A stretch of DNA of 57,323 bases. Origin: Flavobacterium sp. GTDB lineage: Bacteria; Bacteroidota; Bacteroidia; Flavobacteriales; Flavobacteriaceae. Shown in pieces: positions 1 through 57,323 of the stretch (positions are counted from its first letter, which is position 1; each line of letters opens with the position of its first letter). Under the pieces are notes generated by a model. That model was not told where the DNA came from. It made no database searches and saw only the letters and a list, made by a program, of their open reading frames with translations. A program made the translations under genes and the position numbers. Location of the stretch: NCBI RefSeq assembly GCF_023151265.1, contig NZ_JAKLJH010000008.1, forward strand, positions 1-57,323. The letters are read 5' to 3'.

Positions 1-1
1 A

Positions 2-838
2 ACTTATTACTTTGCGGTTCGTTTTCCAAATATTAAGCAAACCTATTTTAGAAGTCTGTCGCAGTATTGGATTTTTACAGGCGTATTATTCTTGGTTTTA
101 ATTATTTATGTTTATTCGGTTTTATTGATGCTAAAGCAAAAAAGATATACCGATTTGCAGAAAGATTTTATCAATAATATGACGCATGAGTTTAAAACAC
201 CATTGGCTTCCATTTTGATTGCTTCTAATTATGCTAATACTCAAAAAGAAATTATCGACAACCCTAAGCTTTCAAAGTACATACAGATTATTATTAATCA
301 GAGTAATAAATTGAACCAACATATCGAGAAAATTCTTTATGTAGCGAAGACCGAAAGTAAGCAAATCGAATTGGAAAAATTGAAAGTGGATCTGAAAGTA
401 TTATTAGAATTAGTTCGAGAAAATATATTTTTAAAACATCAAAAAGAAATCAATATTGATATTCAGTTAGAACGAAATTATGTAGTTCAGGCTGATGAAT
501 TTCATTTTTATAATGTAATTTACAATATCATGGATAATGCGGTGAAATATGCTACTCAAACACCACAAATAACCATTCAATCAAAAGAAAGTTCAAAAGG
601 ATTAGCTTTAAAATTTATCGATAACGGTTGTGGAATTCCAGAAAGCGATTTACCATTTGTGTTTGATAAATTCTATCGTGTAGCAAGAGAAGATAGTAAA
701 GATATTGAAGGTTTTGGAATTGGACTTTCGTATGTAAAACGCGTTTGCGAATGGCACAAATGGAAAGTCGAAGCCAAAAACAATGAAGAAAAAGGAATCA
801 CCATAACCATCCAAATAAACAAAAACGATTATGAGTAA
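2..838 (+). CDS. Sensor histidine kinase, 5'-truncated by window edge
   Basis: Frame is open from base 2 (TYYFAVRFP...YWIFTGVLFLVLII, a TM helix); H-box THEFKTPL, N-box NIMDNAVKY, G1 DNGCGI, F-box FDKFYRV, G2 GFGIGL. Confidence 0.93.
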   Translation, partial: TYYFAVRFPNIKQTYFRSLSQYWIFTGVLFLVLIIYVYSVLLMLKQKRYTDLQKDFINNMTHEFKTPLASILIASNYANTQKEIIDNPKLSKYIQIIINQSNKLNQHIEKILYVAKTESKQIELEKLKVDLKVLLELVRENIFLKHQKEINIDIQLERNYVVQADEFHFYNVIYNIMDNAVKYATQTPQITIQSKESSKGLALKFIDNGCGIPESDLPFVFDKFYRVAREDSKDIEGFGIGLSYVKRVCEWHKWKVEAKNNEEKGITITIQINKNDYE

Positions 839-1517
839 AAAGCGCATTTTGTATGTTGAAGACGACGAAACCTTAGCGTTTTTAACTTCCGATAATTTAG
901 AGCAACATTTTGATGTTACTCATTGTGCCAATGGAAAAGAAGCTTTTCAATTGTTTTGCAAAGAGTCTTTCGATTTGTGTGTTTTGGATATTATGTTACC
1001 CGATATGGATGGATTTGAAATGGCAACTGAAATCAGAAAACGAAATCAAGAAATTCCGATTATTTTTCTTTCGGCAAAAACCATGAAAGACGACCGAATT
1101 AAAGGTTTGAAATTGGGTGCCGATGATTATTTAGTAAAACCATATTCGATTGAAGAATTGATTTTAAAAATCGAAATTTTCTTAAACCGAAGTCAGAAAT
1201 CAACCGATAACTCAAACCAAAAACAATACACTTTTGGAAGTTTTCAATTTGAACCTGAGAATTATTTATTGAAAAATGAAAGCCAAAATATAACTCTTAC
1301 CGAGCGAGAAGCCTCACTTTTAAAACTATTTTTAGACAATCCAAACACGGTTTTAAAACGCGAAAAAATCCTTATGGAATTATGGGGAAGCGATGATTAT
1401 TTTCTAGGCAGAAGTTTAGACGTATTTATTTCAAGATTACGTAAAATCATAAAAGAAGAAACCCACGTGAGAATTGAAAACATTCCGCGCGTGGGCTTTA
1501 AATTGGTTGTTGAATAA
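831..1517 (+). CDS. OmpR/PhoB-family response regulator
   Basis: Receiver motifs VEDD, LDIMLP, GADDYLVKP; winged-helix RSLDVFISRLRK...RVGFKL; overlaps the kinase stop. Confidence 0.95.
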   Translation: MSKKRILYVEDDETLAFLTSDNLEQHFDVTHCANGKEAFQLFCKESFDLCVLDIMLPDMDGFEMATEIRKRNQEIPIIFLSAKTMKDDRIKGLKLGADDYLVKPYSIEELILKIEIFLNRSQKSTDNSNQKQYTFGSFQFEPENYLLKNESQNITLTEREASLLKLFLDNPNTVLKREKILMELWGSDDYFLGRSLDVFISRLRKIIKEETHVRIENIPRVGFKLVVE

Positions 1518-1521
1518 TATT

Positions 1522-1935
1522 TTATTCGAAGCTCATCATATATACTTCTAAGGCTTTGCGTTCTTCAGCCGTCATGGCTTTTGTAATAGCAAAGTTGGTT
1601 TTCATGGTTTCGTATTGCGATGGATCAACAATAGCTTCACCTTCTTCGTTAATGAAAGCAGCAATACTTGCACCTTTTTCCTTATAAATTTTGGCGATAT
1701 CTTTTATTGCTGGTCCAATTACTTTTGTGTCAGCTTTGTGACAAGCGGTACAAGTTCCTTTTCCTTCAAAAAGTTCTTGTCCTTTTGCTAGTAATGGATC
1801 AACAGTAGTTTCTGTTACTACTTCTGTTTTTTCTTGAACAGGATTTCCGTAGGCATCAGTTTCTTTTTTTTCGCCACAATTTGTTAAGGAAATGGCTAAT
1901 GTAAAAACAGCAAACGATTTAAATATAAGTTTCAT
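1522..1935 (-). CDS. Monoheme c-type cytochrome lipoprotein
   Basis: Lipobox-like SLTNC; heme motif CTACH followed by KVIGP; candidate distal Met. Confidence 0.9.
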   Translation of the reverse strand: MKLIFKSFAVFTLAISLTNCGEKKETDAYGNPVQEKTEVVTETTVDPLLAKGQELFEGKGTCTACHKADTKVIGPAIKDIAKIYKEKGASIAAFINEEGEAIVDPSQYETMKTNFAITKAMTAEERKALEVYMMSFE

Positions 1936-1988
1936 TTTGATATAATTTAGAAATATCGATAAAATTACAATATCGCTTTCACTTAGTT

Positions 1989-2004
1989 TGTGACAAATGT
2001 CACA
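1989..2004. promoter_or_regulatory. Crp/Fnr-family box TGTGA-N6-TCACA upstream of cytochrome c
   Basis: tgtgacaaatgtcaca is a perfect CRP-type palindrome, 54 bp upstream of the cytochrome c start. Confidence 0.6.
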
Positions 2005-3003
2005 TTACTTTTTATTCAATAAAATAGCAGCTTCTTTAGCAAAATAAGTCGAAATCAAACTAGCACCCGCTCTTTTGATACACATTAATTGCTCCATCAT
2101 AATTTTGTCATGATCTAACCAACCTCTTTCCGAAGCCGCTTTAATCATCGCATATTCTCCTGAAACATGAAAAACCGTTACGGGAACATCCACTGCATTT
2201 TTAACTTCACGAACGATATCTAAATAAGCAATTCCTGGTTTTACCATTACCATATCAGCGCCTTCTTCTACATCCCAAAGTGCTTCTTTTACTGCTTCAA
2301 TTCTGTTGGCGTAATCCATTTGGTAGGTTTTTTTGTCTTTTGGAACTTCTACATCAGCATCTTTTGGAGCTGAATCCAAAGCGTCACGAAACGGACCATA
2401 AAAAGCCGAAGCATATTTAGCCGAATAACTCATAATGCCCACATTATGAAATCCAGCAGCATCTAAACCTTGACGTAAACGTAAAACACGACCATCCATC
2501 ATATCACTAGGAGCCACAAAATCGGCACCTGCTTTGGCATGAGAAACCGCCATTTTCACTAAAGCATCATTGGTGGCGTCATTTGCCACATCGCCTTTTT
2601 CGATAATTCCATCATGACCATAAATCGAATAGGGATCTAAAGCTACATCGGGCATTACAATCATTTCTGGACAAGCTGCTTTGATAGCACGAATGGCTCT
2701 TTGCATCAAACCATTGTCGTTCCAAGCTTCTTTTCCGGTATTGTCTTTTAAATCATCACTAACTTTTACATAAATGTTAACAGCGCGAATTCCTAAAGCG
2801 AATAATTCTTTCACTTCTTCTACCGTTAAATCTAAAGTGCGACGGAAAATTCCTGGCATAGAAGGGATTTCCACTTTTGTGTTTTCGCCTTCCATAATAA
2901 ACATTGGAAACATAAAATCAGCCGGACTCAAGCTGGTTTCGCGAACTAAACTTCTTATAGATTTGTTTACTCTTAAACGACGACCTCTGTGTATTGGAAA
3001 CAT
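2005..3003 (-). CDS. hemB: Porphobilinogen synthase (Cys-lacking, non-Zn type)
   Basis: DVALDPYSIYGHDG, APSDMMDGRV, SYSAKYASAFYGPFRDA, MVMVKPG. Confidence 0.98.
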   Translation of the reverse strand: MFPIHRGRRLRVNKSIRSLVRETSLSPADFMFPMFIMEGENTKVEIPSMPGIFRRTLDLTVEEVKELFALGIRAVNIYVKVSDDLKDNTGKEAWNDNGLMQRAIRAIKAACPEMIVMPDVALDPYSIYGHDGIIEKGDVANDATNDALVKMAVSHAKAGADFVAPSDMMDGRVLRLRQGLDAAGFHNVGIMSYSAKYASAFYGPFRDALDSAPKDADVEVPKDKKTYQMDYANRIEAVKEALWDVEEGADMVMVKPGIAYLDIVREVKNAVDVPVTVFHVSGEYAMIKAASERGWLDHDKIMMEQLMCIKRAGASLISTYFAKEAAILLNKK

Positions 3004-3115
3004 AATTTGTTATTCAAATATTGATTGGTAAAATTACTATTTTTTTGGACCAGAAATTATGATTTTAACATATTTTCAGAATCTGATAATTTGGTATATT
3101 CATTCATTTCTATAA

Positions 3116-4048
3116 CTAAATTTTTTTATTGGTTTTATCGTAAAGTTCTTTCAGTTTTTTTGGCGGATTAAATCTATAACCAAGCGTGAACTTGAAGGTT
3201 GAAAAATTATCATTTAATCTAATTTTAGCATTAGTATCTTGAACAAAATCAGTAAAATTCAAATTGATAAAACTAAAAAACGAATCCACATTATACCCAA
3301 TTTTAAAACTTCCTGTTACTTCATATAAAGACGAAAAATCGCCATCTACATCATTAAATCCAAAACCAGGAGAAAGTCCAGTCGAAACCAAAAACTTTCC
3401 CCTAATCACTAAATTATAAAAATAGGAAGCCGAAAGCGTTGCTAAATAAACATCACTATGTTCGCCACCACTTCCGTTATTGAGGTCAAAATTGGTGTAA
3501 TAAAAACTAAAATTAGGAATAAAACTTCCTGCGCTTTTGGTTTGCCATTCTTTTTGATTGGCAATGGTTTTAAATGAAAATTTGTCATTAAAAACATAAG
3601 AAGTTGTGCCGCCAATTTTTGTAGTTCTTAATCGTGGTAGAAAAACGGTTACATCATCTTCTACATAAAATCCTTTTTGATTAATGAATGTGATAGATTG
3701 CATCCATTTTTTATGATAAAAACGAGTGCTAATGGTAAATAATTTGGAACCCGAATTATCTTTGTTTTCTTCAAAAAACTTTGGCGAAAAACCGTAACTA
3801 ACATCAATAAATTTATAGCTAAGATTGGCGCCAATTTGTGCTTTTCGGTTGGGAATTAAGCTCAAATGTTTGTTTTCGCCGTCAGAATCAAACAGAAATT
3901 CAAAACTATTAGAAGTGTCTATAAAATATAAACTACTAGTTACTTTTTCGTCATAAGATTTAAAAAAAGGAGTAGACAAAGAATCGTTTTGAGCCACTCC
4001 TAAAATAGTTCCTAAGCAAAAAAATATGTAGCTTAATTTTATATCCAT
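3116..4048 (-). CDS. Putative outer-membrane beta-barrel protein (DUF4421-like)
   Basis: Signal peptide, amphipathic beta strands, QTKSAGSFIP motif, GYRFNPPK near the C-terminus. Confidence 0.65.
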   Translation of the reverse strand: MDIKLSYIFFCLGTILGVAQNDSLSTPFFKSYDEKVTSSLYFIDTSNSFEFLFDSDGENKHLSLIPNRKAQIGANLSYKFIDVSYGFSPKFFEENKDNSGSKLFTISTRFYHKKWMQSITFINQKGFYVEDDVTVFLPRLRTTKIGGTTSYVFNDKFSFKTIANQKEWQTKSAGSFIPNFSFYYTNFDLNNGSGGEHSDVYLATLSASYFYNLVIRGKFLVSTGLSPGFGFNDVDGDFSSLYEVTGSFKIGYNVDSFFSFINLNFTDFVQDTNAKIRLNDNFSTFKFTLGYRFNPPKKLKELYDKTNKKI

Positions 4049-4941
4049 TCAATTGGTTTTGCTAATATTTTTAATAATTTTTCTTCTTCACTTCCCGCTT
4101 CTGGATGATGGTCATAAACCCATTGTACATGAGGTGGCAAACTCATCAAAATACTTTCGATTCTACCGTTCGTTTTTAGTCCGAAAAGAGTTCCTTTATC
4201 GTGAACTAAATTAAATTCTACATAACGACCACGACGAATTTCTTGCCAAGTTCTTTGAGCATCCGAATAAGGTAAATCTTTTCTTTTTTCTACAATTGGA
4301 ACATACGCTTGCAAGAACGAATTCCCAACTTCAGTTACGAAATTGTACCAATCTTCCATTTTCATGGTTTCGGTTGCTTTCAAATAATCGAAAAACAAAC
4401 CTCCAATTCCTCTTGCTTCAAAACGATGTGCATTCCAAAAATACTCGTCGCATTTCTTTTTGTAATTTGGATAAAATTCAAGGTTATGTTTGTCACAAGC
4501 ATTTTTACAAGTTTGATGAAAATGTTTTGCATCATCTTCAAACAGATAATACGGAGTTAAATCTTGTCCGCCACCAAACCATTGGTTGATGATTTCGCCA
4601 TTTTCATTGTACATTTCAAAATAACGCCAATTGGCATGAACAGTTGGTACCATTGGATTTTTCGGATGAATGACTAAACTCAATCCACAAGCAAAGAAAT
4701 CGGCTTCGCCTACACCGAACATTTTTTGCATGGTATCAGGCAATTTACCATGAACGGCTGAAATGTTTACACCGCCTTTTTCAAAAACGTTTCCGTTTTC
4801 AATAACACGTGTGCGACCGCCGCCACCTTCTGGTCGTTCCCAAATGTCTTCACGAAATTTAGTGCTACCATCAATGTCTTCTAATCCTTTACAGATTTGG
4901 TCTTGTAGGTTTTGTATGTAGGTGTAGAATTTATTTTTCAT
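4039..4941 (-). CDS. hemF: Oxygen-dependent coproporphyrinogen III oxidase
   Basis: GGGGRTRV, EKGGVN, HPKNPMVPTVHANWRYF, RRGRYVEFNL, RIESILMSLP. Confidence 0.98.
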   Translation of the reverse strand: MKNKFYTYIQNLQDQICKGLEDIDGSTKFREDIWERPEGGGGRTRVIENGNVFEKGGVNISAVHGKLPDTMQKMFGVGEADFFACGLSLVIHPKNPMVPTVHANWRYFEMYNENGEIINQWFGGGQDLTPYYLFEDDAKHFHQTCKNACDKHNLEFYPNYKKKCDEYFWNAHRFEARGIGGLFFDYLKATETMKMEDWYNFVTEVGNSFLQAYVPIVEKRKDLPYSDAQRTWQEIRRGRYVEFNLVHDKGTLFGLKTNGRIESILMSLPPHVQWVYDHHPEAGSEEEKLLKILAKPIEWI

Positions 4942-5482
4942 GTTCTAATTCATATAATTCCATATCCAATGGAGTTTCATTTGGAGGTGTGTATTCATTT
5001 AAAAGTGTTCTTTTCCACTGGAAACCACATTTTTCTGCAACTTTACAACTTCCAATATTTGTTTTATGAGCAATAATTTGAAATTTATTGAATCCTAAAA
5101 CTTCAAAGCCATATTTTGAGGTTAGTGTAATTGATTTTGACATCCAACCTTTGTTTTCGTATTCAGAGCTAATACAATAGGCAAATTCTCCTTGTTTCGT
5201 ATCCCAATTTATTTTTTTGATAATAATTAAACCAGCAATTTTTGAATTTGAAACATCTTTAATTCCAAATGTAAATTCAGATTTTAAATCGTTTTCTTTT
5301 CTTTTTTCCTCAATATACTTTAAACTATCATCAAAGGATTGATTTTTTGATAGTGTAATTGGAAAATAACGTTTAAAGTTATCAAAATTCAAAACCATCA
5401 TTTCAGATAAACTTTTTGCGTCATCTGCTTGTAAAGTGATTATATGAAATGAATCGGTTTTTATCATTAGTTTATAAATCAA
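4931..5482 (-). CDS. GNAT acetyltransferase, RimJ/RimL type
   Basis: GEFAYCI...YENKGWMS, NIGSCKVAEKCGF. Confidence 0.85.
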   Translation of the reverse strand: MIYKLMIKTDSFHIITLQADDAKSLSEMMVLNFDNFKRYFPITLSKNQSFDDSLKYIEEKRKENDLKSEFTFGIKDVSNSKIAGLIIIKKINWDTKQGEFAYCISSEYENKGWMSKSITLTSKYGFEVLGFNKFQIIAHKTNIGSCKVAEKCGFQWKRTLLNEYTPPNETPLDMELYELEHEK

Positions 5483-5483
5483 A

Positions 5484-6509
5484 CTATTTCTTATACTCCT
5501 TCACCGCCTCAACAAACGCCTTAGCATGATCCACAGGAATATTTGGTAATATACCGTGGCCTAAGTTTACAATGTATTTGTCTTTTCCGAATTCGTCGAT
5601 CATTTCGTGAACCATTTTCTTAATGGTTGGAATTGGAGAAAGTAAACGACTTGGGTCGAAATTTCCTTGTAACGTTATGTTTCCGCCTGATAAATATCTT
5701 GCGTTTCTAGCCGAACATGTCCAATCTACTCCTAAAGCAGAAGCTTTTGATTTTGCCATGTCGTTCAAGGCAAACCAACAACCTTTTCCAAAAACGATTA
5801 CCTCTGTTTCTTCAGCTAAAGCTTCCACAATTTGGTTAATATATTGCCAAGAGAATTCTTGATAATCTACTGGAGAAAGCATGCCTCCCCAAGAATCAAA
5901 AATTTGAATCGCATTACAACCTGCTTTTACTTTTTCTTTTAAGTATAAAATGGTGGTATCGGTGATTTTTTGCAATAATAAGTGTGCTGCTACTGGATTT
6001 GAAAAACAAAATCCTTTTGCTGTATCAAAACTTTTAGAACCTTTTCCTTCTACAGCATAACAAAAAATAGTCCATGGCGAACCTGCGAAACCAATTAATG
6101 GCACTTCGTCGTTCAGCATTTCTTTGGTTAATTTTACGGCATCCATTACGTAACCTAAGGTTTCGTGAATATTCGGAACAAAAACTTGGTTTACTTGTTC
6201 AGCTGTACGAATAGGATTTGGAATTATCGGACCTAAATTGTCTTTCAATTCTACGTGAATTCCCATCGCTCTTGGAACTACTAAAATATCTGAGAATAAA
6301 ATCGCAGCATCTGGTTTTACAATTCTAATAGGTTGAACCGTAATTTCAGCAGCTAATTCTGGAGTTTCGCAACGGGTAAAAAAATCATATTTATCGCGTA
6401 ATGCTCTAAATTCTGGTAAATATCTTCCGGCTTGACGCATCATCCAAACGGGTGGACGTTCAACAGTTTCTCCTTTTAATGCTCGTAAAAATAAGTCGTT
6501 CTTTAACAT
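5484..6509 (-). CDS. hemE: Uroporphyrinogen decarboxylase
   Basis: [38 protein letters not shown]. Confidence 0.98.
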
Positions 6510-6524
6510 GGTTTTTTGTTTTTC

Positions 6525-6557
6525 AGACCTGACAGTTTTCCGAAACCTGTCAGGTCT
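6525..6557. repeat. REP-like palindrome, copy 1
   Basis: agacctgacag-ttttccgaaac-ctgtcaggtct, an 11-bp perfect stem; near-identical inverted copy at 43542-43572. Confidence 0.85.
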
Positions 6558-6560
6558 TGT

Positions 6561-7214
6561 TTATTTGTAATATTTTATAACTTCTTTAATTACATTATCA
6601 ACGGTGGGTTGTGATGCAATTACTATGTTTTTTGTTCTATTTTCTAATGCTTTTGCAGTGGTTGTTCCAATGCAAAAACAGGTTTTGTTTTCTAATGAAT
6701 TCTTTTCTAAAAAACTATTTACACCTGATGGACTATAAAACAAAACGCCATCAAATGATTTTTTTATTTGCTGTGGTTTCAGTTTGGTCTCATATACGAT
6801 AGTTTCGTTGTATGCGATTTTATTTTGCTGAAAAAAAGCAGGAATTGTATTTCTTCTGATATTTCCGCAAAAGAAAGTAAACGAATTACTTTTATATTTT
6901 GATTCGATTATTTGAATTAATTCTTCAGCATAATCGGCACTTTCAATAACTACGAAACCTTTCTTTTCAAGGAATTTCTTGGTTTTACTTCCCACACACA
7001 AACACGAAAAGGTATGAACGTTTTTTATTTTTGATTTTAAAACACTTTTCACCGCTTGTTTACTTGTAAAAACTAAGTAATCGTTTAGTTGAGGTGTTTC
7101 AAAATTAACAGATTTAGTTTGAATAAAATTCTTTTCTACAAGTTCAATTTTAGCATCAGAAAGTTTGTTTTTTAATGCTTTTGAAAGTTTTTTTGTAGAG
7201 AGAATTTGGGTCAT
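6561..7214 (-). CDS. hemD: Uroporphyrinogen-III synthase
   Basis: FTSKQAV, CVGSKT, FYSPSGV, CIGTTTA; lies within the hem operon. Confidence 0.92.
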   Translation of the reverse strand: MTQILSTKKLSKALKNKLSDAKIELVEKNFIQTKSVNFETPQLNDYLVFTSKQAVKSVLKSKIKNVHTFSCLCVGSKTKKFLEKKGFVVIESADYAEELIQIIESKYKSNSFTFFCGNIRRNTIPAFFQQNKIAYNETIVYETKLKPQQIKKSFDGVLFYSPSGVNSFLEKNSLENKTCFCIGTTTAKALENRTKNIVIASQPTVDNVIKEVIKYYK

Positions 7215-7215
7215 T

Positions 7216-7923
7216 TTAGCTTCTAATTTGGTGTTCTTCTTGTCCTAAACAATAGGTTTCTATGTCTTTATTGTATCCATAAACTACTAAAATATCGTCT
7301 TCTTGTACAATAGTGTCAGGTGATGGACGTCCAATAGTTTCTTTTACAATAGATTTTTTTCCAATAAGATTTCGCTTTTCTCTTTTTCTAATGATAGTTA
7401 CTAAGGTTAAACGATATTTATCGATAGAATCTAATTCGGCCAAAGTTTTTCCATAAAATTCTGGTTTAGCTTTTACTTCAGAAATGGTAAAATTATCATC
7501 TAATTGATAGTTTTCTAGAGTAGATTTAAAATTGATTTGTTTAGTTAATCTATCTGCAGACTCTTGTTCAGGATGAATGATGCTGTAAATTCCCATTGCT
7601 TCTAAAACCGTATCGTGAATAGGTGATAGTGCACGACTAATAATTTTTACATCACTCAATTTTTTAATAATAGCTGTTGTAATGATGGCGGCACCTTCGT
7701 TTTCACCAATAGCAACAACTACTTTGTCTGCATCTTTTAAAGGCAAAGCTTCGTAAGATAATTCATTAGTAGAATCTAAGGCAATTGCATGCGAAATCTT
7801 GTCTTTTACTAAATTTACCTTTTCGATGTTCTTATCTACACCAATTACTTCGTTTCCTGTTTCAGTTAAGCTGATAGCAAGTGACATTCCGAAGTTTCCT
7901 AAACCAAATACTATAATTTTCAT
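7216..7923 (-). CDS. Trk/Ktr K+ uptake NAD-binding (RCK) subunit
   Basis: IVFGLGNFG Rossmann motif, IIHPEQESA, TrkA-C domain; follows the Trk membrane gene. Confidence 0.92.
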   Translation of the reverse strand: MKIIVFGLGNFGMSLAISLTETGNEVIGVDKNIEKVNLVKDKISHAIALDSTNELSYEALPLKDADKVVVAIGENEGAAIITTAIIKKLSDVKIISRALSPIHDTVLEAMGIYSIIHPEQESADRLTKQINFKSTLENYQLDDNFTISEVKAKPEFYGKTLAELDSIDKYRLTLVTIIRKREKRNLIGKKSIVKETIGRPSPDTIVQEDDILVVYGYNKDIETYCLGQEEHQIRS

Positions 7924-7933
7924 TTTTGGTAGA

Positions 7934-9676
7934 TTAGTTAATTAATATATTTTCTTTTGGATATTCGTAGAATTGATGATTCAATCTTCGTAATAATCCA
8001 ACCATTAAGTTGAGCATTCCAATACGACCAATAAACATACAAGCAATTAAAATATATTTACTTGGTTCTGTAACAGTAGGTGTATAATTTAAACTCAATC
8101 CTACAGTACTATAAGCTGAAAAACATTCAAAAGCAACTGTTAATAGAGGTGTTCCTTTTGGTTCAAAAATTAGCATTGCTACTATTGATATTCCTATTGT
8201 TATTAAAGATATACACAAAATAGCAAAGGCACGAGATGTAGATTCTGATGAAATTCTTCTTCCAAATAATTCAATTCTGCTTTTTCCTCTAGCTACGGCA
8301 AAAATGTTCAAAGTTGCTAAAGCAAATGTACTCGTTTTGATACCACCTGCAGTAGAAGCTGGAGAACCACCAATCCACATTAAAAAGATGATTAGTAAAA
8401 GTGAAGGAACATTCATTTGAGTAAAATCAACAGCATTAAAACCTGCTGTTCTTGGTGTAACAGAGTTAAATGCGGCGGCAGTTATTTTTCCAAAAGTACT
8501 TTGATGTTCTAATAAAGTGTTGTTGTATTCTGAGATAAACAAGAAAATAAAACCACCAATTAACAAAATTAAAGTAGTATAAATTACAATTTGCGTATTT
8601 AATGTAATGATTCGAACTTTTCTATGAATGATAGTTTTGTCAAAAAGTTCTATTACATGCGTTTTTATTTTTTGATAGAAATTAAAAACAATATTGTGTC
8701 CTAATCCTCCTAAAATAATCAAAGCCATAATAATCCATTGAAGAAAATAGTCAAAACGAATGGCTTCATCATACAATCCAGCCGATAAAATAGAAAATCC
8801 AGCATTACAAAAAGCTGAAATAGAATGGAATATTGAAAAGAAAAATTTATTGTCAATAGTATTGTTGTCAATAATTGATGAATACACAAAAATAGCGCCA
8901 ACAGCCTCCACTCCAATAGTGAAAATCACCACATTTAGAGCTGCTCTAAAAACATCTTTTAAACCTTCATGAGCAATAAAATCTTTGGTATTTAACCCTT
9001 CTTTAAAGGATGAACTTCCTCTAAAAAAGAAGGCGAAGAAAGAAGTAAAAGTTAAGATACCAATTCCTCCTAATTGAATTAAAACTAAAATTATAGATTG
9101 TCCAACAGTTGTAAAAGCCGTTGAAGTATCAACAACTGTTAATCCTGTAACACAAACCGCACTTGTAGAAGTGAAAAGCGCATTGGTAAAGGTAATTCCG
9201 TTTGTTGTAGCACTTGGTAGCATTAATAAAAATCCACCAGTTAGGGCTAAAATCATGAAACTTCCCACAAATACAATAGCTGGATTAAAATAAATATCAT
9301 AAATATGACGCACTAAAACCAACAATCGCAATAAGAAATAAAATATGAGTCCGCCTTCTAAAATAGGTTTTACTTTTTGAAGAATATAATCAGATGGGAT
9401 ATCTAAGTTTAATATTGAAATTACAAAACAGGTTATCATTATCCCAGTTAGTAAAATCATATTTGCAAGTGCTACTTTTTTGTTGCTCTTGTACTTGTAG
9501 GTGAAAAACTTAAAGGAATTAAAAGCCAATAACCCAATAGAAAGAAAAATCAATCCAATTACATGGGGTGAATTATAGTTTTCTTCAAAGTCATATCCAA
9601 AGTCAAAAACTATGAAAAGTAATACGATGATATCAAAAAAGCGATATAAATAATTGAGTAACGATTCTTTCTCCAT
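7934..9676 (-). CDS. Trk/Ktr K+ uptake membrane subunit (TrkH/KtrB family)
   Basis: Pore motifs SAVCVTGL, SAFCNAGF, RTAGF, SAYSTVGLS; MFIGRIG. Confidence 0.95.
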   Translation of the reverse strand: MEKESLLNYLYRFFDIIVLLFIVFDFGYDFEENYNSPHVIGLIFLSIGLLAFNSFKFFTYKYKSNKKVALANMILLTGIMITCFVISILNLDIPSDYILQKVKPILEGGLIFYFLLRLLVLVRHIYDIYFNPAIVFVGSFMILALTGGFLLMLPSATTNGITFTNALFTSTSAVCVTGLTVVDTSTAFTTVGQSIILVLIQLGGIGILTFTSFFAFFFRGSSSFKEGLNTKDFIAHEGLKDVFRAALNVVIFTIGVEAVGAIFVYSSIIDNNTIDNKFFFSIFHSISAFCNAGFSILSAGLYDEAIRFDYFLQWIIMALIILGGLGHNIVFNFYQKIKTHVIELFDKTIIHRKVRIITLNTQIVIYTTLILLIGGFIFLFISEYNNTLLEHQSTFGKITAAAFNSVTPRTAGFNAVDFTQMNVPSLLLIIFLMWIGGSPASTAGGIKTSTFALATLNIFAVARGKSRIELFGRRISSESTSRAFAILCISLITIGISIVAMLIFEPKGTPLLTVAFECFSAYSTVGLSLNYTPTVTEPSKYILIACMFIGRIGMLNLMVGLLRRLNHQFYEYPKENILIN

Positions 9677-9688
9677 TTTGGAATTAAA

Positions 9689-10606
9689 TTACTTTTTTAA
9701 ATCACGACGAATGCTTTCCATTAAAGCACTTCCACCGTTGTTTAAAATCTCCTCGGCACATTTTTTTCCGAAGTTTTTATAAGAATCAAAAGTACAACTT
9801 TTTTTGATTGTGTGTTTTTCTTTTCCGTCTAAAGAGAATAAAACGCCTTCAAAATCAATTTTGTCTGAAGTAAATGTTGCCAAAGCACCAATTGGCGCTG
9901 TACAACCACCTTCTAATGTTTTTAAAAATTCGCGTTCAATGTGTGTGCAAATTTCGGTTTCAGCATGGTTTAATTTAGCTAAGGCTTCTTTACAGAAATC
10001 ATCTTTTTGCATAGCAACGACAACCATTGCACCTTGCGCTGGTGCTGGTACCATCCAATCTAAATCGATATAATTTTCTGGTTTTAAATTGATGCGTTCT
10101 AATCCAGCGGCTGCAAAAACAGCTCCGTTCCAATCGTTATCATGAAGTTTTTGCATGCGGGTATTTACATTTCCACGTAAATCAACCACATTATGATTCG
10201 GATATTTATTTAACCATTGCGCTTGTCTACGCAAACTTCCAGTAGCAATTGTTCCTTCCGAAGTTAAAAAATCTAAATTGCCTTTATGAACTAAAATATC
10301 AACCGTATTAGCACGTTCTAAAACGGCTGCTTGCACAATTCCAATAGGTAAAGCTGTTGGTACATCTTTCATGGAATGTACAGCAATATCTACCTGACCA
10401 TTTATCATAGCGATGTCTAGGGTTTTAGTGAAAATACCAGTAATTCCTAATTCATAAAGTGGTTTATCAAGAATGATATCGCCTTGCGATTTAACTGCTG
10501 TAATTTCAGTTTTGTAACCTAAATCGTTTAGTTTTTTTTGTACTGTGTGTGCTTGCCAAAGGGCTAATTCGCTATCACGAGTTCCTATTCGGATTGTTTT
10601 GCTCAT
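9689..10606 (-). CDS. hemC: Hydroxymethylbilane synthase
   Basis: IGTRDSELALWQA, AVHSMKDVP, LRGNVNTR, LEGGCTAPIG. Confidence 0.98.
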   Translation of the reverse strand: MSKTIRIGTRDSELALWQAHTVQKKLNDLGYKTEITAVKSQGDIILDKPLYELGITGIFTKTLDIAMINGQVDIAVHSMKDVPTALPIGIVQAAVLERANTVDILVHKGNLDFLTSEGTIATGSLRRQAQWLNKYPNHNVVDLRGNVNTRMQKLHDNDWNGAVFAAAGLERINLKPENYIDLDWMVPAPAQGAMVVVAMQKDDFCKEALAKLNHAETEICTHIEREFLKTLEGGCTAPIGALATFTSDKIDFEGVLFSLDGKEKHTIKKSCTFDSYKNFGKKCAEEILNNGGSALMESIRRDLKK

Positions 10607-11862
10607 TATTTTGAAACCGTTTCTAATTGAAAAATTTTCTCAATCCATTCAATGCTTTCGTCTACCATGGTTTCATCATCTTTTAAATGATTCGCAAAGT
10701 GATTCGTGATTTTTTGAATGATTCTTGCCGTAATTAATTCGGCTTGTTCTTCGTCAAAATTAGCCAATTTTTTACGTTGAAAGTTTAATTCTCCTTCTTT
10801 AATTGTATTCAGTTTTGCTTTTAAAGCATGTATGGTAGGGGCAAATTTACGCTGTTTAGTCCAAGCCATAAATTCGTCTTTAATTTCTTCAATAATGGCT
10901 TCGGCGGCAGGAATGTGTTTTTTTCTGTTTTCCAAAGTTTCATCTGTAATTTGCGAAAGTTCATCCATGTGAACTAAAGTAACACCTTCAATGTCTTTTA
11001 CATTTTCATTCACATTTTTAGGAATCGATAAATCTAAAATTAATAAAGGTTTTTTTAGATTTAAAATGGCTTTGTCAACCGTTGGATTTTGAGCTCCAGT
11101 TGCTACCACAACGACATCCGCTTTTTGAAGTTCTATTTGTAAATCAGCATAATCTTTTACGATAACGTCAAGTTTTTTAGCTAATTTCTCAGCTTTTTCT
11201 TTAGTTCTATTAATTAATGTGATTTGTTCGTGTTTTGTATGTTTTACTAAGTTTTCACAAGTATTTCTGCCGATTTTTCCTGTTCCAAAAAGCAAAATAT
11301 TTTTTGAAGCAATATCTTCAACATTTTTAAAAATATATTGAACCGATGCAAAAGATACTGAAGTAGCTCCAGAGGAAATCTCAGTTTCGTTTTTAATTTT
11401 TTTACTCGCTTGGATAACCGCATTTACTAATCTTTCTAAAAAAGCATTGGCTAAATCAAATTCTTTACTTTTTACAAAAGCATTTTTTAATTGACTAATG
11501 ATTTCAAAATCGCCTAAAATTTGACTATCTAAACCTGTTCCTACACGAAACATGTGTGAGATTGCTTCACTATTTTTGTACACAAAAGCTACTTTTTGAA
11601 AATCTTCAACTGTTCCTTGGCTGTTTTCGCAAAGTAATTTAATCAATTGAAAAGGGTGTTGAGCAAAACCATAAATTTCAGTTCTATTACAAGTAGAAGT
11701 TACAATCAAACTATCAATACCTTCACCTTTGGCTTGATGTAATAAGTTAGTTTTGGCTTGTTCATCCAAACTAAATTTTCCTCTCATTTCAGCATCTGCT
11801 TTCTTGTAACTTAAACCTACTGCATAGAAAGTAGGATGCTTTGCGAATGTATTGTTTTCCAT
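10606..11862 (-). CDS. hemA: Glutamyl-tRNA reductase
   Basis: STCNRTEIY, GLDSQILGDFEIISQ, GTGKIG, DLSIPKN. Confidence 0.97.
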   Translation of the reverse strand: MENNTFAKHPTFYAVGLSYKKADAEMRGKFSLDEQAKTNLLHQAKGEGIDSLIVTSTCNRTEIYGFAQHPFQLIKLLCENSQGTVEDFQKVAFVYKNSEAISHMFRVGTGLDSQILGDFEIISQLKNAFVKSKEFDLANAFLERLVNAVIQASKKIKNETEISSGATSVSFASVQYIFKNVEDIASKNILLFGTGKIGRNTCENLVKHTKHEQITLINRTKEKAEKLAKKLDVIVKDYADLQIELQKADVVVVATGAQNPTVDKAILNLKKPLLILDLSIPKNVNENVKDIEGVTLVHMDELSQITDETLENRKKHIPAAEAIIEEIKDEFMAWTKQRKFAPTIHALKAKLNTIKEGELNFQRKKLANFDEEQAELITARIIQKITNHFANHLKDDETMVDESIEWIEKIFQLETVSK

Positions 11863-12028
11863 ATGGTGTACTCTTTCCTAAAAGTTTAACAAAATTATAT
11901 TTTCCAATTTTATAAAAACAACGCTTGAAGGACTTTTTATGTCGCTCAACGATATTTTAAAGATAAATAAGTCTTTTTCTTATATTTTTTTTAAATTTGT
12001 TATGTTATCTAGTGTTTACAAATTAACT

Positions 12029-12047
12029 ATATAGATTAATTCTAAAT
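12029..12047. promoter_or_regulatory. Fur-box-like palindrome in the hemA divergent intergenic region
   Basis: ATATAGATTAATTCTAAAT matches 17/19 of the palindrome ATTTAGAATnATTCTAAAT; related sites at 36211 and 46495 lie next to iron genes. Confidence 0.55.
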
Positions 12048-12092
12048 AATGATTTTTGATATTCACATAAATACATACGTAAAAATGTCGCT

Positions 12093-14396
12093 GTGGGTTC
12101 ATTTTATAAAAAAATATTTTTCGTGAAAATAACAAGTTACTTTCCCTATCTATTTATTTTTTATTGTGTTTCAGTAATAGCGCAAGGAGAAGCTAATATT
12201 TGGTATTTTGGAACAAATGCTGGATTAAATTTTAACAACAATCCTCCAACCCCTCTTTTAGATTTGCCTACAGTAGGCATGTTTTCTTCTGAAGGTTGCT
12301 CAACAATAAGCAATAGTGATGGAGATTTATTGTTTTATTCTAATGGTGAAAAAGTTTGGAATAAAAATTTTCAAATTATGTTTAATGGAGATCATTTGTC
12401 TGGGCATAATTCATCTACTCAATCATCTGCTATAATACCTTATCCAGGCACATATAATAGTACTGAAAACAGATTTGATAAGTATTTTTTAGTTACTTTG
12501 GATCAATATATTGAACAAAATCCAAGCATTCCAAATAAAGGCGTTTGTTTTTCGGAAATTGACATGACAATGGACGGAGGGCTTGGAGGCGTAACAACAA
12601 ACAAGAATATTCATCTTTTTGGAACGTCAACTACTGAGAAAGTTTGTGTTGTGCCTCATAGTAATGGTTGTGATTTTTGGGTAATTTGTAAAGTAGTAGA
12701 CAGCTATGATTTTTATGTTTATCACATTTCTAGCAGTGGTTTTAATCTTACACCAGTAGTTAGTACCACATCTGTTTTTACGGAGGCAAGTCCTGGACAA
12801 ATGAAAGTTTCATCAAATCATAAATTACTTTCTTATGTTTTGCCACCTTATAGTGCTAATCCAGGTTTATATGTTTTTAATTTTGATAATGCAACGGGTT
12901 TAATTACTGATAAATTTTCAGACTTAACCAGTGAAAATCACTATGGAGCCGAATTTTCTCCTGATAGTAAAGTATTTTACAAATGTTCTGGAAGTAGAAT
13001 ATATCAATATGATGTATCAGTAAATTCAAATAACGACTTTGTAGCTTCTAAGGTAACAATAATGTCATCAGTTGCTGGCTTACAATCTATGCAGCTAGCA
13101 CCTGATGGGAAAATTTATATTGCAAGATTAATATTAAATGGATTTCCAAATTATATGGGAGTTATTAATAATCCAAATGTTTTAGGTACAGCTTGTAATT
13201 ATGTGCCATTACAGCAATATTTAGGAGGGCGTTTTTGTATGGCGGGATTACCGAATCAATTAAATAGTTTAATTCCTTATAATAATATTTTAATTGAAAA
13301 TGAATATTGTAATGCCTTGCAAGTTTCTTTAGAAAACAATAATAATATTAACAGTTATTCATGGGGTTTGTCTTATGCAAGCGCCCCAGGGACTTTTATA
13401 AGTAGTTCAACTGAAGCCAATCCTATTTTTAGCTTTCCAGATTATAACCAAAATTATATTATTACTTGTAGTGTACTTTCTAATTGCTATAATAAAACTT
13501 ATGAATTACTATATAGGCCAACCGTGCCAACATATATAACGCCCACATTTAATATTTCAACAACCGAATATTGTCAAAATCAAACACCAGATGTGTTGTC
13601 TACAGTTTCTACAGAGGGTATTTTAGGCACTTGGTTTCCAAATAACATAGATACAAGTATTCTGGGTACAACGACCTATACTTTTACTCCAAATCTTAAT
13701 CAAGTTCAATGTGCTTATGCTGTTTCTGTTACAATTACTGTGAATCCGGTAGTTTCTTTTTCTTTTTCAGATGAGGTTGTTTGTAAAAATGGATTAATAG
13801 TTTTTCCTAATACAAATGGAATTATCGGAACTTGGTCTCCAACAAGTGTTAGTAATACTCAAAGCGGAATTTATACTTTTACTCCAAACAACTCATGTAG
13901 TCCATCAGCAACTTGGCAAGTTTTGGTTGTAGAAAGCTTTTCTAATTTAACTATATCTACTTACAATACAACTATAATTGCAAATGTTGACAATGTTAAT
14001 AGTTTGCTTTTGTATCAATTAAATAATGGAAATTTCCAAGATTCTAATACATTTGAAAATGTAAATCCGGGTTGCCATACAGTAAATGTTACAGATATAT
14101 ATGGTTGTACAAATCTGTCTTCTTCGGTTTTTGTTTTTGATTATCCCAAATTTTTCTCGCCAAACAATGACGGATATAATGACTTTTGGAATGTTTTTTT
14201 AGAAAACTCAGATACTACTTTGTCTATTTTTGATCGTTATGGAAAATTGTTAAAACAAATTCGTCAGGATGAAGTAGGTTGGGATGGAACTTATAATGGG
14301 TATAAACTTCCTTCAACAGATTATTGGTTTGTATTAGATTATGATGAATGTGGAATTAAGCGAACTTTTAAATCACATTTTACTTTAATTAGATAA
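12093..14396 (+). CDS. Secreted protein with T9SS type-B (gliding-motility-associated) C-terminal domain; start may be the GTG at 12123
   Basis: Signal peptide then QGEANIWYFG; beta-propeller-like QLAPDGKIY; two GIxGTW..YTFTPN repeats; CTD PKFFSPNNDGYNDFW...IFDRYGKLL...GWDGTYNG.KLPSTDYWF...HFTLIR. Confidence 0.9.
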   Translation: MGSFYKKIFFVKITSYFPYLFIFYCVSVIAQGEANIWYFGTNAGLNFNNNPPTPLLDLPTVGMFSSEGCSTISNSDGDLLFYSNGEKVWNKNFQIMFNGDHLSGHNSSTQSSAIIPYPGTYNSTENRFDKYFLVTLDQYIEQNPSIPNKGVCFSEIDMTMDGGLGGVTTNKNIHLFGTSTTEKVCVVPHSNGCDFWVICKVVDSYDFYVYHISSSGFNLTPVVSTTSVFTEASPGQMKVSSNHKLLSYVLPPYSANPGLYVFNFDNATGLITDKFSDLTSENHYGAEFSPDSKVFYKCSGSRIYQYDVSVNSNNDFVASKVTIMSSVAGLQSMQLAPDGKIYIARLILNGFPNYMGVINNPNVLGTACNYVPLQQYLGGRFCMAGLPNQLNSLIPYNNILIENEYCNALQVSLENNNNINSYSWGLSYASAPGTFISSSTEANPIFSFPDYNQNYIITCSVLSNCYNKTYELLYRPTVPTYITPTFNISTTEYCQNQTPDVLSTVSTEGILGTWFPNNIDTSILGTTTYTFTPNLNQVQCAYAVSVTITVNPVVSFSFSDEVVCKNGLIVFPNTNGIIGTWSPTSVSNTQSGIYTFTPNNSCSPSATWQVLVVESFSNLTISTYNTTIIANVDNVNSLLLYQLNNGNFQDSNTFENVNPGCHTVNVTDIYGCTNLSSSVFVFDYPKFFSPNNDGYNDFWNVFLENSDTTLSIFDRYGKLLKQIRQDEVGWDGTYNGYKLPSTDYWFVLDYDECGIKRTFKSHFTLIR

Positions 14397-14546
14397 TGTT
14401 TCAAAATTGGAAATAATCTTCAAAAATTGTTTAAAATAATAATAAAAACAATATCTTATTTCTTTACAAGATATGATGAAAACTAAAGGTTTTATCGGTA
14501 TTTATTCATAAATTTGAATACCCCAAATAACAAAAAAAACAGCGCT

Positions 14547-15419
14547 ATGGCTTCATTAGAAGAAATAAAAATTGAAAATGAGTTTATTTTATTGCGTTTT
14601 CAAAATGATAGTAACGAAACAATTAAAATAGAACGACCAGTAAGTCAAGGCCTTATTCAGTTTCATTTTGGTATTAAAGGAAAGGGAAAATTTATTTTTA
14701 ATCAAGGAAATTACGCTTTGGATTTAAAAGAAGAAAAATCGCTTTTGTTTTACAATCCACAAAAAGAATTGCCAATACATTTAGAATTAGCACCTAACAC
14801 TTGGATAATTTCTGTAATTGTATCTATAAAAAAATTTCATGGGCTATTTTCTTCAGAGGCAGAAAACATCCCTTTTTTAAGTGATGAAAATAAAGATAAA
14901 AAATACTATAAAGAGAACGACATTAGTCCATCTATGTCAATTGTTTTAAGTCAAATTTTTCATTATAATTTAAATTCATTCATTAAAAATTTATATTACA
15001 AAGGTAAAGGTTACGAATTATTAAGTTTATATTTCAATCGTTCCGAAGACCCAAATGCAGAACAATGTCCGTTTTTAATTGATGAAGAAAACGTTTTAAA
15101 AATAAAAAAGGCAAAGGAAATCATCATTGCTAATATGGCTGAACCTCCAACATTAGAAGTTTTATCAGATCAAGTAGGATTAAGTTTAAAAAAATTAAAA
15201 ATAGGTTTTAAACAAATTTATGGTGATACCGTTTATGGATTTTTGTTTGATTATAAAATGGATTATGCACGTCAGTTACTAGATAGTGGTTCCTATAATG
15301 TAAATGAAGTTGGATTAAAAATTGGATATAGTACAGGAAGTCATTTTATAGCTGCTTTTAAAAAGAAATTTGGAACAACACCAAAAAAATATTTGATGTC
15401 GATTAATTCTAACATATAA
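14547..15419 (+). CDS. AraC-family transcriptional regulator (likely start ATG 14547)
   Basis: C-terminal double HTH LKKLKIGFKQIYG...VNEVGLKIGYSTGSHFIAAFKKKFGTTP. Confidence 0.93.
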   Translation: MASLEEIKIENEFILLRFQNDSNETIKIERPVSQGLIQFHFGIKGKGKFIFNQGNYALDLKEEKSLLFYNPQKELPIHLELAPNTWIISVIVSIKKFHGLFSSEAENIPFLSDENKDKKYYKENDISPSMSIVLSQIFHYNLNSFIKNLYYKGKGYELLSLYFNRSEDPNAEQCPFLIDEENVLKIKKAKEIIIANMAEPPTLEVLSDQVGLSLKKLKIGFKQIYGDTVYGFLFDYKMDYARQLLDSGSYNVNEVGLKIGYSTGSHFIAAFKKKFGTTPKKYLMSINSNI

Positions 15420-15446
15420 AAAAAAGAGCTCTAATGCTCTTTTTTT
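15418..15446. terminator. Bidirectional intrinsic terminator
   Basis: aaaaaaaagagc-tctaat-gctctttttt between convergent genes. Confidence 0.75.
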
Positions 15447-16266
15447 AATTATAATAGTGTGCGATAATCACAACTTCATCATCTCCGCCACCCATTTGCA
15501 TTTTAACAGCTCCAGTTCCTCCTGTGTCGGCAACAAACAATATCCCTGCAAACATTGGGCAATAAGTACCTGGGCCTAATTTTATGTAATCATGTCCAGT
15601 TGCGTAGAACTTTTTATCAAATCCTTCGCCGCCACCAGCTCCTAAGGTACTTCCGTTAGTATAAAAGTTACCGCTATATCCCATGGCTCCTGGGTTTCCT
15701 GCAAAATCAATTGGATTTCCATCATAATCTGTTGTAACTATAGCTCCTGCAGGGCCAGTTTGTCTTAAATAAACATAAAATTGAGCAGTACGTGCATGGT
15801 AATCATCTATAGGATTTCCAGATTTATATATTTCGTATGAAATGGCATAATTAATTTCTACAATTGCAGGTCTTGTTAATGTAAAAGTTGATAAACCTGC
15901 ACCTGTTTGGCGTGGCCACCCTGCTTGTGAATATCCAGAACCAACTCCAGTTTGATTTACTTGGTTTGAATCTGCTCCTCCTGTATCTAAAGGATCATTT
16001 AGGTAATTTGCGGGATTAAATAGTACTTCAATATTTGTTGGAGCATTGTTTAAAACCAAGTCTCCATTTGAGTTGGCGTAAACACGAGTGTTTTCTTTAT
16101 CGCCTAAATTTAATGGATTATTAGTTGAATTTAAGCCTTCGATACGGATAGTTGAATTAGTGCCCGAGATGTGTAATTCTTCTTGTGGGTTTGTATTGTT
16201 TACACCTACTTGAGCCAATCCAAATAGTGAAGAAAGTGTAAATAAGAATAAAAATATTTTTTTCAT
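15445..16266 (-). CDS. Secreted beta-rich protein, paralog type C (copy 2)
   Basis: Signal peptide, QVGVNNTNPQEELHISG..TIRIEGLN; closest to 17930..18754 (LGPGTYxPMFA, GTGAVK, DEVxIIAxYxN). Confidence 0.85.
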   Translation of the reverse strand: MKKIFLFLFTLSSLFGLAQVGVNNTNPQEELHISGTNSTIRIEGLNSTNNPLNLGDKENTRVYANSNGDLVLNNAPTNIEVLFNPANYLNDPLDTGGADSNQVNQTGVGSGYSQAGWPRQTGAGLSTFTLTRPAIVEINYAISYEIYKSGNPIDDYHARTAQFYVYLRQTGPAGAIVTTDYDGNPIDFAGNPGAMGYSGNFYTNGSTLGAGGGEGFDKKFYATGHDYIKLGPGTYCPMFAGILFVADTGGTGAVKMQMGGGDDEVVIIAHYYN

Positions 16267-16276
16267 AACTAATTCT

Positions 16277-17047
16277 TTAGTTGTAAATACGAATTTTTAA
16301 ATAATCTGATGAACCTCCAAAACCTACGTAGGTGTCTCTGTTGTTGCCGTCTGCAGTTTCTCCATAAAAAACTAATGAATGATTACCAGCAGGGATGTTT
16401 CCATATCCAACACCGTGAATAAAAGCGTATCCAACAGAGCCTTGTACATAAGAAGTGTAGGCTTCTCCGTGTAAACCATATCTTTTAGAGAGTTCTGTAG
16501 CATCTAAACCATCACTATTTAAATCGATATAGAAATAACAACGTACAGTTCTTGCAGAAACATCGCTGAAAGTAGAGGCAGCGGCAGCGGGTAAAAACTG
16601 GTCAGAAAGGTCAATTGTCATAGCATAGCGAACTTCTATTAATGCTTCTTGAGGACTTGAAAAAGGCACTGAAACTATTTGATTTACGGCAGTAGTTACA
16701 CCAACGGGGTTCGCAACAACAGTTCCATCTCCAAAAGGGCCATTTGGAACAAAATTTGGGATACTAATTAAAAAATTTAAAGGTTCGTTTGTGCCAACAC
16801 CACCTCCAGTTGTAAAGCCAGGAGGGTTTAAGGTTAAGTCTCCATCGCCAGTTACATAAACAGGGGCTAATTTTGGAGCTACATTTAAAACGGGTTCATT
16901 TGTAGAATTTAAACTTTCTATACGAATAGTAGAATTTGTACCTGCAACATGTAAATCTTTTTGTGGATTATCTGTTCCAATTCCTACTTGAGAAAAAGAA
17001 AAATTACAAGACAAAATGAATGCTATATAAAATATTGTTTTCTTCAT
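16277..17047 (-). CDS. Secreted beta-rich protein, paralog type B (copy 2)
   Basis: Signal peptide, QVGIGTDNPQKDLHVAG; closest to 18767..19549 (NFLIxxPNF, VGFGGxxDYLKxRxYN). Confidence 0.85.
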   Translation of the reverse strand: MKKTIFYIAFILSCNFSFSQVGIGTDNPQKDLHVAGTNSTIRIESLNSTNEPVLNVAPKLAPVYVTGDGDLTLNPPGFTTGGGVGTNEPLNFLISIPNFVPNGPFGDGTVVANPVGVTTAVNQIVSVPFSSPQEALIEVRYAMTIDLSDQFLPAAAASTFSDVSARTVRCYFYIDLNSDGLDATELSKRYGLHGEAYTSYVQGSVGYAFIHGVGYGNIPAGNHSLVFYGETADGNNRDTYVGFGGSSDYLKIRIYN

Positions 17048-17062
17048 AATTACAGTAGGGGA

Positions 17063-17818
17063 TTAGTATAAACGAATAAAAATAGAGTCTGGTCCACCAG
17101 CAAATCTAACAAATGTATTTCTGTTAGCTGACCCCGAACATACTGTTCCGTAAAATCTTACGGTGTGTGTGCCTGGAGTTAAATACATGTAAGTTGTTCC
17201 GCTATTATAAATGTATCCCGTAGCAGCATCTGGAGCAGCTGCAGGGTTTGTTGCAATATCATTTCTGTTAAAATAGCATTTCGAACTTGGAGCGTATCTT
17301 CTAGTTGTTGAGGTTAATGTAGGTGTGTTTAGTGTAAAAAAATTAGTTATGTTTCTGGCGTATGGGTCTTTAACAATAGTTAGTAGATTGTCTTGAAAAA
17401 CTTCCACACTCAAAGAGTATTTTATTTCTAGTGTAGTGTTTCTGGCAACTGTAAAAGTGTAAGAAGTTATTTCAACAGTTTCATAACCATCATTTGGTAA
17501 TTGAGCTGTAGTAATAGACACTGTTCCATTAACAGCGGCAGTTGTGTAGGCATCTGAACCATCACTGTTTTGATAAGCAGAAACTTTTAACGTTAAATCG
17601 CCATTGTGGTCTACATATAAAGGATATGTTTTATCAACACCTCCGCCGTTAAATGAATTATTTGTAGAATTTAATCCGTCAACTCGAATTGTACCTGTTT
17701 GTGAGCCTAAATGAAGTGTTTGCTGAGGATTGTCTTTGTTGATTCCTACACCGCTAACTTGTGCGTTTGAGGTTATTCCAATAAAAAGAAATATCAGAAA
17801 AATAATTTTTAATTTCAT
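17063..17818 (-). CDS. Secreted beta-rich protein, paralog type A (copy 2)
   Basis: Signal peptide, GVGINKDNPQQTLHLGS; closest to 19591..20319 (TYPLYVD, NSDGSDA, KCY, RFYG). Confidence 0.85.
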   Translation of the reverse strand: MKLKIIFLIFLFIGITSNAQVSGVGINKDNPQQTLHLGSQTGTIRVDGLNSTNNSFNGGGVDKTYPLYVDHNGDLTLKVSAYQNSDGSDAYTTAAVNGTVSITTAQLPNDGYETVEITSYTFTVARNTTLEIKYSLSVEVFQDNLLTIVKDPYARNITNFFTLNTPTLTSTTRRYAPSSKCYFNRNDIATNPAAAPDAATGYIYNSGTTYMYLTPGTHTVRFYGTVCSGSANRNTFVRFAGGPDSIFIRLY

Positions 17819-17929
17819 GCTCTACCTTTTCCTCAAAAATCTAAATATTTTTATGATATTCAATATTTTGCATTAAATAATCGACAAAACACATTATTTA
17901 TCGATAAAAAGCAAATTATTTTTAAAAAT

Positions 17930-18754
17930 TTAGTTAAAATAGTACGCAATTATTTGAACCTCATCCATTCCTACTCCTAAATATAATTTTACAGCACCTG
18001 TTCCAGCAGTATCTCCAACGGCAAGTTGTGCAGCAAACATAGGAGTGTAAGTGCCTGGTCCTAAAACCACATAATCAGATGCTGTATTTCTGTAGTTCCT
18101 CCATTCACCTTGATTTCCCGCAATATTATTGTAAAATTGACCATTAATAGCTAATAAACCTCCAAGTTCCATGCAGTTACTTGTAATACACCAAGGTCCG
18201 CCATTTATAGGATTACCATAATAATCGTTAATTACAGCTGGTCCTAAATAATTATTTTGTCTAAAATACATTGCTGTTTGAACAATTCTAGCTCTAAAAT
18301 CATCAATACGAGAGGTTGCAGTAACATTTTTTCCAACATTCCAGCTTACAGAGTAATTAACTTCAACAATAGCAGGTTTAGTTAATGTGAATGATATTGC
18401 AGCACCTCCAATTGGTATTCCGCCTTGACTAAAACCAGCACCGCTACCTACTTGGTTTATTAATGAAGTTGGGTCTTGAACGTCAACTAAATAATTTTCT
18501 GAGTCAAACAGAATTTCAACATTGTCGGTTAAAGTTCCTAAAACTAAATCTCCATCTGCATCAACATAAACGGGTGTTGAAGAAGCTGGTCCTAAATTAT
18601 TAATATTGTTAGGGGTGTTTAATCCATCAATTCTAATAGTAGAATTTGAACCTCCTACGTGTAATTCTTCTTGTGGATTTGTTGTATTTACACCTACTTG
18701 TCCATTAACTGAAATGCAAAATGTAAAAATAATTGGGGTAAAATATTTTCTCAT
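17930..18754 (-). CDS. Secreted beta-rich protein, paralog type C (copy 1)
   Basis: Signal peptide, QVGVNTTNPQEELHVGG..TIRIDGLN. Confidence 0.85.
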   Translation of the reverse strand: MRKYFTPIIFTFCISVNGQVGVNTTNPQEELHVGGSNSTIRIDGLNTPNNINNLGPASSTPVYVDADGDLVLGTLTDNVEILFDSENYLVDVQDPTSLINQVGSGAGFSQGGIPIGGAAISFTLTKPAIVEVNYSVSWNVGKNVTATSRIDDFRARIVQTAMYFRQNNYLGPAVINDYYGNPINGGPWCITSNCMELGGLLAINGQFYNNIAGNQGEWRNYRNTASDYVVLGPGTYTPMFAAQLAVGDTAGTGAVKLYLGVGMDEVQIIAYYFN

Positions 18755-18766
18755 GATTGTAGGGGT

Positions 18767-19549
18767 TTAATTATATACACGTAGTTTTAAATAATCTGTT
18801 GCACCACCAAATCCAACACTTGTAAATGTGCTTGGTGGGTCTTGAACTTTTCCGAAGAAATGGATTGAATGTGTTCCGGGTGGTAATGTAGCATATCCTT
18901 GGCTATTCATATAAGGATAACCTAAAGAGCCTCCTGCAACTGAGCAATAAAATTGTCCTTTATTTCCATATTCAATAGCTTTTTCTGCAGGACTTAAACC
19001 GTCGTTGTTGATGTCAAAACAAAAGAATGTTTCAATGGTTCTAGTCTTGCTATCATTGATGTAAGCTAAACTTGGTGTCAGCATATTTGAGCCAGAAATA
19101 ACTAAAGTAACTCCATGCTTAACTTCTACAGTACAAGCAGCAGGAACCGTAAATGTTACACTGTAAATAAATCCTTCAACGCCTTCTTGTGTTAAGTCGC
19201 TATTAATTATTCTTCCTAAGCTGTTATAAGGTGCTGGTAACCCATCAACATTATCAGGAATAAAATTAGGAACATCAATTAAAAAGTTAATGGGTAAATT
19301 GCCATTACCACTTCCTCCAGCTGTATAATTTGGAGGGGTTAATGTTAAATTTCCATTAGAATTTACATAAACACGAGCATTTTTTATTCCATCATTTAAC
19401 ACATTGTTTGTGCTGCTTAATCCTTCTATTCTAATAGTTGATGTATTTCCGGAAACGTGAAGTTCTTCTTGTGGGTTTGTAGTTCCTATACCAACTTGAC
19501 TAAAGCTTATAGAAGTACAAAACAATAAACATAAGTATTGATTTTTCAT
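18767..19549 (-). CDS. Secreted beta-rich protein, paralog type B (copy 1)
   Basis: Signal peptide, QVGIGTTNPQEELHVSG..TIRIEGL. Confidence 0.85.
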   Translation of the reverse strand: MKNQYLCLLFCTSISFSQVGIGTTNPQEELHVSGNTSTIRIEGLSSTNNVLNDGIKNARVYVNSNGNLTLTPPNYTAGGSGNGNLPINFLIDVPNFIPDNVDGLPAPYNSLGRIINSDLTQEGVEGFIYSVTFTVPAACTVEVKHGVTLVISGSNMLTPSLAYINDSKTRTIETFFCFDINNDGLSPAEKAIEYGNKGQFYCSVAGGSLGYPYMNSQGYATLPPGTHSIHFFGKVQDPPSTFTSVGFGGATDYLKLRVYN

Positions 19550-19590
19550 AATTTTGGGGATTAAAGAATTATAATACTGTTATAAAGTAT

Positions 19591-20319
19591 TTAGTGAAGC
19601 CTGAATAGTAATGAGTCGTTACCTCTTGCAAATTTTACGCAAGTAGCCAAACCTGTATTTGCAGTGGAGTTTGTAATTCCAGATGAAACCTCACCATAAA
19701 AACGAATTACATAAGATCCTGCAGCGGGTAATGAAATGTAAGAAGTACTAGTGTTAAACAGTTTTCCTGTTTCTCCATCGGTGCTTCCACCTGTGTAACA
19801 TTTTCCAGATTGTCCATATTTTCTGCCTGCTCCATTCACCTGAAAATAGGTGTTTACTCGTCTAGCTCTTCTGTCTGAAATAGCTGTTTCGGCAGGATTT
19901 AAAAAAACATCCAGACTAACATTGTATTTTACTTCAAGAATGGATGCTCTATTAACAGCAATGGTAAAATTAAAAAGTTCACCCACAATTAAACCGTCAT
20001 TATCACCTGCGGGAAGTGTTACAACAGACCCTGGTAAAATAGCATGATCTAAAGCATCAGAGCCATCACTATTATATAAAGGTTTGAATTCTAATGTTAA
20101 ATTTCCATTTCCATCTACATAAAGAGGGTATGTAGCTGTTCCGCCACCATTATATGTAGAATTTGTTGCGTTTAATCCATCAACACGTATAGTTCCGTTT
20201 GTAGAACCTAAATGAAGAGCTTGTTGTGGGTTGTCTTCGTTGATGCCTACTCCTTGCACTTGAGAAAATGCTGAAGTTGAAACAAACCAAATTAGTAATT
20301 TAATGTAATGTTTCTCCAT
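19591..20319 (-). CDS. Secreted beta-rich protein, paralog type A (copy 1)
   Basis: Signal peptide, GVGINEDNPQQALHLGS..TIRVDGLN. Confidence 0.85.
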   Translation of the reverse strand: MEKHYIKLLIWFVSTSAFSQVQGVGINEDNPQQALHLGSTNGTIRVDGLNATNSTYNGGGTATYPLYVDGNGNLTLEFKPLYNSDGSDALDHAILPGSVVTLPAGDNDGLIVGELFNFTIAVNRASILEVKYNVSLDVFLNPAETAISDRRARRVNTYFQVNGAGRKYGQSGKCYTGGSTDGETGKLFNTSTSYISLPAAGSYVIRFYGEVSSGITNSTANTGLATCVKFARGNDSLLFRLH

Positions 20320-20535
20320 AATTCAACGATTTTAATTATTAATAATGCAATAATTATTCCACTAAATTAAATATTATTTAATTTAAAAAAAATTTTATTG
20401 TTAATAATATTGTAATTTTAACAAAAATTCGATAAAATGTATATTTTTTCCGATAAGTAGTTGAATTTGCTTTAAGATTAATCCTACGGCATTATTTTTT
20501 TGATAATTAAATAGTATTTTTGAAAAAAAAAGAAA

Positions 20536-21561
20536 ATGAAAAAAGGAGTACTATTAATTAACTTAGGTTCGCCAGATAGTCCTGAACCAAAAGATGTTAG
20601 AAAATATTTAGATGAATTTTTAATGGATGAACGCGTTATAGATGTTCCTTATTTACTTAGAGCGCTTTTGGTAAAAGGAATTATTTTGAATACTCGTCCA
20701 AAAAAATCGGCTAAAGCGTATAAAAAAATTTGGTGGGAAGAAGGTTCGCCATTAATTGTTTTATCAAAACGTTTACAAAATAAAGTTAAAGAGCAAGTTA
20801 GTATTCCTGTTTCTTTAGCCATGCGTTACGGAAATCCAAGTATTGAATTCGGTTTAAAAGAATTACACAATCAAGGTGTAGATGAGGTTTTATTAATTCC
20901 ATTATATCCTCAGTTTGCTATGGCAACTACTGAAACTATTTTGGTGTTAGCCGAAGAAATTCGAAAAAAACAATTTCCAAATATGGAATTTACGGTTCTT
21001 CCTGCTTTTTACAACCAACCTGATTATGTTCGTGATTTGTCTAATTCTATTAAATCGGCTTTAGATAATTTTAAATCAGATTATTTATTGTTTTCTTATC
21101 ATGGAGTTCCAGAGCGACACATTAAAAAATCGGATGTAACAAAATCGCATTGTAAAATAGATGGAAGTTGTTGCAATACGCCATCAAAAGCACACGAGTT
21201 TTGCTACCGCCATCAATGTTATGAAACAACTAAGCAAGTAGCCGAATTTTTAGGTTTGGAAGAAGGAAAATACAGTACCTCTTTTCAATCTCGTTTAGGT
21301 CGCGATCCTTGGTTACAACCTTATACCGATGCTACCATTGATGGATTAGCTCAAAAAGGCATTAAAAATTTAGCTGTTGTAACTCCTGCGTTCGTTTCGG
21401 ATTGTTTAGAAACTTTAGAAGAAATTGGAATGGAAGCTGCTAACAGTTTCAAAGAAAATGGAGGGGAACATTTCTTATCTATCCCTTGTTTGAACGACAG
21501 TGAAGATTGGGTAAAAACCATGAGCCGTTGGATTGACCAATGGGCTTTTCAAAATCAATAA
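20536..21561 (+). CDS. hemH: Ferrochelatase
   Basis: LINLGSPDSP, AMRYGNPS, LFSYHGVP, FQSRLG..WLQPYT, FVSDCLETLEEI. Confidence 0.98.
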   Translation: MKKGVLLINLGSPDSPEPKDVRKYLDEFLMDERVIDVPYLLRALLVKGIILNTRPKKSAKAYKKIWWEEGSPLIVLSKRLQNKVKEQVSIPVSLAMRYGNPSIEFGLKELHNQGVDEVLLIPLYPQFAMATTETILVLAEEIRKKQFPNMEFTVLPAFYNQPDYVRDLSNSIKSALDNFKSDYLLFSYHGVPERHIKKSDVTKSHCKIDGSCCNTPSKAHEFCYRHQCYETTKQVAEFLGLEEGKYSTSFQSRLGRDPWLQPYTDATIDGLAQKGIKNLAVVTPAFVSDCLETLEEIGMEAANSFKENGGEHFLSIPCLNDSEDWVKTMSRWIDQWAFQNQ

Positions 21562-21564
21562 AAA

Positions 21565-22122
21565 ATGGAACTTTACAACTACATAAAATCACTACATTTA
21601 ATCTTTGTAATCACTTGGTTTGCTGGATTGTTTTACATTGTTCGTTTATTTGTATATCATGCCGAAGCCAAACAAAAACCACAACCAGAACAAGACATAT
21701 TGATTAAGCAATATCAATTAATGCAATACCGTTTGTGGTATATTATTACTTGGCCAAGTGCTGTTTTAGCAAGTGTTTTCGCTTTTTGGATGTTGTTTTT
21801 TACCGAAGTTGGAAAAGTTTGGTTAACCCAACCATGGATGCATGTAAAATTGGCATTCGTGTTTTTATTGTATTTGTATCATTTAAAGTGTCATCAAATA
21901 TTTAAACAATTACAAAAGAACGAAGTAAAACATTCGGGTAATTTTTTTAGAATTTGGAATGAAGGCGCCACGATAATATTATTTGCAGTTGTTTTTTTAG
22001 TAATTTTAAAGAATGCAATCAACTGGATTTATGGTGTTATTGGAATTTTTGTTTTTTCGATTTTAATAATGATGGGATTCAAATTGTATAAAAAAATAAG
22101 AGAGAAGAACCAAAATAGGTAA
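21565..22122 (+). CDS. hemJ: Protoporphyrinogen IX oxidase HemJ
   Basis: KSLHLIFVITWFAGLFYIVRLFVYHAE, WMHVKL, RIWNE; directly after hemH. Confidence 0.9.
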   Translation: MELYNYIKSLHLIFVITWFAGLFYIVRLFVYHAEAKQKPQPEQDILIKQYQLMQYRLWYIITWPSAVLASVFAFWMLFFTEVGKVWLTQPWMHVKLAFVFLLYLYHLKCHQIFKQLQKNEVKHSGNFFRIWNEGATIILFAVVFLVILKNAINWIYGVIGIFVFSILIMMGFKLYKKIREKNQNR

Positions 22123-23591
22123 TGGATAGAATTTTTAACATCAAAAATCTTTCACTACGAATAAGAATATTTCTATCCATGATATTCTTAACACTTATTG
22201 CGTCTATACTTATTGCTACAGTTTCCATTTATCAATTTAGAAAAGAGGCTCGTGAATACCATCAAGACCGTTTAGAAAGAAAAGAAACTGCAATTGCTGA
22301 ACACATAAATTATGTTTTGCAAACAACTACTTATCCACTAAACACAAAGAATATTCCACTAATTTTTAAAGATAAAATTTTCGAGTTAGCAGATATTCAT
22401 AGTATGGAAATTAATTTTTTCGATTTAAAAGGAAACTTGTTAATTTCATCAAAAGCTATTTTTAAATTAGACAAAGACAAACCAAAAATAAATCCTTCGA
22501 CTTTAAAAATCATTCAATCTTCTTTAGATAAAAGATATATAGAGTTTTCAAAAATTGAGGATAGGACCTTTAGATCATCCTATTCTTATTTAAAAGATAA
22601 TAAATTTAAGCCTCTCGCTATTTTAAATTTACCTTATGAAGAAGATGCAGAATTTTACGACAATGAAGTTCAAAATTTCTTAATTCGTTTTGGACAGGTT
22701 TATACTTTTATGTTTTTCATTGCCATTGTTCTTTCTTATTTTTTATCGAGCTATATTACAAAATCATTAAAAATTATTAGTGATAAAATTCAGGAAACTC
22801 AATTAAATCAACGTAACGAAAAAATTGTAATCGAAGATGGAAGCAAAGAAATTAATCTTTTAATTGACTCTTACAATAACATGGTGGATAAATTAGAAGA
22901 AAGTGCTACCATTTTAGCTCAAAGCGAAAGAGAACAAGCTTGGCGCGAAATGGCAAAACAAGTAGCACATGAAATTAAAAATCCGCTTACGCCAATGCGA
23001 TTAACAGTGCAGAGTTTTCAAAGAAAGTTTGATCCAAACGACCCAAATATTACAAAAAAATTAGACGATTATACCAAAACCATTTTACAGCAAATTGACA
23101 CCATGACAGCTGTTGCAGGAGCTTTTTCAAACTTTGCAACCATGCCAGCACAGCAAAACGAAACTTTAAATGTTGTCCGAATTGTAAAAATGGCGTTGGA
23201 AATTTTTAATGAAGATTTTATTCAGTTTTCAGCATTAGAAGACGAAATTATTGCCAAGTTAGATAGAACTCAATTAATCCGTGTGATTACAAATTTGGTA
23301 AAAAATGCAATTCAAGCAATTCCGGAAGAACAGGAAAACAAGTTGGTTTTTGTGACGGTTTTTAGACAAGATAACGAAGTTAAAATCGCAGTAAAAGATA
23401 ACGGAAAAGGAATTTCAACAGAAAATCAGGAACGTGTTTTTGAACCAAAATTCACCACAAAATCAAGCGGAATGGGACTTGGTTTAGCTATTATTAAAAA
23501 TATTATAGAAAATTATAACGGAACGATTACCTTTGAAACAGAACCAAATGTAGGAACCGAATTTTTGGTTTCTTTCCCAATAAATAAATAA
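22122..23591 (+). CDS. Membrane sensor histidine kinase (NtrY-like H-box), no adjacent response regulator
   Basis: Two TM helices, HAMP, AWREMAKQVAHEIKNPLTPM, FEPKFTTKSSGMGLGL. Confidence 0.93.
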   Translation: MDRIFNIKNLSLRIRIFLSMIFLTLIASILIATVSIYQFRKEAREYHQDRLERKETAIAEHINYVLQTTTYPLNTKNIPLIFKDKIFELADIHSMEINFFDLKGNLLISSKAIFKLDKDKPKINPSTLKIIQSSLDKRYIEFSKIEDRTFRSSYSYLKDNKFKPLAILNLPYEEDAEFYDNEVQNFLIRFGQVYTFMFFIAIVLSYFLSSYITKSLKIISDKIQETQLNQRNEKIVIEDGSKEINLLIDSYNNMVDKLEESATILAQSEREQAWREMAKQVAHEIKNPLTPMRLTVQSFQRKFDPNDPNITKKLDDYTKTILQQIDTMTAVAGAFSNFATMPAQQNETLNVVRIVKMALEIFNEDFIQFSALEDEIIAKLDRTQLIRVITNLVKNAIQAIPEEQENKLVFVTVFRQDNEVKIAVKDNGKGISTENQERVFEPKFTTKSSGMGLGLAIIKNIIENYNGTITFETEPNVGTEFLVSFPINK

Positions 23592-23606
23592 TCAAAACAA
23601 ACAAAA

Positions 23607-24383
23607 ATGGAAAATATTCTTATTGAAAAACAAGATGCTATTGCAATTATAACGATTAAAAGACCTACTAAATTAAATGCTTTAAATAAGGCAACTATTC
23701 AAGAATTACACGATGGATTTAAATTGTTAAACGAAGATAAATCAGTAAAAGCAATTATTGTAACGGGTAGTGGAGAAAAAGCTTTTGTAGCTGGAGCCGA
23801 TATTTCAGAATTCGCCAATTTTTCTGTAGAAGAAGGCGAAAAATTAGCCGCTGAAGGTCAAGCCTTATTGTTTGATTTTGTGCAAAATTTAAGCACTCCA
23901 GTAATTGCAGCAGTTAATGGTTTTGCTCTTGGTGGCGGATTAGAATTGGCAATGGCTTGTCATTTTAGAACAGCTTCAACAAATGCAAAAATGGGATTAC
24001 CAGAAGTGACTTTAGGAGTTATTCCAGGTTATGGAGGAACACAACGTTTAGCGCAATTAGTAGGAAAAGGCCGTGCTATGGAAATGATTATGACAGCAGG
24101 AATGATTGATGCCGAAACCGCTAAAAACTACGGATTAGTAAACCATGTTGTAGCTCAAGAGGAATTATTAGATTTCACAAAAGGAATTGCAACTAAAATC
24201 ACTAAAAATTCAAGTGTAGCTATCGCAAAAGCTATCGAAGCTATAAATGCTAATTTTGAAGATGGAACAAACGGTTATGAAGTAGAAATTAAAAACTTTG
24301 GACTTTCTTTTGGAACCGAAGACTTTAAAGAAGGAACAACGGCATTTTTAGAAAAAAGAAAAGCAGAGTTTCCAGGTAAATAA
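23607..24383 (+). CDS. Enoyl-CoA hydratase/isomerase family protein
   Basis: AFVAGADI, NGFALGGGLELAMAC, GLPEVTLGVIPGYGGTQRL. Confidence 0.95.
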   Translation: MENILIEKQDAIAIITIKRPTKLNALNKATIQELHDGFKLLNEDKSVKAIIVTGSGEKAFVAGADISEFANFSVEEGEKLAAEGQALLFDFVQNLSTPVIAAVNGFALGGGLELAMACHFRTASTNAKMGLPEVTLGVIPGYGGTQRLAQLVGKGRAMEMIMTAGMIDAETAKNYGLVNHVVAQEELLDFTKGIATKITKNSSVAIAKAIEAINANFEDGTNGYEVEIKNFGLSFGTEDFKEGTTAFLEKRKAEFPGK

Positions 24384-24392
24384 TTAAGTATT

Positions 24393-24443
24393 CAGTGTTC
24401 AGTTTTAAGTTATCTGATTTTAGCAACTTGTAACTGAACACTG
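24393..24443. terminator. Long hairpin between convergent genes
   Basis: cagtgttcagtt (24393-24404) pairs with aactgaacactg (24432-24443); further inner pairing aagtt/aactt. Confidence 0.6.
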
Positions 24444-24447
24444 TTTT

Positions 24448-25092
24448 CTATTCTTGCCCATCCCATTCAGCATAAAACTGACTTAAAAAAGTCACCATAA
24501 AATCATGGCGTTTTTGAGCAATTTTTTTACCAGTTTCGGTATTCATTTTATCTTTTAAGAGTAATAGTTTTTCGTAAAAATGATTTAATGTTGGCGATTC
24601 ACTATTTTTATATTCTTCCTTACTCATGTTCAAGTTTGGTTGAATATTCGGATTGTACAACGGACGATTTTTAAAACCTCCATAATTAAAAGTACGAGCA
24701 ATTCCTATTGCGCCAAGCGCATCTAATCTATCAGCATCTTGAACAATTTCTAATTCTTTGGAATTGAATTTCTTTTCGAAATTTCCGCCTTTAAATGAAA
24801 TATTTTCAATAATAGCAATTACGTGTAAAATGATGTCTTCTGAAACATTTTGCGATTCTAAAAAAGTTCTCGCTGTTTTTGGACCAACGGTTTCATCACC
24901 ACCATGAAATTTAGAATCGGCAATATCGTGTAAAAGTGCTCCAAGTTTTACTACGGTTACATCACATTCCTCTTCTTCGGCAATTAATAAAGCATTTTTA
25001 TAAACGCGTTCAATGTGAAACCAATCGTGACCGCCCTCAGCATGAGTTAGTTGATTCTTTACAAAAAGTATAGTATTATTGATAATTTGCAT
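24448..25092 (-). CDS. HD-domain phosphohydrolase
   Basis: GHDWFHIERV, ALLHDIAD, QDADRLDALGAIGIAR, HFYEKLL. Confidence 0.93.
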   Translation of the reverse strand: MQIINNTILFVKNQLTHAEGGHDWFHIERVYKNALLIAEEEECDVTVVKLGALLHDIADSKFHGGDETVGPKTARTFLESQNVSEDIILHVIAIIENISFKGGNFEKKFNSKELEIVQDADRLDALGAIGIARTFNYGGFKNRPLYNPNIQPNLNMSKEEYKNSESPTLNHFYEKLLLLKDKMNTETGKKIAQKRHDFMVTFLSQFYAEWDGQE

Positions 25093-25105
25093 GGTTCTAA
25101 TTTAC

Positions 25106-25140
25106 AAAAAAAATTCCAAATTCATAATTGAATTTGGAAT
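25106..25140 (-). terminator. Intrinsic terminator after the desaturase
   Basis: attccaaattca-taat-tgaatttggaat, a 12-bp stem; the adjacent A-run reads as a U tail on the minus strand. Confidence 0.75.
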
Positions 25141-25161
25141 CTGAAATTTATTTTTTGAACG

Positions 25162-26130
25162 TTATTTTACTAAGGCAGGTTGTACCCATTTAAAAAGTTC
25201 TCCTTCAGCAGGAACTACCAATCGTTCAGAAATTTTTGTCATTCTAGCAGGTAATTTCATTAAATAGTCACGTGCTTTTTCAGCTTCATCGGTAAGATTA
25301 CAAATTTTATCAATCTCCCATTTTTCATTTAATTTTTGAAGAATGTCCACATAATCCATCGCTGTGTATTTTTCAAATGCAGTTCCAATACTTTCGCCAG
25401 ATTCTCTAATTAAATGAGCAGGCATGGTAATTTTTTTCTTCATCATGTATTGAAACGACAACATCATTTCGCTTGGGTCAATTTCAAAAATACGTTTCAC
25501 AAACTCGCTATACGCTAAGTGATGACGCATTTCGTCTCCAGCAATTAAATTACACATTTTGTGTAGTTTTTTATCGCCAAATTTCTTTGCCATTTGTGCT
25601 ACACGATTGTGCGAAACATACGTAGCTAATTCTTGAAAACTGGTAAAAACAAAGTTTTTGTATGGGTCTCTATCGGTTCCAGGATCAAAACCATCGTTGA
25701 TTAAATGCTGTGTTGTAATTTCAACTTCACGCATATTTACTCTTCCCGAAAGGTATAAGTATTTGTTTAAAACATCGCCGTGACGGTTTTCTTCACCCGT
25801 CCATTGACGTAACCATTTTGCCCAACCGTTATCGCCATTTTCACCTTTTTGAGAAACACCTTCAACATCCATTAACCACGTTTCGTATGTAGGTAAAGCC
25901 TCTTCAGTAATAGTATCGCCAACTAAAACTACCCAAAAATCATAAGGTAAATCTTTAGCAATTTCGCGTAGTTCTTTTACTTCCTCTAAAAAATTTTCTT
26001 TAGAAGAATCAGGTAATAAATCAGTTGGTTGCCAAATTTTTTCGACAGGAATTAAGAATTCTTCCATGAAATGATCCACTTTTTTTTCCAAAAATTGCAT
26101 CACTTCTAAACGGACATTTTGAATAGACAT
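25162..26130 (-). CDS. Soluble acyl-ACP desaturase (diiron), with an apparent internal in-frame deletion
   Basis: ITEEALPTY, WTGEENRHG, SFQELAT, AGDEMRH; AFEK is joined directly to YTAMDY (see findings). Confidence 0.92.
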   Translation of the reverse strand: MSIQNVRLEVMQFLEKKVDHFMEEFLIPVEKIWQPTDLLPDSSKENFLEEVKELREIAKDLPYDFWVVLVGDTITEEALPTYETWLMDVEGVSQKGENGDNGWAKWLRQWTGEENRHGDVLNKYLYLSGRVNMREVEITTQHLINDGFDPGTDRDPYKNFVFTSFQELATYVSHNRVAQMAKKFGDKKLHKMCNLIAGDEMRHHLAYSEFVKRIFEIDPSEMMLSFQYMMKKKITMPAHLIRESGESIGTAFEKYTAMDYVDILQKLNEKWEIDKICNLTDEAEKARDYLMKLPARMTKISERLVVPAEGELFKWVQPALVK

Positions 26131-26135
26131 AGGGG

Positions 26136-26870
26136 TTATATTTTAATATGTTTTGTAATTATAGTTTCGGTTTTCTCAAAAATTTCTTCAAATGGGTGTT
26201 CTGAAATTTTTAGTGGTTCATGAATGGTGAATTCCAAACGAGTTCCTAATCCGAGAGGAAATTTACCAAATTTAGTCATTTTCCATGAGTTATTTATGGT
26301 AATTGGCAAGAAGTAGGCATCGGGTGCAAACTTGTATAGCATTTTTAAGCCATTCACAGCAAATGGTTTAGGAGCTCCGGTTTTACTTCTTGTTCCTTCG
26401 GGAAAGATAACAACAGAGTAATTATTATTGTTAACCAATTCCGCTACTTTTTTAATTTCGGGTAAAGCCTGTTTTGGATCTTTTCTATCAATTAAAGCTG
26501 AACCTCCATGTTTTAAATTATAAGAAACACTTGGAATTCCTTTTCCTAGTTCTATTTTACTAATGAATTTAGGATGTGCTTTTCGTAAAAACCAAATAAT
26601 GGTTGTGATATCATGTAAACTTTGATGATTGGCAACTATGATTAAAGGCTTGTTTTCAGGAACATTTTCCATTCCTTTAATATGATATGTTGTACCAAGT
26701 AAATGTGCTGTTCTAACTAAGCAAAGATTCAAATATGCAACACTAATGCGATGTGCATTGTATCCAAATAAATTAAAACAAACCCATTGAATTGGATGAA
26801 AGATCAACAACCAAATAAAAAAAACTATTGTATATAGTATTGAAAGTGGATATGAAAGAATTTTTTCCAT
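26136..26870 (-). CDS. 1-acyl-sn-glycerol-3-phosphate acyltransferase (PlsC family); start likely ATG 26870
   Basis: ANHQSLHD, FPEGTRS; -7 box TACTTTTG at 26889-26896 and a hairpin at 26909-26936 lie inside the longer ORF call. Confidence 0.92.
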   Translation of the reverse strand: MEKILSYPLSILYTIVFFIWLLIFHPIQWVCFNLFGYNAHRISVAYLNLCLVRTAHLLGTTYHIKGMENVPENKPLIIVANHQSLHDITTIIWFLRKAHPKFISKIELGKGIPSVSYNLKHGGSALIDRKDPKQALPEIKKVAELVNNNNYSVVIFPEGTRSKTGAPKPFAVNGLKMLYKFAPDAYFLPITINNSWKMTKFGKFPLGLGTRLEFTIHEPLKISEHPFEEIFEKTETIITKHIKI

Positions 26871-26970
26871 GTAAAAAACCAATTTAGGCAAAAGTAAGCT
26901 ATAAAATAAAAATCCACCAATGTTTTGATGGATTTTATTGTATGCCAGCATAGTATAATGCTTGTATCTT

Positions 26971-27357
26971 TTATTCTATAATTACACAAGAACCATTTAC
27001 ACAATCAGTATTATTAGGAGGACTTACTACCATACAATCTGAAACAGCTCCTGTTTGTATATTGTATTGATAATCCATTTCATAATATTCATTTACCAAG
27101 TTTTCCAATGTAGTTTGATTCACTGTGCTAGGAAAAACTAAAAACTCTCTTGGTCCACCACAAGGTTTAGCGCCAAATGCGATGTAGTTACAATTTGATG
27201 TGTTAGTACACGAAAAACTGTTTATATAATCTAGAATCTCTTGTTTTTTCTCAATCAATTGTTCAGGTGTTATTTCTGAAACATTTGACTCATTTTCATC
27301 ACATTGAAAACTTTGCAAAAGTATTGATAAGAGCAAAATTCGAATGATAGTTTTCAT
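26971..27357 (-). CDS. Cys-rich hypothetical lipoprotein
   Basis: Lipobox-like SFQC; GAKPCGGPREF, SDC..C..C. Confidence 0.75.
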   Translation of the reverse strand: MKTIIRILLLSILLQSFQCDENESNVSEITPEQLIEKKQEILDYINSFSCTNTSNCNYIAFGAKPCGGPREFLVFPSTVNQTTLENLVNEYYEMDYQYNIQTGAVSDCMVVSPPNNTDCVNGSCVIIE

Positions 27358-27411
27358 AATCTTTTTCTAATAAGATTCAAAAATCATGAAAAGGTTGCGC
27401 TAAAAAAAATA

Positions 27412-27822
27412 TTAGCAAAATTCGTTGTAAGCGTCTTTTAAATTTTCAGCAATTAATTCTGCCGGACGACCTTCGATGTGATGACGCTCTAACATGTGAA
27501 CTAATTCACCATCTTTAAACAAAGCCATACATGGTGATGATGGAGGAAAAGGAAACATGTGTTGACGCGCTGCATCTACAGCTTCTTTATCAACTCCTGC
27601 AAAAACAGTCACTAATTGTGATGGTTTTTTAGCACCATCTAAACTCATTTTTGCTCCCGGACGAGCATTTCTTGCAGCACAACCACAAACCGAGTTGATT
27701 ACTACTAATGTAGTTCCTTCGTTTTTTAAAGCATTTTCTACTGCTTCAGCGCTATATAATTCTTGAAAACCAGCTTCTGTTAATTCAGCGCGCATTGGTT
27801 TTACCATTTCTTCTGGATACAT
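27412..27822 (-). CDS. BrxA/BrxB (bacilliredoxin, YphP/YqiW) family protein
   Basis: NSVCGCAA...[24 protein letters not shown]. Confidence 0.92.
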
Positions 27823-27924
27823 AATGTATATTGTTATAAGTTAACGAATGGCAAAGTTACAAAGTTTTTTGCTTGTTACAGAGCGCTAATTCATAAAGAT
27901 TTGTTATGATTTGATAGTTTGCTT

Positions 27925-29064
27925 TTATTTGAAAATTCTACCAAATAACGCCTGAACAAAAACCATTTTCGGACATCTCCAAATCACTCGTAAATCTTCT
28001 AAAAACGAAGTTTCTTCATCTAAAAATTTAAAAATTACTGTCGAATCACCTTTTTTAAACATCGATGAAAATATTTTGGAACCCAATTCGTTTTTAGAAC
28101 CTAAAATATCCAACAATAATAAATCATAGAACCAAAATTTATCTTTTTTATGAAATTTCGTGAAGTCGGATTCTGATTTTAGAAATTGAACTAAAGCTTT
28201 TGATTTTTTGGATGCGTTTTTAAAAGTATAACCTGTGCTAGCTTTTGTCCAACCACCAGCCGAACCAATATTGACAATGTTTTTGGTGTTGTGTTTCCAA
28301 AACGGATAACACGTCATCGGAATATTGCCTTGTTCTTTTTCGATGATTTCATATTCGGATATGCCAAGATTTTCAATGTATTTCTGAATTTCAGCTTCAT
28401 ATTCTTCCTTAGAAAGTAAGTTTTTTGAGAACAAAGTATATTCTAACAACGCCTCAGTTGAAGAAGTTGGTAAAACATACATAAATCTTGTATTGCCTTT
28501 TTGTTCCACCGAAAAATCCATGAAAGTAGCGCAATTTGGAGTAAAAACAGCTTCTTTACTTTTGATAAACCAACCGATAAAATGTTGATGAATTAAAGGA
28601 AATTTAGTTTGCGATGTTACAACTTCCGGATTGTAAATTGAATTGAATACTTTGTTACAAGTGAAGGTTTCTTGTTCTGTTTTTACAACGCAATGATTGC
28701 CTATTTCGGTAAAATCAACTACTTTTTGATTTAGAAAATGAATGTTTTTATGTTCGGAAATCTTCTTGAAAACTAATTCGTAAAAATCTAAACCGTTAAT
28801 TTTCTTGTATTGATAAGGCGTTAATTCTAAAATACGATTGAATTTCTCATTCGCAAAAATCGCTTGATTCCATTTTTTTGAAATTACTTCATCAAACAAA
28901 TTATCTTCATCCCAAAAACACCAAGTTCTATCATTTACTTTTTTAGAATTCTCGTCAATTAGTAAAATGGATTTATCCTCAAACTTTCCAGATAAAAGCA
29001 TTTCATAAACCGCCATTAAAGCCGATAAACCTGAACCTGTGAAAATGTAATGATAATGCTGCAT
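27925..29064 (-). CDS. Lycopene cyclase family flavoprotein (CrtY-like)
   Basis: GSGLSAL, NDRTWCFW, MDF...FMYVLP, EQGNIPM, IGSAGGWTKASTGYTF. Confidence 0.85.
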   Translation of the reverse strand: MQHYHYIFTGSGLSALMAVYEMLLSGKFEDKSILLIDENSKKVNDRTWCFWDEDNLFDEVISKKWNQAIFANEKFNRILELTPYQYKKINGLDFYELVFKKISEHKNIHFLNQKVVDFTEIGNHCVVKTEQETFTCNKVFNSIYNPEVVTSQTKFPLIHQHFIGWFIKSKEAVFTPNCATFMDFSVEQKGNTRFMYVLPTSSTEALLEYTLFSKNLLSKEEYEAEIQKYIENLGISEYEIIEKEQGNIPMTCYPFWKHNTKNIVNIGSAGGWTKASTGYTFKNASKKSKALVQFLKSESDFTKFHKKDKFWFYDLLLLDILGSKNELGSKIFSSMFKKGDSTVIFKFLDEETSFLEDLRVIWRCPKMVFVQALFGRIFK

Positions 29065-31319
29065 TAAAAAATGGTATATCGAATTCCTAAAAAACCTCTA
29101 ATTCCTTGATTGGGGGCATACACATAACTTGGGTCAAATGTTAAAGCATATGGATTAGTTGGTGTCGCTAAAACATTTCCGTTGGTGTCATATTCCACAT
29201 CTTCGTCAAAAGGATCGTTTGCTCTTGCTATTAAAAATGGAGCGCTTTTGTTTGGCGTCCAATTCAAAATATTTTTCACACCACCATAAAGTTCAAAACT
29301 ACGAAATTTTTTATAAGTAAACTGAATGTTTTGCAAACTCCAAATAGGAGAATACTCAGGTCTTGGATCTAAATCACCTAAAATGGGTAATCGCATCGGT
29401 CCGTATAAATTTCCAGTGTAATCGATGGATAAAAACCATTTTGGAATATCATACGTTATCGCCCAATTGGCGCTATATTTTTCCGTTAAAACAGGTGTTG
29501 AACTCACTCCGTTTTGCACATTTTTTGGTTCCATAATCGTAAAACCAAGAATTGCTTTCAATCCAAAAGGTGTCACTAAATCTATATTTCCGCTAATTCC
29601 TAAAGTTTGTGCATAACCATTTAAGTTGGAATAAATAATTTGGTTTGGATTGGTGTCGTAATCTGGAATAATTTGGTTATTAAAATAGGTATACCAAGCC
29701 GAAGCTTCAAATCCTAAAAAAGTACCGTTTTCAAATCTAATTTTTTTCAAATAATTAAAATTGACGTTGTAAGATGTTTCAGGCTTTAAGTCTTCGGTAA
29801 TTATCACTTCTCTTGAGCCAGTTAAAGCTGCGTGTTCTTCGGTAAAAAGATTTACGATTCGAAATCCAGTTCCCGCATTAATTCGGAACACATCATTTTC
29901 TGTTGGATTCCATTTGTAGGCAATTCTCGGAGTGAAAATATTACCATGATTGTTGTTGTAATCGTATCGAGCACCTAGTAAAATATGATGCTTCTCGGCT
30001 AATTTAATTTCATCTTGAAGAAAAACGCTATAGATTTTTGTTTGTTCTGCCGAAAGAGTTGCTGTTGTATTATCGTCATAATATTGATAACGAAAAGCCG
30101 CTCCCAATAACAAATTGTGATTTTCTAACTTTTTATCCCAAGTATATTGTCCAAAAGCAATTTTTTGATTCGCCAAGTAAATTGTATTTCCATACACTGA
30201 ATTTTGGTCGTGGGCGGTTACAGAAAACGACAAATACATGTCTTCTGTGGTTGGTAATTGGTATTTGCTCAAAAGTTCTACTCTTTTTGTATAAATGCTT
30301 TCGCCATACACTTCCGAACCACCGCGATACGATTTATTCCATTGCATTTCGCCTCCCCAACGGTCTTCGTAAAATAGTCTTCCTGCGATGGTGAATTCTT
30401 TATTGTTTTTTCGCTCGAAATTCCACTTATTGAAAATCGAAATGCGTTCTTGCAAGGTTACATCGGTGAAATTATCGTTGTTGTTGTCAATCGGTTGGTT
30501 ATAATTGTAATAATTGATGCCAACTAAGGTCATTGCTTTTTTTCCAACGGAACTTTTCCAACCTAAATCCACATTGTTTTCTAACCATGAAGTTGAAAAA
30601 ATATCGGCTGAAAATAAGGGAGCAGTTGTTGGCTTTTTGGTAATGATGTTGATTAACCCGCCAACCGCTTCACTTCCATATAAACTTGAAGCTGGACCTT
30701 TTACTACTTCAACTCTATCAATCAAAGAATTCGGAATTCCAGATAACCCATAAACCGTAGAAAGCGCACTCACAATAGGCATTCCATCAATTGTAACCAT
30801 CGTATACGGACCTTCTAATCCATTAATATGAATGTCACCTGTGTTGCAAATGTTGCAATTTAGTTGAGGTCGAACGCCATTAACATTTTGTAAGGCTTCA
30901 AAAATATTGGATGTTGGGTTTTTCTTTAAAAAGGCTGTCGTATACACTTCAACCGGAACAGGCGTTTCCATTCTTGAAACAGGTTTTAGAGTTCCAGAAA
31001 CCACCACATCATCTAAAACATTTGCATCTTCAATCAAGTTAAAATTCAGGATATAATTCGGTTCATTTAAAATAGTTGTTTTTTTTCTTTCGGGTTTAAA
31101 CCCAACATATGATGCAATAATTGTATAGGAACCATTAGGAATATTTGTAAATTCATAAACACCATTTTCATTGGTTTCAACTCCTTTTTTTAGTTCTTTT
31201 ATATAAATATTTGCATAAGCTAAAACCTCATTATTGGCGGTTATTTTTCCTTTTATGGTGTTTTGTGAAAAGGTAAAAATCGAAAAAAACAGAGTGGTAT
31301 AAATAAATATTTTAAACAT
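29064..31319 (-). CDS. TonB-dependent outer-membrane receptor (start likely ATG 31319)
   Basis: Signal peptide, CarboxypepD_reg-like domain, plug with CNICNTG and IDRVEVVKGPASSLYGSEAVGGLINIITK, C-terminal F. Confidence 0.95.
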   Translation of the reverse strand: MFKIFIYTTLFFSIFTFSQNTIKGKITANNEVLAYANIYIKELKKGVETNENGVYEFTNIPNGSYTIIASYVGFKPERKKTTILNEPNYILNFNLIEDANVLDDVVVSGTLKPVSRMETPVPVEVYTTAFLKKNPTSNIFEALQNVNGVRPQLNCNICNTGDIHINGLEGPYTMVTIDGMPIVSALSTVYGLSGIPNSLIDRVEVVKGPASSLYGSEAVGGLINIITKKPTTAPLFSADIFSTSWLENNVDLGWKSSVGKKAMTLVGINYYNYNQPIDNNNDNFTDVTLQERISIFNKWNFERKNNKEFTIAGRLFYEDRWGGEMQWNKSYRGGSEVYGESIYTKRVELLSKYQLPTTEDMYLSFSVTAHDQNSVYGNTIYLANQKIAFGQYTWDKKLENHNLLLGAAFRYQYYDDNTTATLSAEQTKIYSVFLQDEIKLAEKHHILLGARYDYNNNHGNIFTPRIAYKWNPTENDVFRINAGTGFRIVNLFTEEHAALTGSREVIITEDLKPETSYNVNFNYLKKIRFENGTFLGFEASAWYTYFNNQIIPDYDTNPNQIIYSNLNGYAQTLGISGNIDLVTPFGLKAILGFTIMEPKNVQNGVSSTPVLTEKYSANWAITYDIPKWFLSIDYTGNLYGPMRLPILGDLDPRPEYSPIWSLQNIQFTYKKFRSFELYGGVKNILNWTPNKSAPFLIARANDPFDEDVEYDTNGNVLATPTNPYALTFDPSYVYAPNQGIRGFLGIRYTIF

Positions 31320-31331
31320 TGTAAAATTAAA

Positions 31332-31347
31332 TTTAGACAAAACTAAA
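31332..31347. promoter_or_regulatory. Putative MntR/DtxR operator
   Basis: Perfect TTTAG-N6-CTAAA between the divergent receptor and repressor; partial second copy at 31357-31370. Confidence 0.65.
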
Positions 31348-31403
31348 AATAAAACATTTACAAAACTAAAAAAACTTTATATATTTGTCAAAATGAATTG
31401 TTT

Positions 31404-32051
31404 ATGACCATTTCGGAAGAAAATTATATAAAAGTTATTTATCATTTGTCGTTAGTGTCTCCAAAAGGCGTTAACACAAACGCTATAGCGGGAATGCTTG
31501 ATACCAAAGCGTCATCGGTTACCGATATGATGAAGAAACTTTCGGATAAAGATTTGGTAAGTTATCAGAAATATCAAGGAGTTACCTTAACCGAAAAAGG
31601 CTTGCATTCTGCAAAAATGATTGTAAGAAAACACCGTTTGTGGGAAGTTTTTCTAGTAGATAAATTAGGTTTTTCTTGGGATGAAGTACACGAAATTGCA
31701 GAAGAATTAGAACATATCAAATCCGAACAATTGATTAATAAATTGGATGCTTTTTTAGGTTTTCCAGCAGCTGATCCACACGGAGATCCAATTCCAGATG
31801 CGAAAGGTGTAATTAAGAAAATCGAAAAACAATTGTTATCCGAAGTTGAAATTAACGCTTCGTTTCATTGCGTAGGCGTGAAAGATTCTTCTACCGATTT
31901 TTTAAAATATTTAGATAAGCAAAAAATTGCATTAGGTTCGGTTGTAAAAGTAATCGACAAAGAAGATTTTGATGATACCTTAACCGTTGAAATCGATGGA
32001 AAACGCTTAACGATTTCCAATAAGATTGCTAATAATTTATACGTTCAATAA
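31404..32051 (+). CDS. DtxR/MntR-family metal-dependent repressor with FeoA-like C-terminal domain
   Basis: SEENYIK, ASSVTDM, RKHRLWEVFL, EELEH, DPHGDPIP; -7 box TATATTTG at 31380-31387. Confidence 0.95.
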   Translation: MTISEENYIKVIYHLSLVSPKGVNTNAIAGMLDTKASSVTDMMKKLSDKDLVSYQKYQGVTLTEKGLHSAKMIVRKHRLWEVFLVDKLGFSWDEVHEIAEELEHIKSEQLINKLDAFLGFPAADPHGDPIPDAKGVIKKIEKQLLSEVEINASFHCVGVKDSSTDFLKYLDKQKIALGSVVKVIDKEDFDDTLTVEIDGKRLTISNKIANNLYVQ

Positions 32052-32053
32052 GT

Positions 32054-32872
32054 ATGTTTGATTCAATTATCCATTTTTTTGAGAGTATTGACCCTATTTT
32101 GGCGGCATTTTTGGCTACAACATTTACGTGGGGTTTAACAGCATTTGGTGCTTCGTTTGTGTTCTTTTTTAAGACTATGAATCGAGTAGTGTTAGACGGA
32201 ATGCTAGGTTTTACAGGTGGCGTAATGGTTGCCGCTAGTTTTTGGAGCTTGCTAGCACCAGCTATCGAAATGAGTCATGGAGAAGGTTTTGTAAAAGTAA
32301 TTCCAGCAGCTGTTGGATTCGCTATGGGAGCTTTATTTATTTTCGGATTGGATAAAGTATTGCCACACATGCACATTAATTTCAAAGAAACTGAAGGGAT
32401 TAAATCGCCATGGCAACGCACTACTTTATTAGTTTTAGCTATTACGTTGCATAATATTCCAGAAGGATTAGCAGTTGGTGTTTTATTTGGTGGAGTTGCA
32501 GCTGGAATTCCAGAAGCTTCGATTGCAGGTGCCGTTACTTTAGCTATTGGAATTGGAATTCAAAATTTTCCTGAAGGAATTGCGGTTTCTATGCCGTTAC
32601 GAAGAATGGGAATGAGCAGAAGAAAAAGTTTTATGTACGGACAATCGTCGGCTTTAGTAGAACCTATTTTTGGAGTTTTAGGAGCCGTTGCGGTTACTTT
32701 TTTTACTCCAATATTACCTTATGCTTTAGCTTTTGCAGCTGGAGCGATGATTTTCGTGGTAGTAGAAGAAGTTATTCCCGAAACACAGCAAGATAAAAAT
32801 ACCGATATCGCAACTTTAGGTTTTATCGGTGGATTTATTGTGATGATGACTTTAGACGTGGCTTTGGGTTAA
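32054..32872 (+). CDS. ZIP-family metal transporter (ZupT/GufA)
   Basis: GGVMVAASFWSLL, ITLHNIPEGLAVG, IQNFPEG, AGAMIFVVVEEVIPE. Confidence 0.95.
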   Translation: MFDSIIHFFESIDPILAAFLATTFTWGLTAFGASFVFFFKTMNRVVLDGMLGFTGGVMVAASFWSLLAPAIEMSHGEGFVKVIPAAVGFAMGALFIFGLDKVLPHMHINFKETEGIKSPWQRTTLLVLAITLHNIPEGLAVGVLFGGVAAGIPEASIAGAVTLAIGIGIQNFPEGIAVSMPLRRMGMSRRKSFMYGQSSALVEPIFGVLGAVAVTFFTPILPYALAFAAGAMIFVVVEEVIPETQQDKNTDIATLGFIGGFIVMMTLDVALG

Positions 32873-32997
32873 TGACACGCACAATCATCACCACAAGGTT
32901 TTGATTTCTTTTTGCGTTTTTTCCAAAAGAATTTTTTTACCAAAAAACCTACGGCAATGGCAAGAGAAAGGTAAACTAAGATTTGTTGTATATCCAT
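32869..32997 (-). CDS. FeoB-associated Cys-rich small membrane protein (42 aa, absent from ORF track)
   Basis: Hand translation MDIQQILVYLSLAIAVGFLVKKFFWKKRKKKSKPCGDDCACH: one TM helix, basic run, CxxxCxCH tail, at the end of the feo run. Confidence 0.85.
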   Translation of the reverse strand: MDIQQILVYLSLAIAVGFLVKKFFWKKRKKKSKPCGDDCACH

Positions 32998-33000
32998 ATT

Positions 33001-33834
33001 TTAAAAAAATATTCCAGTTCCTAAAGTTACAAAATTATAGCTAGGTGAAGCAATTTTTAAGTGTTCATATCCTAATGAGAAAAAATAATTCTTTTTATGA
33101 TATTTACCTCTAAGTTCGAATGATTTTACGGGTAATCCATTTATTTTACTCCAAATCATAGCACTATTAAAACTTATGTTTTTTATTGCAAAAACATCGG
33201 TATGTAAACCATAAGAAAAGCCAGCTTTTTGAACATCATTTCCAACATAGGTTGCGCCAAGTGTCCAGCCTAAATTGAATTTTTTAAATCGAATTCTATC
33301 GTAAGCCACGTTAAATTGAAATAATGATAGGTTTGAAAAACGATTTGTTAGCATGTTTTTTTCCAATAGTTCACGATAATCGGCTTGCACATAAAAATAT
33401 TGAAATGGTCTAAATTTTGCTTTTAAATGATTTCCGAATGAATTATTATTGCTATATAAAAAATGGTTTTCAACATCAAATCGCATTACATTTTCATATT
33501 CAATACTGTCATTTTCTTTTTGAAAATTCCCTGATTCGCCATCGAAATAAGGATATTTAGAAAGCGAATTATACAAATGATTTTCACTTCTGTAATCGCC
33601 AATGGTAGAATAAAAACTCACATATAAAAATCCTTCAACAAGTAATCCTGCTAATCCAAAGTCATTTGAAGAAGAACTTCTGGAAGAACCTGAACTCGAG
33701 GAATTGCTACTTGAACTCGAAGAACTCGAAGATTTTCCAGATTTTAATTCACTTTTAGACTTGTCGATTTTCTGAGAAAATGAACTATTTAAAGTTAAAA
33801 TAGTAAACAGTACAAATAATGTTTTTTTCATCAA
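33001..33834 (-). CDS. Hypothetical exported protein with Ser-rich linker and probable beta-barrel
   Basis: Signal peptide, poly-Ser tract, alternating aromatic strands, C-terminal GIFF. Confidence 0.7.
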   Translation of the reverse strand: MMKKTLFVLFTILTLNSSFSQKIDKSKSELKSGKSSSSSSSSSNSSSSGSSRSSSSNDFGLAGLLVEGFLYVSFYSTIGDYRSENHLYNSLSKYPYFDGESGNFQKENDSIEYENVMRFDVENHFLYSNNNSFGNHLKAKFRPFQYFYVQADYRELLEKNMLTNRFSNLSLFQFNVAYDRIRFKKFNLGWTLGATYVGNDVQKAGFSYGLHTDVFAIKNISFNSAMIWSKINGLPVKSFELRGKYHKKNYFFSLGYEHLKIASPSYNFVTLGTGIFF

Positions 33835-33868
33835 TCTTGTTTTTTGAAGACAATCAAAAAGTATGCCT

Positions 33869-35971
33869 TTATTTCAAGAATTGATAGGCAATCAAAGAAG
33901 TAATATAAGCAAATCCACTCATGAAAACCAATTGAATTATTGGCCATTTCCATGAATTGGTTTCTTTTTTAACAATAGCTAAAGTAGAAATACATTGCAT
34001 CGCGAAAGCATAAAATAACAACAATGAAATTCCAGTAGCAAAATTGAATATTTTTTCACCAGTTATGGGATGAACTTCTGCAGCCATTTTGTTTTTAATG
34101 GTAGTTTCTTCTTCACTATGACTTCCTACACTGTAAATCGTAGCCAATGTTCCTACGAAAACTTCGCGAGCAGCAAACGAACTCACTACAGCAATTCCAA
34201 TTTTCCAATCGTAACCTAAAGGTCGAATAGCTGGTTCAATGGCTTTTCCCATATAACCGATGTATGAATTTTCTAATTTGAACGAATTCACTTGATCTTC
34301 AAATTCTTCAGAAGTAATGGTTTTGTTTTTATTTTGTTCGGTTATGATTTTTTCAGCGTTGTTGAAATCATCACTTAATCCGTGCGAACCTAAAAACCAT
34401 AAAATAACAGATAGGGCTAAAATGATTTTTCCAGCACCAAAAACAAAGGCTTTAGTTTTTTCTAAAACGTTAATTCCAACATTTTTAAACATCGGAATTT
34501 TATAACTTGGCATTTCAACTACGAAATATGATTTGCAGTTTAATTTCAAATATTTGTTTAGTAGATAAGCTGAAAAAACAGCCATTCCAAATCCTAATAA
34601 ATACAATCCCATTAAGGTTAAACCTTGTAAACTTAAAAATCCGAAGATTCTTTTTTCGGGAATAATTAAGGAAATTAGTATCGCATAAACCGGTAATCTT
34701 GCCGAACAAGTAGTGAATGGTGTAACTAAAATCGTAATCAATCGTTCTTTCCAATTTTCAATATTTCTTGCACTCATTATCGCCGGAATCGCACAAGCCG
34801 TTCCTGAAATCAAAGGCACAATACTTTTTCCAGACAACCCAAATTTTCGCATGATTTTATCCATCAAAAATACCACGCGACTCATGTAACCACTTTCTTC
34901 TAAGACGGAAATGAACAAGAATAAAAAGGCAATTTGCGGAATGAAAATCACAATTCCACCAATTCCTGGAATCAATCCTTCGCTTATTAAATTGGTAAAT
35001 TCTCCTGCTGGAAGATGTTGTTTGGCAAGCGAACTCAAATTAGCAAACGTTTCATCAATAAAATCCATTGGAATACTACTCCAATCAAATAAAAATTGGA
35101 AAATCAACATTAAAATTCCGAAGAAAATCACGTAACCAAAAATTTTATGTGTTAGAATTCGGTCGATTTTTGCACGAATATCTGTTGCTTTTGAAACGTC
35201 TATTTTTTGACCTAATTTTAGCGTGTCATTGATAAATTGATAACGCTTTATAGTTTCTTTTTGTTGTAGTTTCTTTAAATCGGAATGCGATTTGGTAAAC
35301 GAGCTTTTGATTTCGTTTCGGTCAAGATTTAAGAAATTGACATCCTGAGTAATCACCAACCAAAGTTTGTACAACAGCTGATTTGGAAACGCTCTTCTTA
35401 AATTGTTGAAATATTCCGGATCAATAGAAGACGCATTCAAACACGGTTCAGTTGAAAGGTTTTCGTAATTGAGAATTAGGTTTTTTAGGTTGTCAATTCC
35501 AGTTTTTTTTCGCGAACTCACAAGAGCAATCCTTGTTTTTAGTTCTTTTTCTAAAATAGGAATATCTAACTCAATTCCTTTTAATTCCATTCTGTCGGCC
35601 ATGTTGATGACTAAAATGGTTGGAATTTCTAAATCTTTAATTTGGGTAAAAAGGAGTAAATTTCGTTTTAAGTTTTCCACTTCGGTCACCACAACGGCTA
35701 CATCTGGAAAATCTTCGTCATTCTTATTTAATAATAATTCAATCACCACATTTTCATCAATCGAACTCGCATTTAAGCTGTAAGTTCCGGGTAAATCGAT
35801 GATTTTTGCTTTTGTGGTTTCGTTTAATTTACAAACGCCTTGTTTTTTTTCAACGGTAATTCCTGGGTAATTTCCCACTTGTTGATTTAATCCTGTTAAT
35901 TCATTAAAAACCGATGTTTTGCCCACATTTGGGTTTCCAATTAAAGCAACTTTGATAGGATTTTTACTCAT
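33869..35971 (-). CDS. feoB: Ferrous iron transporter B
   Basis: GNPNVGKT, VGNYPGITVE, DLPGTYSL, NMAD, LEESGYMSR, CSARLPVY, AAREVFV. Confidence 0.98.
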   Translation of the reverse strand: MSKNPIKVALIGNPNVGKTSVFNELTGLNQQVGNYPGITVEKKQGVCKLNETTKAKIIDLPGTYSLNASSIDENVVIELLLNKNDEDFPDVAVVVTEVENLKRNLLLFTQIKDLEIPTILVINMADRMELKGIELDIPILEKELKTRIALVSSRKKTGIDNLKNLILNYENLSTEPCLNASSIDPEYFNNLRRAFPNQLLYKLWLVITQDVNFLNLDRNEIKSSFTKSHSDLKKLQQKETIKRYQFINDTLKLGQKIDVSKATDIRAKIDRILTHKIFGYVIFFGILMLIFQFLFDWSSIPMDFIDETFANLSSLAKQHLPAGEFTNLISEGLIPGIGGIVIFIPQIAFLFLFISVLEESGYMSRVVFLMDKIMRKFGLSGKSIVPLISGTACAIPAIMSARNIENWKERLITILVTPFTTCSARLPVYAILISLIIPEKRIFGFLSLQGLTLMGLYLLGFGMAVFSAYLLNKYLKLNCKSYFVVEMPSYKIPMFKNVGINVLEKTKAFVFGAGKIILALSVILWFLGSHGLSDDFNNAEKIITEQNKNKTITSEEFEDQVNSFKLENSYIGYMGKAIEPAIRPLGYDWKIGIAVVSSFAAREVFVGTLATIYSVGSHSEEETTIKNKMAAEVHPITGEKIFNFATGISLLLFYAFAMQCISTLAIVKKETNSWKWPIIQLVFMSGFAYITSLIAYQFLK

Positions 35972-35976
35972 GAGAA

Positions 35977-36204
35977 TTACAATTTGGTAACCGTGATTTC
36001 TTTAGCCGTTTCTAATCGAATGGCTACATGCGAATCATTTACGTTAAAATACAAAGGATCGCCCAAAGGCGCAATTTGAATTAAAGTAATGGAATTTCCA
36101 GGCAAACATCCCATTTCTAAAAGTTTTAGTGGGATTTCATCTAGATTGATGGAGGTTATTTCGGCAACTTCTCCAATTTTAAGTTCAGAAGAACAAATTT
36201 CCAT
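35977..36204 (-). CDS. feoA: Ferrous iron transport protein A
   Basis: KLLEMGCLPG, APLGDPL, AIRLETA; directly upstream of feoB. Confidence 0.95.
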   Translation of the reverse strand: MEICSSELKIGEVAEITSINLDEIPLKLLEMGCLPGNSITLIQIAPLGDPLYFNVNDSHVAIRLETAKEITVTKL

Positions 36205-36210
36205 TTCCTT

Positions 36211-36272
36211 ATTTAGATTGAATTAAAATACAAAAGTAAAAATTATAATCGGACTAAAACTGATAATTGTCA
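36211..36272 (-). promoter_or_regulatory. feoAB promoter: Fur-like box, -7 box and TGA-N6-TCA site
   Basis: ATTTAGATTGAATTAAAAT (36211-36229), TACTTTTG on minus (36231-36238), TGATAATTGTCA (36261-36272). Confidence 0.55.
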
Positions 36273-36301
36273 ACTTTAGCAAATTATTTATGAAAATTAA
36301 C

Positions 36302-36997
36302 TTATTGGTTTTCGCTAAGCCACAAAATATCTTCTAAAAGTTGTTTCATGTTTTTTGTTTTTGGATCATCGGTAGGCTTATCTAAATTAGTGCCATCATA
36401 AAAACCACGAATGCGTTTGTTTTTATCTACCAAGATGAAATTTTCAGTATGAACCATATCATACATTTCTTCTGGCTTTCCTGTTTTTACAGCTAAATAG
36501 GATTTTCTGGCTAGATAATAAATATCCTTTTTATCTCCGGTAACTAAATTCCAACGCGAATCATCAACACCTTTTTCTTGAGCATATTTTTTTAAAACTT
36601 CAGGCGTATCGATATCAGGTGTAACTGAAAAAGACAACAATTTTACTTCTGGGTTATTCTTCAATTGATTTTGTAACCAAACCATGTTATCGGTCATTTT
36701 TGGGCAAATTGTTGGACAAGTTGTAAAAAAGAAATCGGCTACATAAATGGTATTTTCATAGTCTTTTTGGGAAATGATTTTCCCATTTTGATTGGTAAAA
36801 GCAAACTCAGCAATTTTATGATCGTTGCCAATATGTTGCACTGTAGAATCTACTAATTCTGGATTGATATCTCTTGGAGAATAAATGGGAAGCATTTTTT
36901 CTGGAGAAAGTAAGTTATAAATTCCAAAATATATAAGGATAGAAAGTACTCCAAAAATGATTAAAAACTTTTTATAAGGGGCAATAATATCGAACAT
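36302..36997 (-). CDS. SCO family copper chaperone (start likely ATG 36997)
   Basis: DFFFTTCPTICP (CxxxC), VHTENFILVD. Confidence 0.93.
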   Translation of the reverse strand: MFDIIAPYKKFLIIFGVLSILIYFGIYNLLSPEKMLPIYSPRDINPELVDSTVQHIGNDHKIAEFAFTNQNGKIISQKDYENTIYVADFFFTTCPTICPKMTDNMVWLQNQLKNNPEVKLLSFSVTPDIDTPEVLKKYAQEKGVDDSRWNLVTGDKKDIYYLARKSYLAVKTGKPEEMYDMVHTENFILVDKNKRIRGFYDGTNLDKPTDDPKTKNMKQLLEDILWLSENQ

Positions 36998-37117
36998 AAT
37001 TTTTTTGCAAAAATAATCATAAATCAAATGAGTTTTGTTAAAACACGAATAGACATTTGTTAAAATTCTAATTTGTTGATTATGTTCATTATATTTGTGA
37101 AATTGTAATTAGAGGCG

Positions 37118-38740
37118 ATGCGATGTATGATTAAAAATTACCTTTTCTCTATTTTTTTATTTTTTACTATTCATCTCGCCAAGAGTCAGAATAGTTTAGT
37201 TATTAATTTAGAAGGGGAAAAGAAAGAAGTTGTTGATTATATTAATGCCAAAGGATTTACTACAAAGCCATTCTACGACATCTCTGAAGATAACTTTCTT
37301 TCATTAGAACGAGATGCAATTAAAATTTCAGGAACCAATTCGAGTGTAAAAAGGTTAAAAAACTATTTTATAGTTTCAAATTTTAATCAAGAGTTATTAG
37401 CTTTTTTAAGTTCTAGAAAAGTTCCGTATTCATTTACAGAAAACAGAATAATTCCTCCTCCTGGAGATATTTTACCTGTTACACCTAGTTATGTTTCACA
37501 ACAAACTTATTTACAAGCAAATCCCGGATTAAACGCTGAAGCAGTATGGAATTTAGGTTATTCAGGTCAAAATGTTACCATTCATAACATTGAGTATGGG
37601 TTTAATAAAAACCATGAAGAGTTTAATGATGCTAATTGCAATATAGCGCTAGGAATGGATGTAAACACGAGTGCTTCAATTAGTTATACAGAGCACGGAA
37701 CAGCTACAATGGGAGTTTTATTTGGTAATAATGGTTCTTATGGAATTACTGGAATTGCTCATGGAGCACAACAAGTTTGGTTATATCCAGAATGGCAGCA
37801 GAGCGGTTATAGTAGAACAAATGCAATAACTCAAGCTTTAAATAATTCGGTAATTGGAGATGTAATTGTTTTTGAAATGCAAGCTTACGGATTTAACGGT
37901 ACAGTCTCAGACCCTCGTTTTGTTCCAGCTGAGTATGATATTTTGGTTTGGAACTTAACAAAAGCACTAACAGACGCAGGAAGAATTGTTGTAGCTGCTG
38001 CTGGAAATGGTTTTCAAAATCTGAATAGTTTAGACTATCAAAATTATTTGAATTATGGCGATAGTGGTGCCATCATCGTTGGTGCAGGAACAGCTAATTT
38101 AAGTCATAGTATTTATTCATATGTTTCAGGTGGAATAACTTATGGAAGCACATACGGAGCAAGAGTTGATGTACAAGGATGGTTTTTAAATGTAAGAACT
38201 ACAGGGGCAATTCCAGGTTATGGAGCTCTTTTGTTTAATAACGATTTCAATCAGTCTTATATGTCTTTTATTGGTACAAGTGCAGCAACAGCTCAAATAG
38301 GAGGCGTTGTTAGCGTTTTACAATCTTACTATAAAAGTCAAACAAATAATACTTTAACATCTCAACAAATGAGAACCATTCTCAAAAGCACTGGAGTTGC
38401 TCAAGGAGGAGATTTAACTAAAAATATTGGTCCAATTCCAAATATGTTAGCTGCTTTAAATCACATAGAACAAAATTTAAGTAGTGAATCTTTTGAAGAA
38501 AATAACATTGTGGTTTACCCAAATCCTTCAAAAGAAATTTTTAACTTGGTCACAGGTAAAAATGAAATTTCAGAAATTAAAGTGTATGATGTTTTAGGTA
38601 AGGTAGTTTGGTCTAAAAAAGATTTTGAAGTTTCAAATTCTGAAATACAACTTAATTTGTCTTCTGTTTCATCAGGAGTATATTTTCTTCGAATAACATC
38701 GCATAATAAATCAGTAGTAAGACGTATAATAAAAGAGTAA
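37118..38740 (+). CDS. S8 subtilase with T9SS type-A C-terminal domain
   Basis: HGTATMG, AAAGNG, GTSAA; CTD VYPNPS...VYDVLGK...GVYFLRI...RIIKE. Confidence 0.9.
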   Translation: MRCMIKNYLFSIFLFFTIHLAKSQNSLVINLEGEKKEVVDYINAKGFTTKPFYDISEDNFLSLERDAIKISGTNSSVKRLKNYFIVSNFNQELLAFLSSRKVPYSFTENRIIPPPGDILPVTPSYVSQQTYLQANPGLNAEAVWNLGYSGQNVTIHNIEYGFNKNHEEFNDANCNIALGMDVNTSASISYTEHGTATMGVLFGNNGSYGITGIAHGAQQVWLYPEWQQSGYSRTNAITQALNNSVIGDVIVFEMQAYGFNGTVSDPRFVPAEYDILVWNLTKALTDAGRIVVAAAGNGFQNLNSLDYQNYLNYGDSGAIIVGAGTANLSHSIYSYVSGGITYGSTYGARVDVQGWFLNVRTTGAIPGYGALLFNNDFNQSYMSFIGTSAATAQIGGVVSVLQSYYKSQTNNTLTSQQMRTILKSTGVAQGGDLTKNIGPIPNMLAALNHIEQNLSSESFEENNIVVYPNPSKEIFNLVTGKNEISEIKVYDVLGKVVWSKKDFEVSNSEIQLNLSSVSSGVYFLRITSHNKSVVRRIIKE

Positions 38741-38743
38741 TTT

Positions 38744-40813
38744 ATGAATAGAGTAATTTTAAAAGGAAGTCTAGGATTTCTTTTTTTGTCAGCGGTACTA
38801 ATATCTTGTAAATCATCACAAGAAGTTGCTTCAAAAAAAGAATCAGTAGGAATTAATGTAGGATATATGGATAAATCCGTAAATCCAGCTAACGATTTCA
38901 ATCGTTATGTAAACGGAACTTGGTTAGATAAAACCGAAATTCCAGCAGACAGAACACGTTGGGGAAGTTTTGATGAGCTTCGTAAAAACACAGATGACGA
39001 TGTAATGGCAATTTTAAAAGATGCCATCAAGGACAAAACTATCGATCCAAATTCTGATCAAGCGAAAGCAATTAGCTTATACAAAACGGTTTTAGACACA
39101 GTAAGCAGAAACAAAGCAGGAATCGACCCATTAAAACCTTATTTAGCGAAAATTAATGCAGTTCAAAACGCTGATCAATTAGTAGCTTTATTAGCCGAAA
39201 TGGAACCAGAAATGGGATTAGGTTTCTTTGGAAGTTACATTGGTGCCGATGCTAAAAACAGCAACAAAAATGTAATTTATGTAGGAACAGGAAGTCTTGG
39301 TTTACCAGATAGAGATTATTATGTTTCCGATGCGCCAGACAACAAAGAAAAGCGTGAAAAATACGTAGCTCATGTAACCAGAATGTTACAATATTTAGGA
39401 GAATCAGAAACTACGGCTAATGCAAATGCGAAGAAAATTTTAGCCTTAGAAACTAAAATGTCAACCGCAACTTTAGATAGAGTTGAGCGTAGAGATAGAA
39501 GAAAAACCTATAATCCAATGAGTTTTGCTGATTTACAAAAATTAGCACCAACAGTAAAATGGGATGCTTATTTCCAAAGCGTTGGTATTGGTAAAGTAGA
39601 TTCGTTAGTAGTATCGCAACCAAAATATTTACAAACGGTTGAAACGATTTTAAAAGATAACCAAGTTGAAGATTGGAAAGCGTATATGCGTTGGACAGCT
39701 TTAAGAGGTTCGGCAGGTTTATTATCAACCGATATCGAGAATGCTAATTTTGATTTCTACGGAAAAACATTAACGGGAGCTGTAAAACAACGTCCAGCAG
39801 AAGAAAGAGCTTTAGCAACTGTTAATGGAAGATTAGGTGAAGCGTTAGGAAAATTATATGTTGCTAAAAAATTCCCACCAGAAGCAAAAGCAAAAGCGCA
39901 AGCAATGATTGCTAATGTGATGTTAGCTTTTGATAATCGTATCAACAATTTACCTTGGATGACAAAAGCGACTAAGGAAAATGCGAAAATTAAATTGAAT
40001 AAATTCCGAGTGAAAATCGGATATCCTGATAAATGGAAAGATTATTCAGCTCTTGAAGTAAAATCTCCAGAACAAGGCGGAACGTATTTTGATAATTCAA
40101 GAATGTACGCCAAATGGAGTCAAAAGAAAAACATCGAAAAATTAGGTAAACCAGTAGATAAAGAAGAATGGGGAATGTCGCCTCAAACAGTAAATGCTTA
40201 TTTCAGTCCAACAAACAATGAGATTGTATTCCCAGCTGCGATTTTACAACCACCTTTCTACGATTACAAAGCGGATGAAGCTGTAAATTATGGTGGAATT
40301 GGAGCTGTAATTGGTCACGAAATTTCACACGGATTTGACGATTCAGGTTCAAGATATAATGCAGATGGAAATTTGGTAAACTGGTGGAGTGATGAAGATT
40401 TGAAACAATTCACTACATTAGGAAGTGCTTTAGCAGATCAATATTCAGCTTTAGAACCATTGCCTGGAATTTTTGTAGATGGAAAATTCACTTTAGGTGA
40501 AAACATCGGAGATTTAGGTGGAGTTAACGCTGCTTACGACGGATTACAAATCTATTTAAAAGCAAACGGAAACCCAGGTTTAATTGACGGATTCACGCCA
40601 GAGCAACGTTTCTTTATTTCTTGGGCAACCATTTGGAGAAGCAAAATGCGTGACGAAGCCATCAAAAATCAAGTAAAAACTGACCCGCATTCGCCAGGAA
40701 TGTATCGTGCTTATGTGCCATTGCAAAATGTGGAAGCGTTCTACAAAGCGTTCAATATTTTACCACACAACGGTATGTATTTGCCTTTTGAAAAACGTGT
40801 GAAAATTTGGTAA
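38744..40813 (+). CDS. M13 (neprilysin/PepO) metallopeptidase lipoprotein
   Basis: Lipobox LISC; VNAYF, HEISH, GENIGDLGG, DPHSP. Confidence 0.97.
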   Translation: MNRVILKGSLGFLFLSAVLISCKSSQEVASKKESVGINVGYMDKSVNPANDFNRYVNGTWLDKTEIPADRTRWGSFDELRKNTDDDVMAILKDAIKDKTIDPNSDQAKAISLYKTVLDTVSRNKAGIDPLKPYLAKINAVQNADQLVALLAEMEPEMGLGFFGSYIGADAKNSNKNVIYVGTGSLGLPDRDYYVSDAPDNKEKREKYVAHVTRMLQYLGESETTANANAKKILALETKMSTATLDRVERRDRRKTYNPMSFADLQKLAPTVKWDAYFQSVGIGKVDSLVVSQPKYLQTVETILKDNQVEDWKAYMRWTALRGSAGLLSTDIENANFDFYGKTLTGAVKQRPAEERALATVNGRLGEALGKLYVAKKFPPEAKAKAQAMIANVMLAFDNRINNLPWMTKATKENAKIKLNKFRVKIGYPDKWKDYSALEVKSPEQGGTYFDNSRMYAKWSQKKNIEKLGKPVDKEEWGMSPQTVNAYFSPTNNEIVFPAAILQPPFYDYKADEAVNYGGIGAVIGHEISHGFDDSGSRYNADGNLVNWWSDEDLKQFTTLGSALADQYSALEPLPGIFVDGKFTLGENIGDLGGVNAAYDGLQIYLKANGNPGLIDGFTPEQRFFISWATIWRSKMRDEAIKNQVKTDPHSPGMYRAYVPLQNVEAFYKAFNILPHNGMYLPFEKRVKIW

Positions 40814-40832
40814 TCAAATTCAAAATAAAATC

Positions 40833-40862
40833 AAGTCCCATCTTTTAGGTGGGATTTTTTTT
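40833..40862 (+). terminator. Intrinsic terminator
   Basis: aagtcccatct/aggtgggattt stem followed by a T-run. Confidence 0.75.
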
Positions 40863-40882
40863 GTTGAATAGTAAAGATTATC

Positions 40883-40939
40883 GCCACGGATTAAAAGATT
40901 AGAAGGATTATAATCCGTGAAAATCCTTTAATCAGTGGC
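40883..40939. repeat. REP-like nested palindrome
   Basis: gccacggattaaaagatt pairs with aatcctttaatcagtggc (16/18); inner palindrome ggattataatcc. Confidence 0.7.
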
Positions 40940-40945
40940 TAAAAA

Positions 40946-41869
40946 CTATTTCTTCTTAATCGCTCGATTTACTAAATAAAGTCCAATAATCGTTATCGTT
41001 CCACCAATAATAATAGCAGTTGTCAAAGGTTCATTAAATAATAAATATCCAAAAAACAACGCCACCATCGGATTTATGTAAGCATATAAACTGCTGATTT
41101 CCGTTGGTAAGTTTTCCAACGCATAAATAAAAGCAATAAACGTCAACAACGAACCAAAAACCACCAAGTAACCAATCGACCACCAAGAAATCGCCGGAAT
41201 TTCGCTCAACGGAACCGAAGTCCCATTAAATCCAATTACGCTTGAAATCACAATACTCGAAATCAACATTTGCAAACCCAAACTAAAATACGGATTAAAA
41301 TTCGTCTTATTTTCTTTGATATAAATCGAAGACAACGCCCAAGTAAACGTAGCAATTACTGAAAGTAAAATTCCAAAACGGAATTCAGGTTCTAAGAAAT
41401 CGTTGAGGTAATCGTAGAAAATAACGCAAATTCCACCAAAAGCGATAACCAAACCTACAACAGCTTTCCAAGATGTTTTTTGTCCGCGAAACAAACTGAT
41501 GATTACAATCCAAAGCGGAAATATCGAACCAATAATCGCACCCAAACCACTCGAAATGTATTTCACGCCCCAAGTACTTAAACCGTTACTCAGCATGAAA
41601 TTCAACACACTCAAAACTAAAATCGTGCGCCATTGTCGTTTGTTTGGCCAAGGATGTTTTTTGATTAAGAAATAAAGCAAATACAACAATCCACCAAAAA
41701 GTTGACGCAACGCAACCAATTGCATCGGAGGCATGTGTTTGACACCTTCTTTCGAAGCAATCCAAGTAGTTCCCCAAAAAAAGCTAATCCAAATTAATGC
41801 TAAAATCGGTAAACCAATCGCATTTTTCTTTTGCTGGATGTAATTGTGAAATACGCTAAAATACGCCAT
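40946..41869 (-). CDS. EamA/DMT-family transporter
   Basis: FWGTTWIA, about 10 TM helices, GYLVVFGS, YAYINPMVA. Confidence 0.93.
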   Translation of the reverse strand: MAYFSVFHNYIQQKKNAIGLPILALIWISFFWGTTWIASKEGVKHMPPMQLVALRQLFGGLLYLLYFLIKKHPWPNKRQWRTILVLSVLNFMLSNGLSTWGVKYISSGLGAIIGSIFPLWIVIISLFRGQKTSWKAVVGLVIAFGGICVIFYDYLNDFLEPEFRFGILLSVIATFTWALSSIYIKENKTNFNPYFSLGLQMLISSIVISSVIGFNGTSVPLSEIPAISWWSIGYLVVFGSLLTFIAFIYALENLPTEISSLYAYINPMVALFFGYLLFNEPLTTAIIIGGTITIIGLYLVNRAIKKK

Positions 41870-41871
41870 TA

Positions 41872-42708
41872 CTAAATTTCTTTTTGGAACGAATATCCTA
41901 AAATGGTTTCCACTTTTTCACTAGAAATAATTTTACCTTTCGATTCCGAATCTTCCGCAAAGGTAGGCAATGGCAAATGGAATATTTCAGCTTTTTTGTG
42001 ATAATATGCTTTACGTGTTGGATGTTGAGGTGCGACAGCGTTGAAGGTTTGGTTCCATTCCCAATTGTCATCTCGAGCGAAGTCGAGCGACTTTTCTATA
42101 ATTCCAATACAATCTTCTCTTTGAATCATATTCACCGGCGCATCCGGATTTTCGACATTCGTTCTTCCTGCTAAAAATTTTACTGGATGACGATCATCGC
42201 CAAGCAAACCACCAAAACGAATTACGGTAGTTTTGAAATATGAATTCGATTGTAAAAGAGTTTCTGCAATAACTAATTGTTTGCCACTTTCGGTATCGGG
42301 ATCGGGTTTTGTTTCTTCGGTAATTTCAACAATTGGAAAACTATCACCATAAACCGAAGTCGAACTTACAAAAACAACTTTCTGAATCCCTGATTTTTCG
42401 ATAAACGGAATCAACGTTTTTACTTTATTTACGAATGTCATTTCGTTAGAAGTCGAAACTTCTCTTCTCAATCCAGGCGGAATATCAATAATCAAAACAT
42501 CGGTTTCTTTTAGAAAATCTTCCATATTTCCAATGATTTGATGTTCATCTAATTGAATTTGGAAAGGTAAAATCCCAGCATTTTTCAACACGTCTAATTT
42601 ACTTTCCGAAGTCGTAGAACCTTTTACTTCGTAACCTTTTGCAAGCAATGATTTGGCTAAAGGTAAACCCAACCAACCGCAGCCGAGTATGGAGATTTTT
42701 ATTCCCAT
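41872..42708 (-). CDS. NAD(P)-dependent oxidoreductase (atypical SDR, YeeZ-like)
   Basis: ILGCGWLG, VSSTSVYG, IRFGGL. Confidence 0.88.
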   Translation of the reverse strand: MGIKISILGCGWLGLPLAKSLLAKGYEVKGSTTSESKLDVLKNAGILPFQIQLDEHQIIGNMEDFLKETDVLIIDIPPGLRREVSTSNEMTFVNKVKTLIPFIEKSGIQKVVFVSSTSVYGDSFPIVEITEETKPDPDTESGKQLVIAETLLQSNSYFKTTVIRFGGLLGDDRHPVKFLAGRTNVENPDAPVNMIQREDCIGIIEKSLDFARDDNWEWNQTFNAVAPQHPTRKAYYHKKAEIFHLPLPTFAEDSESKGKIISSEKVETILGYSFQKEI

Positions 42709-43163
42709 TTGTATTTTTTTATGTAGGTATTTGTTGGAATGTCGTGTTCGTAGTAAGTAACATATTTAAAACCAGCTTTAGTTAATGTAATTGAATCTGG
42801 TTGGATTTCTTCGTTTAAATAAATATGACTATTTTCTGGATTTTTTTTATCAAAAACGACATTGAAAAACTTTTTTAAATCTTTCTTACTAAAATTATTC
42901 TCATTTGATTCGGAAACAAATCTTTGATTTTTATAATAAAAGTAATATCTCAAATCACTTGTTTTTCCATGATTCTTAATACTGCTAGTTATGCCAATTG
43001 TTTTACCACTATAATTTTTGATTTTATTATTATATTCTTCTTTATTAAATTTTGAAAAAATCATAATAAATATGAAGAACAATATAATTAGGAGGAAAAC
43101 AATCTTCCCCTCATTTTCTTTCAAAAAAGTTGAATAACTTTTCTTTTCTCTTTCTTCTTTCAT
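42699..43163 (-). CDS. Hypothetical single-TM membrane protein
   Basis: One hydrophobic helix followed by a small beta domain; very AT-rich. Confidence 0.65.
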   Translation of the reverse strand: MKEEREKKSYSTFLKENEGKIVFLLIILFFIFIMIFSKFNKEEYNNKIKNYSGKTIGITSSIKNHGKTSDLRYYFYYKNQRFVSESNENNFSKKDLKKFFNVVFDKKNPENSHIYLNEEIQPDSITLTKAGFKYVTYYEHDIPTNTYIKKYKWE

Positions 43164-43171
43164 CTATCTTC

Positions 43172-43522
43172 TTAACTATCTTTCTTCACCAACATATAAA
43201 AATCATCTTCCAAAGCACGATACCCTTGGTCGTACAAAAAGAAATAGGTGTTGCCGGTTTTGGTTTGTAACATGCTTGTGAAAAACTCAAAATCGAAACC
43301 TTTGCTTAGCAATTTGGTTTTGGTGGTTTTTCCTTTATCTTCTGGGTTGAGTTCACACAAAATGCGGTAGTTTTTACGCAATTTGTTGTTTATGTTGCGC
43401 ATCAGATTGTTCTGATCTTTGTTCATTTTGTTGTTGTACGCATTGCGGCAGCCATCCGAACAAAACTTTTTGTCTTCGCGACCGATGATTTTATCGCCAC
43501 ATTCTAAACAGGTTTTACTCAT
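43172..43522 (-). CDS. Zn-finger protein (CxxC...FCSxxC), DUF2116-like
   Basis: CLECGDKIIGREDKKFCSDGCRNAYNN followed by a basic helix. Confidence 0.8.
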   Translation of the reverse strand: MSKTCLECGDKIIGREDKKFCSDGCRNAYNNKMNKDQNNLMRNINNKLRKNYRILCELNPEDKGKTTKTKLLSKGFDFEFFTSMLQTKTGNTYFFLYDQGYRALEDDFYMLVKKDS

Positions 43523-43541
43523 AAGTTTTAATGTATTGTTT

Positions 43542-43572
43542 GACCTGACAGGTTTTCGAAAACTGTCAGGTC
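43542..43572. repeat. REP-like palindrome, copy 2
   Basis: gacctgacag-gttttcgaaaa-ctgtcaggtc; inverted near-copy of 6525-6557. Confidence 0.85.
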
Positions 43573-43580
43573 TAAAAGAA

Positions 43581-44078
43581 TTACTTCTTAAAATTAAACT
43601 TCATTTCTTTACCACTTTCTTCAAAAACTACGTAAAGATTAATTTCGTTATCTGAAATTTTCTCAAAAGTAAATTTGTCAAAATACACATGGGTTGGCGT
43701 AACTTTTACCAATCTGAAATTCTCACTCACTTCCGCTTTTTCCCAACCTTTCAATTCGCCGTCAAAATGTTTGAGTTGTAATAAAAGTGTTTTTTCTTTT
43801 TCAATAATGTGTCCCAATTCATAGAAAGCAACTTTTCCATCTACTACTAATTTGAAGCTAAACATCATCGAATTTCCAATCGGCTCGCTCCACGTTTCTT
43901 GACAAATGCCGCCTAAAGCTTCGCCTGTCCAATTACCCACAATCCATTTTACATCTTGCAAAGTAGCTTTTGGCGAACCTTTTTCATCGTTGTAATTCAA
44001 AGTGTTTTGTGCAAAAGCAGTAAACGAACAAATAAAAAGTAAAAAATAAATACTTTTTTGGAAGATTGTTTTTTTCAT
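43581..44078 (-). CDS. Exported hypothetical protein (DUF6265-like); start likely ATG 44078
   Basis: Signal peptide; WIVGNWTGE, ETWS, LKHF...GWE. Confidence 0.75.
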   Translation of the reverse strand: MKKTIFQKSIYFLLFICSFTAFAQNTLNYNDEKGSPKATLQDVKWIVGNWTGEALGGICQETWSEPIGNSMMFSFKLVVDGKVAFYELGHIIEKEKTLLLQLKHFDGELKGWEKAEVSENFRLVKVTPTHVYFDKFTFEKISDNEINLYVVFEESGKEMKFNFKK

Positions 44079-44124
44079 CTGTAAAGTCTTATAATTAAAG
44101 CTAATATACAAAAATATTTTCCAT

Positions 44125-44150
44125 TTACAAACGCTTACAAATATTTACAA
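44125..44150. promoter_or_regulatory. Three TTACAA direct repeats at an exact 10-bp period
   Basis: ttacaa at 44125, 44135 and 44145 in the divergent promoter region upstream of ssb. Confidence 0.6.
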
Positions 44151-44258
44151 CCGAAATTAAATGCCTAAATACCGAATAACGTTTTTTTCTTGCCACATCT
44201 TTGCAATGTCGAAATGAACGAAAGCAAAATTCAAAAACAAGAGCAAGTTCAAATTTCA

Positions 44259-44310
44259 AACATTAGATTTTTTAGATTATTTCAATTTCTTAAATCTGTG
44301 TTCCAAAAAA
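44259..44310 (+). repeat. Conserved hairpin leader of ssb copy 1
   Basis: 47-nt core 44264-44310 differs at 2 positions from 44727-44773. Confidence 0.8.
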
Positions 44311-44353
44311 GAATCAATATTAATAATTATAAACATTTAAATTTTTACACGCC

Positions 44354-44674
44354 ATGAAAAACAGAGTACAATTAATCGGACATGTAGGTCAAGAACCAGA
44401 AATCAAAAACTTAGAATCTGGAAGAGTAGCTAACTTCACTATCGCTACGAATGAAAATTACACCAACGCTAAAGGTGAAAAAGTAGAACAAACCGAATGG
44501 CACCGCGTTTCCGCTTGGGGAAAAACAGTAGATATCATTGAAAAATTATTAACCAAAGGAAGTCACGTTGCTATTGAAGGTAAACTAACCCACAGAAGCT
44601 ACGACGATAAAGATGGAAACAAACGTTATATCACGGAAGTTGTTGCAAACGAGTTGATTTTATTAAGCAAGTAA
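44354..44674 (+). CDS. ssb: Single-stranded DNA-binding protein, short, no acidic tail (copy 1)
   Basis: NRVQLIGHVGQEPE, TEWHRV.AWGK, IEGKL..RSY, TEVVA. Confidence 0.95.
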   Translation: MKNRVQLIGHVGQEPEIKNLESGRVANFTIATNENYTNAKGEKVEQTEWHRVSAWGKTVDIIEKLLTKGSHVAIEGKLTHRSYDDKDGNKRYITEVVANELILLSK

Positions 44675-44684
44675 TCAAGTTCAA

Positions 44685-44700
44685 TCCCGAAGCTTCGGGA
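44685..44700. repeat. Perfect 16-bp palindrome between the ssb genes
   Basis: tcccgaagcttcggga is its own reverse complement. Confidence 0.75.
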
Positions 44701-44720
44701 CAAATTCAAAAATCAAGTTC

Positions 44721-44773
44721 AACACATAGATTTTTTAAATTATTCCAATTTCTTAAATCTGTGTTCCAAAAAA
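44721..44773 (+). repeat. Conserved hairpin leader of ssb copy 2
   Basis: Stems aacac/gtgtt, agattt/aaatct and aaatt/aattt; loop attcc. Confidence 0.8.
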
Positions 44774-44808
44774 ATTCAAGTAACACAAACATTTAAATTT
44801 TATACGCC

Positions 44809-45132
44809 ATGAAGAATTCAGTACAATTAATCGGACATGTTGGTCAAGAACCAGAAATCAAAAACCTTGAAGGAGGAAAAAAATTAGCAAACATCAGCAT
44901 TGCTACAAACGAAGTGTATTATCGTGAAAACGGTGACAAAGTAGAACAAACGCAATGGCACCGAGTAACCGCTTGGGGCAAAACAGCCGAAATTATCGAA
45001 AGATTTGTAACCAAAGGAAAAGAAATCGGAATAGAAGGTAAGTTAACTCACAGAAGTTACGACGATAAAGACGGAATCAAACGCTATGTTACAGAAGTTG
45101 TTGCAAACGAAATTTTATTAATCGGTAAATAA
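44809..45132 (+). CDS. ssb: Single-stranded DNA-binding protein, short, no acidic tail (copy 2)
   Basis: About 72% identical to copy 1 by hand alignment. Confidence 0.95.
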   Translation: MKNSVQLIGHVGQEPEIKNLEGGKKLANISIATNEVYYRENGDKVEQTQWHRVTAWGKTAEIIERFVTKGKEIGIEGKLTHRSYDDKDGIKRYVTEVVANEILLIGK

Positions 45133-45139
45133 GGATGTT

Positions 45140-45577
45140 ATGCAAGTTAGAGTATTTTCAATCCGTTTGGATAACGTATTTTTGGAGTACGATCAACAAC
45201 AATTGAATGCTTTTTTGAATTCGGTTACGTTTAAAAAATCAAGTACGCAATTTGTGGAAAGTGAAGAAGCCCATTGGTCGGTTATTGTTCATTATGAATC
45301 AGAAGAAGAACAAAAACCAGAGCGATTAGAACGAAAATCTTTCGAAGATTTGAATCCGAAAGACAAACAAGTTTATGGTTATTTGAATCAGTGGAGAAAC
45401 GAAAAATCGGAAGCTTTGAAACTGAAAAAGTATATGATTTGTCACAATTCAGAATTAATCGATTTAGCCATGTATAAGCCAAGCAACTTAGATGAATTAC
45501 AACAAATCAAAGGTTTTGGGAAACAAAAATCGGAACGATTCGGTGAAGATATTTTAGCAATTTTGAATGCCGTTTGA
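45140..45577 (+). CDS. Stand-alone HRDC-domain protein
   Basis: LNQWRNEKS...YMICHNSELIDLA..KPSNLDELQQIKGFGKQKSERFGEDIL. Confidence 0.88.
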   Translation: MQVRVFSIRLDNVFLEYDQQQLNAFLNSVTFKKSSTQFVESEEAHWSVIVHYESEEEQKPERLERKSFEDLNPKDKQVYGYLNQWRNEKSEALKLKKYMICHNSELIDLAMYKPSNLDELQQIKGFGKQKSERFGEDILAILNAV

Positions 45578-45583
45578 GAAAAG

Positions 45584-45605
45584 ACCACCAGCGAAAGTTG
45601 GTGGT
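45584..45605. terminator. Bidirectional terminator hairpin
   Basis: accaccagc-gaaa-gttggtggt between convergent genes. Confidence 0.75.
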
Positions 45606-46229
45606 TTATTTGTTTAATTCGGTTTGTAATGCTTCGATAAATAAGCCTATATGATAACCATCAATTAACCCATGATGTGCAGTAACTGAAAGCGCCATCG
45701 ATTTCTTTCCGTTTTCTTCAACCAGTTTTCCATAGGAAATTTTCGGACAACTGTCGGCAACGCCAAAATTTCTAGAATGCGTTAATCCAGTAAAATTGAT
45801 CCAAGGCACAGCCGAAAAATGAATAATGTTTTCAGGATACTCTCTCGTTAAAATTCCAGTAGTCGTTTGGATTCTTTCAATTTCTTTTTGGACTATTTTA
45901 TTAAATTCGTGAATATCTTCATGAAATTTCATAAACGAAAAACCAAAAGTCTTATCTTCTCTCATAATAGTAGCAGAAGCGTCAATTTCATTGTATAGAA
46001 ACACATCATCACCTTCGATTCTGTATCTAAAATTTTCAATTTGATTTACCGCTGCAAGAGTCTTATGAAGATAATATACAAAAAATGAAATTTGCATTGC
46101 CTTCGCTTTTTCATAAGCAATCGTACAATCAATGGCTGTTGTAATTCCAAAAAACGGTTCTTGGAAGGCTGAGAAGAATTCCAAATGTCCTTTTCGGTTC
46201 CAGTTGTTTAAATCAATTTTTGTTTTCAA
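45606..46229 (-). CDS. CatA-like (chloramphenicol) O-acetyltransferase family
   Basis: WNRKGH, SAVPWINFT, PKISYGK, HHGLIDGYH. Confidence 0.88.
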   Translation of the reverse strand: MKTKIDLNNWNRKGHLEFFSAFQEPFFGITTAIDCTIAYEKAKAMQISFFVYYLHKTLAAVNQIENFRYRIEGDDVFLYNEIDASATIMREDKTFGFSFMKFHEDIHEFNKIVQKEIERIQTTTGILTREYPENIIHFSAVPWINFTGLTHSRNFGVADSCPKISYGKLVEENGKKSMALSVTAHHGLIDGYHIGLFIEALQTELNK

Positions 46230-46253
46230 TGTAGTGTATGGTTATAAAACACA

Positions 46254-46280
46254 AAACCTTCTCGGTTAAGGAGAAGGTTT
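46254..46280 (-). terminator. Hairpin after the small Cys-rich gene
   Basis: aaaccttctc-ggttaag-gagaaggttt, a 10-bp stem. Confidence 0.7.
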
Positions 46281-46461
46281 AGGATGCTTTTTTAATTAAA
46301 TCAAACATTGGGCAACGTTTACAGCGTTTGTGTTCGCCTTTTTCAAATTTGCCACAACATTTTGATTTGCAGTTTTCTGCAATTTTTATATCGGCTAAAA
46401 GAAGTTGTTGTTTTTGCTTCTTCTTTTTCTTTTTGTCCTTCTTTTTCTCTTCTTTGCTCAT
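46279..46461 (-). CDS. Small basic Cys-rich protein with CC-x10-C-x2-C motif (putative [2Fe-2S])
   Basis: CKSKCCGKFEKGEHKRCKRCP; own -7 box TATCTTTG (46482-46489, minus), Fur-like box and terminator. Confidence 0.75.
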   Translation of the reverse strand: MSKEEKKKDKKKKKKQKQQLLLADIKIAENCKSKCCGKFEKGEHKRCKRCPMFDLIKKAS

Positions 46462-46494
46462 CAGAAATTCATTTGACTCTGCAAAGATAATATT

Positions 46495-46513
46495 ATTTTT
46501 AAATATTCTAAAT
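46495..46513. promoter_or_regulatory. Fur-box-like site
   Basis: ATTTTTAAATATTCTAAAT, 16/19 to ATTTAGAATTATTCTAAAT, just upstream of the -7 box. Confidence 0.6.
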
Positions 46514-46518
46514 AAAAA

Positions 46519-47037
46519 TTACTGCGGATTTATTGAAATCGAACTAGTTACTGCTAATTGTTGAATATCACGGTCAAATAAGTATAATCCACCTCGGTCT
46601 TCGCCAATTAAATTGATTTTATCTAAAATAGTTTTTGCTTGTGCTTCTTCTTCAATTTGTTCCGCTACATACCATTGTAAGAAATTGTGAGTAGCGTAAT
46701 CTTTTTCGGTTAGCGTTGTATGAACCAATTCGTTGATAGAATTTGAAACAAAACATTCGTGCTCGTACAATTCTTCAAACATTTCTTTGAATGTTCCAAA
46801 TTTGGTTTTCGGAGCTTTTAAATCGGTGATTTCGGCATGACCACCTCTTTCGTTTACATATTTTACCAATTTTAGCATGTGCGAACGCTCTTCGTCAGAC
46901 TGATTGTACATGAATTGAGCTACACCTTCTAAGCCTTGAATTTCAGCCCAACAAGCCATTGATAAATAAATTTGTGAAGATTCGGCTTCTATTCTAATTT
47001 GCTTATTTAAAGCATTTGCGATATTATTTGTCAACAT
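46519..47037 (-). CDS. Non-heme ferritin
   Basis: EAESSQIYLSMA, QSDEERSHM, HECFVS, FLQWYVAEQIEEE. Confidence 0.96.
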   Translation of the reverse strand: MLTNNIANALNKQIRIEAESSQIYLSMACWAEIQGLEGVAQFMYNQSDEERSHMLKLVKYVNERGGHAEITDLKAPKTKFGTFKEMFEELYEHECFVSNSINELVHTTLTEKDYATHNFLQWYVAEQIEEEAQAKTILDKINLIGEDRGGLYLFDRDIQQLAVTSSISINPQ

Positions 47038-47096
47038 ATTTCTTTGAATTTTCGTAAAGTTAAGAAAATAAAATGAGTTCCAACAAATGAAAAATC

Positions 47097-47780
47097 TTAT
47101 ACAATTGTTAAGATTTCTTCGATGGAGGCGAATGATTTGAAATTTTCGTGTTTAATCTCAAAATCAATTTTCTCGTATTCCCAAGTAGTGTGATACGGAA
47201 TGTGAATTGCATGCCCGCGAATATTTAAAATAGGCAAAACGTCTGATTTTAAGGAATTTCCAATCATAAGAAAATCTTCAGGTTTGCAATCTAATCGAAT
47301 TAGCATTTTTTCGTAATCCAATTCGGCTTTATCACTCAACACTTCAATATGATGAAAATAGTGTCCAATTCCCGAATCGTGTAACTTACGATGTTGGTCT
47401 TTTAAATCGCCTTTGGTGGCAACGACCAATTTATATTTCCCTTTTAATTGTTCTAAAACGGATTCTACATTAGGTAACAATTCGACTGGTTTTTGCAATA
47501 AATCCTTTCCAATGGCTAAAATTTGCTCAATTCCTTTTCCCAAAATTTGATGATTTGTCAATTGCAAAGCAGTTTCAATCATTGACAAGGTAAACGCTTT
47601 AATTCCGAAACCATACAAAGGCAAATTTTTAACCTGATGATTCAAAATCAATCCCAAAATTTCCTGACTCGAAGCATAATCTTGAAACAAAACACAAAAG
47701 CGTTCTTGCGCCTCATCGAAATAAGGTTCGTTGTGCCATAAAGTGTCGTCTGCGTCGAAAGCGATTATTTTTGGGTTCAT
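47097..47780 (-). CDS. HAD-family hydrolase
   Basis: FDADDTLW, TKGD, MIGNSLKSD. Confidence 0.92.
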   Translation of the reverse strand: MNPKIIAFDADDTLWHNEPYFDEAQERFCVLFQDYASSQEILGLILNHQVKNLPLYGFGIKAFTLSMIETALQLTNHQILGKGIEQILAIGKDLLQKPVELLPNVESVLEQLKGKYKLVVATKGDLKDQHRKLHDSGIGHYFHHIEVLSDKAELDYEKMLIRLDCKPEDFLMIGNSLKSDVLPILNIRGHAIHIPYHTTWEYEKIDFEIKHENFKSFASIEEILTIV

Positions 47781-47790
47781 ATTTTTTGTA

Positions 47791-49848
47791 TTAAGAAATC
47801 ATCGCGCCATTAATCACGCCTTCCGCATCTGGGTTTACGAAAACCAATTTACCTTCTGCATTGTTCGTTAATAACAACAAGCCTTCACTTTCTACGCCTC
47901 GTAAAGCTCTCGGTGCTAAGTTTACTAAAACCGTTACGCGTTTTCCAATTACTTCTTCTGGTGTAAAGTGCTCTGCGATTCCAGAAACGATGGTTCTTAC
48001 ATCAATTCCAGTATCTACTTTTAAAACCAATAACTTATTGGCTTTTGGCATTTTTTCAGCTTCAATAATCGTTCCAATTCGTAAATCTATTTTTGCAAAA
48101 TCTTCGAACGAAGCCGTTTCTTTTTGCGGTTCAGCTTTTGCGTTTTCCACTTTGTTTGCGGTTTTAGTTGCTTCTAATTTGTCTAATTGTTTTTGGATTT
48201 CGGCATCTTCAATTTGAGCAAACAAGATTTCGGCTTGACCTATTTGATGTCCAGCTGGTAATAAATCTGTTTTAGTCGTTACATCGTTCCAAGCTAAAGC
48301 ATCGATTTTTAGAATATTCGATAATTTCTTAGCCGTAAAAGGTAAAAATGGTTCTGATAAAACCGCTAAAGCAGAAGCAATTTGTAATGCCACATACATT
48401 TGCGCTTGAACTCTTGCCGGATTTTCTTTTACCATTTTCCATGGTTCTTCATCCGCTAAATATTTGTTTCCTAAACGAGCAACATTCATTAATTCGCCCA
48501 ATGCTTCTCTAAATCGGTAACGCTCAATTGAACTTGAAATTACGGCTGGATACGCTTTTAATTCAGTTAATGTTTGTTCGTCAACTTCTGAGAATTCGTT
48601 TGGAGCTGGAACAATTCCGTTGTAATATTTATTGGTTAACACCACGACACGATTGATGAAATTTCCAAAAATCGCTGCTAATTCGTTATTATTTCTCGCT
48701 TGAAAATCCTTCCAAGTGAAGTCGTTATCTTTAGTTTCAGGCGCATTTGCTGTTAATGCATAACGCAATGAATCTTGTTTTTCTGGGAAATCTTGTAAAT
48801 ATTCGTGCAACCAAACTGCCCAGTTTTTAGAAGTCGATAATTTATTTCCTTCTAAATTTAAAAATTCGTTTGCTGGAACATTATCAGGTAAAATGTAACT
48901 TCCTTCTGCTTTTAACATCGCTGGGAAAATAATACAATGGAACACGATATTGTCTTTTCCAATGAAATGAACCAATTTTGTATCGGCATCTTTCCAATAC
49001 GGTTCCCAATCTTTTCCTTCGCGAGCCGCCCATTCTTTGGTTGACGAAATGTAGCCAATTGGCGCATCAAACCAAACGTATAATTTTTTTCCTTCGGCAC
49101 CTTCTACTGGAACATCGATTCCCCAATCCAAATCACGTGTTACCGCTCTTGGCTCTAAGCCACCATCAACCCACGATTTTACTTGTCCGTAAACATTTGG
49201 TTTCCAGTCGTTTTTATGACCTTCTAAAATCCATTCTCTTAAGAACGATTCGTAACGATTTAAAGGTAAAAACCAGTGTTTCGTTTCTTTTTTGATGGGA
49301 GTTGTTCCAGTGATTGTCGATTTCGGGTTGATTAAGTCCGTCGCATTTAAAGTCGAACCACATTTTTCACATTGATCGCCGTAAGCTTCAGGATTGTCAC
49401 ATTTTGGACAAGTTCCCGTTACGAAACGGTCTGCTAAAAATTGGTCAGCTTTTGCATCGTATAATTGTTCGGTTGTTTCTTCGATGAAATCACCATTATC
49501 GTATAATTTTTTGAAAAATTCCGAAGCCGTTTTATGATGAATCTCGGCAGAAGTTCTAGAATAATTATCAAAAGAAATTCCGAAATCTAAAAACGATTGA
49601 CGAATAATTCCGTCATATTTATCAATTACTTGTTGTGGTGTAATACCTTCTTTTTTCGCTTTCATGGAAATCGCCACACCGTGCTCGTCGCTTCCGCAAA
49701 TGAAAGCCACATCTTTTCCTTGCAAACGTAAATATCTTGCATAAATATCAGAAGGAACATAAACACCTGCTAAATGTCCAATGTGAATAGGGCCATTTGT
49801 ATAAGGTAAAGCCGCAGTAATAGTATATCTTTTCGGATTTTCTAACAT
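47791..49848 (-). CDS. metG: Methionyl-tRNA synthetase
   Basis: [13 protein letters not shown], Zn knuckles, KLSTS, C-terminal tRNA-binding domain. Confidence 0.99.
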
Positions 49849-49859
49849 AATTTTTTTAT

Positions 49860-50362
49860 TTTAACGCAAAGACGCTAAGTTTTTCGCAAAGCTTTGCAAA
49901 GAATTTTTAAGTTTTAAAAGTGCAAATGTCGTGAAAATTATAATTTATTCACAACTCGTCTGATACCTTCTTTTAAAAGAACGGAATTAAAGTTTAAAAG
50001 TAAGCCTAATTTGAAGTTGCCTAGCCTTAAATAAGTTAAAGTTTGAGCAAAATGAAGTTCGGAAAGTTCTTCAACACTTTTTAATTCTAAAACGAGTTTA
50101 TCCTCTACAAGTAAATCTATTCTGTATCCGCAATCTAGTTTTACTTCTTCGAAAATCAATGGAATTGATTTTTCTTTTTCAACTTTAAATCCTGCTTGTA
50201 CAAGTTTATAATAAAGACATTCTTTATAGGTATTTTCAAGTAAGCCAGGACCTAATGCATTGTGAACTTCAATGGCAATTCCAATAACTTTGTTTGAGAT
50301 TTCATTTTCTGTCATTTTTCCTTTTTTTAACTTGGCGAAAAACTTCTAAACTTTGCGTTAAA
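49860..50362. repeat. 32-bp imperfect inverted repeats flanking the GxxExxY gene
   Basis: 49860-49891 tttaacgcaaagacgctaagtttttcgcaaag vs reverse complement of 50331-50362 tttaacgcaaagtttagaagtttttcgccaag, 26/32 identical. Confidence 0.8.
49938..50315 (-). CDS. GxxExxY protein (PD-(D/E)xK nuclease-like)
   Basis: LGPGLLENTY, RIDLLVE...ELKS, AQTLTYL, GLLLNF. Confidence 0.93.
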   Translation of the reverse strand: MTENEISNKVIGIAIEVHNALGPGLLENTYKECLYYKLVQAGFKVEKEKSIPLIFEEVKLDCGYRIDLLVEDKLVLELKSVEELSELHFAQTLTYLRLGNFKLGLLLNFNSVLLKEGIRRVVNKL

Positions 50363-50497
50363 TTTTGAACAACTGAAGTGTTAATTTAAGAGAGTAAAGA
50401 CTATTTTATTAAAAACTGAAACAAAAATAATCGATTAGTGACGAAATCCCGAATTTTAATTGGATTTTGTTTACTTTTGAGTTAATAAAATCTGACG

Positions 50498-51454
50498 ATG
50501 TATAGATTTATTTTGATACTTATTTTAATTTCAAACTTTTCTCATTCGCAAAAGAAAATGAAAATTCCACCTTATCTTAAAAAAGGCGACACAGTTGCTA
50601 TTGTTTGTACGGCTCGTAAATTTTTTCCAGAAGATGCAAAACCCGCTATTGAATTATTAGCATCTTGGGGTTTAAAAGCCAAATTAGGGAGAACCATAGG
50701 TTTAGATAGTTGCCAACTTGGTGGAACTGATGCCGAAAGAATAGCCGATTTTCAAGAAATGATGGACGACGATAATATCAAAGCCATTTGGTGTGCGCGT
50801 GGAGGTTATGGGACGGTTCGAATTATCGATTCATTAGATTTTACCAAATTCAAAAAGCATCCGAAATGGATTATGGGTTTTTCTGATGTTACCGTTTTGC
50901 ACAGTCAATTGAATGTTGAACGAGTTGCGACTTTGCATTCGATTATGCCATTTACAGTTCCAAAAGCACCAGAAGAAGTGAAAGAAACGTTGCGAAAAGC
51001 GCTTTTTGGTGAAGTTATTTCCTATACAATTCCATCAAAACCATATGATGTAAAAGGAAAAGCTTCGGGTGAATTAGTAGGTGGAAACATTTCGATTTTA
51101 TATAGTTTATTGGGTTCAAAATCATCGATTGATACGAAAGGAAAAATTCTATTTATTGAAGATTTGGATGAGTATTTGTATCACATCGACAGAATGATGT
51201 ACAACTTAAAACGTAACGGTTATTTCGAAAATGTAAAAGGAATTATTGTGGGAAGTATGGCCGATATGCACGATAATGAAATTCCGTTCGGGCAAAACGA
51301 AGTGCAAATTATTACTGCGATTGCCAAAGAATATAACATTCCAATTGCTTTTGAATTTCCAGCGGGACATCAAAAAGACAACCGAACATTGATTCTTGGA
51401 AAGCAAGTTGATTTTGAAGTGAATGACAAAGAAGTAAAATTGATTTTTGATTGA
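50498..51454 (+). CDS. LD-carboxypeptidase (S66)
   Basis: ARGGYG, GFSDVT, GGN, FIEDLDE, PAGH. Confidence 0.95.
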   Translation: MYRFILILILISNFSHSQKKMKIPPYLKKGDTVAIVCTARKFFPEDAKPAIELLASWGLKAKLGRTIGLDSCQLGGTDAERIADFQEMMDDDNIKAIWCARGGYGTVRIIDSLDFTKFKKHPKWIMGFSDVTVLHSQLNVERVATLHSIMPFTVPKAPEEVKETLRKALFGEVISYTIPSKPYDVKGKASGELVGGNISILYSLLGSKSSIDTKGKILFIEDLDEYLYHIDRMMYNLKRNGYFENVKGIIVGSMADMHDNEIPFGQNEVQIITAIAKEYNIPIAFEFPAGHQKDNRTLILGKQVDFEVNDKEVKLIFD

Positions 51455-51484
51455 TGATTAACGATTGCTGATTTAAGAAATAAA

Positions 51485-51844
51485 ATGGCTGAACACAACG
51501 ATTTAGGAAAATTTGGAGAAGAATTAGCAGTTGATTTCTTGGAAAAAAACGGCTACGAAATCTTGGAAACCAATTGGGTTTTTGACAAAGCCGAAATCGA
51601 TATTATTGCTCAAAAAAATGGAATACTAGCCGTTGTTGAAGTAAAAACGCGTTCGAGTATTGATTTTGGTTTGCCTCAAGATTTTGTAAAACCTAAGAAA
51701 ATTCAATTATTGGTAAAAGCCATTAATGAATACGTTATCCAAAATGATTTAGATGTAGAAGTTCGATTTGATATTGTTGCAATTCACAAAGAAAAATCTG
51801 ATTTTGTTATAGAACATATTGAAGAAGCATTTTATTATTTTTAA
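51485..51844 (+). CDS. YraN family protein
   Basis: GKFGEELA, EIDIIA, VEVKTR, RFDIV. Confidence 0.93.
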   Translation: MAEHNDLGKFGEELAVDFLEKNGYEILETNWVFDKAEIDIIAQKNGILAVVEVKTRSSIDFGLPQDFVKPKKIQLLVKAINEYVIQNDLDVEVRFDIVAIHKEKSDFVIEHIEEAFYYF

Positions 51845-51906
51845 TGTTAAATTTATAACAATTTGTTTTTTGTTTTTATCTTTGCGCCAAACAAACAACT
51901 AAAAAC

Positions 51907-52572
51907 ATGAAAACTATATCCTCTGTAGTAGAACAATACATTAAATCGAAGCCTTTTTTATTGAGTTCACTTTCGCAAGGCATTATCAATTTAACATCTT
52001 TAGCTCGCATTATGATGCCAGAATTGGAAATGCATCTAGGAAAAGATGTAAAACAAGGTGCCGTTGTAATGTCGTTAAAAAGACTTTCTGAAGAATTAGA
52101 TTTCAAAATCAACTATAAAATTTCAAAAGTTTTAAAGAATATTGGAGAAATAACGGTTCGTTCTTCGTTAACAGATTTCACTTATGTAATTTCGGACACT
52201 CTTTTAGATAATCAAGCCAAATTGATTTCTGAAATTAATAAGCAACAAGATATTTTTTACACTTCGTCTCGTGGTGTTAATGAAACTAATATCGTTACGA
52301 GTACTTCGATTGAACCAATGGTGGAAGCTATTTTCAAAAACGAGAAGTTAACTCACAAAATTGAAAATTTATCTTCTATAACGGTTAAATTACCACAGGA
52401 AAACATTTCAACTCCAGGGGTTTATTACTATATTTTCCAAAGATTGGCTTGGGAAGGAATTATCATTCATGAAGTAATTTCAACTACAAATGAATTTACA
52501 ATTATAGTTAGTGATGATCAAATTGATGTAGCATTTAAGGTAATAAAAGACCTAAAAAATGTATTTGATTAA
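51907..52572 (+). CDS. ACT-like regulatory protein with putative N-terminal HTH
   Basis: GIINLTSLAR...GAVVMSLKR; C-terminal TPGVYYYIFQRLAWEGI..EVIST.NEFTIIV; no kinase motifs; -7 box TATCTTTG at 51877-51884. Confidence 0.7.
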   Translation: MKTISSVVEQYIKSKPFLLSSLSQGIINLTSLARIMMPELEMHLGKDVKQGAVVMSLKRLSEELDFKINYKISKVLKNIGEITVRSSLTDFTYVISDTLLDNQAKLISEINKQQDIFYTSSRGVNETNIVTSTSIEPMVEAIFKNEKLTHKIENLSSITVKLPQENISTPGVYYYIFQRLAWEGIIIHEVISTTNEFTIIVSDDQIDVAFKVIKDLKNVFD

Positions 52573-52679
52573 TAAAAAATCTCCTATTTTTTTTCACATC
52601 AAAAAAAGAAACGTATTTTTACCATTCTATACATACTAAAAAGTGATTTTAGTAGTTTAAGTACAAAAACGTTTTTACA

Positions 52680-55304
52680 TTGAAAAGCACTATATTTAAA
52701 TACTCTCTTGTCGTAGGTTTTTTGTTTTTTTTAATAGCCTGTTCTGTTAAAAAAGATAAGTTTATTAACCGAAATTTTCACGCTGTTACTACAGAATACA
52801 ACGTTTTATATAACGGAAATATTGCATTAGATAAAGGGTTAGAGGAATTGAAAACCACTTATCAAGATAATTTTTGGGAGATTTTACCTGTTGAGCGAAT
52901 GCCAAATAATGAAGACGCTTTACTGCCAGGTCAAACAAAAAATCAAAATTTTGAGCGTGCCGAAGAAAAAGCAGTAAAAGCCATTCAAAAACACTCTATG
53001 AATATTGCGGGTACTGAGAAAAATCCACAAATGGATGAAGCTTATTTGTTACTTGCCAAAGCGCGTTACTATGACAATCGATTTATCCCTTCACTAGAGT
53101 CGTTAAATTACATTTTGTATAAATATCCATTAAGTGATCGCATTTATCATGCTAAAGTATGGCGTGAAAAAGTTAACATTCGATTGGATAATGAAGATGT
53201 TGCTATCAAAAATCTTAAATTACTTTTAAAAGATAAAAAAATTGAAGGACAAGATTTAGCTGATGCAAACGCTATGTTGGCGCAAGCTTACATGAATGTT
53301 CAGGTTAAAGATACCGCAATTGCTTCGTTAAAAGTAGCAAAAGAAGCCACAAAAAATAATGAAGAAAAAGCACGTTATACTTTTATTTTAGGACAATTAT
53401 ATGAAAGCCTAAATTATCAAGATAGTGCTTATGCTGCATTTCAGGAGGTAATAGAGATGAATAGAAAATCGCCAAGACGATACGTTATTCAATCGCATGC
53501 AAAACAAGCTCTTCAATTTGATTATAAAAAAGGCGATACGTTAGCTTTTGTTGAAAAGTTCACTAAACTTTTAGAAGACAGAGAAAATCGCCCTTATTTA
53601 GATATTTTACATCATCAAATGGGAATTTTTTATGACAAACAAGGTTTAAATGAAAAGGCAAAATTTTACTACAATAAATCAATAAAATCAGTTTCTCAAG
53701 ACAGTTATTTGATTTCTTCAAACTATAGAAATATTGGAGAAATTTATTTTAAAGAAGCCCAATACAAAACAGCTGGTAAATATTACGATAGTACTTTATT
53801 ACGATTAAACGATAAAACTAGAGAATATCGTAAGATTAAGAAAAAAAGAGATAATTTAGAAGATGTTATTAAGTATGAAACCATTGCACAACAAAATGAC
53901 AGTATATTAAATGTTGTTGCAATGAATGATTTAGATAGAAAAACATACTACGAAAACTATATCGCTAAATTAAAAATTGAAGACGAGAAAAAGGCTAAAA
54001 TAGCGGCTGAAAAAGCAGAAAAAGAAGCAAATATTCAAGCCAGTCTTAACACTCCAGGAACTAACGATAAAAATGTAAATATATCTGGTAAAAAAGATGT
54101 CCAAAGCATGGATATTGCAGGACCATCAATATTACCTCCAGGAATGGGAGCAGATAATAGCAACTTCTATTTTTATAATCCAGTAGCGGTAGAGTTTGGA
54201 AAAAAAGAGTTTCAATCCAGATGGGGAAAACGTCCATTAAGTGATAATTGGAGATTGTCTTCTAGTGGATTAAAAAATACTGATAATGAAAATACTGATA
54301 GTCTTTCAATTGACCAAAAAGACATTTCAGATAAAGAAGAATTAAATCCAAAATACGATCCGCAATTTTATTTGGCTCAAATTCCAACAGACCAAAAATT
54401 AATTGATAGTTTGGCAAAAGATAGAAACTTTGCGTATTATCAGTTAGGATTAATTTATAAGGAAAAATTCAAAGAATACGAATTAGCGGCTTCTCGCTTA
54501 GAGCAATTATTGAAGAACAAACCCGAAGAACGTTTGGTGCTTCCGGCGATGTACAATTTGTACAAAATATATCAGCAAATTTCGCCTTCAAAAGCAACTG
54601 ATATGAAGCAACAAATTTTAGCAAAATATCCTGATAGTCGTTATGCTCAAATATTAAACAATCCAGAAGTTGAAGTTACCGATAGCGATAACCCAGAAAT
54701 CGTATTCAATACATTATACAAGAAGTTTGAAAACAATCAGCTGAGAGAAGTTTTTGTAGAAGTAGATGAAGCTATTTTTAAATTTGCTGGAGAAGAATCG
54801 CTTCCTAAATTTGAAATGCTAAAAGCTAAAGTTGCAGGAAGATTAAAAGGGGTTGAAGAATATAAAAAAGCTCTAAATTTTGTAGCCTTAACTTATCCAA
54901 ATGCCGAAGAAGGAAAACAAGCCGAAAAAATGGTACAAACCGAAGTGCCGTTAATTGAAGCGCTTGATTTTGGTGTGTCACAACCAACGAGTTACAAAAT
55001 TATCTTCCCTAAAACGTATCCTTACGAAAAAGAGGTTAAAAACTTGACAGATAAGGTTGCTAAGTATATCAAAGACACTAATGCAGTTGCATTAAAATCA
55101 TCTGAAGATATTTATACACTGACTGATAATTTTATTGTAATTCATGGTTTTGATAATAAAGATGCTGCCATTTCAGTGTTGTCAGTATTACAATTGCATA
55201 AAAATTATAAACTAACCGACAAAGTTTATATTATTTCAACTGAGGATTACAAGATTGTACAAATGAAAAAGAAGTTGGAAGAATGGATTTTGTTAAATAA
55301 ATAA
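52680..55304 (+). CDS. sprE: T9SS/gliding TPR lipoprotein SprE (PorW)
   Basis: Lipobox LIAC, YNVLYNG, KAVKAIQKHSM, TPRs, FYFYN..WGKRPLSDNWR; upstream of bactofilin and atp genes. Confidence 0.85.
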   Translation: MKSTIFKYSLVVGFLFFLIACSVKKDKFINRNFHAVTTEYNVLYNGNIALDKGLEELKTTYQDNFWEILPVERMPNNEDALLPGQTKNQNFERAEEKAVKAIQKHSMNIAGTEKNPQMDEAYLLLAKARYYDNRFIPSLESLNYILYKYPLSDRIYHAKVWREKVNIRLDNEDVAIKNLKLLLKDKKIEGQDLADANAMLAQAYMNVQVKDTAIASLKVAKEATKNNEEKARYTFILGQLYESLNYQDSAYAAFQEVIEMNRKSPRRYVIQSHAKQALQFDYKKGDTLAFVEKFTKLLEDRENRPYLDILHHQMGIFYDKQGLNEKAKFYYNKSIKSVSQDSYLISSNYRNIGEIYFKEAQYKTAGKYYDSTLLRLNDKTREYRKIKKKRDNLEDVIKYETIAQQNDSILNVVAMNDLDRKTYYENYIAKLKIEDEKKAKIAAEKAEKEANIQASLNTPGTNDKNVNISGKKDVQSMDIAGPSILPPGMGADNSNFYFYNPVAVEFGKKEFQSRWGKRPLSDNWRLSSSGLKNTDNENTDSLSIDQKDISDKEELNPKYDPQFYLAQIPTDQKLIDSLAKDRNFAYYQLGLIYKEKFKEYELAASRLEQLLKNKPEERLVLPAMYNLYKIYQQISPSKATDMKQQILAKYPDSRYAQILNNPEVEVTDSDNPEIVFNTLYKKFENNQLREVFVEVDEAIFKFAGEESLPKFEMLKAKVAGRLKGVEEYKKALNFVALTYPNAEEGKQAEKMVQTEVPLIEALDFGVSQPTSYKIIFPKTYPYEKEVKNLTDKVAKYIKDTNAVALKSSEDIYTLTDNFIVIHGFDNKDAAISVLSVLQLHKNYKLTDKVYIISTEDYKIVQMKKKLEEWILLNK

Positions 55305-55324
55305 GAACCCAAATCCCTATTAAT

Positions 55325-55684
55325 ATGTTTGAAAAAGTAAAGAATCAAGATCATTTATTAGGCAAAACAAATAGAATTGTAGAAGGAACTACTATTACAG
55401 GTGACATAACTACTTTCGCCGATTTTAGACTAGACGGAAAATTAAAAGGAAATTTCACTTCCGAAGGAAAAATTGTAATTGGACCAACAGGAGAGGTCAT
55501 TGGTGATATTGTTTGTAAAAGTATCGATATTGAAGGTGTTTTTTCAGGAAAGCTACAAGCTGAAGGAATGCTAAATGTAAAATCAAAAGCACATATAACA
55601 GGAGAAGTAATCGTTGGAAAACTCGCAGTAGAACCAGGAGCTCGATTTGAAGCCAGTTGCGAAATGAGAACCCATAACAAATAA
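55325..55684 (+). CDS. Bactofilin (polymer-forming cytoskeletal protein)
   Basis: IVEGTTITGDI...RLDGKLKG...IGPTGEVIGDI beta-helix repeats. Confidence 0.92.
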   Translation: MFEKVKNQDHLLGKTNRIVEGTTITGDITTFADFRLDGKLKGNFTSEGKIVIGPTGEVIGDIVCKSIDIEGVFSGKLQAEGMLNVKSKAHITGEVIVGKLAVEPGARFEASCEMRTHNK

Positions 55685-55917
55685 TGGATTCAAACAATAA
55701 AAAACAATCTAATAAGTGGTTAGTTTTTATGAACATCCCATTTCAAATGGGATTGATTATTTTTTTAGGAGTCGTGTTAGGGCAATGGTTAGATGAAAAA
55801 TTTAAAATTGAAGGTTCTGTATTAACTATAGTTTTTTCATTGTTAGCTGTTTTTGTGGCGCTTTACAATGTAATTCGACAGGTTAACAAAATGAGTAATG
55901 ATAAAAAGAATGATTAA
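55684..55917 (+). CDS. AtpZ/AtpI-family membrane protein
   Basis: Two TM helices, GQWLD motif, upstream of atpB. Confidence 0.85.
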   Translation: MDSNNKKQSNKWLVFMNIPFQMGLIIFLGVVLGQWLDEKFKIEGSVLTIVFSLLAVFVALYNVIRQVNKMSNDKKND

Positions 55918-56311
55918 AAAAATTACACGTCTGTTCGTTTATTTAGTTCCTTTAACGGTATTGCTATACTTTGTTCAACAATACGTTTTAAGTTCTTATT
56001 TTAATCAAATCGAATTTAAATTATCGCCTTTTTCAATTTATTTATTTCACTTTTTAACGGTTACTGTTTCGTACATTTTATTGGTGTTAGTAAATAAGTA
56101 TTTTTTTCAACAAACAGGATATGCTTTTCTAGCGTTTGGAATCATCAAAATGGGACTTTCGGTGTTCTTTTTAATGCCTGTTATTGATTCTGATATTGCT
56201 AATAAAATTCCGGATGTGTTGTCGTTTTTTATACCTTTTTTTGTTTTTCTGCTATTAGAAACCATTTTTTCGGTTAATTTACTGAATAGTTCCGATTTGA
56301 AAGAAAACTAG
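55910..56311 (+). CDS. Four-TM membrane protein upstream of atpB (AtpI-like/DUF6168-like)
   Basis: Four hydrophobic helices, GYAFL..IKM, FFIPFFVFLLLET. Confidence 0.7.
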   Translation: MIKKITRLFVYLVPLTVLLYFVQQYVLSSYFNQIEFKLSPFSIYLFHFLTVTVSYILLVLVNKYFFQQTGYAFLAFGIIKMGLSVFFLMPVIDSDIANKIPDVLSFFIPFFVFLLLETIFSVNLLNSSDLKEN

Positions 56312-56434
56312 TAAAAAGGGTTTTTGGCTTACTTTTTTTAAAAATTATAATAATAAGTTTTCATTTTTTAATTAATAATGTACCTTTGCACAAAATTTAG
56401 AGGAAATAAATTTTACTATTATTAGTATAAGTAT

Positions 56435-57323
56435 ATGAGAATAGCAAATCGCACAATTCAATTTTTGTTTTCGTTATCATTTTTGATTTTACCATTAATG
56501 GCTTCTGCGAGCGGAGGACATTCAGAATCAGCTGATAAAGAGTTTAGCGCTACAGAACTTATTAATTCACACATTGGAGATTCTCACGAGTTTCACATAG
56601 CTGATTGGAATGGTCACGCAATTTCGTTGCCATTACCTATTATTTTATGGACAGATAATGGATTAGAGATTTTTTCTGCTTCAGAATTTCACCATGACAA
56701 TACAGGTCATCATGTAGCAAAAGAAAAATTTGTAAGATATAATGAAGTAATTTTTTATGCTGACAAATTTGAAACGTTAAAAGAAGAAGATAAAAGTGCT
56801 TTTAATTTTGCAGCTCGTCCTTTAGATTTTTCTATTACTAAAAATGTTTTCTCAATGCTAATGTCTGTTATCATTCTTTTAGTATTGTTTATTACTGTGG
56901 CTCGTTCTTATAAGAAAAACAGTATGGCTCCAAAAGGCTTAGCTGGTTTCTTAGAACCATTAGTAATTTTTGTTAGAGATGATATTGCAATTCCTAATAT
57001 TGGGGAAAAGAAGTATGGAAAATACATGCCATATCTATTAACTATCTTTTTCTTCATTTGGATTAATAACTTAATTGGTTTAATTCCTTTCTTCCCATTT
57101 AGTTCTAACTTAACTGGAAATATTTACTTTACTTTTGTAATGGCATTTATTACATTTTTGATTACAACTTTAAGTGCTAACAAAGCATATTGGGGACACA
57201 TTTTTGCACCACCCGTGCCAAAAGCGTTATATCCAATTATGTGGCCAGTTGAGATTATTGGAATGTTTACAAAACCATTCGCATTAATGATTCGTTTATT
57301 CGCTAACATTACTGCAGGTCACA
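56435..57323 (+). CDS. atpB: F0F1 ATP synthase subunit a, 3'-truncated (absent from ORF track)
   Basis: Hand translation MRIANRTIQ...HIGDSHEFH...DFSITKNV...NLTGNI...KPFALMIRLFANITAGH; -7 box TACCTTTG at 56381-56388. Confidence 0.97.
   Translation, partial: MRIANRTIQFLFSLSFLILPLMASASGGHSESADKEFSATELINSHIGDSHEFHIADWNGHAISLPLPIILWTDNGLEIFSASEFHHDNTGHHVAKEKFVRYNEVIFYADKFETLKEEDKSAFNFAARPLDFSITKNVFSMLMSVIILLVLFITVARSYKKNSMAPKGLAGFLEPLVIFVRDDIAIPNIGEKKYGKYMPYLLTIFFFIWINNLIGLIPFFPFSSNLTGNIYFTFVMAFITFLITTLSANKAYWGHIFAPPVPKALYPIMWPVEIIGMFTKPFALMIRLFANITAGH

What the first reader, a model, noticed from the sequence alone, without database searches (positions are those of the whole stretch)
15445..20319. 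Duplicated A-B-C triplet of secreted fibre-like paralogs: candidate heterotrimeric adhesin or fibril system
Seen: six intact 242-274 aa genes share one architecture: signal peptide, VGI/VxxxNPQxxLHxxG-TIRI/VxxL shaft motif, YVxxxGD/NLxL neck, and a beta-rich head (EV/IxY, D..AR, PGT/S, terminal aromatic strand). They are not six random copies. In transcription order they run A1-B1-C1 then A2-B2-C2, and each type is much closer to its counterpart in the other triplet than to its neighbours (A: NSDGSDA, KCY; B: NFLIxxPNF, VGFGGxxDYLKxRxYN; C: LGPGTYxPMFA, GTGAVK). Gaps are 10-41 bp within triplets and 111 bp between them. No T9SS CTD, lipobox or recombinase is present. Inference: the VGIGTxxP motif resembles trimeric phage-fibre shafts and the head may be a C1q/TNF/BclA-like jelly roll. 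Conserved three-gene order suggests an obligate 1:1:1 heterotrimer, with two cassettes giving alternative or mixed binding specificities and an unknown export or anchoring route.
Basis: partly seen in the sequence, partly recalled or inferred. Interest (0 to 1): 0.85.

Follow-up and report, generated by a model that had tools for sequence, protein, structure and literature searches.

The report
Three-gene C1q-like fibre-tip cassettes in flavobacteria
Six neighbouring genes form two copies of a three-gene A-B-C cassette that flavobacteria kept, gained and lost only as a whole in every intact case examined; each gene encodes a short, likely exported protein predicted to end in a TNF/C1q-type head, and the three different chains likely assemble into one mixed trimer that would bind surface sugars, a possible bacterial parallel to the three-chain head of the human immune protein C1q.

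Summary
In detail: six intact paralogs run A1-B1-C1-A2-B2-C2 (same type 41-45% identical, cross-type 27-34%), under purifying selection. Each has a signal peptide, one fibre-shaft unit with the Bdellovibrio MAT capping-loop motif, and a head predicted as a TNF/C1q jelly roll (best matches Pgp3, Z 10.5; lectin PLTL, Z 10.3). A, B and C are three separate clades. In 49 non-redundant genome loci and 37 B-seeded metagenome loci they occur only as whole, ordered A-B-C units (3, 6 or 9 genes), apart from contig ends and one frameshifted B. A sister type D occurs singly or in pairs, so three is not forced by the family. The window's two cassettes are old, separate lineages, each found alone in other genomes. 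The predicted trimer-facing strands carry conserved opposite charges (A +1, B +2, C -2), but that test was post hoc and did not generalise to a second triplet lineage. The complex predictor was unavailable, so the 1:1:1 heterotrimer is inferred (about 0.6), not modelled. Ligand, export route and anchor are unknown. All annotations seen say 'hypothetical'; nine literature searches found no description. Verdict: real, undescribed, a new variant of trimeric TNF-tipped fibres.

The parts
19591..20319 (-). A1, type A subunit of cassette 1 (242 aa): signal peptide about 1-19, shaft unit and neck about 20-77, predicted TNF/C1q-like head about 78-242
   Evidence: clade A SH-aLRT 100
18767..19549 (-). 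B1, type B subunit of cassette 1 (260 aa), with a Gly/Pro-rich insert between neck and head and an acidic loop in the head; fold inferred by homology to A and C, not modelled
   Evidence: clade B SH-aLRT 99
17930..18754 (-). C1, type C subunit of cassette 1 (274 aa), predicted TNF/C1q-like head about 75-274 with a long inserted loop holding two Cys
   Evidence: clade C SH-aLRT 100
17819..17929 (.). 111-bp AT-rich spacer between the two cassettes; no terminator-like site found in it
17063..17818 (-). A2, type A subunit of cassette 2 (251 aa)
16277..17047 (-). B2, type B subunit of cassette 2 (256 aa)
15445..16266 (-). C2, type C subunit of cassette 2 (273 aa)
15419..15446 (-). Terminator-like hairpin with T tail directly after C2, between the convergent C2 and AraC genes
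   Evidence: the only such site in 15300-20700 (shuffles give 3.5 on average, so it rests on position, not on rarity)
20320..20535 (.). AT-rich divergent intergenic region between A1 and ferrochelatase, likely holding the cassette promoter
   Evidence: contigs of three RNA-labelled runs end at 20327-20341 (weak hint)

Best explanation
Each A-B-C cassette encodes three related, signal-peptide-bearing chains that likely co-assemble into one short 1:1:1 heterotrimeric fibre tip, with a predicted intertwined beta-shaft and a predicted TNF/C1q-type head that would bind glycans in the clefts between chains. Steps: (1) shown: three old paralog types are inherited as an ordered, tightly spaced unit, once, twice or three times per genome; (2) inferred from sequence: Sec export and signal-peptide cleavage before a Gln; (3) predicted: TNF/C1q jelly-roll head and a three-chain shaft motif, both of which are trimeric in solved relatives; (4) inferred: the chains have diverged at the trimer-facing strands so that only A+B+C packs, which explains why no gene is lost or duplicated alone; (5) inferred by analogy to PLTL and Bd2439: three non-equivalent pockets (A-B, B-C, C-A) recognise carbohydrate on surfaces or other cells; (6) the second cassette is an independent paralogous trimer with other head loops, so likely another specificity; (7) unknown: how the trimer crosses the outer membrane and whether it is anchored, shed or stays periplasmic.
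For: Gene content: 25 of 401 genus genomes match; 23 have 3 or 6 matches, and the two with 1 are a long distant relative and a divergent non-ABC triplet. Of 71 non-redundant loci, 49 hold an A, B or C gene: 47 show only ordered ABC units (one cut by the flank, which has 9 genes in its genome) and 2 are cut by contig ends with the partner's stub visible; two apparent exceptions were start-codon artefacts. B-seeded metagenome scan: 37 of 39 loci hold B; A lies directly upstream in 33 of 37 (28 in the locus, 5 as a C-terminal stub) and the other 4 start inside B; C follows in 34 of 37 and the other 3 end at or just after B. At least five different multi-cassette combinations exist, all of whole cassettes. 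A, B, C are each one clade (SH-aLRT 100/99/100) with mirrored subtrees. Sister type D occurs as 1 or 2 genes, an internal contrast. Fold: A1 head matches Pgp3 C-terminal domain (Z 10.5, rmsd 2.8, 118 aligned) and PLTL (Z 10.3, 2.8, 126); C1 head matches PLTL (Z 9.2, 3.2, 129); the lists are dominated by TNF, C1q and BclA trimers. Shaft: B profile hits MAT chain 8ojn (E 0.009) on the capping-loop motif. PLTL and Bd2439 bind sugar between adjacent protomers. Net charge on the non-core face of the predicted C and H strands: A +1 in 55 of 61, B +2 in 61 of 61, C -2 in 56 of 61, D 0 in 19 of 21; an outer-face control varies freely; 21 triplets left out of that set and the basal triplet L109 (+1/+2/-1) repeat it.
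Against: Strict co-inheritance is also expected if three homotrimers are each needed for one function. The charge columns were chosen after viewing the conservation table, their position at the trimer interface rests on recalled TNF topology without coordinates, and the rule does not generalise: a second ordered triplet lineage gives 0/+1/+2 or +1/+1/+2, and single-gene relatives range from -2 to +2. Related genomes are not independent samples. Head Z-scores of 9-10.5 are only moderately above the 7-8 that the tool says is common, and non-TNF jelly rolls (birnavirus VP2 Z 9.8, Ena2A Z 8.6) are close behind. The shaft is poorly modelled as a monomer (pLDDT mostly under 60). One metagenome B is frameshifted (L129). 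No T9SS CTD, lipobox, S74 chaperone or dedicated transporter gene supports surface display.
Confidence: 0.6

Rival explanations
1. A, B and C each form a homotrimer, and the three homotrimers are jointly needed because they stack or dock into one larger structure or act in one pathway.
For: Explains strict co-inheritance equally well. Solved bacterial TNF-tipped relatives are homo-oligomers, and PLTL stacks two trimers. Type D, often a lone gene, must work without B or C.
Against: All three chains have the same length class and the same single shaft unit, with no docking extension specific to one type. BBB would put +6 and CCC -6 on the predicted inner faces (post hoc).
Confidence: 0.2
2. Three independent homotrimeric lectins with different specificities that simply share an operon.
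For: Tandem arrays of 1, 2, 3 and 4 genes occur in the wider family (D, DD, L094, L092, L120), so local duplication is common.
Against: Independent genes should sometimes be lost or duplicated singly. None was in 49 genome loci and 37 metagenome loci apart from one frameshift, across at least five whole-cassette gains, while the cassette as a whole is patchy (22 of 401 genus genomes).
Confidence: 0.1
3. The proteins are not surface adhesins but periplasmic or released jelly-roll proteins (structural subunits of a co-polymer, as in Bacillus Ena fibres, or soluble lectins), whatever their stoichiometry.
For: No known outer-membrane export signal or anchor; they lack the long shafts and N-terminal domain of longer relatives; Ena subunits appear in the fold list (Z 8.6 and 7.7, rmsd 4.8-5.3).
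Against: The same shaft unit plus head ends longer fibre-like proteins of 350-714 aa, and the best-fitting solved folds are adhesin or lectin tips.
Confidence: 0.1

Closest known systems
Bdellovibrio MAT (mosaic adhesive trimer) fibres, NS74 members Bd2439 and Bd2734 (PMC10769870)
   Same: Signal peptide, capping-loop motif in the shaft, TNF-like C-terminal tip without S74 chaperone; Bd2734 tip matched at Z 7.5 and 7.2.
   Different: MATs are typically about 1,000 aa with a conserved 130-aa N-terminal domain and are described as symmetric trimers (no 'heterotrimer' in the main text). These are about 250 aa, have one shaft unit, and come as three fixed paralogs.
Complement C1q globular head (PMC4484229)
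   Same: Jelly-roll head of the C1q/TNF type (C1q chains at Z 7.6-7.8); three different chains A, B, C form one heterotrimer in C1q, as inferred here. That the three C1q genes lie in a tandem cluster is recalled, not checked.
   Different: No collagen stalk, no Pfam C1q match, about 10% identity; any heterotrimer here would be convergent.
TNF-like bacterial lectins PLTL and BC2L-C N-domain (PMC12914763)
   Same: Best or second-best structural match for both modelled heads (Z 10.3 and 9.2); sugar pocket between protomers.
   Different: Homo-oligomers of a head alone, without shaft; 8-12% identity; binding residues were not shown to be conserved here.
Chlamydial Pgp3 C-terminal domain and Bacillus BclA / F-BclA tips
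   Same: Secreted or surface TNF-like trimer heads on a stalk (Z 10.5, 8.4, 7.9; F-BclA passages).
   Different: Single-gene homotrimers with coiled-coil or collagen stalks (stalk type of Pgp3 from entry titles and recall).
Long Bacteroidota fibre-like hypothetical proteins with the same shaft repeat (ESM Atlas clusters labelled PF26696 PTL_trimer or C1q)
   Same: Same shaft repeat and, in several, the same terminal shaft-neck-head module; feature score 0.88, a lead only.
   Different: Longer, often with an extra N-terminal domain; those seen in loci were single genes.

Membership tests
MAT fibres (Bdellovibrio) | Capping-loop consensus motif in a beta-helical shaft | tested here: met
   Motif in all six proteins; profile hits to 8ojn (E 0.009) and Bd2133 (E 0.19) on that motif; consensus from the paper
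MAT fibres (Bdellovibrio) | Conserved beta-rich domain of about 130 aa right after the signal peptide | tested here: not met
   Only about 58 aa separate signal peptide and head, and they begin with the shaft motif
MAT fibres (Bdellovibrio) | Long fibre, typically about 1,000 aa | tested here: not met
   242-274 aa
MAT fibres (Bdellovibrio) | Symmetric homotrimer on the cell surface | not testable with these tools
   Complex predictor unavailable; localisation needs experiment
TNF/C1q structural superfamily | Jelly-roll head of TNF/C1q topology | tested here: met
   Predicted models of A1 and C1; top matches Z 10.5 and 9.2, lists dominated by TNF, C1q and BclA; type B not modelled
TNF/C1q structural superfamily | Trimer about a three-fold axis | not testable with these tools
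   No complex model obtained
C1q-domain proteins (Pfam C1q, TNF, BclA_C) | Sequence match to the family profile | tested here: not met
   No Pfam hit at E<=0.001 for any of the six, none of these families up to E 0.1
C1q proper | Collagen Gly-X-Y stalk | tested here: not met
   No collagen repeat in sequence or Pfam
T9SS cargo | Type A or B C-terminal domain | tested here: not met
   Neither CTD family hits the six; the neighbouring 767-aa gene does hit CHU_C. The genome has SprA
S74-chaperoned tail-fibre proteins | C-terminal S74 autoproteolytic chaperone | tested here: not met
   No Peptidase_S74 hit; the chains end in the last head strand
Type V pilins of Bacteroidota | Lipoprotein signal (lipobox Cys); feature recalled | tested here: not met
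   0 of 185 rows with a lipobox-like Cys; Gln just before the shaft motif in 172 of 173 rows scored
Ena endospore-appendage fibres | Jelly-roll subunit that polymerises through an N-terminal connector | tested here: inconclusive
   Ena2A Z 8.6 at rmsd 4.8, below the TNF-type matches; polymerisation not tested

The most novel reading that the evidence does not exclude
Flavobacteria have evolved, independently of animals, an obligate C1q-like heterotrimer: a homotrimeric TNF-tipped fibre gene triplicated into an ordered A-B-C cassette whose product has three different inter-chain glycan pockets. Cells vary specificity by adding whole cassettes. The same family may have made this homo-to-hetero step more than once (a second ordered triplet lineage in L110-L112 and L036, and younger triplets in L094 and L120), and the trimer reaches its site of action without any recognised T9SS or lipoprotein signal.
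Probability: 0.5. Interest if true: 0.8.

Novelty: new variant of a known kind. Interest (0 to 1): 0.65.

Why it matters
The solved bacterial TNF/C1q-tipped fibres and lectins that came up here are single-gene homo-oligomers. A three-gene heterotrimer would be a bacterial parallel to C1q, able to read asymmetric glycans with three different pockets. Because lone (D), paired and fixed-triplet lineages coexist in one family of 250-aa proteins, it offers a small, directly testable natural series for how a homotrimer becomes an obligate heterotrimer. It also poses a concrete export question for Bacteroidota proteins that have a signal peptide but no T9SS CTD.

Tried and rejected
Inter-chain covariation (MI with APC, 61 triplets, effective number 40): top inter-chain scores did not exceed the intra-chain background and no strand-pairing pattern appeared; uninformative. 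Charge complementarity as a general rule: failed outside the ABC lineage. Recent tandem duplication or gene conversion between the cassettes: rejected. Phage origin: no match in 50,697 phage records; 6 viral-contig hits cover only the shaft motif; PHROGs best E 0.0014. Dedicated partner or transporter gene: none; flanks are housekeeping genes that differ by lineage. Link to haem synthesis: the cassette sits between ferrochelatase and AraC-hemA in Flavobacterium but next to rpoC/DUF3467 and other genes in marine relatives, so the position is treated as an insertion site. Sigma-70 promoter scan: at chance level, 25 sites against 21.8. The hemH control for dN/dS was mis-extracted in 2 of 3 relatives and is not used. 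Expression: RNA-labelled contigs cover parts of all six genes and bridge four of the five junctions, but no silent stretch or DNA run was laid, so transcription is not shown. A second ESM Atlas search did not complete. Rfam: nothing in the window. Earlier scan findings: none.
Full report
Observation. The six ORFs, their order, gaps and type motifs are as reported. Same-type pairs are 41-45% identical and the 12 cross-type pairs 27-34%. The genome (2.76 Mb, 96% complete) has no other full-length copy; a motif scan finds one more shaft-motif protein of about 720 aa on contig C168. The host is a Flavobacterium: A1 is 100% identical over its length to the protein of named record L042. All six genes are under purifying selection against three relatives (dN/dS 0.019-0.125 in 18 of 18, dS near saturation). 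A terminator-like hairpin follows C2. Contigs of RNA-labelled runs cover parts of all six genes, bridge A1-B1, B1-C1, A2-B2 and B2-C2, and in three runs of two studies stop 8-22 bases upstream of the A1 start; no DNA or silent control was laid, so this is only a hint.

Anatomy. Each chain has a signal peptide ending before a Gln (Gln within six residues of the shaft motif in 172 of 173 rows scored; that this is typical of Bacteroidota signal-peptidase-I substrates is recalled), no lipobox (0 of 185 rows) and no Pfam, NCBIfam or PHROGs match at E<=0.001. The first 55-60 mature residues carry the motif that the MAT paper calls a capping loop of trimeric beta-helical fibres (PMC10769870, passages and section 14 read); profile searches hit MAT chains 8ojn (E 0.09 and 0.009) and Bd2133 (E 0.19) on this motif only. 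AlphaFold2 monomer models of A1 and C1 have confident heads (pLDDT mostly 80-95) and weak shafts (mostly under 60), as expected if the shaft folds only with partners; B was not modelled. Structure searches give TNF/C1q-type jelly rolls: for A1, Pgp3 C-terminal domain Z 10.5 (rmsd 2.8, 118 aligned), PLTL Z 10.3 (2.8, 126), EDA 8.7, BclA 8.4, C1q 7.8, MAT tip Bd2734 7.5, with birnavirus VP2 (9.8) and Ena2A (8.6) among them; for C1, PLTL 9.2 (3.2, 129) and Pgp3 9.0. Foldseek gives the same class of fold with weaker discrimination. Longer relatives of 350-714 aa end in the same shaft-neck-head module behind extra shaft repeats, so A, B and C are the minimal tip of a fibre family. Database names seen are all 'hypothetical' or 'uncharacterized'.

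Do they come in ordered threes? In 401 genomes of the genus, 25 match: 15 with three matches, 8 with six, 2 with one (only six candidates were scored per genome, so the loci of all 24 other genomes were fetched). The two singles are a 405-aa distant relative and one member of a divergent triplet; one of the threes is also a divergent triplet; 22 of 401 carry true ABC. Adding 67 loci from the species collection (best 80 of 91 hits kept), 93 loci were examined; 71 remained after dropping one without a hit and those sharing an identical C-terminus with an earlier locus. Of these, 49 hold an A, B or C gene: ABC 34, ABCABC 9, ABCABCAB 1 (nine genes in its genome), ABC with D genes 3, and two cut by contig ends with the neighbour's stub visible. 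Two apparent gaps were alternative start codons. A scan of metagenomes seeded with type B alone gave 39 loci, 37 with B: A precedes it in 33 and the other 4 begin inside B; C follows in 34 and the other 3 end at or just after B. Against the pattern: one B is frameshifted (L129) and one C is chimeric at a contig end (L128); L133 repeats L093. In an even draw of 401 genomes of the order, 3 carry ABC, so the cassette is patchy as a whole but never partial in what was searched.

History. In a tree of 166 rows (of 234, after removing those over 80% identical), A, B and C are each one clade (SH-aLRT 100, 99, 100; no bootstrap) and their subtrees mirror each other; pairwise identities correlate across types (Spearman 0.61-0.69), which linkage alone would also give. 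The window's cassettes belong to different lineages, each found alone in other genomes. Multi-cassette genomes combine lineages in at least five ways (1+2, 2+3, 4+3, 3+3, 1+1+2), and one genome has two unlinked cassettes. All three genes pick the same reference lineage in 48 of 59 triplets (six of the 48 are the references themselves); the 11 mixed calls are mostly far from every reference. A basal triplet in another genus keeps the order (L109). Outside this clade the family is flexible: type D occurs as one or two genes, usually behind a 382-aa Ig-containing gene; there are singles, a loose set of four (L092), young triplets (L094, L120) and a second ordered triplet lineage in family f7 (L110-L112, weakly joined by L036 and L027), separate from ABC in the tree. 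No transporter or anchor gene travels with ABC; the genome has SprA, but the proteins lack a CTD.

Mechanism. A fold that is trimeric in its solved relatives, a shaft motif from three-chain helices, and exactly three co-retained paralogs point most simply to a 1:1:1 trimer. Direct modelling was not possible. As an indirect check I took the alternating non-core positions of the strands that correspond to TNF strands C and H, which line the trimer axis (strand assignment from the model's strand order and recalled TNF topology; PMC5529296 passage states that an edge packs on the inner sheet of the neighbour). Net charge there is +1 in 55 of 61 A, +2 in 61 of 61 B, -2 in 56 of 61 C and 0 in 19 of 21 D; an outer-face control is variable. 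The 61 triplets are those of 82 that passed motif, length and duplicate filters; the 21 dropped give A +1 in 18, B +2 in 21, C -2 in 17. The columns were picked after seeing the conservation table, and the rule fails in the second triplet lineage and in several singles, so this is modest support. Covariation was uninformative. Glycan binding is inferred only from the best structural matches: PLTL and Bd2439 bind sugars between protomers (PMC12914763 passages). I put the heterotrimer at 0.6, jointly required homotrimers at 0.2, independent lectins at 0.1 and a non-adhesive role at 0.1.

Comparison and novelty. It works like an NS74 MAT tip or a TNF-like lectin, but fails MAT membership on length and N-terminal domain, and fails C1q, T9SS-cargo, S74 and type V pilin tests. 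C1q is the known heterotrimer of this fold (PMC4484229 passages); the F-ENA paper (PMC12357932 passages) describes C1q-like tips and predicted hetero-hexamers but no three-paralog head. Nine searches of the held library returned no description of this cassette or of a bacterial TNF/C1q heterotrimer; subscription papers are not covered, and the MAT paper's supplementary tables of fibres in other bacteria were not read and could list relatives. Verdict: a real, undescribed, strictly three-gene module; new variant of a known kind; interest 0.65, and 0.8 if the heterotrimer is shown.

Noticed in passing
window 12093-14396 (+): 767-aa protein with a type B T9SS CTD (CHU_C) inserted between hemA and the AraC gene; a homolog sits at this place in L032/L042 but not in other close relatives such as L018, L021, L043, so it is a recent lineage-specific insertion unrelated to the cassette.
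   Followed up: partly
L080:4834-5979 and 14 other marine loci: A 377-402-aa signal-peptide protein with a C-terminal Big_9 domain and paired Cys, no CTD detected, nearly always directly upstream of type D genes; its N-terminal domain also begins a 1,250-aa SprB-repeat protein nearby. Candidate partner or anchor for D.
   Followed up: partly
L110:6668-8994, L111:6555-8885, L112:5120-7465: Second ordered three-gene lineage of the same family in family f7, separate from ABC in the tree; possible independent heterotrimer.
   Followed up: partly
L109:6127-8262: Basal A-B-C triplet whose B-position gene lacks the B-specific inserts and scores equally as A or B; a possible intermediate in subunit specialisation.
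   Followed up: partly
G789:C13:192711-200183: Three cassettes in a row (nine genes), two of lineage 1 and one of lineage 2.
   Followed up: yes
G000:C168:2783-4963 (-): A separate shaft-motif protein of about 720 aa in the same genome whose C-terminus looks by eye like an S74-type chaperone with coiled coil; not scanned.
   Followed up: no
L036:5525-8122: 865-aa shaft-motif protein with collagen repeats (Pfam Collagen) directly behind a divergent triplet.
   Followed up: no
window 2005-24383: Ordinary haem-biosynthesis cluster (hemB, hemF, hemE, hemD, hemC, hemA, hemH, UPF0093 gene) interrupted by Trk potassium-uptake genes and by the cassettes.
   Followed up: no
window 45606-46229 (-): Chloramphenicol acetyltransferase family gene (Pfam CAT, E 3e-29) among housekeeping genes.
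   Followed up: no
window 52680-55304 (+), 51907-52572 (+), 33001-33834 (-), 42699-43163 (-): ORFs of 874, 221, 277 and 154 aa with no Pfam match at E<=1e-6.
   Followed up: no
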